Virus record (IMG/VR): IMGVR_UViG_3300014202_000240
Span: 1 to 26,788 of that record
Direction: 5' to 3' (one strand)
Source: a virus
Lineage: Duplodnaviria > Caudoviricetes
DNA length: 26,788 bases
Shown here: piece by piece, positions 1 to 26,788 of the stretch
Layout: each line of letters begins with the position of its first letter
Position numbering within the stretch: position 1 is the stretch's first letter
Made by a program: the position numbers and the translations under genes
The notes under the pieces: model-generated
Told to the model about the DNA's origin: nothing
The model's database searches: none
Seen by the model: the letters and a program-made list of their open reading frames with translations, nothing else

Positions 1-193
1 CAATAGTACTTTGGGACATTTTGACATTAGATAACCCAGATTCTACAGCTTTTACTATATTATCTGGATTAACATCAATCTTTATATCCCCTCCACCCAC
101 TAAAACTACTCTATTTGCTTGTTTTTCCGTGTCATACACCATACGAGCAACTTGAGAAGGGTCTAAATCAGTGTATTTTCTAGTGTCATCCAT
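1..193 (-). CDS. Partial putative virion protein (runs off window), not in ORF track
   Basis: Hand translation MDDTRKYTDLDPSQVARMVYDTEKQANRVVLVGG... is open to the window edge; N-terminus resembles those of ORFs 1839-2096 and 13931-14428. Confidence 0.75.
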   Translation of the reverse strand, partial: MDDTRKYTDLDPSQVARMVYDTEKQANRVVLVGGGDIKIDVNPDNIVKAVESGLSNVKMSQSTI

Positions 194-197
194 ACAA

Positions 198-208
198 ACA
201 GTTGTTAA
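198..208 (-). promoter_or_regulatory. TTAACAACTGT motif, putative late promoter
   Basis: Copy of recurrent intergenic motif, 4 nt upstream of the ATG at 193. Confidence 0.65.
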
Positions 209-223
209 AAACGTGTTTCTATA

Positions 224-1423
224 TTACACTGAAGTAGTTTCAGCTCTAAACTTAATTGAACCTGAAACAAATCCAACATTATCCGTACTAGTGTACTGAA
301 TTTGACCACCAGCAGTAATGCTAAATACTACACCAGAGTCATCTCCAACCGCAGATTGAGACATTTCAAAAGTTCCACCTTTATTAATTCCAATAAGGTC
401 ATACATTTCAAAAGTATCAGCGTCTGCATCAATTTCAATACTAACTAATGCTCTAAAACTTCTAACAACTGTGTTACTAAATGTAAATCCAGTTACATTG
501 GCTGCTGTACCTTGATCGTTTGCAATAGCAAAAGATGTTTCAGAAATATCACCTTCAGAACCTAATGCAATTCCATCTAACAAATCACCCACTGTAGTTT
601 TACGTCTAGCAGAAGCTGAAACGTCATAGATTAAGATTTCATCTGCACTATCTACAGAAGTTTCTAAAGTAGTTCCAGTAATATCAACAACTAATGATCT
701 AGTTGCTGTAATGTCTCCACCACCACTTAAACCAGAGTTAGCAGCAGTTTCAATTTCAACTGTACTATGATCTACGTGCTCATCTGCAATGAAGTTTTGT
801 AATTGATCGTGGTCTACTCCTGCTGGTAATACAACTGCAGTAATTTCATTTTCAACATCATCGTATGTAAAATCGATAGAAGATGAATCAATTAAAGCCG
901 CAGCTACTGCATCCTGTGCTCTTTCTTCTGTAAAGTATAGGTTAGTAGAACCTTCGTCTATATCGTCTGTATCTAATACAACAATACCAGTTTGTCCATT
1001 TACTGAAACTACTTCAGAAGGAGAAATCTCTAAATAAATAGAACCAGTCCATCTAAATGCTTTATTATCATCTAATGTTACATAAATCTTACCAGTTTCA
1101 CCTTCAGCAGGAAGAGAAGCAAAATCAGCGTATTCTAAAACATCATCAACATAACTAGGTAAGTAGGTTGCGTCAATTTTCGACGATCCATTTAATGGAA
1201 CAACGCCGTTAGCTGCACCTTTTTCAGATGATTCAATTTTATCATCTAATTGATCTTGAATATTATCACTAATACCACTTAATCTACCTAGTTCAACATC
1301 AGTAACTGAACTAGATTTGACATCACCACTTGCATCAATAATTAATGCACGCTCTGCCGTTTCAGTTGAGATAGCAATCCCACCTTGAATACGAACTTTA
1401 CTTTTAAACTTTTGGTCAGCCAT
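224..1423 (-). CDS. Putative fibre/structural protein
   Basis: Acidic; fibre-type segments (EKGAANGVVPL..KIDATYLPSYVDDV, VVSVNGQTGIVVL, EGSTNLYFTEERAQDAV); beta-rich C-terminal domain. Confidence 0.65.
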   Translation of the reverse strand: MADQKFKSKVRIQGGIAISTETAERALIIDASGDVKSSSVTDVELGRLSGISDNIQDQLDDKIESSEKGAANGVVPLNGSSKIDATYLPSYVDDVLEYADFASLPAEGETGKIYVTLDDNKAFRWTGSIYLEISPSEVVSVNGQTGIVVLDTDDIDEGSTNLYFTEERAQDAVAAALIDSSSIDFTYDDVENEITAVVLPAGVDHDQLQNFIADEHVDHSTVEIETAANSGLSGGGDITATRSLVVDITGTTLETSVDSADEILIYDVSASARRKTTVGDLLDGIALGSEGDISETSFAIANDQGTAANVTGFTFSNTVVRSFRALVSIEIDADADTFEMYDLIGINKGGTFEMSQSAVGDDSGVVFSITAGGQIQYTSTDNVGFVSGSIKFRAETTSV

Positions 1424-1432
1424 TACTTACTC

Positions 1433-1828
1433 CTATTCTATTGTTATTTTACCAGAAAATCTTAAGTCCGGTGTTGATTGTACTCTTACACTAACAACTC
1501 CAGCATTACTAACTAATACAGTAGTCATTACTTCTAAAAATTGTCCAGATTCATCTTCATATACTGTAACGGTTGGATGAATTCCTTTTAAATGAGCAGC
1601 TTCGTTTATATCTATTTTATATTCAGTTCCATCTAAAACCCAATCACCTACTATAATAGTTTGTGAATATTTAGTTGTTCTACTTGCTAATTGATCTAAA
1701 GCAGAACCTACATTTAATGGAACCGGACTCCATTGACTAGGTTCGGATGGTGTATAATCAGTACTACCACCGCTACTATCCTTAAAATAATCTAGGTTAC
1801 CAGTTAAAGGATTAAATATATATGGCAC
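1433..1828 (-). CDS. Small putative virion protein
   Basis: N-terminal FNPLTGNLD motif and beta-rich C-terminus; lies in the fibre cluster. Confidence 0.55.
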   Translation of the reverse strand: MPYIFNPLTGNLDYFKDSSGGSTDYTPSEPSQWSPVPLNVGSALDQLASRTTKYSQTIIVGDWVLDGTEYKIDINEAAHLKGIHPTVTVYEDESGQFLEVMTTVLVSNAGVVSVRVQSTPDLRFSGKITIE

Positions 1829-1838
1829 AATATACCCC

Positions 1839-2096
1839 TTAAGCTACTCGCTCAACACTAGATAAATCACCTTTAGAACTATCAGTATATGTTACACGTA
1901 CAGTGTAAAGTAATACAGCATCATCATAATAGTTGTAATCTTCAACGGTTGAACTAACATTTACTTTTTCGATTTTATGTCCTAATTTACCAACAACAAA
2001 TCCTGCGGTAGTTAAACTTTTATCTACGTCATTAAACGCTAATTTTAATACTTGATTAGCATCTCTTTCAGTCATAGGTTTTCTTGAATCAGCCAC
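1839..2096 (-). CDS. Small putative virion protein
   Basis: SD AGGAG; N-terminal DANQVL motif shared with 13931-14428. Confidence 0.6.
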   Translation of the reverse strand: MADSRKPMTERDANQVLKLAFNDVDKSLTTAGFVVGKLGHKIEKVNVSSTVEDYNYYDDAVLLYTVRVTYTDSSKGDLSSVERVA

Positions 2097-2109
2097 TATA
2101 TTCTCCTAT

Positions 2110-2853
2110 TTAATAATCTTGTAGTAAAGCTAAACACTCGCTTATCATTTCCTGAGTAACTAGCTCACTTGGTTCAAGAGCAGCAATAAGTGCCTTAGCC
2201 GTCGAAGGTCTGTTTAACTGTAGAGATTGTAGAGGTTGAGCGAAAGTCGCTACCATTGAACTAATTTGTTCAGGTGATAGTTCTGACTCAAGGTTAAACC
2301 CTGCTACAATATCTAATACATTTTGACACGCTTCTCTAGCTTTTCGTCCTTCTTCCATACGTGCTTTACGTACACCAGCAGCGGCCTTTACAGGGTCTAA
2401 ATTAGCCCGTAGAGCCTCAAGTTCAGCTAAGGTAGGCTTAGGTACAGACATACGCCAGAACGAGCTATTAGGGTCGTTTATGTGATTCACAGCGAAGGCT
2501 TCAGGGTTGATGCTTTCGTCTTCACCAGCTACGTGACCTTCTAAGTACTTAGCTACAAGTTCCATTACATCACCGAGGTCAGCTACTCGTAACTCTAACT
2601 CCGCTCTTTGCAGAGCGTCCTCGCTCGGTGCAGCAGGAGTATACTCTTCTTCGACCATTACAGTTTCAGTGTAGGCTTCTTGAGCTTCTACGATAATGTT
2701 GTCGTTTTCGTCACGTTGTTCAGCCACAGCATCGTGTTCGATTACTTGCTCTACCATGCGTGTTTTAGGCAGCATTACGATAGCGTTATCGACGATACTG
2801 TAGTCTACAGCTTCAGTTAATCCTAAGTGTGATAGTATTCTTGTTATGTTCAT
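2110..2853 (-). CDS. Putative fibre-associated/assembly protein (XkdW-like segment)
   Basis: Directly follows the large fibre gene; WxxxxPxPTxxEL segment. Confidence 0.5.
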   Translation of the reverse strand: MNITRILSHLGLTEAVDYSIVDNAIVMLPKTRMVEQVIEHDAVAEQRDENDNIIVEAQEAYTETVMVEEEYTPAAPSEDALQRAELELRVADLGDVMELVAKYLEGHVAGEDESINPEAFAVNHINDPNSSFWRMSVPKPTLAELEALRANLDPVKAAAGVRKARMEEGRKAREACQNVLDIVAGFNLESELSPEQISSMVATFAQPLQSLQLNRPSTAKALIAALEPSELVTQEMISECLALLQDY

Positions 2854-2854
2854 G

Positions 2855-5554
2855 TTATTCCTCTATCCGTGTTAACTTAATTTGGGCGTAAACTTCATCC
2901 ACTCCGAAGTTTGAAGGTATTCCAAATCCATTAGTTGAGTGTGTTGTATCGCATCTATGTTGTAACTCGAAAGTTTTACTGCTTGTTATGGTAAATCTAC
3001 CTCTTATAGCAGAGGAATTAGTCACAGAGTCCGTATTAAGAGAGTATTCACTTGACCCTATTAACACATCTGTAGAGTCTGTCACGTTTCGTAGTTTAGC
3101 TTTATGCCTGTCTACTCTGAAAGCAGTGGATACTGCTTCTGTGTCGTAAGTTCCTGCAGGGAGTGTAAACTGATTAGAGGTTAATGAAGTTACAATGCCT
3201 GTAGGGTCTACTATGTTGTTTAAAGTACGAGTTTGAAATGAACCTGAAGTAAAAGTACCACCAGCAGTATTCGCAGCTTTTACGTCTTTAATATACGCTA
3301 TTCTTTGTGTAGGTAATCCAATAGCTTTTGAAGGAGTGCGGTAATCGCTACCTTGTCGGTCTAATCTCAGACTGAAGTTATTGTCATTACCTGTTCCTGA
3401 GTTACCCTGACAGTCTACGGTAATACTTGTTGGGCTTACGGCAGTGACGTTAGCTATAACAGTTCTAACCTCTGCTGTAGCTTGAACTTCTGGAGCAACT
3501 GTTAGACCTAAACTTGTAATATCGATTACTACAACTCCAAGTCCTGTTCTGGACACTGAATCTATGAAAGGGTAACTTTGACTAGCTATAGCTGCTGTAC
3601 CGTTATTTGTAATACGTGCACTGTAGGTATTCTCTACACCGCCACCGATTACTTGGTAAGCGTCACGTATTTCTACGGCTACAATAGCTACTCTATTTTC
3701 ACTTGAGTTCCCATCAGCAAAGCATAATATAGTTTGTCCTGCATCTAGTTCATCACTATAAGACACCGTTGCATTAAAGTTTGTACTATTTTGACTATTA
3801 CTAAACATCACAGCAGAGCCGTCTATGCGTATTTCAGCTTCTACAGTAGCTGCTCCTGCCGACTTGGTATTGTAGTGAATATGTATCCTAGCTCTTTTGA
3901 GCATTGTATATAGCCCTGTAGAACTATTATAGCTGTATAATCCAGTATTAGTATTAGAAGTTAAACTACCCGATACTGCTACCCCGTTAAAAGCCCCAGC
4001 ATTGATGTATGAACTCTGAGTTACCTCGTATTCAATCTGTTGATATATGTCTGATTCTAATTGTATAACTATGTTATCGATAAAAGAAGATACAGAAGCT
4101 TCAGCCAAGGCATCTATTTTCCAAGATAAATCTTCACAATCTGAAGGTATAGTAAAAGCGTATGCTTTCTTTAAAGAAGTTGCTGTCCCTAGTTGTTTAC
4201 TAACAGTAACTGCGTTTAGAAGCACGTTAGTGTTTGTTACATCTTCCACTGTCAGTTCTATGTTACCGTCAGCAGCCTCGCTATATAGATCAAAAGTGAA
4301 ATAGACTCTTTTACCTCTAAACTTTCTATCTACAGGTATACTAGGTGATTCAACTGAAGAACCTCCTGTATGGTCTAATTCTAAAGTTTTAGTTCCTTGT
4401 ATTAAATCTATTGCAGTTTCAGTAATAGCAGTTGTTCCTGTAGTTGTAAAGTCTCCAATAACTGAAAGCTCAAAAGTCTCAGCATATAAAATGTCAACTG
4501 AACCTACACCAGAACCTGATCCTGCTGGAATTAGTAAGTTATTTACAATCTGATATAACACTTGCTCGTCTGTAGCGAATACAAGCTGTCCGTCTGTAGC
4601 AGTTGCCGCATAAGTTTCAAGATTAGCTTTTGTATCTTTTTTTACATCAAGTCTAGTAGGTGACTCGATAGAAGCACCTTGAATAGTTTTATTTGTTAAA
4701 GTTTGGGTATCAGTTGTGCCTACAATATCTCCAGTAACTCCGTGTGTAGAAGTATCACTAATATGATTTGTAAGATCAGAATCTAGTGCTCTACTATCAA
4801 CATCAGATTGAAGCTCGTTTAAAGCTCCCTGCACGTCAGTAGAGGCTAAGTTTCCTGCTGGCAAGTTAGATATAGCAGAAGCATCGTGTGCGTCTGTAGT
4901 GTCATTTATGTGATTATCAATGTCAGTCTGTGCATCTCCAGCAGCAGTTTCTACAGTATCAAGTCTACCATCAAGTTCATCAATAGCGTCTTGTGCGTTA
5001 TCTGCAATTAAACCAGAAACGGTGTTGTCAAAGACAATAGCAATAGAATCATGAGCATCAACTGTATTTGTAATATGGTTAGAGATGTCTGTTGCATTGT
5101 CTGAGATATCACTTTCTGCTGTATCTAATCTACCTTCAACTTCATCAACTGCATCTTGTAGGTTTGTTGCTGCTAATCCAGAATCAGTATTATCGTATAT
5201 TATCTCAGAAGCTTCATCTTTTGTTTGAATTTGAGAGTCTACGTAGTTTTTTACAGTTAACGATGTAGGAATCTTTGTATCGTCTGCGGTTGCTAGTGTA
5301 TCATCTAGATCAATAGCTGAAGATTTAAAATTATCAACCTCTAAGTTAGAAATTGTATTATTATCGGCATCGATTGTTTTATTTTCTAAAGTAGCCGAAC
5401 TGTCTTCAGTTACAATTGGTGATCTAACACTTCCATCATGGTAATTTAACTTACCACTGGAGTTTTCTACTTCTAATTCACCCTTAGCATCAGATTCTAA
5501 TGTGGTTTTTGGTTCTACTTTAATGCCAGTTTTAAACTTTTTAATGTTTAACAT
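2855..5554 (-). CDS. Large tail fibre / receptor-binding protein
   Basis: 899 aa; repeated LxAxNxQDAxDE and HIxxTxDAHD units, followed by several Ser/Thr-rich beta domains. Confidence 0.7.
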   Translation of the reverse strand: MLNIKKFKTGIKVEPKTTLESDAKGELEVENSSGKLNYHDGSVRSPIVTEDSSATLENKTIDADNNTISNLEVDNFKSSAIDLDDTLATADDTKIPTSLTVKNYVDSQIQTKDEASEIIYDNTDSGLAATNLQDAVDEVEGRLDTAESDISDNATDISNHITNTVDAHDSIAIVFDNTVSGLIADNAQDAIDELDGRLDTVETAAGDAQTDIDNHINDTTDAHDASAISNLPAGNLASTDVQGALNELQSDVDSRALDSDLTNHISDTSTHGVTGDIVGTTDTQTLTNKTIQGASIESPTRLDVKKDTKANLETYAATATDGQLVFATDEQVLYQIVNNLLIPAGSGSGVGSVDILYAETFELSVIGDFTTTGTTAITETAIDLIQGTKTLELDHTGGSSVESPSIPVDRKFRGKRVYFTFDLYSEAADGNIELTVEDVTNTNVLLNAVTVSKQLGTATSLKKAYAFTIPSDCEDLSWKIDALAEASVSSFIDNIVIQLESDIYQQIEYEVTQSSYINAGAFNGVAVSGSLTSNTNTGLYSYNSSTGLYTMLKRARIHIHYNTKSAGAATVEAEIRIDGSAVMFSNSQNSTNFNATVSYSDELDAGQTILCFADGNSSENRVAIVAVEIRDAYQVIGGGVENTYSARITNNGTAAIASQSYPFIDSVSRTGLGVVVIDITSLGLTVAPEVQATAEVRTVIANVTAVSPTSITVDCQGNSGTGNDNNFSLRLDRQGSDYRTPSKAIGLPTQRIAYIKDVKAANTAGGTFTSGSFQTRTLNNIVDPTGIVTSLTSNQFTLPAGTYDTEAVSTAFRVDRHKAKLRNVTDSTDVLIGSSEYSLNTDSVTNSSAIRGRFTITSSKTFELQHRCDTTHSTNGFGIPSNFGVDEVYAQIKLTRIEE

Positions 5555-5561
5555 AATACCT

Positions 5562-6065
5562 CTATGAATTTAGAATTGAAATAGCTCTAAAACTAATAAT
5601 TCCAATATGATTTATACCAGTTAATGCAGTTGTAGTGAATCTAATTTGACCAATATCGGTAATATCGAAGTCTATAAATGCACCACCAACACTAGTTCTA
5701 GCTAATTCCCATTTATTACCGTTGGGATTAGCTGCATTATAGACAATTTCCAACGTTCCACCTTCAGCAACTTCCTGACCATCAGGAGGGCCAGAGTCTT
5801 CTGTCTTTCTAAACACAGTATAATAAACAGTTGCTGCTCTAACTTCACTAGAAGGAAAGCTTAGATTGTTGATTATAACGTTAGATGATGAATTATTTGC
5901 GTCGATATTTTGAACTTGAGGAGAAACGTCGAAAGAAGCAGTAATTGAATTAACTGCATCTGCTAGAGCTTCAAATGCTTGAATAATTGCTGGTGCCCAA
6001 TTGGGAGATGTACCAGATTCAGGCAACTCGATAGGAGTTCCCTTTATTATTATTGTTTTTGACAC
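5562..6065 (-). CDS. Putative virion protein, paralogous to C-terminal domain of 224-1423
   Basis: GTG start; shared FxITxxGQIx[YF]TxT and GxIxFRA motifs. Confidence 0.6.
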   Translation of the reverse strand: MSKTIIIKGTPIELPESGTSPNWAPAIIQAFEALADAVNSITASFDVSPQVQNIDANNSSSNVIINNLSFPSSEVRAATVYYTVFRKTEDSGPPDGQEVAEGGTLEIVYNAANPNGNKWELARTSVGGAFIDFDITDIGQIRFTTTALTGINHIGIISFRAISILNS

Positions 6066-6094
6066 GTCTGTACCCTTTTCTAGAATGGCTAATT

Positions 6095-6105
6095 ACAGTT
6101 GTTAA
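6095..6105 (-). promoter_or_regulatory. TTAACAACTGT motif, putative late promoter
   Basis: Overlaps the TAA stop of the endonuclease gene; upstream of the fibre cluster. Confidence 0.65.
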
Positions 6106-7493
6106 TTTGAATAAATCAATTTAACTTTACCACAATCCCAAATCCTTGATAATCCATCTAGGGTAGCGTGTTGTAGTTCAGTCATACCCAAAGGAGTATT
6201 AACTACGTCTTTTCTTCTTGATTGTTTACTAAGTACTTGTTTTTTATAAGTATTATAATAGAAATAGTCTGGAGGTATTATGTAATCTAACTTCCAACCA
6301 GCTTTTATCCAATTATCCTCGTTCGTCCAACGATAATCTATAAAGGTAGAAAAAGCTCCATGTATTTTGTAAGCATATGAACATAATTTAGATAGACCAC
6401 CGACAACATTTACTCCAGATTTCATAACAAATCGACTCAAAGTTAGCTCTGAACTATCTCGATGGTGTTTAGAAATAACAATAAGACCTTGTAATTCTTC
6501 GTTATGATATAATCCATACGACTTAGGAGCAATATATGTGTCTAGTATATGGTATCTAGATAGAAATTCTCTAGCTTCTAATGACTCAACTTCTCTAACT
6601 TCACAGTTTCTAGCGTATATTCGTTCAGTATTCTTATGTAGAGCTGATTTTATAAAAGATTTAACTTGGTTTTTCTTCTTTTTCCATTCAAAATCAAAGA
6701 ATTGTAATAACTTATAGCCACGTTCTTTAGCTTTTTGACGTTTTAGATTATGATACTCACGCCCTACTCTGTCTTCTGTATGCCACATACATCCATGATA
6801 CTCAATTCCTATACCTAATTCAGGGATAAATATATCTATTTCATGAGGATGTATTATACTTCTACTATTTCTTACAACTTCAAATCCTAAACTTTCAACA
6901 AAACTACATAATTCTAATTCTTCACTAGAACCAACATAAGATAAAACATCTCCATATTTCTCTATTAAAGCAAAAGTTCGTTCAAATATAACTCCAGTTC
7001 TATCTTTCCATTTATACTTCCTATCTTTTCTAGTATATGTATCTGAAAGAAATTCTGCTCCTTTTGATCTAGCAAATTCCTTCACTTCTTCTATTGTTAA
7101 TGATGTTTTTAATTGACTTAACCTTTCTTTTTTTTCATGAGGAGACCATTGACCTCCAATAATAGAATCCCAAGTCTTTTCAAAGTATCTACCTTTAGAA
7201 TCTAACCATTTATACTTAGCTTTATTTCCAATATATTCAGTAGATAAACACTTACCTCCTTTAGACTCTGCCTTTTTGTGTAACATTTCTATTGTGGTAG
7301 TTGTTAGCTTTTGTTTTTTAACTTTAGCTCCATGCTGTTTTGACCAGCGACCACTTTTAATAGAATACCATGCAGCATACCATTGATTACCGTCTGCATC
7401 TTCCCATAAGTATTTATGGTGAGAGTTCACATAAACATCAGAAAGACATTTACCTCCTTTGGATTCTGCGTGTTTTTTCAATTCTTCTATCAT
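6102..7493 (-). CDS. Hef-like free-standing homing endonuclease (N-terminal repeats, Vsr/PD-(D/E)xK-like nuclease, GNAT-like C-terminal domain)
   Basis: Three SKGGKCLSxxY-type repeats; EIDIFIPELGIGIEYHGCMWH; IYARNCEV...LSRF...VVGGLSKL...RIWDCG. Confidence 0.75.
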   Translation of the reverse strand: MIEELKKHAESKGGKCLSDVYVNSHHKYLWEDADGNQWYAAWYSIKSGRWSKQHGAKVKKQKLTTTTIEMLHKKAESKGGKCLSTEYIGNKAKYKWLDSKGRYFEKTWDSIIGGQWSPHEKKERLSQLKTSLTIEEVKEFARSKGAEFLSDTYTRKDRKYKWKDRTGVIFERTFALIEKYGDVLSYVGSSEELELCSFVESLGFEVVRNSRSIIHPHEIDIFIPELGIGIEYHGCMWHTEDRVGREYHNLKRQKAKERGYKLLQFFDFEWKKKKNQVKSFIKSALHKNTERIYARNCEVREVESLEAREFLSRYHILDTYIAPKSYGLYHNEELQGLIVISKHHRDSSELTLSRFVMKSGVNVVGGLSKLCSYAYKIHGAFSTFIDYRWTNEDNWIKAGWKLDYIIPPDYFYYNTYKKQVLSKQSRRKDVVNTPLGMTELQHATLDGLSRIWDCGKVKLIYSN

Positions 7494-7499
7494 ATACAG

Positions 7500-7528
7500 A
7501 TCATACTATAATTTGTCTAATTTGTCAA
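7500..7528 (-). promoter_or_regulatory. Sigma-70-type promoter for the endonuclease gene, probably leaderless
   Basis: TTGACA(7528-7523)-N17-TATGAT(7505-7500); the A of the ATG is at 7493; no SD. Confidence 0.7.
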
Positions 7529-7535
7529 GTTAAAT

Positions 7536-7570
7536 AAAAAAGAAAACCCTAGCATTGCACTAGGGTCTCT
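7536..7570 (-). terminator. Rho-independent terminator after the capsid gene
   Basis: Minus strand ACCCTAG-TGCAATG-CTAGGGT followed by TTTCTTTTTT. Confidence 0.85.
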
Positions 7571-7591
7571 TGTTAGAAAAAAAATCAATAA

Positions 7592-8842
7592 TTACACTAC
7601 GTTAACGATACCTGTGATAAGTACGTTATGGCCGGGTTTCTGGCAAAATAGCGCTTGATCCGTGTAAAGACGTAACTCATATCCTGCAGAGTTTTCAAGA
7701 TCACGGAAGAATTCAGTTGACTGGCCCGGACGTTTAAACGAAACGTCTTGAGAACCTACACGCATCCACTCATCAGATGCAAGAAGATAAGAATATCCTT
7801 CTTTAACATAGATTGAAGGGATGATTTCGATTTCACCGTTTTGAGAATGGAACTTAAGACCTCTTGCACCGTTTTCAAACTGAGCAGAAGAGTAAGAACC
7901 ATCAACACGTCTAAGAGCAGCTTGGTCATTTAACAAGTCAGCCCATGTTCTAGGATTAACTAGACACACGATTTTCCCGTCAAGACCTTTTTCAACTGCA
8001 CGAGCAGTAGCTTTTGTTAACTTGTTGAAAGAAAGAGCAGCAGAACCAGCAGAGAATACGTTTCCTCTGAATAACTGGTAAGTACCTACGTTAATATTGA
8101 ATAAGATACCTGATTGAATTTCAAGAATTCTGTGAATTCCGATAAACTCATTATCCTTAGCACCTTTATGGAAGATAACGTCAGTAGCAACTACACCAGC
8201 AGCGGCTGCATCAGTAGCAACAGTAACGACTCTTGTATCCATATTAACAGATGAAACAACGAAAGTACCACGAAGAGTAGCCCCAGTAGTATCATAGATA
8301 TCAATTGGCATACCTTCAGCTCCAGCCCAAATTCCCGGTGCCCATTCAGACGTAGAGATTGTGATTGCTGAAGTAGAAACTGAACCAACGATACCGTAAC
8401 CGTGCTGACCGTATAACATTTCAATCTCTAATTTCTTAGCCATTGAACGTAACATGTTAGCAATTAAGTACTTAGTAGCATCTTGGAACGCTTGAGCACT
8501 TCCGATTGAACGAGAAGCAGCAGCATAACCAAGAACTGAACGCATAACTAGTGGATTACCACGAACTTGAGCGTCTTTAATTTGACCAGCAACTGGTGCA
8601 TTCAATGAGAAAGCATCTTCGTCAGAAGCAGCGAAAGTAACCCCGTGCTCCATACCTAGAATAACTGGTTGGTGATAAAGGTTACCACCTTGCTTGTCTT
8701 TTGAAACGAATTTAATCATGTTTAAAAGCTTAACGCCATCAGGAATAAGCTCTTGTAGTTTATCTGCATAAACTTCTTTAAATAGACCATTAAGATTCCC
8801 TACGGTGTTATCCGGAGTAGAGAATGTATTGTTTTCAGCCAT
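7592..8842 (-). CDS. Major capsid protein
   Basis: 416 aa; follows the scaffold, strong SD, downstream terminator; LNGLFKEVY N-terminus and typical C-terminal LFCxKPGHNVLITGI. Confidence 0.85.
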   Translation of the reverse strand: MAENNTFSTPDNTVGNLNGLFKEVYADKLQELIPDGVKLLNMIKFVSKDKQGGNLYHQPVILGMEHGVTFAASDEDAFSLNAPVAGQIKDAQVRGNPLVMRSVLGYAAASRSIGSAQAFQDATKYLIANMLRSMAKKLEIEMLYGQHGYGIVGSVSTSAITISTSEWAPGIWAGAEGMPIDIYDTTGATLRGTFVVSSVNMDTRVVTVATDAAAAGVVATDVIFHKGAKDNEFIGIHRILEIQSGILFNINVGTYQLFRGNVFSAGSAALSFNKLTKATARAVEKGLDGKIVCLVNPRTWADLLNDQAALRRVDGSYSSAQFENGARGLKFHSQNGEIEIIPSIYVKEGYSYLLASDEWMRVGSQDVSFKRPGQSTEFFRDLENSAGYELRLYTDQALFCQKPGHNVLITGIVNVV

Positions 8843-8978
8843 AAATAATCTCCTATTAGATTAATAATAATTGTAATTTACGAACCTTTACCAACTTTCT
8901 ATCCTCTATCTGATATCTTCGCCCTGTTAAGGTTACGAAAAGTCGCAAGAATCAATACTTATAGTTCAGTATTCGATT

Positions 8979-8989
8979 ATAGTTGTTAA
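8979..8989 (-). promoter_or_regulatory. TTAACAACTAT motif, putative late promoter for capsid
   Basis: Intergenic copy ~137 nt upstream of the capsid ATG. Confidence 0.65.
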
Positions 8990-9000
8990 AATTCCGAAGT

Positions 9001-9996
9001 TTATACTCCGAAAAAGTTTTTATAGTTGACAGTTTGCTTTGGAGCCTCTTCTTTTCTACCAGAAGATACATCTTTTACTGATGATTTAGGTGACGGAGCT
9101 GGTTTTTGAGCTGGTTTGTTCTTAGCCAAACGACTTTTTCTCAAACTATTAAGAACCTCTTCACCTAGAAACTTTTCTAGCTCTTCTGCTGGCATAGATT
9201 TAACGATTTTATCTAAATCTCCACGCATTTCGTTCATAACGATCTCAGCAATTACTTCCATATCAGGTTGTTCTCCAGTTTTAACCGAAGCTGCCATGTA
9301 TTCTGCCATCTTTTTAACTGCATATGGAGTATTTGGAATACTATACTGATCTAAAGCATCAACCATCATACTATTATAACGTTCATATTCACGTTCTAGG
9401 ATAGCTTCACGTTCAGATTGTTCTCTTTCTTCACGTTCTAGTCGTCTTTCTTCCTCTAATTCACGTAATCTAGCCTCTAAACGCTCTTTTTCGATCTGTT
9501 CGGGTGACTTTTGTGCATTTTCAAGCTCTTCTTCTAAGATTTCAGCAGCTAGTTTCTTAATATCTACACCAAAATCAGGGTTTGATAGTGCTTTTTTAGG
9601 ATTTGAACGTAATTCTTGAAAGAAAGCAGATACTTCTCTTTCTAATTGAGCTTGTTCTTGAGCTTTTACCTGAGAAAGCTTAGACATTTGTAAGTGTCTG
9701 CGCATATATTCTTCAGCATCTTCAGGAAGATCAAAAGGAAGCTTCTCTACGTACTCTTTTCCGTTAAATTTAAGCTTTAGTTCTCTTAATTGTTTCTTTA
9801 CTTGCGTTTTTTCTTGTTTTGAAAGGGTAGGGTCAGCGTCAATGTCTGATTCAGAAGGTAATTCATCTCCAGAACCATCAATATCACTAGAATCTTCGTT
9901 AATAATACCTTCGTCTGAAGAGATTCCTGATGTATCAGAAGCAGATGCTCCCGAGTCTCCACTAAATTCATTCATTAATAATACAGGTTTAAACAT
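9001..9996 (-). CDS. Capsid scaffolding protein
   Basis: Acidic disordered N-terminus, LKLKFNGKE motif, long coiled coil, basic/Pro-rich tail; directly upstream of capsid. Confidence 0.75.
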   Translation of the reverse strand: MFKPVLLMNEFSGDSGASASDTSGISSDEGIINEDSSDIDGSGDELPSESDIDADPTLSKQEKTQVKKQLRELKLKFNGKEYVEKLPFDLPEDAEEYMRRHLQMSKLSQVKAQEQAQLEREVSAFFQELRSNPKKALSNPDFGVDIKKLAAEILEEELENAQKSPEQIEKERLEARLRELEEERRLEREEREQSEREAILEREYERYNSMMVDALDQYSIPNTPYAVKKMAEYMAASVKTGEQPDMEVIAEIVMNEMRGDLDKIVKSMPAEELEKFLGEEVLNSLRKSRLAKNKPAQKPAPSPKSSVKDVSSGRKEEAPKQTVNYKNFFGV

Positions 9997-10066
9997 ATAT
10001 ATCCTTTTTTCGTCCCAAAGGGATAGAAATCAAGTTAACCGCCCGAAATTGGGTAGGTTTATATAA

Positions 10067-10077
10067 CTAGTTGTTAA
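10067..10077 (-). promoter_or_regulatory. TTAACAACTAG motif, putative late promoter for scaffold
   Basis: Overlaps the end of ORF 10067-10285. Confidence 0.6.
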
Positions 10078-10285
10078 AATATTTACTAATCTTCTCTTTA
10101 ATAGTTGAATTTATTAAAACTTTATTATCTTGGTAAACAAAATGACCTAAAGTTAAGTTACAGACCACAGATAAAAATAATAAAATACGATTTAATCGCA
10201 ACTTTTTACGAATATCTGTTACTCTTTTCTGTTTCATTTCTCTTTTTTCTTTAATTCTACGATCTCTAAATCTAACTGTCGCCAT
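10067..10285 (-). CDS. Small single-pass membrane protein
   Basis: Basic N-terminus, then hydrophobic ILLFLSVVCNLTLGHFVY. Confidence 0.6.
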   Translation of the reverse strand: MATVRFRDRRIKEKREMKQKRVTDIRKKLRLNRILLFLSVVCNLTLGHFVYQDNKVLINSTIKEKISKYFNN

Positions 10286-10745
10286 ATTTCACCCAATTTT
10301 CAAAAGCTTTTAATGAATATTTTATGTGTATCATATCAATACCTAGTATTTTCATTATTTCATATGACAATTCAGTACAGATAAACGACTTAGCCCCATC
10401 TTCTATCAATAGCTCTATATTAAACGCAATACCTAATAAAGTTTTAAACCCATACTTTGTACGGCATTTTCTAATACACCATTCAATTACTTTGTTTTTA
10501 TCTTCTTCAGAACAATCTATACTTTTTTCATATAAAGAAACGTTTATTTTTTCCCAATTAGAAAGTTCCATGAATCCAACTTCTCCATAAGCTGCTTCAT
10601 ATACCATCCATAAGTTATATTTTTTTGAGTAAAACTTAATATATGTATGACTAGACTCTGTGCCTTGATGTAGTTTTATAGCTTCAGAAGTAAGTTTGAA
10701 TTTTATAGGTCTAGACATACCCACTATTATCATGAAGATTTCCAA
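10272..10745 (-). CDS. Permuted papain-like (NlpC/P60, YiiX-type) enzyme
   Basis: His precedes Cys: SHTYI...VYEA...KYG...FICTEL. Confidence 0.65.
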   Translation of the reverse strand: MEIFMIIVGMSRPIKFKLTSEAIKLHQGTESSHTYIKFYSKKYNLWMVYEAAYGEVGFMELSNWEKINVSLYEKSIDCSEEDKNKVIEWCIRKCRTKYGFKTLLGIAFNIELLIEDGAKSFICTELSYEIMKILGIDMIHIKYSLKAFENWVKYGDS

Positions 10746-11356
10746 TGTAGATATAAATTACATTTTATTAAAGTATCTAATTGTGTGCTGTTTGTATATT
10801 TTAATCTTACGTATAGTCCGCTCATTATTTTAGCAGGGTAATCTAATTTTACTTCTAGGTTTCCGCTTGTTGGTACATAGTAATCAGTTATAAACTCATC
10901 AAGTACTACATTTTCACCAAATCCTAACACATTCTCAACATCAACCACTTGAAATGTAAGCTTGTCGTTACTCCCAATGTTACTAACTAGAAGTCTACCT
11001 CCATTTATATATCGTTCATTGACTAGTTTATAATCTATATCTGTAGTACTTTCAGCCAATGCTGTTCCTGTGAAACTTGTTCCTCTAAATCTAAAACCAG
11101 CAGCGTCGCTAAATGGGTAATTAGAGACAATGATCTTACCATTTACATCATAACTTCCAGTTAGATTTAATCTACCAGAGTAAGTACTTTCATAGTTAGA
11201 ATAATCATCTGTATTTTTTTGTAATATACAATCGAATCTAATTCCCTGTACGATAGTGAATAAATATATAAAATCAGAATCTTCTTTTACTGAAAACAAA
11301 GGAGGCTTAACTGTATCTAGAAGTATTTTTAACTCAGACCATTTTAAACTGTCCAT
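10730..11356 (-). CDS. Hypothetical, probably virion-associated protein
   Basis: 208 aa, beta-rich C-terminal half, coupled to its neighbours. Confidence 0.6.
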   Translation of the reverse strand: MDSLKWSELKILLDTVKPPLFSVKEDSDFIYLFTIVQGIRFDCILQKNTDDYSNYESTYSGRLNLTGSYDVNGKIIVSNYPFSDAAGFRFRGTSFTGTALAESTTDIDYKLVNERYINGGRLLVSNIGSNDKLTFQVVDVENVLGFGENVVLDEFITDYYVPTSGNLEVKLDYPAKIMSGLYVRLKYTNSTQLDTLIKCNLYLHWKSS

Positions 11357-11357
11357 T

Positions 11358-12644
11358 TCAATACTCCTCTAATTGTACTGTACATTGACCTGTTATGTTA
11401 CCGGAAAAAGACCGCATAACTATAGCTACTATATCTTTAGTCCCGTCAATAGACTCTCCTAGAATTTTACTCACTTCATCTGCAATATCTTCTAGTGATA
11501 TAGGAGAGTTACCTCTTACTATTTTAGAAGCTAATAAAGTACCACCAGAATAGTCTGCATCTATCGTGTACTCCGAAGCACTACCTGAGTTTGTCCATGT
11601 ATCATTAGTTAAAGTAGGATTTAGTATAACGTTTATGTAGGCGGTGTTATTACCTCCTATAAAAGCATCAGCGTTTACGAAAGCTATGTTTCTAGTAGGT
11701 GTTGTGCTTCTGACTCTAAAGCCTAGTAGTAGAATATCATTACCAGTTCTACCGCCTATACCATTATTTAAACCTACAGGTATGCCTTCTAAATTGTTAT
11801 CATTATATACAGATAAACTAGTGCATATATGTTTTATAGTAGTTCCAGCAGAGGTTCCTGTATTTTCTAATTCAATACGAAAAGGTAATGTGGGGTTAGC
11901 CATAAAACTAGTAGTTAGTCCATCGGTTGCTCCAAAGAATTTACGGTCAACAGCAACTACTTTCTCTCTTCCGTCTAAGAAAGACATCTTAACGTATCCA
12001 GCTCCTTGCCATAAAAATTCAAATATAACAAACACGGTTTTAGTGAAGTCTATAGCTTTACCACTAGGGCCTGTACCGTCTAAAGGGTCTGTCCATTGAT
12101 CTCTAGATAAACTTACTAAGTTAGCAGGAGTTCCTGAAGAAGATGTTCTTATTACAAAGTTAAAAGTATCTCCGTTAACTTCTAAAAACATTCCATCATT
12201 TACATCAAAATAACCTACTCTTTTACGTATATTAGTTTGAGTACCATTTAAATTAACTGTCATAGATGCATGTACTGCTCGACCGGGATAGTATCTAAAT
12301 CTAGTACGAGTTTGTCTATACACATAAGCACCTGAAGTTGTTGGTACTGTGATATCAGCAACTTTATGCGTTGTATTAAAACTAGAACTACCTCCGTTAG
12401 AAGTAGATTCGCTCCATATTCTAGTACCTATATCTGACTTGTAGAAATGTTCAAATACTGTTATAGGAAAAGTAAAGGTGGGTAAGTTAGTACCTACTAA
12501 AGTTCCGTCATCTTGAAATGATATCTTATTGTATTGATTTCCGTGTTGGTCTACTTTAGCTTTGTTATCGGGAGAATCTTTATCTCCAAGAGTTACTTCG
12601 TTTCTATCAAAATCATCGGTTTTATTAACGTCATATAAAGCCAT
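11358..12644 (-). CDS. Putative virion protein with lectin/jelly-roll-like domain
   Basis: RQTxxRFRYYPG, GYFDxNDGMF, WxDPLDGTGPSG, FxWxGAGxV, PTLPFRIE motifs typical of phage structural proteins. Confidence 0.6.
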   Translation of the reverse strand: MALYDVNKTDDFDRNEVTLGDKDSPDNKAKVDQHGNQYNKISFQDDGTLVGTNLPTFTFPITVFEHFYKSDIGTRIWSESTSNGGSSSFNTTHKVADITVPTTSGAYVYRQTRTRFRYYPGRAVHASMTVNLNGTQTNIRKRVGYFDVNDGMFLEVNGDTFNFVIRTSSSGTPANLVSLSRDQWTDPLDGTGPSGKAIDFTKTVFVIFEFLWQGAGYVKMSFLDGREKVVAVDRKFFGATDGLTTSFMANPTLPFRIELENTGTSAGTTIKHICTSLSVYNDNNLEGIPVGLNNGIGGRTGNDILLLGFRVRSTTPTRNIAFVNADAFIGGNNTAYINVILNPTLTNDTWTNSGSASEYTIDADYSGGTLLASKIVRGNSPISLEDIADEVSKILGESIDGTKDIVAIVMRSFSGNITGQCTVQLEEY

Positions 12645-12862
12645 TACTTTTTCCTTGATGATTTTTTAGACTGTTCCTCTGCATTAGGAATTAAGACAGG
12701 GGAATTTAACCCCTGTTTAATTTTATCTTCTAATTTCTTTAAAGCAATAAAAGTATTATGTATTTCTATGATTGCATTACCATCTAGATCATTCCACTTA
12801 GCTTTAGATAAAGCATTAAATGTTTTTGTTAAAGTGTCTAAATCTTTCTTATCATAGACCAT
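12644..12862 (-). CDS. Hypothetical protein
   Basis: SD GAGG; TAATG coupling to the next gene. Confidence 0.65.
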   Translation of the reverse strand: MVYDKKDLDTLTKTFNALSKAKWNDLDGNAIIEIHNTFIALKKLEDKIKQGLNSPVLIPNAEEQSKKSSRKK

Positions 12863-12877
12863 AAATCCTCTTTTATC

Positions 12878-13888
12878 TTATGCAATTTCAACAACTCGTA
12901 TATCTTGCGAACCTGATTCGGAAATAGAATAAATATCTAAGTCTTCACCAAATGGCATTTCTAAAAAACCACCAGCAGAAATACGTAATCCATTTAAAAT
13001 AGATACTGTATTATCAAATCCAATAAAAATAGATTTATTACCTAAGTTTTGAATCATAATTCTTTTACGACCTAACAAAGGAGATGAAGCTACTTCAGAG
13101 GCAGTATCTGTTATGGTAGCTGCTGATGTTTTAAATCCTACGTTAGGTGCATCGTTTACATAAACTCTTCTATACATATCAGAAATTACATTTGCTTTAT
13201 CACCAGAAGCAGAGATAGCAGTTAAAGCTCCATCTACAGCACGAGAACCAACTTTAAATGGATTCTCTGTATCAGCTTCGTCATCAGCTACATCAGATTC
13301 TAATCTAATATCAGCAAGAACTTCTAGTCTTCCTGAGTTAAAAGTAAACTGAGATGTTTGTGCTTCGATTGCCGCTAGAGTAGTTTCTGTTGCAAAATCT
13401 TTACCATCTAATGACGTTAATAACGTAGTTTGACTATCTAATTCAGTATTAACTGATTGTAGTTCAGTAATAATGGAACTTGTATCAACGTCAATAGCCG
13501 CTACTGAGGCTTCAATAGCATCTAAAGAAGTATTAGCAAGAACCATTTCAGCTTTAAGGTCTACATCATGAGTATAAAGTTCACCCAAACTATTAACCTT
13601 GAAAGAGGAGTAATCACCATCTGTTGAAGTTGAAGAAGCTAGTGTATCTTGTCTTACTGCTAAAATATGTTGACCTACGTCAGCATCAGAATGAGCAGAA
13701 TCTTCAGCAAATTCAGAATCTAATGCAACGTTAATTGTATTAATAACATTAACATCAAGACCTTCTTTACCACCAACATCAGTTGAAGTGATTTTTTCAC
13801 CAGCAGAACCGATTACATGTGCACCAACCTGATCTGAATTGTCCAAGTCAGTTTCATCAAAAACTAATTTATCTTTACTTAAAGCCAT
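12878..13888 (-). CDS. Putative head fibre/decoration protein (start revised to 13888)
   Basis: SD GGAGG before MALSKDK; acidic coiled stalk (DFATETTLAAI) and C-terminal RKRIMIQN..IFIGF domain. Confidence 0.6.
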   Translation of the reverse strand: MALSKDKLVFDETDLDNSDQVGAHVIGSAGEKITSTDVGGKEGLDVNVINTINVALDSEFAEDSAHSDADVGQHILAVRQDTLASSTSTDGDYSSFKVNSLGELYTHDVDLKAEMVLANTSLDAIEASVAAIDVDTSSIITELQSVNTELDSQTTLLTSLDGKDFATETTLAAIEAQTSQFTFNSGRLEVLADIRLESDVADDEADTENPFKVGSRAVDGALTAISASGDKANVISDMYRRVYVNDAPNVGFKTSAATITDTASEVASSPLLGRKRIMIQNLGNKSIFIGFDNTVSILNGLRISAGGFLEMPFGEDLDIYSISESGSQDIRVVEIA

Positions 13889-13923
13889 AAAATTACCCTC
13901 CATTTATGGTTATGTCCTAACAT

Positions 13924-13934
13924 ATAGTTGTTAA
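13924..13934 (-). promoter_or_regulatory. TTAACAACTAT motif, putative late promoter
   Basis: Overlaps the TAA of 13931-14428. Confidence 0.65.
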
Positions 13935-14428
13935 TTCCAAGACAGTATCTCCAGTATATCGGAGTCTTTAGACGATCTAAAATAGATACTACCATTAAAC
14001 AATATCTTATCCATAGTGAACGAGTTACCATATGGAATTGTTATAAAATTAACAGAAGTTCCTCCACTAATAAAGGACATTCTAATAGTACCGACCCTAG
14101 ACTTAATAAATATTTTCTTAGTATCTTCTGGAAATAAATAACTATATTCTAAAGTTTTATCACCCATCACTAAGTTCTCTACACTTGGAGATATAGAAAC
14201 TAATTCAGTATCAACGTTTATAGAACCATCTGGATTTACTATTAACTCAGAGCCAGTGTCTTTGTCAGCAATATGAACTCCGTCCTCAGACGGGTCTAGT
14301 ACTATATCAATATCTGCATTTACAATTGTAGCTTCTGAGTCGGTACGTAACCTTTGTGTTTCTTCATCAAACGCATGAGTTAATACCTGATTAGCATCCA
14401 ATTGTGAAACAGGTTTTAAAGGTGGCAT
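13931..14428 (-). CDS. Putative virion decoration protein
   Basis: LDANQVL N-terminal motif, VNPDGSINV, C-terminal beta domain resembling that of 12878-13888. Confidence 0.55.
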   Translation of the reverse strand: MPPLKPVSQLDANQVLTHAFDEETQRLRTDSEATIVNADIDIVLDPSEDGVHIADKDTGSELIVNPDGSINVDTELVSISPSVENLVMGDKTLEYSYLFPEDTKKIFIKSRVGTIRMSFISGGTSVNFITIPYGNSFTMDKILFNGSIYFRSSKDSDILEILSWN

Positions 14429-14442
14429 TTATTTATTACCTA

Positions 14443-14634
14443 TTATTTAATTTCTAAACCTTGTCTTTCTGCTAACTTTCTAATTCTTTCTTTTTTACTT
14501 TCATCATCTTCATTATTATATAAAGCTTGAAGACGCTCTTGCTCTTTATCCTCTTCGGGTTTTTCACCTTTAAGGGATGAGATTTGTTTAGCAGTCATAG
14601 CTCTACGAATAGGGCCAAATTTACTATCACTCAT
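14443..14634 (-). CDS. Small highly charged protein
   Basis: 63 aa, in operon context. Confidence 0.6.
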   Translation of the reverse strand: MSDSKFGPIRRAMTAKQISSLKGEKPEEDKEQERLQALYNNEDDESKKERIRKLAERQGLEIK

Positions 14635-14635
14635 A

Positions 14636-14815
14636 TTATTTACCTTGTTTTTTCAACATACTTTTAATTAAGTTAAAACGATCCTTTTTAGGCTCGTCTT
14701 CATCTTTATCAATAGCTGGACTTCTTTCTGCTTCTTTCTCATCTTCTTCCTTTGACTTTTTACCACCAAAGTTAATCTTGTCAGCAATCGAACCTTTTTT
14801 GTTGTATCCAAACAT
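14636..14815 (-). CDS. 59-aa charged protein, not in ORF track
   Basis: MFGYNKKGSIADKINFGGKKSKEEDEKEAERSPAIDKDEDEPKKDRFNLIKSMLKKQGK fills the gap exactly; purine-rich SD. Confidence 0.7.
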   Translation of the reverse strand: MFGYNKKGSIADKINFGGKKSKEEDEKEAERSPAIDKDEDEPKKDRFNLIKSMLKKQGK

Positions 14816-14830
14816 ATCATAACCCCTTTG

Positions 14831-15106
14831 TTATTTAGTGCCTATCTTTTTATTTTTTCCCCAAAGATTTTTACAAGACCAGTGTTTTGCGCTTAATTTA
14901 TCATCAGCTTCATCACAACCATGTCTAGCTCTGAAAGACTTTTTAGCTTCTGAAGAATAGTTATGTTTATAACCATCTGCACCATAATGGATCAGTTTCT
15001 CCTCTCCATTATCACAAGCTTTAACCATTTTCTTTTTCCCTTCTTTATTAGAAGGAACTGGTTTATTACATTTAAGTCTATCTTTTAATTTCTTAAATTT
15101 ACTCAT
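14831..15106 (-). CDS. Basic protein resembling the Tlr6F/DUF5754-like viral family
   Basis: KKKMV...KLIHYGADGY...KSFRARHGC...SAKHWSCKNLW pattern. Confidence 0.6.
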   Translation of the reverse strand: MSKFKKLKDRLKCNKPVPSNKEGKKKMVKACDNGEEKLIHYGADGYKHNYSSEAKKSFRARHGCDEADDKLSAKHWSCKNLWGKNKKIGTK

Positions 15107-17115
15107 TATCCCATTGTCCTTGGTTCTAGATTTGGATTAGGTAATAAACTTGGGTCTACGCTAGGTTGATCTGGTATAGATGCTTCTGCAGGAGCTTGAG
15201 GCCCCATGTTTTGTTGTCCTAGTACCTCACCAGTATTACCTTGTTCTAGACTTGCTTGTTGAGGGCCGGGAGGCATTTCGGGATTACCTTGTTGATCCAT
15301 AGGATTTAAAGGTTGTTCGTTAATTAATTGTAGTAGGTCTGGATTCACATTTCGAAGCATATCAATATGTTCTTGAATATGATTTTGTACTTTAGATAAA
15401 AGTTCTGGATTTTGTCTAAGTTCTGGATCACTAATTACCGCTCGGTGTTCCATGATATGCATTCTATGCTGATCTAGAATATTAGCAAATACATCTTTAC
15501 CTTCAAGTAACCATTCGTTTTCACGTTTGATTAATAGTAAGTCAGCCATATCACCTTCGAACATTGAATCTAATCTACCGGTCTCCATAACCATAAAATA
15601 TTGTTGTGGATTTTTAAGTAGGTTCATCTGAGCCAATTGTTGAGCCATTTCAACACGACCAGCAATTGTTCTAGATAATGGATTACCAACATCAACGACA
15701 ACTCGTTTAATGTCTTTAATCATATCACCTTTAAATTCTTTAAGAAGTGATTTTTTATTCTTTCCAACTAAAGTAATAAGCTTAGGAGTATCAGCAAAGT
15801 CTTTAAGAATTTCAATAAGAGTTGTTCCAATATTTTCTAAGAATGTAACATATGACTTTTGGAATCCGGATTGAAACTGTAGTGACATAGACTGTACTAA
15901 AGCTAATGCGTTTCCTGAACGTAAGGATGCTTCTGGATTACCTCTTGTTACAGAGTTTACACCAACTTGAGTTTCAGCTAATTGCTCTAAAACTTTAACA
16001 AAATTAAATACTTCTGGAGCAGTAGATGTTAATTGAACTGCCTCTGGTTTAGCGTTACCTTCCATGATATTCATACCACCTTCAACTGAAGCGATATTTA
16101 AATCAGAACCTCTAGGAACAAAAATACTTTGTACCATGAAAGCGTTTTGATTTGTCATAATACCAGAGTATAAAGAGTTTAATGCTTCTTGTAAAGGGAA
16201 TACATCAAACATATCAGTATATCCATAAGGAGTTCCCATGATATTAGCAGGAGCTAATCTAAATATAGGGATCGTTCTGTATGGAAGATCGAAATCTATT
16301 AGTATAATCTCTGGAGTAATAAACTGAATATATCTACCTTCTGGTAGAGCTTCTGACCTTTTATGATAGAATTCATAAACCATAATGTCATCAGTATCAT
16401 CGTTAGAAAACATTCCAAGTTTAGTACTTGAATAATTATTCTTTGGTTGAATTTGAGCTAACTTATCTGCATATTCTGGATACTTAGCAATTAGATTATA
16501 CTTATTAATTGCTGTTCTAGTTAGAATCCATTCATGATTCCATCTTTCTTTAGTGCCATCGACAACCACATCTAAAGGACTTAGAATAGAAAATTCTAAT
16601 TCTCCTTCATGATTTGGTTCATTTGTTTCTGGATCGTAATCGTAGATTTCTCCAGCAGTTGCATTCCATCCCATTTTAATATAAGACGAACCTAAAACAA
16701 TCGCCATTTCAACAGCTTCGTTTACTGCTTCTTCTAATCCCTTTTCTCTCATATAGTAATCAAGAATACCGTTAGCTAGGTATGTTTGAGACATTGATTT
16801 AAAGTCTGAATTGACAGCTCTAGCTTCCATAATAGGTCTATTCGCTGTAATCATATTGTAGATATTTCTAGCTAAGTTTCTGAAATGGTTAACTGGTAGT
16901 TTTACAAGTTCACCCTGTTCACCAGCAAAAGTAATTTGATGATCGCTATCTAGTCCATGGTTAAAGTTACCATAGTAGAAGTGATACATATCTGTAATCT
17001 TCTTTAAATACGAGTTTGATCTCATTGTATTAAAGAATGATTCACCTTTCTGTAGTAAATTAGATGTACATTTTTTAGCCTCTTGGGCTGCAAAGTAAAC
17101 TTGACTATCCGACAT
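15106..17115 (-). CDS. Portal protein
   Basis: 669 aa, downstream of terminase; GSSYIKMGW, PYG..DVFPLQEALN, GVNSVTRG; Pro/Gln-rich tail. Confidence 0.85.
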   Translation of the reverse strand: MSDSQVYFAAQEAKKCTSNLLQKGESFFNTMRSNSYLKKITDMYHFYYGNFNHGLDSDHQITFAGEQGELVKLPVNHFRNLARNIYNMITANRPIMEARAVNSDFKSMSQTYLANGILDYYMREKGLEEAVNEAVEMAIVLGSSYIKMGWNATAGEIYDYDPETNEPNHEGELEFSILSPLDVVVDGTKERWNHEWILTRTAINKYNLIAKYPEYADKLAQIQPKNNYSSTKLGMFSNDDTDDIMVYEFYHKRSEALPEGRYIQFITPEIILIDFDLPYRTIPIFRLAPANIMGTPYGYTDMFDVFPLQEALNSLYSGIMTNQNAFMVQSIFVPRGSDLNIASVEGGMNIMEGNAKPEAVQLTSTAPEVFNFVKVLEQLAETQVGVNSVTRGNPEASLRSGNALALVQSMSLQFQSGFQKSYVTFLENIGTTLIEILKDFADTPKLITLVGKNKKSLLKEFKGDMIKDIKRVVVDVGNPLSRTIAGRVEMAQQLAQMNLLKNPQQYFMVMETGRLDSMFEGDMADLLLIKRENEWLLEGKDVFANILDQHRMHIMEHRAVISDPELRQNPELLSKVQNHIQEHIDMLRNVNPDLLQLINEQPLNPMDQQGNPEMPPGPQQASLEQGNTGEVLGQQNMGPQAPAEASIPDQPSVDPSLLPNPNLEPRTMG

Positions 17116-17864
17116 TAGTATACCTCTAAAAATCTTTTTAAGTGTCTAAGTGGAACTAAGTAAGCATCGTCAACAACTCTAGTAGAGCCTGCAAATAAAA
17201 CACCAACAACATTTCCATATTTATTAATAACCGGACTTCCAGAGTTTCCTCCGTAGCTAGTTACAGAAGCTTGCATCGAATAATAAGATTCAACACAAAT
17301 TCCTTCTATATTATAAAATTCTTTTAAAAAATCATTACTTATCCAGTTACCCTTACATGTACTTTTATCATAACCAGATATTAATTCAATAACTTGATTA
17401 CCGATATACTCACCTTTCTTCACAACTAAAGGTCTTAGATTTGGATGTCCAACTAAAACAATATCTTCACCTACATCAACTGAAGAAGCAATATCTAATC
17501 CCTTTTTACCTACAATAGGTTCTACTAAACATAAATCATGATCTTCATATTTTTGGATAATTCTTCTTGGGATTGGTCTAGGAAGACTGGATGATGAAAC
17601 ATCGACGTATCCGTCTTTAGAGATTTCACAAACATGTCTATTTGTTACAATATACACAGTTCCTGATTTAGCTTTGACATGAAATCCAGTACCGCCATTT
17701 ACTCTACCACCGTTATCTTTACTAATCATAACAACTTGATCACCAGTACTATACCGATAATAAGCATCTTTCAGATTAGGAGCAGAAGCTACAAATCCAA
17801 AGACCACAATAGTTGCAGCGACAGTTTTTACTAATGATTTCAACTTTTTAGCTATCTTGGACAT
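17115..17864 (-). CDS. Trypsin-like (S1) serine protease with N-terminal hydrophobic anchor/signal
   Basis: Catalytic triad motifs TNRHVC, HDLC, GGNSGSP; GTGF; N-terminal VAATIVVFGFVA. Confidence 0.9.
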   Translation of the reverse strand: MSKIAKKLKSLVKTVAATIVVFGFVASAPNLKDAYYRYSTGDQVVMISKDNGGRVNGGTGFHVKAKSGTVYIVTNRHVCEISKDGYVDVSSSSLPRPIPRRIIQKYEDHDLCLVEPIVGKKGLDIASSVDVGEDIVLVGHPNLRPLVVKKGEYIGNQVIELISGYDKSTCKGNWISNDFLKEFYNIEGICVESYYSMQASVTSYGGNSGSPVINKYGNVVGVLFAGSTRVVDDAYLVPLRHLKRFLEVY

Positions 17865-17890
17865 GTGTACTCCCTAAACCCTTCCTGTGT

Positions 17891-17901
17891 ACAGTTGTTA
17901 A
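17891..17901 (-). promoter_or_regulatory. TTAACAACTGT motif, putative late promoter
   Basis: Immediately after the terminase stop codon. Confidence 0.65.
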
Positions 17902-19368
17902 TTATCTTCTTTTAGAAGGGCTGTAAATTGATTTTATTATATTAACCGCATCGTTAGATTGGTTATAGAATCTAGACCTATCTTTAATAAACCAGTCTTG
18001 TGAATTACCACTTAAACTATATCCTGCTGGGTAGGGATTTCTAGAAAAGTTAATAGTTTTAATCATATAGATTAACGCATCTGCTGCATCATAATGACCA
18101 TCATCTGGTGATCTACCAAAGTCATCTTTACTTACTGAATCTTTCCATTTAGCATTCATTATATGCCGTATAAGAGTTACACATCTTGGATGTATTATAA
18201 TCTTACGATCTTTCAATAACATACGAATATTATTAATTATTGGGAGTTTGAATCCTCTTTCTTTTTTAACATTCGTAAAATATAACTTACCGCTAGAATG
18301 GTTATAAATTTCATTTGTTACTATGTGGTCAATATCTGAAACTCGCATAGAAGGTTTTCTAACTTCATTTGTTAGAATATTTAACCACAGCTCCTCTTCT
18401 ACTTTTAATATTTCTTCTGAAAATTCTTTTAATCTTAACTCTTTACCTTGCTTTACTACCTCAGCTTCTATAATTATCTTATCAGCTCTGAAATCATAGT
18501 AACCGAAAAGAACCACAGTTAAGTCTTTAAATCCTATATCCATAGAAACATAACAATCAAAGAATGGAGGTCTAGGATGTTCTTTAACTATTTCTTTTAT
18601 TAAATCCTCGTTAGCTTCAGGGAATACCGATTTACTCTCATTCTTAATGATTTCACACATATACTCACGTCTAAACTGAGGATCATTGACTCCTCCTACG
18701 AACTGAGCTGCAATCTTTACGATCTGTTCTTTAGTTAGTAGTGGGTTGTCGTGTACTGTTTTCTTTGTAAGTGTTTTATCTAATTCTGCTTTTTCTAAGA
18801 ACTTCATGAAATCATGATCTGAATCTTCTGGTGGAGTAGTAGCTAAAATGATTTTACCACCAGTATGTGTTGTGGTTGGTAATAGAATCGACATGACGTT
18901 ATAATCTAAGTTATTACAAAACGCTGCCTCATCAACCAATACCAAAGTTGACTTCTGTCCACGTAGTCTTTCTGCTGAGTTACCGTCCGATCCAGCTAAC
19001 TGTATTTGACTACCATTAGGGAAAGAGTATAGGAATAACGATGGGTTATATGTTGGTCTAACGTCTTTAGGGCAATCATTGTTATCAAAGATTTCTCTGA
19101 ACAAAGGTTCAAAGATTGTTTTAACGTGAAGTTTAGTATCGGTTAATAGTTTAATAATTGAGTTAGGAGTTTGAATTGCCTCCATGATACCAATCAAAGC
19201 CAAGTTAAAAGACTTACCAGACTGACGTGCAAGTAACCAAACTAGGATTGAATTGTCTTCTGCTTGTTTGTAAACCTCATACATCTCCTTTTGAACAGAG
19301 TGCATGATCCAAGATAGTTCTCCCCTTCTCCATAGTTCATGTCTGATTTCTTTTTTAGCTATTGTCAT
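17902..19368 (-). CDS. terL: Terminase large subunit
   Basis: Walker A ARQSGKS, Walker B VLVDEAA, motif III ATT, nuclease SMDIG and HYDAADA. Confidence 0.93.
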   Translation of the reverse strand: MTIAKKEIRHELWRRGELSWIMHSVQKEMYEVYKQAEDNSILVWLLARQSGKSFNLALIGIMEAIQTPNSIIKLLTDTKLHVKTIFEPLFREIFDNNDCPKDVRPTYNPSLFLYSFPNGSQIQLAGSDGNSAERLRGQKSTLVLVDEAAFCNNLDYNVMSILLPTTTHTGGKIILATTPPEDSDHDFMKFLEKAELDKTLTKKTVHDNPLLTKEQIVKIAAQFVGGVNDPQFRREYMCEIIKNESKSVFPEANEDLIKEIVKEHPRPPFFDCYVSMDIGFKDLTVVLFGYYDFRADKIIIEAEVVKQGKELRLKEFSEEILKVEEELWLNILTNEVRKPSMRVSDIDHIVTNEIYNHSSGKLYFTNVKKERGFKLPIINNIRMLLKDRKIIIHPRCVTLIRHIMNAKWKDSVSKDDFGRSPDDGHYDAADALIYMIKTINFSRNPYPAGYSLSGNSQDWFIKDRSRFYNQSNDAVNIIKSIYSPSKRR

Positions 19369-19820
19369 TATTGAGGGTCATTCCCCTCTTCTGCCATTAA
19401 AGCTAAGAGTTCTTCATTACTTAGACGCTTAGTAGGCTCTTCTTTCTCACCAACTTGTCCACGAATAAGTTTTAAAGTTTTAGTAAATATCTCAAATCTT
19501 TTAGTTTCATCTGATGTAAGTTCTCGATTTAACGATATACTCTTTAACATAGCCAATTGAACTACACAAATAGTTTCTTCATCTGAAGTGTCGAATTGTG
19601 AACTTGAATTAGGATTTAATGATTTCTGTGCGTTACTGACAGTAATCTCTTTTGCCATCCTCTCGACATCATCTCTAAGTTTATTATTCTCAGCCTTTAG
19701 CTTACTTATCTCTTTGGATTGGTTTAAAATAGTTTTATACTGAGCATCAGAGTATGCTTTTAGTTCATCTGCTGATGTAAACTTTGCTGACATTTTATCA
19801 ATAGAATCATTATCACTCAT
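19368..19820 (-). CDS. Possible terminase small subunit
   Basis: TAATG-coupled directly upstream of terL; helical, C-terminal LSNEELLAL. Confidence 0.5.
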   Translation of the reverse strand: MSDNDSIDKMSAKFTSADELKAYSDAQYKTILNQSKEISKLKAENNKLRDDVERMAKEITVSNAQKSLNPNSSSQFDTSDEETICVVQLAMLKSISLNRELTSDETKRFEIFTKTLKLIRGQVGEKEEPTKRLSNEELLALMAEEGNDPQ

Positions 19821-20122
19821 TAAAACCTCACGTTCTTAAATCCATCTCTTACTTTCAATGCAGTTAGATGTGTATTTAGTTGGTCTACTTTTTCAATTGT
19901 TTCTATTTTATGTTTAACATTTTCTTCTTCTATTTTTAACAGTGATTCTTTAATTGAGTTAAGTTCAATTTTAGATTCAATATATTCAAAAATAGTGTAG
20001 ATAGAACCAAATATCAATATGATACATACTGATTGGAAGTCTAACTGAGTAATTAATGATTTAATTGAGAATGATAAACACAAAAGACCAGACACTAGCT
20101 GTGCTATTTTACTAGAATTCAT
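19820..20122 (-). CDS. Two-TM membrane protein with coiled coil (holin-like candidate)
   Basis: Two hydrophobic N-terminal segments; adjacent to the M15 peptidase. Confidence 0.45.
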   Translation of the reverse strand: MNSSKIAQLVSGLLCLSFSIKSLITQLDFQSVCIILIFGSIYTIFEYIESKIELNSIKESLLKIEEENVKHKIETIEKVDQLNTHLTALKVRDGFKNVRF

Positions 20123-20222
20123 TGGACATCTCGAATGTATGAAGGTTGTTTATTGTACGTAAACCGCAAATAAAATATTGTGTTACGAAACACATTCGGC
20201 GTTGTTTTTCAAACCCTCGAAT

Positions 20223-20233
20223 ACAGTTGTTAA
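20223..20233 (-). promoter_or_regulatory. TTAACAACTGT motif, putative late promoter
   Basis: Immediately after the peptidase stop codon. Confidence 0.65.
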
Positions 20234-20677
20234 TTAATACTTCCATTCTCTTCTTCTCCCGTCGGAATTTAATCCTCTTGTGTCTAAATGTAAAAACGTA
20301 TCAGCCAATCCTATAGTTTGAAAGTTCTCTCTACAAACACCTAAAAACATCTCTCTAGATACCTTTTTAGGGTTAGCTATATCTACAGCATTGCCTAGTT
20401 CATGTTGTGATTTAATCTTCGCTACAACAGTATTAACTCCTGTGTTTCTAAGTAGTTCTTGGTACTTCTCGCATCTAAAAGCAGAAGTTACAGTCAAAGG
20501 ACACCCTAGTTCTAACCTAGTTAATTCAAGTCTATTCATCAAATCGTATGACATTCTTTGTGTTTTACAATCGTCGAAATCACATTTACATTCAAGTTCA
20601 TTAGATTTGAAGTGTTTAGTGATCTGGATGTTCTCACCCTTATCCCAAACGTAATACAATCTTTTTATATTGGACAT
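20234..20677 (-). CDS. Peptidase M15A family Zn peptidase, probable endolysin
   Basis: HFxxxELxCKC, TSAFRC, SQHELGNAVDI, FLHLDTR. Confidence 0.88.
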   Translation of the reverse strand: MSNIKRLYYVWDKGENIQITKHFKSNELECKCDFDDCKTQRMSYDLMNRLELTRLELGCPLTVTSAFRCEKYQELLRNTGVNTVVAKIKSQHELGNAVDIANPKKVSREMFLGVCRENFQTIGLADTFLHLDTRGLNSDGRRREWKY

Positions 20678-20940
20678 TATAGCTCCTTGTATATTCTATA
20701 GTAATTCAAGAATACTGGAACATTATTAACCTTACAGTATTCAAAGTAATCCTCGAATTGTTTCTTTAACGTAGGCTTTATATTCTCTAACTCTGAATAC
20801 TTTTCGAATAAGTCCTTTTCTGCAATAACTAATGTTTCTATATCCATATGTGGGTTTCTTATAACTTCGGCCAAATCATAGATATCAGACAAGATATTAT
20901 TTAAGGCTAATATATTACTATCACAAACTGGATTGTTCAT
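20677..20940 (-). CDS. Hypothetical protein
   Basis: 87 aa, coupled to its neighbours. Confidence 0.6.
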   Translation of the reverse strand: MNNPVCDSNILALNNILSDIYDLAEVIRNPHMDIETLVIAEKDLFEKYSELENIKPTLKKQFEDYFEYCKVNNVPVFLNYYRIYKEL

Positions 20941-21133
20941 CTCTGTCCTTCTTTCTAAGCTTACGCATATTAGATTTAGCTTTTAATGCTTGACAGTCCG
21001 GACAAGTTCTTCCATTCCACATACGATTGTGTTCATCAACCCATCGTTTGTTTCTATCATCAAACATACCATCTTGAGTTCTTGTTTTAATAACCTGACA
21101 TAATTTACAGGTAGCTAAGTTTGTTTCTTTCAT
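20921..21133 (-). CDS. Small zinc-finger protein
   Basis: CKLC...CPDC with a basic tail. Confidence 0.7.
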   Translation of the reverse strand: MKETNLATCKLCQVIKTRTQDGMFDDRNKRWVDEHNRMWNGRTCPDCQALKAKSNMRKLRKKDRDEQSSL

Positions 21134-21161
21134 AATACCTATGTGTTGTTTCTATATATAA

Positions 21162-21172
21162 ACAGTTGTTAA
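21162..21172 (-). promoter_or_regulatory. TTAACAACTGT motif, putative late promoter
   Basis: Overlaps the TAA of ORF 21169-21300. Confidence 0.65.
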
Positions 21173-21300
21173 CTATTTTCTGTTTTATTTTTATGTTTAA
21201 CCTTACGATTATAATCCTTCTTACTCCTCATCGTTGTATTAGGTTTATTTTGAATAGGTTTACGTGATTTCGGTAACTTAACTACAATCTTATTACTCAT
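21169..21300 (-). CDS. 43-aa basic peptide with ArfA-like motif, not in ORF track
   Basis: SD AAGGAG; MSNKIVVKLPKSRKPIQNKPNTTMRSKKDYNRKVKHKNKTENS. Confidence 0.7.
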   Translation of the reverse strand: MSNKIVVKLPKSRKPIQNKPNTTMRSKKDYNRKVKHKNKTENS

Positions 21301-21349
21301 AAACTAACTCCTTATAATTGTTCATATATTGAATTATTTTGCTTAACTT

Positions 21350-21360
21350 TTAACAACTGT
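21350..21360 (+). promoter_or_regulatory. TTAACAACTGT motif in inverted orientation
   Basis: Exact 11-mer on the plus strand, intergenic, with no plus-strand gene downstream. Confidence 0.55.
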
Positions 21361-21415
21361 AACCAAACGCCGGTAAGCTATTACTAATAAAGTATTATAC
21401 TACTAGTAATAGAGA

Positions 21416-21444
21416 AGTATAGTATATAAATTCTAATCTGTCAA
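21416..21444 (-). promoter_or_regulatory. Near-consensus sigma-70 promoter
   Basis: TTGACA(21444-21439)-N17-TATACT(21421-21416). Confidence 0.75.
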
Positions 21445-21546
21445 TAACTAATCTAAATTAACCGTTAAAACTATCAGTACATAGCAATTGAACTAGAGTT
21501 TTCTTTCAATTGCGACTTTATTACTTACTATACATCCGTATATCTA

Positions 21547-22086
21547 TCAGTACATAAGAGCTATTCCTTTATTACTTTTCTGTATTAGCTGTTTCGTTTC
21601 ATTATTACAAGCGTATACAGGATAGATGTACTTGCTAGTATAATTCTCTATTACGAAGGTATTAGCTTCTTTAATCGTATTGAATACTCCTACTGGCTTA
21701 TACTCATAACGTTTATTTACTAAGTATACGATTACATACTTACAGTCGTAAGTTACTCTTGTTACCACTTTATATTCTAGTGGCGGTCTTGTTTCTATAT
21801 ACTCTTTATATCCTAATTCTTTAAACTTGTCTTTCCAATACTGAACATGTAGTTTACGTGTTTCTATATCTTCCATTACTTCTAAAACTTCTATTTGAAG
21901 CTTATCAAAGTCTTTAATCATCTCTTTACATTTGAATGTACCTATGTCTAATTCTTTCAGAATAAGGTCTATTGCTGTTAAGAATCTACTAGTCTGACTG
22001 ATGTATATCTTTTTACTAGAATCGTTTCTAATGGCGTATATTACGCTTTTAGGAAGGTGTTTTAATTCGTTTAATAATGACCTCAT
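21547..22086 (-). CDS. Degenerate GIY-YIG nuclease-fold protein
   Basis: VIYAI...KIYISQT...IEVLE; SD GAGG. Confidence 0.55.
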   Translation of the reverse strand: MRSLLNELKHLPKSVIYAIRNDSSKKIYISQTSRFLTAIDLILKELDIGTFKCKEMIKDFDKLQIEVLEVMEDIETRKLHVQYWKDKFKELGYKEYIETRPPLEYKVVTRVTYDCKYVIVYLVNKRYEYKPVGVFNTIKEANTFVIENYTSKYIYPVYACNNETKQLIQKSNKGIALMY

Positions 22087-22192
22087 AATAGCCTCTTTAA
22101 CGGGTAGTAATAATACCTATACTAAGATATAGGATGGTGTAAAACAACGTAATACAAGCCTAATACAGAGCTTATAGAAGGGTTATACAAGC

Positions 22193-22203
22193 ATAGTTGT
22201 TAC
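22193..22203 (-). promoter_or_regulatory. Variant late motif GTAACAACTAT
   Basis: One mismatch to consensus, ~107 nt upstream of the GIY-YIG-like gene. Confidence 0.4.
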
Positions 22204-22364
22204 AATATTAAACTTGATATTAGTAAGTGAGTGTAATTAGGTAGGGTTAATGATTTTGTATATTTGAGAGGTGGTGAAGGTGAATGTTTCTATATTTAGA
22301 ATAGTTTATAGGATGTGTAGACCATGGACACCTTTGTCAGCTTTGATTGTCCCATACCCCCCTA

Positions 22365-22472
22365 ACACACACGCATTATACCCGCACGCAGGTTTTAACG
22401 CACACGCATACGCACAGGCGCACGCACCTACGCACACACACGCATCACGGGTATCTAACGCACGTACGCACG
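22365..22472. repeat. CGCA/CA alternating purine-pyrimidine low-complexity tract
   Basis: Twelve CGCA copies in ~100 nt within an AT-rich genome. Confidence 0.85.
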
Positions 22473-22547
22473 TTTCAACTATCTTTAAAACATCGCTTGA
22501 CCAACTATCAGGCACTTAGCTCTAAGCTATTGATATCTAATACGGTG

Positions 22548-22594
22548 GTGTCATAACGATACTGGATAGTGTCACATTGACTATACTGGTGTCA
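22548..22594 (+). repeat. Three GTGTCA direct repeats at 21/20-bp spacing
   Basis: Copies start at 22548, 22569, 22589. Confidence 0.7.
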
Positions 22595-22658
22595 TACTGC
22601 ACCTACGAGGTTTCAATGGGTTATACGATGTACTACGTGATTACGAGGGGTTATAGAG

Positions 22659-23096
22659 TTGGCATGGGCTATGCAATACCACTAAACAGAACGGTTGACG
22701 GTAACGTGTTGACTCAACGCACTTGATGCAATGAGTTGGCACGCTACTTGCTACAACCAAAACAGTGATTGACCACGATACAATGTAATTTTTACAACGT
22801 ATCTTGTGACATTACTGAACTGCTGGTAACATCAGTATGACGGTATCTGATAAGCTTAAATGATACGTAGCGGTCGTTATACGACGTGCTTAATATCTAG
22901 TAGCAATCGTGATTATGTCTGATAAGTTGGCACGCTATTTGAAATGTAAAAAACGAGATTCAACCGACAAGTAAAAACGAGTTGGCATGAATCTTGAAAC
23001 AAAGAAAAGCAGTAATGCTGACAAGCGAAAGTGAGTTGGCACGAATCTTGAAAAGGAATTTAAGAGATAAGCAATCAAGTTGGCATAGGAATTGCT
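22659..23096 (+). promoter_or_regulatory. Array of six sigma-54 (-24/-12) promoter-like sites
   Basis: TTGGCAY sites with GG-N10-G[CA] at 22659, 22736, 22927, 22982, 23036, 23080; the 22736 site TTGGCACGCTACTTGCT is perfect consensus. Confidence 0.8.
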
Positions 23097-23105
23097 AACA
23101 AGATT

Positions 23106-23486
23106 GTAGGTGAAATCGAACACCTTACCAAAAAATACGATAGACATTTATTAAAACTAACAACGTGTCCGATCGAGCCGTAAACTCGATAAGCGTTGCC
23201 CTAAGTCTAAGAAGTTCTCTCGGGGTCGGAGTATTGAGAAGAAGTGAGCACCAAATAGGTGTGAGCTGTATAAGAGCGTAGGAATCATATTAAGCAACTC
23301 CACGCACGTCCACTTATACAGTATTAAGCGAGTTACGTGTAGCCGCCTCTTGTAGTATTACGCTACAGTTGTGCCATGACCGCCTGACAAAAAATCAGGG
23401 ATAACCGCCGAACTCAGTATCGCTAAGGCGTGAACCATTAGGTTAGACGAACAGTCTTTAATTCCGAGATGATCGGGTACTGAGTA
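23106..23486 (+). ncRNA. Putative large structured RNA / early leader
   Basis: Raised GC, no convincing ORF, more than ten consecutive helices including a five-way junction. Confidence 0.6.
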
Positions 23487-23571
23487 GAACGAAACAGACA
23501 TTTAGCCCTAGGCGTAATGCGTCTAAGGGCTATCTGTTTGTCGATAGGTATGTGCCTATCCTGACGAGTTC
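23487..23571 (+). ncRNA. Type II hammerhead ribozyme, predicted cleavage after GUC at 23542
   Basis: Stem II GAAC/GTTC; GAAA 23491-94; stem III CAGACA/TGTTTG; UC 23541-42; stem I GATAGG/CCTATC; CTGACGA 23561-67. Confidence 0.9.
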
Positions 23572-23583
23572 AATGAGGTTTAT

Positions 23584-23796
23584 ATGAAATATAGAGATGT
23601 ATCTAAACCTAAAGTAAAAAAGCCTAAGTTAAAACAAATACATAGAGTAGTAATAGAGTCTGATGACATTGAGGTCATTGAAATGATTCTATCGAATTTA
23701 AAGTATATGTACGTGGATTATGAGGCAGATGAACTTGATTTAAAGATAAACAAAATTGTCGATAATCTTAATATAAAAACAATACAGAGGATATAA
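23584..23796 (+). CDS. First early hypothetical protein
   Basis: SD GAGG 23575-78. Confidence 0.75.
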   Translation: MKYRDVSKPKVKKPKLKQIHRVVIESDDIEVIEMILSNLKYMYVDYEADELDLKINKIVDNLNIKTIQRI

Positions 23797-23798
23797 TC

Positions 23799-24074
23799 AT
23801 GAATAAAATACCACGATTCCTACGATCTAAGCTTAATGCTGAGAGTAAAGCTAAACGAGCGTCTAAACGTGATACAATAACTTCTAGTTATATTGTGTCG
23901 GGTAACACTAAGGATGAGTTTGCTAAAGAGAATAAGGTTAAGAAGCACCATGGTAAGTGGAAAGAAGTTAGCCCTCTGCCTTTGAATAGGTCTGCGGTTG
24001 CTAGACATGCGTATCTTAAACGTAAGGCTAATGCTCCGAGTAAGGTTACTTGGACGTGTCCTGTGAGGTATTAA
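23799..24074 (+). CDS. Basic hypothetical protein
   Basis: SD GAGGA; K/R-rich. Confidence 0.65.
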   Translation: MNKIPRFLRSKLNAESKAKRASKRDTITSSYIVSGNTKDEFAKENKVKKHHGKWKEVSPLPLNRSAVARHAYLKRKANAPSKVTWTCPVRY

Positions 24075-24484
24075 TGTTATTTATTAATAAGTATAAGATT
24101 AAATGTAAAATTATTAAGGCTAATGGTTCTACCCAAATAGTAGAGTTATTAGAGCCTGTACGAGTGTATAAAAAAACTTATATGAATGGAACACCATATG
24201 TAACAGCTCTCTACATTCCAGAAGGTACTTGTATTCATTGTCCTGTCTGGTATAGAACTCTACTTATTGGTGACAAATGTAGAGCTGAGTATGCGATAGT
24301 TATAAGTAGCTACAACAAACGATATAAATCATACACGACTATATCTCGTAACTGTATAGGTAGGTTCACTCCTTATTTTAAAAATGATTTTGTTTTTCCT
24401 GATCGCTTTGATAAAAGTTTAGACATTTGTGCATCAGGTATTCATTTCTTTTTTAGCAAGGAAGAAGCAGAGGAGTACAGTTAA
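24074..24484 (+). CDS. DUF5758-like protein (start revised to 24074)
   Basis: LYIP...KCRAEYAIV...VFPDRFD...CASGIHFF..EEA; TAATG coupling and SD GAGG. Confidence 0.65.
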   Translation: MLFINKYKIKCKIIKANGSTQIVELLEPVRVYKKTYMNGTPYVTALYIPEGTCIHCPVWYRTLLIGDKCRAEYAIVISSYNKRYKSYTTISRNCIGRFTPYFKNDFVFPDRFDKSLDICASGIHFFFSKEEAEEYS

Positions 24485-24720
24485 TGGCATACGTTTATCG
24501 AACACGCTCTACTGCACGTTGTATATGTCAAGGCGGGTTTAATGATGATATATACATGTTTAGAACAGGTACTAGGTATTCGTTCACTGAGTATAACCAA
24601 GATGAGCAAACAGTTATATCTGAGATTAAAAGAATGTATAACACTAATATCTTTTATAAAACTCAACAACAATTAGATAGAGAAATGACACAATCAGGAG
24701 AGTCTAATGAAATACCTTAA
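24484..24720 (+). CDS. Hypothetical protein
   Basis: SD GAGGAG; TAATG coupling. Confidence 0.65.
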   Translation: MAYVYRTRSTARCICQGGFNDDIYMFRTGTRYSFTEYNQDEQTVISEIKRMYNTNIFYKTQQQLDREMTQSGESNEIP

Positions 24721-24874
24721 AGCTTTATTAAAGTATTGGTTTTGTGTTCATGAATGGAACACAATAAATCAAGGTAAGGTATTGGATTCACGCACTCTTG
24801 ATACTATTGGTAACTATTACGATCAAGAATGTTATAAGTGTAAAAAAATTAAACGAACAAAACTTATTATATAA
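24707..24874 (+). CDS. 55-aa CxH...CxxC zinc-ribbon protein, not in ORF track
   Basis: SD AGGAG; MKYLKALLKYWFCVHEW...QECYKCKKIKRTKLII. Confidence 0.75.
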   Translation: MKYLKALLKYWFCVHEWNTINQGKVLDSRTLDTIGNYYDQECYKCKKIKRTKLII

Positions 24875-24886
24875 TAGGAGAACTGT

Positions 24887-25105
24887 ATGGCAAAAGGTAG
24901 AAAGAAAGTATTCCCTAAAGCTCCCATCCCTTTTAACTCTAGGTTAGAACACACCCTAGGTAAGAACTCTAACAAACACTTAGATGTTCAGCGTCTAGCT
25001 TTATATTATTACATAGACTTAGACAATCGTGATGAGAAACGTAGGGTAGACAACACTCTTAAAAGTTTAAGACGCACAATCAATAAACTTAAAGGGAGAG
25101 TATAA
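24887..25105 (+). CDS. Basic hypothetical protein
   Basis: SD AGGAG. Confidence 0.7.
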   Translation: MAKGRKKVFPKAPIPFNSRLEHTLGKNSNKHLDVQRLALYYYIDLDNRDEKRRVDNTLKSLRRTINKLKGRV

Positions 25106-25314
25106 TGTTCGATAATAAATTCACTAACTTAGAGATACTGTGCTTTGTATTAGGTTGGCATGGTGGAACGGTGCATCAAGTAGCAGAGAAACTTGACGTT
25201 AGTCCCGTCCGAATTCTTAATGCTTCCAAGCCCACGCTTCAATATTTAGTGAGAATTGCCCAACAGAAACGCTCTAAATATATTGACCCTATTATTCCTA
25301 AGGAGATATCATAA
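25105..25314 (+). CDS. Small protein with possible HTH
   Basis: LGWHGGTVHQVAEKLDVSPVRI. Confidence 0.6.
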   Translation: MFDNKFTNLEILCFVLGWHGGTVHQVAEKLDVSPVRILNASKPTLQYLVRIAQQKRSKYIDPIIPKEIS

Positions 25315-25685
25315 TGAATAGACAACAAGCTCTATCTAAAATTAGAAAAGCGTATGAAAATAAACAGTTAGGTTTTCAAAAAGGTGCAACTATCTGTATG
25401 TACTATGATAAGAAAACAAATAGCCATTGTGCAGTAGGTGTTTTAATAGGTAAGAAAAAATCATTAATGGATGAAGATGGAAATATAGAAGCACCTTTTA
25501 CTGTAGGTGGTGAAACTATGATAGGAGATGCTTTATGTGAAAAAGATATTACTTCTTTTTGTGGATTAAGTAAAACTGAGCTTACTCAGTTACAAAGATT
25601 ACATGATAATATAATAAACTGTTGTGAAATCAATGAAAAAGAACGTAAAGATAATTTCAAAACATACTTATATAGCTTAAACTAA
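25314..25685 (+). CDS. Hypothetical phage protein
   Basis: CxY...CAVGVLI...LQRLHD pattern; SD AAGGAG. Confidence 0.7.
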   Translation: MNRQQALSKIRKAYENKQLGFQKGATICMYYDKKTNSHCAVGVLIGKKKSLMDEDGNIEAPFTVGGETMIGDALCEKDITSFCGLSKTELTQLQRLHDNIINCCEINEKERKDNFKTYLYSLN

Positions 25686-25695
25686 AGGATGAAAC

Positions 25696-25776
25696 ATGTC
25701 ATTAGATTTATTTATAACATTTATTGTAAACTTACTAGCATTATTTTGCTTAGTTGTTATTGCAGGAGGTATTTAA
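25696..25776 (+). CDS. 26-aa transmembrane micropeptide, not in ORF track
   Basis: SD AAGGA; MSLDLFITFIVNLLALFCLVVIAGGI; TAATG-coupled to the next gene. Confidence 0.6.
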   Translation: MSLDLFITFIVNLLALFCLVVIAGGI

Positions 25777-26120
25777 TGAGTAATCTTAACCCATTATTCC
25801 ATCAAAGATATTGTTTATTTCAAGGTAAGATTGTACATGGTTGGGGTTATGCTAGGGAAACTATGAAGCCCGAATCAACTAAGTTCCTTATCCAAAGACT
25901 CACTGATACTGGTAACTACGAGTATAAACAGTGTGAAGGTTGGAAAGAATTAAAAGATGTGAAGAAGAAAGTAGACACAGAGATTGCCACTGTATCAAGA
26001 AAGATTAACTTCCTTTTATCATTACGTAAACAAATCAAGGAGCTTGAAAATGCAAACAATCCAACAGGTAGTACAGGCACCACACAAGAACAAACAACAA
26101 CCAACGTCGATAGTAACTGA
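25776..26120 (+). CDS. Hypothetical coiled-coil protein (start revised to 25776)
   Basis: SD AGGAGGT before MSNLNP. Confidence 0.7.
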   Translation: MSNLNPLFHQRYCLFQGKIVHGWGYARETMKPESTKFLIQRLTDTGNYEYKQCEGWKELKDVKKKVDTEIATVSRKINFLLSLRKQIKELENANNPTGSTGTTQEQTTTNVDSN

Positions 26121-26283
26121 TAGATTCTTTATACTACAATCGTTCGGTGATATGTATTGTATTAAAAGTATTGAACGATCTGATAACTGGCAAGGTGACG
26201 GACATTATAGAGAGTTTGTAGATGGATTCGACAATGCTATGAGTAGAGCAAGAGAACTATCTGATATTATATACGGAGTCTAG
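26050..26283 (+). CDS. Hypothetical protein (start revised to 26050)
   Basis: SD AAGGAG 26037-42 before MQTIQQ. Confidence 0.6.
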   Translation: MQTIQQVVQAPHKNKQQPTSIVTDRFFILQSFGDMYCIKSIERSDNWQGDGHYREFVDGFDNAMSRARELSDIIYGV

Positions 26284-26284
26284 T

Positions 26285-26434
26285 ATGATTGTTCAAGTAA
26301 AAAGTAATCATGGTGCTAGTATGCTTAGAATGTGGTCATTTTATAAAGCAGTAAAAATGTATAACAATGAGTACATGATAATATCGTTATCACATATATA
26401 TTATGGTTGGAGATTTAGGAGGGTTAAATGTTAG
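26285..26434 (+). CDS. 49-aa protein, not in ORF track
   Basis: SD GGAG; MIVQVKSNHGASMLRMWSFYK...WRFRRVKC. Confidence 0.6.
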   Translation: MIVQVKSNHGASMLRMWSFYKAVKMYNNEYMIISLSHIYYGWRFRRVKC

Positions 26435-26577
26435 CACAATGTATCAATGTAGAGAATTTAATTCACCCTAGACTATATATATTTTATAAAGTATATCAAG
26501 TTAGTAACGTGGTTGTTCGTGTACCTATATTAGATGATTGTCTATACACGTTTAACAAATTCAGGAGATTTAAATGA
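26428..26577 (+). CDS. 49-aa protein, probable paralog of 26285-26434, not in ORF track
   Basis: SD AGGAGG; MLAQCINVENLIHPRLYIFYK...NKFRRFK. Confidence 0.65.
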   Translation: MLAQCINVENLIHPRLYIFYKVYQVSNVVVRVPILDDCLYTFNKFRRFK

Positions 26578-26756
26578 GAACAATATCAATAGCTTTGATT
26601 ATCTACACTATAACATTACTGACAATAGGATTGTCTGCTAAGGTTGTATTAGATAATAGAGAACAGACAATTAAAAATGTAATAAAAGAAGATTACTTTA
26701 TATTGAATAATGTAATATATAAATGTGAAGGATACTTCAAGGGTTATAAGAAGTAG
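26574..26756 (+). CDS. Small membrane-anchored protein
   Basis: SD AGGAG; N-terminal TM segment. Confidence 0.65.
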   Translation: MRTISIALIIYTITLLTIGLSAKVVLDNREQTIKNVIKEDYFILNNVIYKCEGYFKGYKK

Positions 26757-26788
26757 AGGCTTTATGGAAAATTTACATGCCAGAACTT

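Follow-up and report, generated by a model that had tools for sequence, protein, structure and literature searches.

A sigma-54-type promoter array, an ORF-free RNA and a hammerhead ribozyme at the head of the early genes of an uncultured lake phage and its relatives

Between the leftward genes of an uncultured lake phage (terminase, portal, capsid and endolysin) and the small ORFs without an assigned family that run rightward from position 23584 lies a 1.5-kb gap, and the question raised by this locus is what the phage keeps there. The window analyzed here is the whole 26.8-kb virus record (26,788 nucleotides), and positions refer to it unless another locus is named. The gap, bounded on the late side by a conserved 179-aa ORF (21547-22086, minus strand) that served as the anchor for finding relatives, is the region of the promoter boxes, ORF-free RNA and hammerhead ribozyme described below. 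By capsid and terminase searches, the window groups with a large family of phages, uncultured and about 85 kb in size, from which 79 loci were collected by capsid and 61 and 80 by terminase. The sole named relative is a Silvanigrella aquatica phage (34% identity in the terminase, 30% in the capsid); since the cassette is absent from it, it does not establish the host. No prophage was found in GTDB, and a GTDB scan for an enhancer plus boxes showed no enriched lineage among the 80 of 121 matches listed. Close variants of the window are present in lake-water DNA runs, and all four of the runs compared consist of DNA contigs. The leftward strand also carries an HNH-type endonuclease gene directly after the capsid gene (6102-7493) and, with terminase and portal on either side of it, a gene for a trypsin-like protease (17115-17864).

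The six co-oriented -24/-12 boxes put forward by an earlier, sequence-only reading of this DNA are all present on the plus strand. They lie at 22660-22675 (box 1, predicted +1 at 22686), 22737-22752 (box 2, 22763), 22928-22943 (box 3, 22954), 22983-22998 (box 4, 23009), 23037-23052 (box 5, 23063) and 23081-23096 (box 6, 23107), and counting along the sequence bears out the start near 23107 that had been predicted from the last of them. The boxes follow the sigma-54 signature TGGCAC-N5-TTGC with its fixed spacing; the -12 element is the canonical TTGC in boxes 2 and 6, ATGC in box 1 and TTGA in boxes 3-5. With at most one mismatch allowed, the -24/-12 pattern occurs 11 times in the window against 4.8 expected, all five exact matches fall within the array, and the 8-mer AGTTGGCA has six copies in the whole window, every one of them in the array. 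The enrichment extends to the family: in 23 non-redundant regions, drawn from 59 anchored on the 179-aa ORF after removal of short and duplicate ones, the early strand holds 46 boxes and the opposite strand 11, as opposed to 0.95 per strand (maximum 4) in shuffled sequence. Both the promoter and the IHF pattern had been relaxed once the data were inspected, and the null consists of 2-mer shuffles, so the size of these effects outweighs their exact figures.

Upstream of box 1 stands an arrangement that the sequence-only reading had overlooked, namely an array of enhancer-like palindromes with IHF-like boxes. Three imperfect GTGTCA-N3-TGACAC palindromes (22548-22603), spaced 20-21 bp, are candidate enhancer sites for an activator, or else iteron-like repeats. 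One IHF-like box (22523-22535) matches the E. coli consensus exactly in its reverse form (PMC7962754), another with one mismatch (22611-22623) lies between the palindromes and box 1, and a degenerate copy is seen at about 22641-22653. Palindrome, IHF box and -24/-12 element at box 1 share the order and spacing of bacterial sigma-54/IHF promoters (PMC7962754, PMC11841059), and an IHF box between enhancer-like array and promoter is found for box 1 only. Among the 23 family regions, similar palindrome arrays occur 30-200 bp upstream of a sigma-54 box in six (0.02 in shuffles) and an IHF-like box lies upstream of a sigma-54 box in 12 (0.005 in shuffles), at a distance of 17-20 or 28-30 bp in 11 regions and of 49 bp in the window. 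No sigma-54 gene was found in 32 family genomes and no activator scored over the cut-off in the same 32; both would therefore be supplied by the host. PilR was considered as the activator and rejected on palindrome spacing: the window's TGT-N7-ACA differs from the TGT-N11-type hallmark of PilR (PMC6058289) and from the NmpR site. Dependence on host sigma-54 has a precedent in Pseudomonas phage YuA, for which the available accounts describe one mapped sigma-54-like promoter (PMC5053324; bioRxiv 10.1101/2023.10.13.562163), as opposed to the six tandem boxes with IHF-like and palindromic sites that head the early operon of this family.

No sigma-70-like site was found on the plus strand between 22086 and 23700, nor any terminator in the same interval. 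Without a terminator between the boxes, nested upstream RNAs of 436-857 nt are predicted. The single fixed RNA of about 435 nt from the last box, as first proposed, therefore finds no support: the predicted RNAs are nested, and the enhancer/IHF anatomy serves box 1. Nor does the run of hairpins begin exactly at 23107, as had been stated, since stable hairpins already occur inside the promoter array (80-nt windows 22940-23019, 23030-23109 and 23060-23139, with z of -5.2, -4.2 and -5.8). Two repeat-encoded hairpins with an AA/GA internal loop (22954-23041, plus strand) lie just past the predicted starts of boxes 3 and 4, and the -24 elements of boxes 4 and 5 form their 3' arms. The two hairpin copies differ by one compensatory change.

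Tandem boxes could have another use, which would be to act as a sponge or roadblock for the host sigma-54 polymerase, or as sites of some other protein near a genome end, with no more than one or two of them firing. This is consistent with TTGA at the -12 position of three of the six boxes, with a second box cluster of mixed orientation beside the poly-C run of relatives, and with a close variant that appears to be one repeat unit short, as a loose contig end suggests. It also accords with the abundance of such boxes elsewhere: about 1,200 viral stretches hold tandem sigma-54-like boxes, and only one of 128 sampled loci (48 of them short) gave a hammerhead call, a weak one, so that tandem boxes are common in viral contigs and have no general tie to hammerheads. 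The strand bias of 46 to 11, the phased IHF-like boxes and the palindrome arrays speak against it, as does the lack of any other promoter type on the plus strand of the interval scanned. We consider this reading improbable, and it is in any case compatible with the RNA part of the explanation that we prefer, in which the boxes launch transcription.

Several side observations touch the same ground. A poly-C run followed by ACGCAC-type repeats occupies 22350-22470; relatives show a poly-C or poly-G run with sigma-54-like boxes of mixed orientation, and many contigs break nearby. On account of these homopolymer runs and breaks, 22350-22470 may be a genome end. Viral contigs of about 11 kb (L022, L041, L042, L075, L076, L096, L097 and similar ones) carry tandem sigma-54-like boxes near their ends, and three of them have boxes at both ends, as in inverted terminal repeats.

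Downstream of the array, the complete hammerhead claimed earlier has all parts of the core and a local fold with z of -5.8 (23487-23571, plus strand). Stem II is formed by 23487-23490 paired with 23568-23571; GAAA (23491-23494) and CUGACGA (23561-23567) make up the core in agreement with the CUGANGA/GAAA/NUH rule; stem III spans 23494-23541 and stem I 23543-23560. The cleavage triplet is GUC (23540-23542), and the cut is predicted after C23542, between 23542 and 23543. Loops close off stems I and III and stem II is open, which defines a type II topology, here with a long stem III. The predicted cut precedes the ATG at 23584 by the 41 nt originally given. Stem II reaches a probability of 0.8-0.98 when folded locally, as opposed to 0.05 in the 23107-23600 transcript, where the active fold is 2.6 kcal/mol less favorable than the minimum; in a transcript from 22954 the active fold is the minimum. 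Hammerhead cleavage leaves a 2',3'-cyclic phosphate and a 5'-OH. By this established chemistry, the products would bear these ends provided that the window ribozyme cleaves. No 5' ribozyme (twister, pistol or second hammerhead) was detected in the window by Rfam or descriptor. A Shine-Dalgarno-like GAGG follows the ribozyme at 23575-23578 (plus strand). Unmasking of the ribosome-binding site by cleavage was considered and rejected: the Shine-Dalgarno element is predicted to be paired before the cut and in part after it.

The closest known counterparts are the hammerheads described in Perreault 2011, which include type II ribozymes and clusters flanking prophage genes, together with the hammerhead of haloviruses HF1/HF2, which an early transcript carries 13 nt ahead of its first ORF and whose cut coincides with a mapped 5' end (PMC3088659). 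The window's ribozyme shares with them the core, the type II topology and the placement before or around genes. Unlike them, it has no evident pseudoknot, a long stem III and no RF02276 score. On inspection, the loop I sequence UAUGUG has no 4-base complement in the 3' tail; such a loop I/3'-tail pseudoknot is found in most, though not all, type II hammerheads (PMC3088659). Neither at gathering nor with E relaxed to 10 did the Rfam model RF02276 match the window hammerhead, for which the long stem III is probably responsible; the relatives L260 and L005 pass it. A further difference is that the ribozymes of Perreault 2011, as far as the accessible text describes them, flank genes or gene blocks, and here they flank ORF-free structured RNAs (PMC3088659).

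What, then, does the cut serve? The main rival to a released functional RNA is a natural insulator and nothing else, in which the hammerhead would trim six nested transcripts to one protected end and the upstream RNA would be a by-product that shields the ribozyme fold. RiboJ-type insulators (PMC5737548) are engineered and come without a functional upstream product. As in RiboJ, the hammerhead sits between promoter and ribosome-binding site and would give one defined mRNA 5' end. A role in mRNA processing was proposed in Perreault 2011 (PMC3088659). Hammerheads also stand just ahead of several other early genes, both in relatives and in phages that are unrelated (13 loci); several relatives have additional ones ahead of later early genes, and this is a known habit. 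As an observation apart, L004, L007-L012 and L014-L016, which are other phage contigs, carry type III hammerheads just before an ATG, with stem I and its loop nearly as in the window.

The modest folding of the window RNA and the lack of a homologue also agree with the insulator. The shortest predicted released RNA has 436 nt (23107-23542, plus strand), a longest ORF of 38 codons and a GC content of 44% against 34.5% for the window. Its core is not significantly stable: 23107-23487, without the hammerhead, has an overall z of -1.34 with 12 of 100 shuffles equally good (-1.22 on repetition), and the z of -4.1 for the full stretch is contributed largely by the ribozyme. Three of five sub-windows, chosen by hand, are moderately stable (z of -3.05, -2.62 and -2.29) and the other two reach -0.56 and -0.86. 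The sub-window at -2.29 corresponds to a predicted five-way junction of a closing helix and four hairpins (23412-23485, plus strand) that adjoins the hammerhead. No homologue of the window RNA was found in INPHARED (blastn) or in the fetched loci (blastn, nhmmer), nor by a junction-helix pattern run over 429 loci. Rfam models (GOLLD, ROOL, RAGATH, group II domains, riboswitches) gave no match in the window, and the tRNA/tmRNA scan was empty. A permuted group II intron, RNase P and tmRNA, each suggested by likeness in short motifs, were rejected for want of a model match. The window RNA is a singleton.

It bears some likeness to an RNA of relatives that we term class A. A C-AAAUA-G hairpin (23248-23262) and a long stem (together 23248-23330, plus strand) look like the class A RNA's first two helices; the window RNA and class A both carry this hairpin with an adjacent AAGAGCGU, and in the window RNA the hairpin is followed by a stem and AGAGCGU, both motifs having been picked by eye. 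C-AAAUA-G hairpins number 6 in 6.9 kb of RNA from the slot, against a background of 0.0056 per kb. The class A covariance model gives the window RNA only 7.2 bits (E 3.7, rank 5 of 17, not significant), for which reason we leave it out of the class. A search with a class A DNA pattern returned seven loci, of which three were already known and four were taken on inspection as chance matches in coding DNA.

The divergence of close variants of the window counts in favor of the explanation preferred below. A contig of run X4 differs from the window at 5 of 538 bases and by one gap over 23046-23583 (about 1%), and another X4 contig at 44 of 583 bases and by 35 gap positions over 22400-22987 (about 7.5%), a significant contrast (Fisher p 1e-8). 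It is left unexplained by an insulator with a by-product leader, and recombination could be an alternative source of it. Among the variants listed within the RNA, three (23114, 23307 and 23437) lie in loops of the predicted structure, 23127 leaves its pair intact, 23153 and 23158 are unpaired in the predicted fold, and 23142 and 23164 disturb predicted helices, the C>G change at 23164 (run X7) breaking a predicted stem unless compensated. Only 23437 recurs in three runs, and its site is in a loop of the five-way junction. The first early ORF (23584-23796, plus strand; 70 aa, no family) is cleanly absent in a close variant, in which the second (23799-24074, plus strand; 91 aa, basic, no family) directly follows the hammerhead.

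Absence of a conserved linkage in relatives would have spoken against the sequence-only reading; instead, sigma-54-type boxes, an ORF-free RNA ended by a ribozyme and a first early gene recur family-wide. In the terminase tree, 18 of 27 ingroup relatives have one or more ribozymes in the slot, one has a contig that ends at the first box, and eight show no hammerhead by descriptor, a weak negative since twisters were not searched systematically there. Two further ribozyme-bearing relatives (L401 and L416) come from the capsid set. The loci L005, L332, L401 and L416 are like the window, with box, RNA, a single type II hammerhead and ATG, and the predicted distance from cut to ATG is 30-93 nt in 16 relatives.

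Ribozymes at both ends of the RNA, as a two-ribozyme circle would need, are lacking in the window and present in 12 relatives, where each is a hammerhead or a twister. The pairs are type II and type III hammerheads in L248, L252, L320, L392 and L260, two type II hammerheads in L269, L272, L280 and L302, a twister and a type III hammerhead in L257, and two twisters in L255 and, by homology and by eye, in L246. The twister-P1 matches in Rfam (two in L255, and L257) have E values of 2e-12 to 1e-6 and are below gathering. In the 10 of 12 loci measured, the piece between the ribozymes is 262-472 nt long with a longest ORF of 14-43 codons, and the core folding z of the 10 doubly flanked RNAs measured ranges from -0.8 to -4.2. 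The predicted excision of a gene-free RNA by two ribozymes whose classes vary by lineage points to RNA maturation rather than mRNA trimming.

The RNAs in the slot form sequence classes without mutual matches, and these classes track the terminase clades of a quick tree. The class A RNA (L248:6271-6581, minus; L320:3690-3973, minus; L252:1354-1616, minus; L392:921-1359, plus; and, in part, L291) lies between two hammerheads, contains a conserved AGCGUCC helix and is uncatalogued; another feature is a helix that, we presume, resembles a tetraloop receptor. Outside the ribozyme, 25 of its 44 pairs are changed on both sides, a count reached by 0 of 500 shuffles and by slid controls only to 2-7, in four sequences with the structure derived from the same alignment. 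The class C RNA (L255:2268-2634, minus; L246:6138-6457, minus) lies between two twister-P1 motifs, in the loci that stand closest to the window by terminase. When folded pairwise, class C has 13 of 51 pairs double-changed and class D 14 of 49 (two sequences each, without controls), and class B, which is too uniform, has 3 of 56. All these counts rest on two to four sequences and on structures taken from those same alignments. Covariation among homologous loci, suggested earlier as a check, is seen in class A, and no homologue through which the window's own RNA could show it was found. Rfam at gathering on the loci of nine relatives returned ribozymes only, and classes A, C and D amount to at least three families of structured RNA that are uncatalogued.

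A basic ORF of 90 aa, marked by a conserved NGH(Y/F)MK motif, stands directly before the class A RNA (L248:6625-6897, minus; homologues in L392, L291, L252, L257 and L320), and its product is a candidate RNA-binding partner. This ORF has no detectable homologue in the window and no usable ESM Atlas hit, and a scan for it found six loci, all known already.

An insulator with a by-product leader does not explain the ORF-free RNAs between two ribozymes in 12 relatives, or their covariation, and we regard it as unlikely, if still a serious contender. The preferred reading is a free RNA, because message trimming hardly accounts for two-sided excision of an RNA that holds no gene and covaries. Another conceivable function is one in which the folded leader would be a put-like cis antiterminator, acting on the transcribing polymerase and later discarded by the hammerhead. 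Its place at the head of the early operon, the hairpins right after predicted starts and a shared GACAA(G) motif that follows 8 of the family's 46 boxes are in line with this. However, cleavage by the 3' ribozyme would free the RNA ahead of transcription of the first gene, the region showed no terminator, and in class A a gene precedes the RNA, which makes antitermination highly improbable. The product ends suggest yet another fate. RtcB ligates such ends into a circle, and an RtcR-like activator senses cyclic phosphate. The doubly flanked RNAs of relatives would bear the 5'-OH and cyclic-phosphate ends required, and one family genome, L432, encodes a full RtcB RNA ligase (G028:82576-83706). 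Nevertheless, the window RNA, having no 5' ribozyme, would begin with a triphosphate, only 1 of 32 genomes has RtcB, and Perreault 2011 found no circles for tandem hammerheads (PMC3088659); circularization by RtcB, or signaling to an RtcR-like activator, has in our view a very slim chance.

Based on the above data, we propose that the region is the start-up cassette of the phage early operon. The host sigma-54 polymerase, aided by IHF and by a host enhancer-binding protein as activator, would start at one or more of the boxes. The hammerhead would cut after 23542 during transcription, so that the message acquires a uniform 5'-OH end capped by the stem I hairpin and a folded non-coding RNA, bearing a cyclic phosphate at its 3' end, is released. 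The order of box, RNA and hammerhead, together with the folded RNAs in the same slot of relatives, makes it likely that a free-standing RNA is released early in infection, and we presume it to be stable. The freed RNA would act alone, and the most plausible role for it is that of a decoy or scaffold to which a host protein binds. Of all the steps, the decoy role has the least support; what suggests it is an RNA that is not tied to the message, codes for nothing, is the first to be made and is replaced in each lineage like early anti-host genes. For the chain as a whole, from sigma-54 start through hammerhead cut to a free decoy or scaffold, we judge the chances to be slightly better than even.

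The sequence-only reading knew of no described phage with this combination. Our literature search (subscription papers and supplements aside) likewise found no account of ORF-free phage RNAs excised by ribozymes and none of early enhancer-IHF-sigma-54 arrays in phages, and the word ribozyme does not appear in the YuA transcriptome preprint (bioRxiv 10.1101/2023.10.13.562163); each part, however, has a precedent, in phage hammerheads and in YuA. Some of these ribozymes could be among those aligned in Perreault 2011 and Weinberg 2017. As in GOLLD and ROOL, the RNAs are several hundred nucleotides long, multi-helix and phage-associated (PMC5737381); unlike these, they have no Rfam match, their folds are lineage-specific and they are bounded by self-cleaving ribozymes. 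The role of bacterial and phage self-cleaving ribozymes has been called largely elusive (PMC6765202). The cassette is conserved as architecture, and two-sided excision, seen in relatives and not in the window, is its new element: what is new is a family-wide slot for lineage-specific, ribozyme-excised structured RNAs. Tentatively, and with rather more doubt than belief, we suggest that the family keeps this first early slot for a free folded RNA, using interchangeable ribozymes and a launch by host sigma-54, IHF and enhancer, with the lineage-specific folds acting as anti-host RNA effectors, a counterpart of early anti-defence proteins. The promoter anatomy suggests that the start-up of a whole phage family is tied to a host sigma-54 activator and hence to the state of the host.

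Follow-up and report, generated by a model that had tools for sequence, protein, structure and literature searches.

Six tandem sigma-54-type elements heading a phage early region: probable enhancer-dependent promoters

To transcribe their early genes, phages normally rely on the housekeeping holoenzyme of the host, since this enzyme requires no trigger. What role, then, is played by six tandem sigma-54-type −24/−12 elements that stand at the head of a phage early region? The locus that raises this question lies in a 26.8-kb stretch of viral DNA (26,788 nucleotides; hereafter, the window), which represents approximately 31% of the phage genome, the genomes of relatives measuring 75–95 kb. According to PMC3844500, the sigma-54 holoenzyme forms a locked closed complex and needs an AAA+ activator positioned approximately 70–150 bp upstream, sometimes much farther. 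In the current study, we describe the elements, their counterparts in related phages, the DNA on either side of them, and the readings that these features permit.

The array is located in a gene-free divergent gap, with the late block (terminase, portal, capsid, and M15 endolysin; − strand) on one side and, on the other, a run of small + strand genes, mostly without family, which begins at 23584. The first late-side ORF (21547..22086, −; 179 aa) is GIY-YIG-like and served as the synteny anchor, and the first early ORF (23584..23796, +; 70 aa, no family) opens the run of small genes. The latter ORF is cleanly missing from close relatives in three runs (a 215-nt skip), so that the hammerhead described below then precedes the second ORF. 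Two further genes of the − strand were recorded: a trypsin-like protease gene between terminase and portal (17115–17864), conserved in contigs L001 and L002, and a 463-aa homing-endonuclease-like gene (6102–7493) situated right after the capsid gene. A conserved boundary (22357..22471) separates the late side from the control region, consisting of a poly-C tract (22357–22362) and then ACGCAC low-complexity repeats (22363–22471). Of 17 non-redundant regions, 12, the window included, have the tract approximately 200–270 bp upstream of this ORF. Contigs L259, L261, and L393 start at the tract or within 10 nt of it, and contigs of close relatives cross it; the poly-C/ACGCAC stretch is a candidate genome end or packaging region. 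The word TATAGAAAC occurs seven times in the window, six of them on the late (−) strand (at 22294, 21868, 21799, 21156, 20842, and 223), with one copy 23 nt ahead of the ORF at 20921–21133; the control regions of relatives often contain its complement. The word is a candidate late promoter. A scan of the + strand from 22086 to 23583 for sigma-70-like promoters returned none, the scan being near chance level in these regions, and Rfam and tRNA scans of the whole window gave nothing over threshold.

The preliminary description of this DNA had listed six sites, and all are present exactly as claimed, as 17-mers on the + strand starting at 22659, 22736, 22927, 22982, 23036, and 23080, each preceded by RAG, with spacings of 77, 191, 55, 54, and 44 bp and with A in place of C at −12 in three of the six (elements 3–5). 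Element 1 (22659..22675, +; C at −12; predicted +1 near 22686) is the closest of the six to an enhancer-like array upstream, and element 2 (22736..22752, +; C at −12; predicted +1 near 22763) shows the full consensus. The A-type sites follow as element 3 (22927..22943, +; A at 22942; predicted +1 near 22954), element 4 (22982..22998, +; A at 22997), and element 5 (23036..23052, +; A at 23051), with element 6 (23080..23096, +; predicted +1 near 23107) again carrying C at −12. The combination of GG at −24 and TGC at −12, with 10 bp from GG to GC, is exact in elements 1, 2, and 6, and elements 3–5 read TGA. The extended sigma-54 consensus, which we take to be Y at −21, R at −20, T at −15, and W at −11, is matched by all six elements at the first, second, and fourth of these positions and by five of six at −15, where element 1 has A. 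The GG/TGC core itself is the one given for sigma-54 promoters in PMC3844500.

On both strands of the window, these six are the sole matches to TTGGCA-N7-TG[C/A]; in 500 dinucleotide shuffles, the same pattern occurred 0.22 times on average and at most twice, versus the six occurrences observed. All six elements point toward the early genes, with at least 44 bp between neighbours, and their middle bases vary, as do their spacings (44–191 bp). Four of these spacings had earlier been read as near multiples of 11 bp, a pattern that proved weak, with a phase vector of 0.21 at 10.5 bp/turn and a best value of 0.87 near 11.1 (p ~0.05 against jittered spacings). Helical phasing is not established; the spacings of other viral arrays peak at 47, 54, 45, and 26–28 rather than at multiples of 11 bp.

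Related phages were collected through the terminase, for which 1892 homologues were found among 7999 scored candidates. An alignment of 50 terminase sequences led to 80 viral, 79 metagenome, and 1 GTDB loci; of 161 loci with a terminase match, 68 had at least 4.5 kb upstream, the other 93 being too short and left out, and 42 of the 68 were non-redundant. Across these 42 relatives, TGGCAY-N6-TGC points toward the early genes in 47 cases and away from them in 14, and late-side DNA of the same length contains 3 copies; altered spacers of 4, 5, 7, or 8 give no more than 4 matches per class. Thus, the motif is specific in spacing, strand, and position. A forward site is present in 23 of the 42 relatives, 12 of which have at least two, and the remaining 19 have none within the DNA examined, which indicates that the phage family does not rely on the sigma-54 route throughout. 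The extended consensus positions are also biased among 89 early-side GGCA-N7-TGC sites (C/T at −21 in 77, A/G at −20 in 78, T at −15 in 59, and A/T at −11 in 81), and a ribosome site with ATG follows within 95 nt in 14 of 33 isolated sites, against a background of 18%. Among close relatives (contigs from four lake-water runs), none of 30 substitutions falls in the 60 core bases (p ~0.03). The earlier proposal that sigma-54-type elements head the early region is supported.

A search of IMG/VR for the tandem pattern returned approximately 1500 stretches versus approximately 700 with a shifted-spacing control; triplet spacings characterize 106 of 122 control loci versus 62 of 122 real loci, so the control consists mostly of coding repeats. 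Dense two-way clusters of sigma-54-like sites, 16–60 bp apart, adjoin the poly-C tract in L302, L353, L367, L378, L249, L256, and L003; the sites are often paired in inverted orientation on either side of a short run of G or C, and none of 19 carries the IHF word discussed below. Many arrays outside this phage family are also dense and two-way. A simple promoter model fails to explain these clusters, which may form a second class with another role, to which the window does not belong.

Upstream of element 1 lie three phased palindromes (22546..22605), with centres at 22555, 22576, and 22596, corresponding to −131, −110, and −90 from the predicted +1 of that element. They follow a word that we call motif B, G(T/G)(G/T)NCA-N3-TGN(C/A)(A/C)C, with a 21-bp period, and are predicted to be an enhancer (UAS) for a host activator. 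The best three window matches to a motif-B matrix are those at −90, −110, and −131 (scores of 19.0, 14.3, and 18.7; next best 9.6), the matrix having been trained on five relatives with a seed and training set picked after the window had been seen, so that these scores are no blind test. The five training relatives carry motif B in 21-bp-phased rows between −68 and −217; outside the training set, rows precede one promoter of L268 and, by eye, are present in four of seven contigs of the IMG/VR scan. A quick terminase tree (41 rows, with two short rows left out) groups all six B-type phages in a single clade of 12 rows. Across IMG/VR, motif B next to a site is not enriched (7 versus 9 control stretches), and motif B matched none of the Desulfovibrio activator sites with which it was compared. 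Two placements of these features were recorded separately: in L273/L491 (G009), a motif-B row sits between divergent sigma-54-type sites, one early-facing and one late-facing, and the ACGCAC repeats, whose length varies in close relatives, are present in contig L301 and ahead of motif-B rows in L488–L490.

A second word, motif A, occurs in several relatives. In an unbiased dyad count over 26 hand-picked upstream regions (24 from relatives and 2 from the window), TGTC-N9-GACA ranked first, occurring in 6 of 26 regions against 0.08 expected, and was refined to TGTCWA-N5-TWGACA, i.e., TGT-N11-ACA, centred at −66 to −179. Motifs A and B share a TGTCA half-site, with a gap of 7 bp in A and 3 bp in B. 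The PilR-type form of motif A, TGT-N11-A(G/C)A, is absent upstream of element 1, and the best motif-A score in the window is 9.9, below the training range of 10.8–22.3. When either motif is counted in the 42 non-redundant relatives, 18 phased pairs lie on the early side and none on the late side. Of the 23 loci with a forward site, 7 have such pairs, versus 0 of the 19 without (p 0.011, uncorrected for relatedness). Across IMG/VR, motif A accompanies a site in 46 versus 14 stretches (36 versus 10 unique), many of them within reading frames.

IHF-type sites complete the upstream region. With WATCARNNNNTTR as the consensus (PMC7962754), a head-to-head pair of exact matches (22506..22535; 22506–22518 on the + strand and 22523–22535 on the − strand) lies upstream of the palindromes and is conserved in L301, and an IHF-like site with one mismatch (22611..22623, +) lies between the palindromes and element 1, the same word being found before promoters in relatives; a more degenerate copy ends at 22653. 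Among 33 isolated sites of relatives, 5 are preceded by an IHF-like word at a distance of no more than 25 nt, versus 0.24% of random windows. Activator sites approximately 70–150 bp upstream with IHF in between constitute the textbook sigma-54 layout (PMC3844500, PMC2709558), although not every such promoter has the IHF site.

The history of the array is illuminated by L301, whose terminase is 57% identical to that of the window. Its control region has the same order as the window, namely poly-C, ACGCAC repeats, a head-to-head IHF pair, four B palindromes, and then a single promoter, AGTTGGCA...TTGAA, which has A at −12, stands directly behind the enhancer layout, and aligns with element 1. 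The word GACAAG follows the predicted +1 after 10 nt in L301 and after 12 and 11 nt in units 3 and 4 of the window, respectively. The 34-bp near-duplicate noted previously in units 4 and 5, which contains elements 4 and 5, was confirmed at 85% identity, and one close-relative contig lacks one 54-bp unit (that of element 4), indicating that copy number varies. Because of this identity and the missing unit, the three adjacent A sites are probably copies of one another, and comparison with L301 suggests that one promoter, together with its transcript start, was copied in short duplications to give the array. In L249 (at 6954) and L327 (at 7067), sigma-70-like pairs on the − strand stand where sister phages have a sigma-54 site. 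These pairs, with 8 of 12 (L249, below the scan cut-off) and 7 of 12 (L327) consensus matches, are followed by a similar leader word, and by eye they hint that lineages may switch between sigma-54 and sigma-70 promoter classes at the same place.

Downstream of element 6, a structured non-coding leader is predicted (23107..23486, +; fold z −4.5 for the 477 nt of 23107–23583). It ends in a predicted closed four-hairpin fold (23412–23486, +; z −3.6 for 23410–23490), for which tRNA and Rfam scans gave no call and which lies directly before a predicted type II hammerhead ribozyme (23487..23571, +). The predicted structure has the hammerhead core sequences CUGANGA and GAAA, a UH cleavage site, closed stems I and III, and an open stem II, type II being defined in PMC3088659. 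The ribozyme lies 13 nt ahead of the start codon of the first gene, and its predicted cleavage point follows C23542. This is the single descriptor match in the window with both strands scanned (fold z −5.2), and it has a long stem III insert; the Rfam model RF02276 did not match 23487..23571. Its location on the + strand would imply rightward transcription. In relatives, the descriptor gave 24 matches in 13 of 42 loci, one of which looks spurious, all on the early strand upstream of the terminase and none elsewhere, and a forward sigma-54-type site lies upstream in 11 of the 13 hammerhead-bearing relatives, the exceptions being L327 and L254. RF02276 matched two of the nine relatives' loci scanned (L268 and L277). 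Type II hammerheads between phage genes are known, and PMC3088659 suggests that they process long phage transcripts.

A search for a phage-encoded enhancer-binding protein or RpoN, proposed at the outset, was carried out in 20 relatives, 12 of which are at least 90% complete. No match over the cut-off was obtained for PF00158 (activator domain) or PF04552 (DNA-binding domain of RpoN), nor for PF04542 (sigma-70 region 2) or PF02954 (Fis-type HTH); one sub-threshold PF00158 match was found in G009. A GAFTG-like word was considered and rejected: the single one in four relative genomes and the G009 locus lies in a glycine-rich stretch. The relative G007 encodes two classic AAA ATPases in its middle region (L414:6366–7346 and L414:15133–15987), neither with a GAFTG loop; HicA-family and Mom-family genes were also recorded in this genome. 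Pfam searches of 132 early and middle proteins of two relatives revealed no sigma factor and no polymerase, and a T7-type polymerase was not found in the 20 relatives by a search that had no positive control. Since none of the four domains passes the cut-off in the 20 relatives and the G007 ATPases have no GAFTG loop, the activator is probably a host protein.

As to which host, the earlier suggestion of a Bdellovibrionota-type bacterium receives weak backing. The nearest named phage is a prophage of Silvanigrella aquatica, the only named match for capsid and portal and the best for terminase, which speaks for such a host; the identity is only 30–34%, however, and the prophage has no such sigma-54 array. 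A GTDB terminase scan yielded one 4.2-kb contig with 42% identity in a Flavobacteriaceae MAG, into which a phage contig may have been mis-binned. Neither plasmids nor cluster members nor the atlas pointed to a host, and the polymerase and endolysin matches are distant and taxonomically mixed.

Taken together, the sequence comparisons lead us to regard the six elements as probably enhancer-dependent sigma-54 early promoters that have been expanded to six, and the role of tandem promoters, one of those first proposed for the array, appears the most likely. The extra sites could instead act as a sponge or roadblock, holding sigma-54 or its holoenzyme as locked complexes that titrate it or gate read-through, with one site or none initiating. 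According to PMC4551910, sigma-54 can repress through DNA occupancy, and elements 3–6, at 360–510 bp from the three upstream palindromes, have no palindrome row of their own. Dense two-way clusters with 18–19 bp spacings, found in relatives and in unrelated viral contigs, also favor this role: given the footprint size of the sigma-54 holoenzyme, they are too tight for several holoenzymes. However, the six elements of the window are one-directional and no closer to each other than 44 bp, a sink of only a few sites per genome would be small, and units 3 and 4 have the conserved leader word GACAAG past their predicted +1. In addition, three of the sites have the non-consensus A, whereas repressive sites retained C in PMC4551910. 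A pure sponge would also leave the enhancer, the strand bias, and the downstream leader unexplained, and we consider this role unlikely. The 17-mers might also be mere look-alikes of the sigma-54 consensus that serve a phage protein as operators, iterons, or packaging sites, a reading that gains from the partial dyad symmetry of the 17-mer and from the position of the array 300 bp from the conserved poly-C tract where several related contigs begin, IHF being used in packaging and replication as well. Against it, the motif is asymmetric: a palindromic operator would require C after TGC, at −11, and C is found there in only 4 of the 89 early-side sites. The middle bases are free to vary, single sites occur kilobases from the tract, right before ribosome sites and genes, and the six elements are neither near-identical direct repeats at a fixed period nor true palindromes. 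Such a role is very improbable.

Two variants of the promoter reading concern the activator. The preliminary description had raised relaxed activator dependence for the −12 A sites, and in its full form this would mean that the three sites fire with no enhancer-binding protein and start infection unaided. According to PMC4551910, C at −12 is conserved in 96% of promoters and restrains basal transcription, and the known bypass promoters cited there have a non-consensus −12; the A sites of the window are, moreover, slightly richer in A/T from −11 to −1 (9–10 of 11 positions versus 8 of 11 at the C sites), and the −12 A is unchanged in the close relatives compared. Yet bypass in vivo was rare and required sigma-54 without region I, as PMC4551910 also states, and A is found in just 5 of 54 forward sites of relatives. 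The array also stands behind a phased enhancer-like array with IHF-type sites, and L301 shows the same enhancer layout, with four palindromes and an IHF-type site immediately ahead of its sole promoter, itself A-type. These observations speak against the claim, and we hold activator bypass to be very unlikely. The least probable of all, and highly unlikely, is a phage-encoded or virion-borne activator with the palindromes as its sites. Such a gene could lie in the 69% of this genome outside the window, G007 shows that a relative can encode two AAA ATPases, and motif B is restricted to a single clade of the terminase tree. The missing GAFTG loop of those ATPases and the lack of PF00158 matches over the cut-off in 20 relatives weigh against it, as do the motif-B rows before a site in L488–L490, which have no protein match to the window in 3-kb flanks.

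The preferred reading, enhancer-dependent tandem promoters, has parallels in known systems. The promoters A1–A3 of phage T7 likewise head an early region in tandem and are read by host polymerase; being of the sigma-70 class, however, they work without an activator. Bacterial promoters of the nifH, glnHp2, Pu, and pspA types have the same fixed-distance GG/TGC, with palindromes 70–150 bp upstream and an IHF-type site between, for which the window has a one-mismatch candidate (PMC2709558 and PMC3844500 for the bacterial promoters). The window differs from them in its phage setting ahead of the early genes, in having six tandem elements per upstream array, three with −12 A, and in having no adjacent activator gene. 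TGT-N11-AGA is named in PMC6058289 as a hallmark of PilR, associated with sigma-54 control of the type IV pilin gene, and motif A of several relatives (TGT-N11-ACA) resembles this hallmark; the window, in contrast, carries motif B, with a 3-bp rather than 7-bp gap and a 21-bp period. Pseudomonas phage YuA is likewise a lytic phage with a host sigma-54-type promoter, P015, which is one promoter among many; the passage on it in PMC10914365 mentions neither a tandem array nor an enhancer or a ribozyme leader. The predicted hammerhead shares its core, permutation, and between-gene position with known phage type II hammerheads (RF02276; PMC3088659), from which it differs in its long stem III insert, unscored by RF02276, and in its place behind a sigma-54 array. 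In the literature covered, which included few subscription journals, the YuA promoter was the only phage sigma-54 promoter found, and no tandem or enhancer-wired early promoters came to light. The parts are known, but we found no account there of their use to launch lytic infection in combination with a ribozyme leader and a new enhancer word.

From the palindromes and IHF-type sites, through the six elements on one strand, to the structured leader and the small genes, the order of the parts is conserved in relatives, and from it a course of events can be proposed. Host sigma-54 RNA polymerase would bind the six tandem early promoters, and a host enhancer-binding protein on the three predicted upstream palindromes would trigger it through an IHF-bent loop; as the phage appears to bring no activator, it would borrow that of the host. 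An ancestral single promoter, as in L301, may have been multiplied by short duplications, such that several polymerases could be pre-loaded under one enhancer, and the resulting transcript would be cut by the hammerhead just ahead of the first gene. The A at −12 may tune binding or melting while the need for an activator stays. Such tuning is more likely than activator independence, since bypass was rare in vivo and seen with truncated sigma-54, A is infrequent in the sites of relatives, and the A promoter of L301 stands behind a full enhancer.

If this reading is correct, the early promoters of a lytic phage would be locked until a host ATPase activator fires, which would tie infection to host physiology with neither a repressor nor a phage sensor. 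We tentatively extend this, at somewhat less than even confidence, to a large lytic phage family that gates the onset of infection on a host two-component signal, with early genes expressed only while one specific host activator is switched on. Lineages of this family would have exchanged two types of enhancer and a sigma-70 promoter at one and the same place, and the present lineage would have multiplied its promoter, such that one enhancer discharges queued, pre-loaded sigma-54 polymerases. The enhancer word would offer a route to the host, as the same word is expected upstream of the genes that make up the host regulon. With both C and A represented at −12 behind a single enhancer, the array would constitute a natural test of how this base affects activator dependence, and six promoters sharing one enhancer would likewise provide a test of whether tandem closed complexes queue or block.

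Follow-up and report, generated by a model that had tools for sequence, protein, structure and literature searches.

The window (the whole stretch of DNA analysed, 26,788 nt) belongs to an uncultured tailed phage from a lake. Its record is a 26.8-kb fragment rated 31% complete; relative records rated fully complete are about 80 to 96 kb. The minus strand encodes a terminase (an ordinary large terminase), portal, major head protein, tail fibre and endolysin, and the plus strand has small ORFs without assigned function from 23584 onwards. The stretch originally predicted to be a hairpin-dense RNA with a five-way junction (23106–23486) is located where these two gene blocks diverge. The features of the region are as follows.

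22357..22473, no strand assigned: C-tract, then ACGCAC-type short repeats, recognized from the sequence
22546..22600, no strand assigned: three GTGTCA sites (22548, 22569 and 22589), upstream of the promoter array
22660..23095, plus: array of six sigma-54-type −24/−12 motifs (22660, 22737, 22928, 22983, 23037 and 23081)
23106..23198, plus: variable 5′ part of the RNA (hairpin H1 and two-helix hairpin H2), marked by strain differences
23107..23542, plus: 436-nt RNA predicted to be released, its ends being the +1 expected for the last promoter and the expected hammerhead cut
23228..23321, plus: module sharing its feature order with relatives, comprising an A/G-rich linker, a 5-bp hairpin with an AAAUA loop, and a long helix around GAGCGU and a loop with GCAAC at its end
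23412..23485, plus: five-way junction, an 8-bp closing helix and four short hairpins
23487..23571, plus: type II hammerhead ribozyme motif, with all core bases and stems I, II and III
23584..23796, plus: accessory 70-aa ORF directly after the ribozyme
23799..24074, plus: 91-aa basic ORF of no family, the first gene after the ribozyme where a strain lacks the 70-aa ORF

The C-tract region, which includes a tandem repeat at 22398–22441, is a probable genome-end or packaging region. C-tracts with a sigma-54-type motif no more than 900 nt away recur across many relative loci, and the contig end of relative L098 begins at a tract of the same type. In many relatives, too, sigma-54-type motifs are preceded by C-tract and ACGCAC repeats, where several contigs terminate; the genome end is therefore likely to lie nearby, and this would be the region transcribed first. 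Beside it is a 179-aa ORF (21547–22086, minus strand) with no PHROG match, whose N-terminal pattern we take to resemble that of GIY-YIG endonucleases, as a candidate assignment. An HNH homing-endonuclease-like gene is found right behind the major head gene (6102–7493, minus strand), and the head-gene matches of loci L021 and L077 are lengthened and may hold insertions. The sole named relative is a phage of Silvanigrella (Bdellovibrionota), with 30% capsid identity, and a host in the Bdellovibrionota would be a guess, since no related terminase turned up among 185,579 species genomes.

Folding and boundaries of the RNA

All helices named in the original prediction are present and pair where it had placed them, giving 16 helix segments with 156 of the 381 bases paired, and the pairs of the five-way junction (closing helix and hairpins alike) were verified. 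The expectation that the stretch folds better than shuffled sequence held for parts of it and failed for the whole. The 381-nt span has a z-score of −1.21 on the plus strand (11/100 shuffles as good) and −1.89 on the minus strand (5/100), and its 12 local hairpins compare with 9.8 in shuffles, 15/200 of which reach 12. Sub-domains with boundaries chosen post hoc scored better (z −3.4 for the five-way junction, −2.8 for 23245–23321 and −3.1 for 23161–23198), as did the 436-nt unit 23107–23542 (z −3.55, 0/200 shuffles), to which the hammerhead stem III hairpin that it includes contributes part. CCGCC does recur at 23343, 23380 and 23405; its reading as a repeated functional motif is unsupported, with no copy in the RNAs of 4/4 relatives. 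While three copies occur in only 0.16% of 5000 shuffles, three copies of any G/C-only pentamer occur in 2.9%, 13 pentamers (CCGCC and 12 others) are present at least three times in the span, and by our reading of the folds the three copies sit in differing structural settings.

The proposal that the RNA matches no known family was borne out: 0/4227 Rfam families reached the gathering score, and at E values up to 10 there were three weak, unrelated matches, all outside the RNA. Rfam gave no match to ROOL, GOLLD, RAGATH motifs or riboswitches, and no repeats of CRISPR or antitoxin type were seen. ARAGORN called no tRNA or tmRNA gene and did not read the five-way junction as a tRNA, a BLAST search of the RNA against 50,697 phage records returned no match, and the best antisense target within the window, at 12–13 nt, is at chance level. 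By-eye likenesses to the consensus of pistol, twister, hairpin and HDV-like ribozymes, a group I/II intron domain, a c-di-GMP aptamer and a K-turn were dropped. The 436-nt RNA has one ORF of at least 20 aa, a 38-aa GTG frame (23165–23281) without a ribosome-binding site. We conclude that this is a structured RNA of no catalogued family, which is probably expressed.

The original prediction recognized the folded RNA and missed the two elements that bound it. On the 5′ side, six sigma-54-type motifs were found against 0.24 expected, a number reached by 0/100 shuffles, with none elsewhere in the window. Both sequence and spacing agree with the sigma-54 consensus TGGCAC-N5-7-TTGC, given with fixed spacing in PMC12316311. 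Three of the six, including that at 23081, end in TGC; the other three end in TGA and may be weak promoters. The last motif predicts a +1 at 23107, on the first hairpin and one base from the start originally proposed, and the upstream promoters, if they fire, would yield RNA versions of 480–857 nt. One 54-nt unit of the array is missing in run X1. Among relatives, the motif is present in 27/42 records compared to 6/42 for a reversed control. Such family-wide arrays are unusual, and a literature search by title and abstract found no phage early region with arrays of sigma-54-type promoters. The GTGTCA sites are possible binding sites for an enhancer protein, and similar repeats were seen by eye in L002, L128 and L190. 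Since the motifs face both directions in some relatives (L003, L110), they may also serve as binding sites at the genome end.

Several further observations concern the arrays. The promoter region (22640–23110) itself folds on the plus strand (z −3.1), where several motifs pair, G-U pairs included, as the 3′ side of a hairpin; the word GACAAG precedes array motifs here and in relatives. Dense arrays, some on both strands, are present in L003 (1136–1365), L110, L123 (3395–3465) and L140, loci in which no hammerhead was found.

At the 3′ side the boundary first proposed was wrong, as the unit continues into a hammerhead ribozyme directly 3′ of the five-way junction. Its core (CUGACGA at 23561–23567 and GAAA at 23491–23494) is accompanied by the G10.1-C11.1 and A15.1-U16.1 pairs and an NUH cleavage site; stems I, II and III have 8, 4 and 6–7 pairs in that order, I and III closed by loops and II open, which is the type II topology. 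The motif folds far better than shuffles (z −4.8, 0/200) and is predicted to cut after C23542 (GUC, 23540–23542), with a start codon 42 nt past the cut. Stem III is extended by a 13-bp hairpin, and it is probably because of this long stem that the window hammerhead does not reach the Rfam RF02276 cut-off, which those of relatives L313 and L139 pass. Pairing of loop I with the 3′ tail, as a pseudoknot, was sought by eye: the tail of strain X11 has four complementary bases after stem II, and the window has only G-U-rich pairing over the start codon. No second hammerhead was found in the window. A ribozyme-made circular RNA, which needs a self-cleaving ribozyme at each end, was rejected on this ground, four relatives having two and the window RNA only that at its 3′ end.

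The hammerhead has the permutation and full core of the type II hammerheads described in phages and prophages (RF02276; PMC3088659), and shares with them a position a few bases before an early start codon and clustering in relatives. It differs from those described there in its long stem III, lack of Rfam detection and sigma-54-type promoter. The hammerheads in the same source (Perreault et al. 2011) flank phage and prophage genes and precede an early gene of halovirus HF2, whereas the piece freed here would be a long non-coding RNA.

Conservation in lake strains and relatives

Part of the stretch is present in 11 public runs, of which eight were compared (the X-numbered strains); none of the 11 is listed as an RNA run, which has no bearing on expression. 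The substitution list for X4 is complete, its changes summing to the contig's count; all other counts are among the changes listed. X4 has 18 substitutions in 23106–23486, with three in named helices compared to 7.4 expected (P 0.027), all three of which keep pairing. Across all strains, five of 23 listed positions are in helices (P 0.045) and no pair is broken: one-sided changes create or remove G-U pairs on the plus strand, and C23164-G23195 is changed to G-C in X1, X2, X4 and X6. The only change listed in the five-way junction is at loop base 23437, and one at 23372 conflicts with a long-range helix, not one of those named, in the computed fold. The original prediction had looked to compensatory changes in homologues; the strains provide kept helices and one compensatory pair, which is a single event in closely related strains. 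This strain evidence is only modest, because the strains are related and the counts rest on the changes listed.

The conserved core starts near 23192, with a variable 5′ 90 nt, because 23110–23191 are replaced by 80 other bases in X11, and X10 has several deletions in hairpin H1. The X11 core and ribozyme (23192–23573) are 95% identical to the window (19 differences and one gap), compared to about 88% upstream; on a contig of the same length, the neighbouring protein and the terminase have 86–91% amino-acid identity. Contig difference counts place no substitution in the hammerhead of X1, X3, X4 or X7. RNA and ribozyme are more stable than the gene behind them, since the 70-aa ORF is absent from X2, X3 and X7, where 23583 is joined to 23799; X1 and X4 also continue into the sequence of the next ORF.

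We ran a hammerhead descriptor on 356 loci (3.0 Mb), with 366 kb of mostly unrelated loci as a control, and obtained 24 distinct hammerheads, spread over the loci from 13 family records, against one in the control; many family loci stop short of the early region. Most hammerheads of relatives stand directly before a start codon. The pattern is absent from many complete relatives, the type III form occurring in 10/50 records (several by chance) and 2/50 passing the Rfam type II cut-off. Four relatives, L116, L120, L190 and L093, have RNAs of 310, 262, 283 and 438 nt, respectively, each lying between a type II and a type III hammerhead; these enclosed RNAs fold well (z −3.2 to −5.3) and have no ORF led by a ribosome-binding site. 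Three of the four align over a 105-nt module in which 11/21 pairs are changed on both sides, a count from three sequences and a structure derived from them. The module lies about 0.4–0.9 kb downstream of the promoter, after an ORF and between the two ribozymes, and the relatives' RNAs have GNRA-type loops and a receptor-like internal loop.

The order of features in this module recurs at 23228–23321 of the window. A descriptor combining the AAAUA hairpin with the GAGCGU helix and GNAAC loop, written after both had been seen, matches L116, L120, L190 and the window only in 3.0 Mb, and 0/50000 shuffles. Covariance model R1 ranks the module best of 19 window matches, but weakly, at 13.4 bits (E 0.13), on a scale where chance matches go up to 22 bits and L339, a syntenic member, gets only 17. 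L339 was the one further member that tighter pattern scans revealed; a loose scan had returned 86 loci, three of them relatives already known and the rest chance-like. No match to the pattern of the relatives' second motif, an internal loop with a GGGA tetraloop, was present in the window, the window module was misplaced when the whole RNA was aligned to those of relatives by MAFFT, and a BLAST search against 49 relative records gave only chance matches of 14–26 nt. Weighing these results, we consider the window RNA to be probably homologous to that of L116, L120 and L190.

Other features of the relatives are recorded here for their own interest. In six of nine type III hammerheads (cut sites L093:1358, L116:6272, L120:1355, L125:5191, L190:3691 and L339:1575), the following ORF has its purine-rich ribosome-binding site in the 3′ strand of stem III and its start codon 1–5 nt further on, so that cutting would uncover the site. 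Directly before their RNA, relatives encode a conserved basic protein (about 90 aa, motif NGHY/FMK; L116:6625–6897, minus strand; also L120, L093, L190, L125, L326 and L339), which is a candidate partner of that RNA. The window encodes no recognizable homologue of this protein. The window's own 91-aa basic ORF is not homologous to the basic ORF preceding the relatives' RNA (probability 0.4%), and has no PHROG match, no usable Atlas match and one relative at 86%. Folded RNAs of other appearance occupy the same slot before a hammerhead in L158 (3215–3500, minus), L169 (3581–3870, minus), L128 (5563–5900, minus), L098 (430–733) and L139 (2601–2940, minus); by eye, a GGAUAAC strand within an internal loop and a short hairpin are common to L158, L169 and the window.

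Possible roles of the RNA

Our preferred reading is that the phage makes a free 436-nt non-coding RNA, which, early in infection, would act in trans by binding a protein, as a decoy or a scaffold. Host sigma-54 RNA polymerase would initiate at 23107, near the genome end, from the motif described above. The transcript would form a chain of stem-loops, the pairs of which are present and conserved in the strains, and the hammerhead, through its known chemistry, would cut after C23542, freeing the RNA and leaving the early mRNA with a hairpin-capped 5′-hydroxyl end. Taken together, these three steps are likely. The RNA would then accumulate in free form and bind a host or phage protein via conserved loops such as those of the AAAUA hairpin and the GAGCGU helix; we advance the whole chain tentatively, its chances falling a little short of even. 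No binding partner or target came out of the analysis. The RNA seems to be a product and not a leftover, because four relatives use two ribozymes to excise a non-coding piece. Protein binding is suggested by exclusion, since there is no antisense target in the window and no tRNA, riboswitch, CRISPR or antitoxin-type repeat, and unpaired loops are conserved on covarying stems.

The early region of T7 has end repeats, tandem host-polymerase promoters and RNase III cuts, both in the leader before the first gene and between early genes. The arrangement predicted here is similar in its end repeats, cluster of host-polymerase promoters, leader cut off before the first gene and further cuts between early genes, and differs in three respects: its motifs are of the sigma-54 and not the sigma-70 type, the RNA would cleave itself where T7 relies on RNase III, and the leader is long, conserved and folded.

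The main rival is that this leader is simply discarded: the ribozyme would serve to define and protect the 5′ end of the first early mRNA, much as RNase III cuts do for the early RNAs of T7, and the folded leader would be a nuclease- and Rho-resistant spacer that keeps the ribozyme folded. Many early genes of relatives do have a hammerhead just before the ribosome-binding site, the same placement is seen in prophages and in halovirus HF2 (PMC3088659), the 5′ 90 nt are replaced in X11, and L098 and L139 have promoter–leader–hammerhead units without evident sequence likeness. However, a spacer needs neither 436 nt nor 95% conservation, nor the excision by a second ribozyme seen in four relatives, and we regard this explanation as unlikely, albeit a serious contender. 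A cis-acting antiterminator of the put type, one of the roles first suggested, would bind RNA polymerase through its nascent hairpins and allow read-through of the early region. As in the HK022 put RNA, the hairpins come first in an early phage transcript, here from its predicted +1 on. Yet put RNA is short and two-stemmed and must stay tethered to the elongating polymerase, whereas this RNA is about six times longer at 436 nt, has no sequence or Rfam match, and would be severed from the transcript by the hammerhead. The relatives' module, behind an ORF and excised by two ribozymes 0.4–0.9 kb past the promoter, also disfavours antitermination, as does the lack of any terminator-like site on the plus strand of 22100–26788, making it improbable. 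If instead a ligand or protein shifted the fold of the leader and so switched cleavage and first-gene expression, in the manner of a riboswitch, the 9 nt at 23142–23150, a copy of the 5′ strand of stem III, could compete for the cleavage-site strand, as a predicted fold indicates. That copy has a deletion in X3, X4 and X6 and is replaced in X11, no riboswitch family matches, and the downstream gene varies among strains, so that gating of this kind is quite improbable.

An RNA-only particle or virion-associated RNA, whether a ROOL/GOLLD-like cage or a packaging helper resembling prohead RNA, would suit the size, the multi-way junction, the GNRA-type loops and receptor-like internal loop of relatives, and the position adjoining the probable genome end. 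ROOL and GOLLD are likewise large folded phage RNAs of unknown function (PMC12286853), although at about 660 and over 800 nt they are longer than 436 nt, and the window RNA lacks their tRNA island, a match to their Rfam families and evidence of oligomers, and has a ribozyme-defined end. With no conserved long-range or kissing pairs found, an early and not late position and an ordinary large terminase, we consider such a particle distinctly improbable. It is very improbable that the 38-aa GTG frame is a leader peptide gene that accounts for the conservation: by our own reading, a number of the strain changes listed for the frame are synonymous, but there is no ribosome-binding site, the start region is replaced in X11 and conservation extends 260 nt beyond the stop.

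Among the roles originally put forward, a protein sponge or anti-defence decoy may be the right one, and our preferred reading belongs to this class. A sponge of the CsrB/RsmZ type was disfavoured. Such sponges carry many GGA motifs in hairpin loops; the RNA resembles them in having many short hairpins in one small molecule, and differs in having only three GGA in 436 nt (3–6 in the four relatives) and no loop motif repeated across hairpins.

The processing principle is already known, and the RNA itself appears to be new: no description of it was found in the literature, although it may be listed in the catalogue PMC10690425, whose supplements were covered in part. The purpose of self-cleaving ribozymes in phages is described as an unresolved question in PMC6765202. 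As both ends of this candidate RNA are predicted to the base, its cutting, abundance and partners are directly testable. A broader and rather unlikely possibility is that this lineage mass-produces compact RNAs of 260–440 nt, via sigma-54 polymerase and hammerheads, as the first product of infection, which would neutralize a host defence or regulatory protein or form RNA-only particles. If the RNA does act in trans, it would represent a new phage RNA family.

What the first reader, a model, noticed from the sequence alone, without database searches (positions are those of the whole stretch)
23487..23571. Type II hammerhead ribozyme abutting the first early gene's RBS
All core nucleotides are present in order: GAAC|GAAA|CAGACA...TGTTTG|TC|GATAGG-TATGTG-CCTATC|CTGACGA|GTTC. 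Stem III extends as TAGCCCT/AGGGCTA plus AGGCG/CGTCT. The SD GAGG starts at 23575, just after stem II. Established: 5'-OH ends and 5' hairpins hinder 5'-end-dependent RNase E attack, so cleavage could stabilise the mRNA and give one 5' end whichever upstream promoter fired (a natural insulator). Speculative: loop I UAUGUG can wobble-pair with UAUAUG spanning the start codon (23581-86).
Basis: partly seen in the sequence, partly recalled or inferred. Interest (0 to 1): 0.85.

Follow-up and report, generated by a model that had tools for sequence, protein, structure and literature searches.

The report
Phage hammerhead releasing structured leader RNA
A textbook self-cutting hammerhead RNA motif sits just ahead of the first early gene of a lake phage; related phages fill the same slots with other hammerheads or with twister ribozymes, so the cut itself is likely what matters, probably freeing both a uniform mRNA start and an undescribed folded non-coding RNA.

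Summary
The hammerhead is real. Core, GUC site and three stems lie at 23487-23571 in type II order, and 0 of 300 shuffles give one as good. Rfam's hammerhead models miss it. The RBS follows 3 nt after stem II.

It is a family trait. All 13 related phage groups with this gene layout carry ribozymes at the head of the early region, as type II or III hammerheads or twisters. In 9 of 13, two ribozymes bracket a 262-474-nt ORF-less structured RNA. The window's own ~435-nt leader is structured: 1 of 19 listed strain substitutions breaks a predicted pair. It shares a 5' domain with those RNAs only weakly (best hit, E 0.06-0.16). Six sigma-54-type promoter motifs lie upstream.

Best reading: one co-transcriptional cut gives a uniform, hairpin-capped 5'-OH mRNA and releases the leader as a non-coding RNA. 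The start-codon pseudoknot is chance-level; a U·A loop contact fits better. The 'first gene' is absent in 6 of 6 strains covering the join. Phage hammerheads ahead of early genes are published, and this scan noted similar layouts on other DNA. Cleavage is untested.

The parts
22548..22603 (.). Three imperfect GTGTCA-N3-TGACAC palindromes about 21 bp apart; candidate activator (enhancer) sites for the sigma-54-type promoters
   Evidence: 3 of the window's 12 matches lie here; 11-fold enriched within 200 bp upstream of sigma-54 motifs in relatives (19 in 6,176 bp vs 80 in 289,388 bp; 7 of 16 loci). Motif chosen by eye from the window and L002. Function inferred.
22659..23096 (+). Six sigma-54-type -24/-12 promoter motifs starting at 22659, 22736, 22927, 22982, 23036 and 23080, all facing the early genes
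   Evidence: 6 found vs mean 0.24 (max 2) in 200 shuffles; consensus tGGcacg / tTGCt in PMC4641369 (passage); one repeat unit is missing in run X1. Promoter activity inferred.
23107..23542 (+). ORF-less structured leader, the predicted 5' cleavage product; its 5' end is estimated from the last promoter motif
   Evidence: longest ATG-ORF 8 aa, z -4.4; z -3.41, 0 of 100 shuffles; 1 of 19 listed strain substitutions breaks a dominant predicted pair vs 40% expected, p = 7e-4; no Rfam match, no tRNA
23161..23198 (+). Leader hairpin with a compensatory C-G to G-C change (23164/23195) in related strains
   Evidence: pair probability 0.96
23228..23330 (+). Leader domain (A-rich stretch, AAAUA-loop hairpin 23248-23262, long irregular stem 23266-23321) resembling the 5' domain of the ribozyme-flanked RNAs of relatives
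   Evidence: best hit of the whole window with two models built without it: 13.7 bits, E 0.059 and 15.2 bits, E 0.16; not found by the model of the twister-flanked group. Suggestive, not significant.
23412..23485 (+). Predicted multi-way junction whose 9-bp closing helix ends one nucleotide before stem II
   Evidence: folding prediction only
23486..23486 (+). A just 5' of stem II, predicted partner of loop-I U23549 (reverse-Hoogsteen contact)
   Evidence: A in 10 of 10 window-like type II copies; motif described in PMC2632901 (passages); contact inferred
23487..23571 (+). Type II hammerhead ribozyme with canonical core; predicted cleavage after C23542
   Evidence: letter-identical in runs X1, X3 and X7
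23543..23560 (+). Stem I hairpin; would be the fully paired 5'-OH end of the processed mRNA
   Evidence: pair probabilities 0.95-1.0 for the six Watson-Crick pairs in precursor and product
23574..23586 (+). Shine-Dalgarno UGAGGU and start codon, 42 nt after the cut; outside all hammerhead stems
23584..23796 (+). 70-aa ORF of no known family; a strain-specific insertion behind the RBS
   Evidence: skipped in 4 of 4 runs and 2 of 2 covering runs; no Pfam or PHROG hit
23799..24074 (+). 91-aa basic ORF; the gene that directly follows the ribozyme and RBS in the related strains
   Evidence: 2 database proteins only, itself and one at 86%; no detectable likeness to the relatives' conserved early gene

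Best explanation
This is a canonical type II hammerhead that likely cuts the phage's first early transcript once, after C23542, while it is being made, and the cut is predicted to yield two products: a uniform mRNA that starts with a 5'-OH hairpin 42 nt before the start codon, and a folded ~435-nt leader that is probably a working non-coding RNA. Shown: the motif, its place, the upstream sigma-54-type motifs, structure-preserving strain variation in the leader, and ribozymes of interchangeable classes in the same slots across the phage family. Inferred, in order: (1) host sigma-54 RNA polymerase starts at one of six sites; (2) the leader folds on itself and the three stems close as soon as 23571 is made; (3) U23549 docks on A23486 and speeds the cut; (4) the products part because only the 4-bp stem II joins them; (5) the 5'-OH and terminal hairpin slow 5'-end-dependent decay of the mRNA; (6) the leader persists as an RNA of its own. 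It would work like the RNase III sites that chop the T7 early transcript (recalled analogy), without needing a host enzyme.
For: Motif and controls. Family: 53 descriptor hits scoring >=35 in 144 loci (reversed-sequence null, maximum 31), all on the strand facing away from the terminase; the 47 with a terminase in the locus lie 3.4-7.3 kb upstream of it; 28 distinct hammerheads besides the window's. Of 34 terminase groups with >=5 kb upstream, 10 have hammerheads, all among the 16 at >=53% identity. Three more of the 16 have twisters in the same slots (RF03160 at 57.3 and 37.5 bits in L014), and the last three lack a divergent early region in the DNA fetched. Two ribozymes bracket an ORF-less 262-474-nt stretch in 9 of those 13 groups; its 5' domain covaries (11 and 9 of 20 pairs with double changes) and links hammerhead- and twister-flanked versions (L014, E 0.0016). 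Eight other hammerheads sit at plain gene junctions. Precedent: PMC3088659 reports 14 of 18 consensus hammerheads active, and a halovirus hammerhead 13 nt before an early start codon with the transcript end mapped within 3 nt of its cut.
Against: No cleavage or expression data. In full-length precursors the predicted probability of stem II is only 0.05-0.49, so the model relies on co-transcriptional folding. The window's leader is tied to the relatives' RNA only weakly (E 0.059 and 0.16; no hit with model R2), and model R3 finds nothing under E 0.5 in the matching stretches of L018, L027, L029, L030, L038, L049, L059 or L060, so these may be unrelated RNAs. Covariation counts rest on 3 sequences each, with structures taken from those sequences. 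The strain data come from close relatives (0 of 97 vs 12 of 278 differences, p = 0.04) and from partly truncated tables. No ribozyme was found in 18 of 18 more distant groups. The host is unknown.
Confidence: 0.6

Rival explanations
1. Insulator only: the cut standardises and stabilises the mRNA 5' end, and the leader is a by-product whose folding merely keeps it from disturbing the ribozyme.
For: Eight hammerheads in relatives sit at gene junctions with no long non-coding stretch before them; six upstream promoter motifs; RiboJ does this job in engineered constructs (PMC8942793, passages); a 5'-OH is said to slow end-dependent decay (10.1101/2020.07.22.216051, passage).
Against: In 9 of 13 groups a second ribozyme sits 12-114 nt after a stop codon in most loci with no RBS behind it, which only makes sense if the stretch between the two is to be cut out. 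Helices 300-380 nt upstream of the ribozyme keep their pairing across strains, more than a spacer needs.
Confidence: 0.2
2. Regulated switch: the leader structure, a long-range anti-RBS strand or the loop-I/start-codon pairing gates cleavage or translation, so the element acts as an allosteric ribozyme.
For: The multi-way junction ends 1 nt before stem II; in folds ending at 23590 the SD pairs with 23145-23149 at p about 0.9; in 5 of 9 type III hammerheads of relatives the SD overlaps stem III by 3-4 nt; in one relative (L079, cut at 1985) loop I can also pair 5 of 5 bases across the AUG.
Against: The anti-RBS pairing drops to about 0.03 when the fold is extended to 23640, and related strains delete base 23142 of that strand. 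The start-codon duplex is -0.4 kcal/mol and is matched by 38 of 157 ATG windows and 9.6% of random windows. The same loop sequences occur where no start codon follows. In the window the SD lies outside all stems. Swapping among ribozyme classes argues against a shape-specific switch.
Confidence: 0.12
3. Timer for shut-off: the cut speeds decay of the early mRNA, as glmS cleavage does, and so limits early expression.
For: glmS cleavage is followed by degradation (PMC6765202, passage); the responsible 5' exonuclease, RNase J, occurs in some Gram-negative lineages (recalled).
Against: The 3' product begins with a fully paired hairpin, which is recalled to hinder 5'-end attack; a phage with six promoter motifs seems built for high early output (inference).
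Confidence: 0.05
4. Inactive relic or selfish RNA element with no benefit to the phage.
For: 4 of 18 consensus hammerheads were inactive in PMC3088659; tandem ribozymes mark retrozymes in eukaryotes (PMC7761336, passages).
Against: Perfect core; identical in three strains whose next gene differs at about 4% of sites; fixed position in 13 of 13 groups; the two flanking ribozymes are often of different types, unlike retrozyme repeats.
Confidence: 0.03

Closest known systems
Type II hammerhead ribozymes of bacteria and phages (Perreault et al. 2011, PMC3088659; Rfam RF02276)
   Same: Core, GUC site, stems I and III closed and stem II open; phage setting; clusters that flank genes and were proposed to cut long phage transcripts into shorter mRNAs.
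   Different: No 4-bp-or-longer pseudoknot between loop I and the bases right after stem II; it has the loop-loop signature known from type I/III hammerheads instead. Stem III is long (48 nt). It does not score against RF02276. In relatives, pairs flank a non-coding RNA rather than a gene.
HHphage of haloviruses HF1/HF2 (PMC3088659, Discussion)
   Same: Hammerhead 13 nt before the start codon of the first gene of an early polycistronic transcript (12 nt here); transcript 5' end mapped near the cut.
   Different: That one is a core variant in an archaeal virus ahead of a helicase. No released structured leader or ribozyme swapping is mentioned in the passage read.
Loop-loop motif of viroid and satellite hammerheads (Dufour et al., PMC2632901)
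   Same: Loop 1 UN3YN (UAUGUG); a purine:A opposition flanking stem II (A23572:A23486).
   Different: There loop 2 is a closed hairpin loop; here the two A's come from separate ends of an open stem II.
RiboJ insulator (engineered; PMC8942793, passages)
   Same: Hammerhead plus hairpin ahead of an RBS gives the same mRNA from any promoter.
   Different: Natural, type II, hairpin supplied by stem I, and the removed 5' part is long and conserved in structure.
T7 early transcript processing by RNase III (recalled, not checked in a paper)
   Same: Tandem host promoters at the head of the early region; a long transcript cut between genes.
   Different: Self-cleavage leaves 5'-OH and 2',3'-cyclic phosphate ends with no host nuclease; the promoters are of sigma-54 type.
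Retrozymes and other ribozyme-flanked circular RNAs (PMC7761336, passages)
   Same: Two ribozymes a few hundred nucleotides apart release a non-coding unit with ligatable ends (in relatives).
   Different: Flanking ribozymes are not repeats and often differ in class; fixed single locus; the window has only the downstream one.

Membership tests
Hammerhead ribozyme, type II topology | CUGANGA core between stems I and II | tested here: met
   CUGACGA 23561-67
Hammerhead ribozyme, type II topology | GAAA between stems II and III, with A15.1-U16.1 and G10.1-C11.1 pairs | tested here: met
   GAAA 23491-94; A23494-U23541; G23568-C23490
Hammerhead ribozyme, type II topology | NUH cleavage triplet | tested here: met
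   GUC 23540-42
Hammerhead ribozyme, type II topology | Three helices, stems I and III closed, stem II open | tested here: met
   6-7, 4 and 7 bp; constrained fold equals free MFE in local context
Hammerhead ribozyme, type II topology | Site-specific self-cleavage | not testable with these tools
   needs an in vitro or in vivo assay; no RNA run was listed
Rfam RF02276 (pseudoknotted type II model) | Score at or above the gathering threshold (37 bits) | tested here: not met
   no RF02276 match at any E<=10; not filed under this Rfam entry. Two relatives' copies with bulged stem I do pass.
Rfam RF02276 (pseudoknotted type II model) | Loop I pairs with 4 or more bases directly 3' of stem II | tested here: not met
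   3 bp including one G-U, +1.1 kcal/mol
UNmYN / R:A loop-loop contact (Dufour et al.) | 5' U and penultimate pyrimidine in loop 1; R and A flanking stem II | tested here: met
   window matches; in 10 window-like type II copies U 10 of 10, A/A 10 of 10, penultimate pyrimidine 7 of 10
UNmYN / R:A loop-loop contact (Dufour et al.) | Physical reverse-Hoogsteen U-A pair that raises the rate | not testable with these tools
   needs mutagenesis or a structure
Sigma-54 promoter | -24 GG and -12 element at fixed spacing | tested here: met
   6 motifs, 3 ending TGC and 3 TGA at -12; chance 0.24
Sigma-54 promoter | Dependence on RpoN and an enhancer-binding activator | not testable with these tools
   no activator among 32 window proteins scanned; the contig is about a third of the 75-95-kb length of the longest relatives
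Retrozyme | Tandem repeated copies of one ribozyme flanking a mobile unit | tested here: not met
   one ribozyme in the window; mixed types in relatives
Known ncRNA families (for the leader) | Match to an Rfam family or a tRNA/tmRNA | tested here: not met
   best stray match is 6A RNA at 17.8 bits (gathering 41.2, E 1.3) on L006

The most novel reading that the evidence does not exclude
This phage family makes an undescribed class of structured non-coding RNA as one of its first products, from activator-dependent sigma-54 promoters, and matures it with whichever self-cleaving ribozyme is at hand (hammerhead II, hammerhead III, core-insertion hammerhead or twister). The RNA acts in host takeover, for example as a decoy for an RNA-binding protein. 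In relatives with two ribozymes its 5'-OH and cyclic-phosphate ends could be joined into a circle by a host RtcB-type ligase (about 0.15 for that last step).
Probability: 0.4. Interest if true: 0.75.

Novelty: new variant of a known kind. Interest (0 to 1): 0.55.

Why it matters
What self-cleaving ribozymes do in phages is called open in the reviews read (PMC6765202, PMC6155905; passages). One more hammerhead before an RBS adds little. The useful part is the natural comparison series: matching slots in one phage family hold several hammerhead forms or a twister, which says that cutting at that place, not a particular fold, is under selection. It also names two products that can each be tested in a laboratory strain. 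If the released RNA is functional, ribozymes become markers for finding unknown phage non-coding RNAs. The sigma-54-type promoter array with candidate enhancer sites would be an unusual way to start a lytic programme.

Tried and rejected
Rfam hammerhead models: no useful hit on the window. Exact-pattern scan for this hammerhead in viral contigs: 0. No RNA holder listed, so expression was not examined. Terminase alignment against GTDB genomes: no relative. Cluster names gave no host. The only GenBank phage matching terminase, capsid and portal alike is a Silvanigrella aquatica phage record at 30-34% identity; it has no hammerhead and a single sigma-54-like motif, so the host stays unassigned. 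Homology of ORF 23799-24074 to the relatives' conserved early gene: seen by eye, not confirmed. A second ribozyme at the 5' end of the window's leader: none by hammerhead descriptor, twister descriptor or Rfam. My twister descriptor alone does not separate from its null (null reaches 15); the twister calls rest on Rfam for L014 and on near-identity of motif and position for L004, L015 and L032. Model R2 (twister-flanked RNA) finds neither the window nor the L006 group. Alternative type III fold using the GAAA over the start codon: stem III half broken, and that GAAA is absent in strains lacking the inserted gene. Start-codon pseudoknot and long-range anti-RBS pairing: rejected as main mechanisms. 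Leader as tRNA or tmRNA: no. The conserved-gene alignment could not be used to fetch more loci.

Full report
Setting. The window is a 26.8-kb piece of a tailed-phage genome: terminase, portal, capsid and virion genes run leftward on the minus strand, and small unknown genes run rightward from 23584. It is the whole held assembly. The terminase has 1,803 database relatives at E<=1e-50, several on 75-95-kb contigs. Runs holding part of the region are labelled lake water or plain metagenome (8 of 9 laid). The host is not known.

The observation. A three-topology descriptor finds one hammerhead in the window; 300 dinucleotide shuffles gave 10 loose and 0 equally long matches. The stretch folds at z -3.65. 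The hammerhead fold is the free MFE of 23480-23590, and all three stems are in the MFE of 23380-23575, the state just after stem II is transcribed. In long precursors stem II competes with other pairings (probability 0.05-0.49). Rfam does not recognise it, but those models found only 2 hammerheads at gathering score in 16 relative loci in which my descriptor finds more than 20.

Close strains. In runs X1, X3 and X7 the hammerhead and RBS are letter-identical, since all differences on those contigs are itemised elsewhere; in X2 none is listed there, but 3 of its 17 differences are not itemised. The next shared gene differs at 11-12 of 278 sites (0 of 97 vs 12 of 278, p = 0.04). All 4 runs join 23583 to 23799, and X4 and X5 continue from 23588 into the same gene; X6 and X8 do not cover the join.

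Upstream. Six sigma-54-type motifs face the early genes at 22659-23096, against 0.24 expected; the consensus agrees with PMC4641369 (passage). A sigma-70 scan gave 11 sites vs 13.2 by chance. Three palindromes 21 bp apart precede them. The same palindrome is 11-fold enriched just upstream of such motifs in relatives, in 7 of 16 loci. From the last motif, transcription would start near 23107 (offset recalled). The 436 nt up to the cut hold no ORF over 8 aa and fold at z -4.4. Of 19 substitutions listed for this leader (the second table was truncated), 1 breaks a dominant predicted pair against 40% expected, and one pair changes on both sides.

The family. A 52-sequence terminase alignment fetched 61 viral and 79 metagenome loci, with many duplicates. 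A relaxed descriptor over 144 loci gave 53 hits scoring 35 or more, against a maximum of 31 on reversed sequence; all face away from the terminase, and the 47 with a terminase in the locus lie 3.4-7.3 kb upstream of it. They collapse to 28 distinct hammerheads plus the window's. I counted only the 34 terminase groups with at least 5 kb upstream; L023 and L048 are shorter and also carry one. Ten groups have hammerheads, all among the 16 at 53% identity or more; 0 of 18 more distant groups do. Reading the hammerhead-free close relatives showed twisters in the same slots: Rfam twister-P1 at 57.3 and 37.5 bits in L014, below its gathering score of 67.2 but at E 3e-12 and 1e-6, and the same motif in L004, L015 and L032. 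The remaining three close groups have no divergent early region in the DNA fetched. Thus 13 of 13 groups with the window's layout have a self-cleaving motif there.

Two uses are visible. In 9 of the 13 groups two ribozymes bracket 262-474 nt with no SD-led ORF (hammerhead II-III in L006, L010, L018, L079; II-II with an extra core U in the L027 group and L060; twister-twister in L004 and L014; twister-III in L015). In the other four, as in the window, only the downstream one was found. Eight further hammerheads sit at plain gene junctions. Where the script assigned a start codon (20 of 29 hammerheads) it lay 41-65 nt after the cut in 18 and 94 nt in 2.

The bracketed RNA. In L006, L010 and L079 its 5' domain keeps all 20 proposed pairs, 11 with double changes; in L004, L014 and L032, 9 of 20. 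Both counts rest on three sequences and on structures drawn from them. Model R1 (first group) finds L048 at 30.2 bits, L014 at E 0.0016 and L015 at E 0.065, and its best hit in the whole window is 23228-23330 at E 0.059. Model R3, also built without the window, again ranks that spot first at E 0.16 and finds L004 and L032. Model R2 finds neither the window nor the first group, and R3 gives nothing under E 0.5 in the matching stretches of eight other loci. A C-G-closed hairpin with an A(A/C)AUA loop occurs in 7 of 16 such stretches and in the window's leader, against 15 occurrences in 529 kb overall; the motif was defined after seeing the sequences. I read the link between the window's leader and this RNA as likely but unproven. 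No tRNA or Rfam family matches it.

Tertiary contact. PMC3088659 places the type II pseudoknot directly after stem II, where only 3 bp form here. Real pseudoknots of 4-6 bp at that place do occur in other family members (L027, L029, L030, L038, L060). The window's subclass instead has a U opening loop I and A's on both sides of a 4-bp stem II in 10 of 10 copies, which is the loop 1 UNmYN and R:A pattern of PMC2632901 (passages). I infer a U23549-A23486 reverse-Hoogsteen contact.

Mechanism. Most likely the ribozyme cuts constitutively during transcription. Only the 4-bp stem II holds the two products, so they should part. The 3' product starts with the fully paired stem I and a 5'-OH, which a passage of 10.1101/2020.07.22.216051 says slows end-dependent decay; this depends on the unknown host's nucleases. 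The 5' product is the leader, ending in a cyclic phosphate. That different ribozyme classes hold the same slots argues that the cut, not the fold, is selected. I give 0.6 to this two-product model, 0.2 to insulator only, 0.12 to a regulated switch, 0.05 to a decay timer and 0.03 to a relic. I put the chance that the motif cleaves at about 0.85; PMC3088659 found 14 of 18 consensus candidates active.

What is known. Type II hammerheads, clusters flanking prophage genes and processing of long phage transcripts are in PMC3088659 (read: first two of eight parts, the core-variation section, first part of the Discussion, and passages), as is a halovirus hammerhead 13 nt before an early start codon. 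Type II hammerheads cleave in Desulfovibrio cells (PMC8782182, passages). Reviews call the function of phage ribozymes open (PMC6765202, PMC6155905; passages). I also saw passages of PMC7761336, PMC5737381, PMC8942793 and a preprint that proved irrelevant. Searches listed no title or abstract on ribozyme-excised non-coding RNAs in phage early regions or on class swapping in matching slots, and search 60 none on sigma-54 arrays driving phage early genes; only listings were seen, the library lacks most subscription papers, and no supplements were read. Earlier notes of this scan describe hammerheads at phage RBSs and two cases of released non-coding RNA on other DNA; none matches this sequence. 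My non-coding-RNA reading was noted before those look-ups.

Verdict. The hammerhead alone is a new member of a known kind. The system around it, interchangeable ribozymes at fixed slots releasing an unmatched structured RNA behind sigma-54-type promoters, is a new variant. Interest 0.55.

Noticed in passing
window 22659-23096; L003, L004, L015, L018, L027, L029, L030, L048, L079, L130 and others: Arrays of sigma-54-type promoter motifs at the head of the early region across the family, including groups without ribozymes; in L003, L004, L014, L015 and L096 some face the other way.
   Followed up: partly
window 22548-22603; L018 2930-2975, L048 1094-1211, L049 4272-4335, L059 4654-4694, L079 4577-4688: Palindromes spaced about two helical turns apart just upstream of the sigma-54 motifs; candidate binding sites of an enhancer-binding activator.
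   Followed up: partly
L004 6468 and 6177, L014 2630 and 2331, L015 5665, L032 2658 (minus strand): Twister-P1 ribozymes below Rfam's gathering score, with a covarying pseudoknot in the second L004 copy.
   Followed up: yes
L027, L030, L038, L060 (both copies); L049 3865; L059 4230: Hammerheads with one extra U between the CUGANGA core and stem II: 10 of the 29 distinct copies.
   Followed up: partly
L006 6272, L010 1355, L015 5191, L049 3865, L059 4230: Type III hammerheads whose stem III takes in 3-4 nt of the next gene's Shine-Dalgarno, so that cleavage could free it.
   Followed up: partly
L006 6625-6897 and homologues in L004, L010, L014, L015, L018, L032, L048, L049, L059, L079: A fast-evolving basic protein of about 90 aa is the conserved early gene, and usually lies just before the non-coding RNA; a candidate partner of that RNA.
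   Followed up: partly
L006, L010, L015, L079, in the 3' part of the bracketed RNA: A shared hairpin with a symmetric UGA/AAG (UAA in L079) internal loop and a GGGA-type cap; not seen in the window's leader.
   Followed up: no
L049 3215-3516, L059 3581-3881: A different, strongly folded 300-nt non-coding RNA (z -7.2 and -5.2) with no Rfam match and no upstream ribozyme found at its 5' end.
   Followed up: partly
window 22360-22480: Low-complexity CACGCA repeat tract between the divergent gene blocks; its length varies between strains. Possibly near a genome end or packaging site.
   Followed up: no
window 21147-22295: Four exact copies of TGTTTCTATAT; the motif also occurs upstream of late genes in L002. 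Possibly a late promoter element on the minus strand.
   Followed up: no
window 6102-7493 and 17115-17864 (minus strand): A homing-endonuclease-like gene right after the major capsid gene, and a trypsin-like protease between terminase and portal.
   Followed up: no
L006 6495-6532: The A-rich stretch opening the bracketed RNA resembles the 3' end of Rfam 6A RNA at 17.8 bits, E 1.3; probably chance.
   Followed up: no
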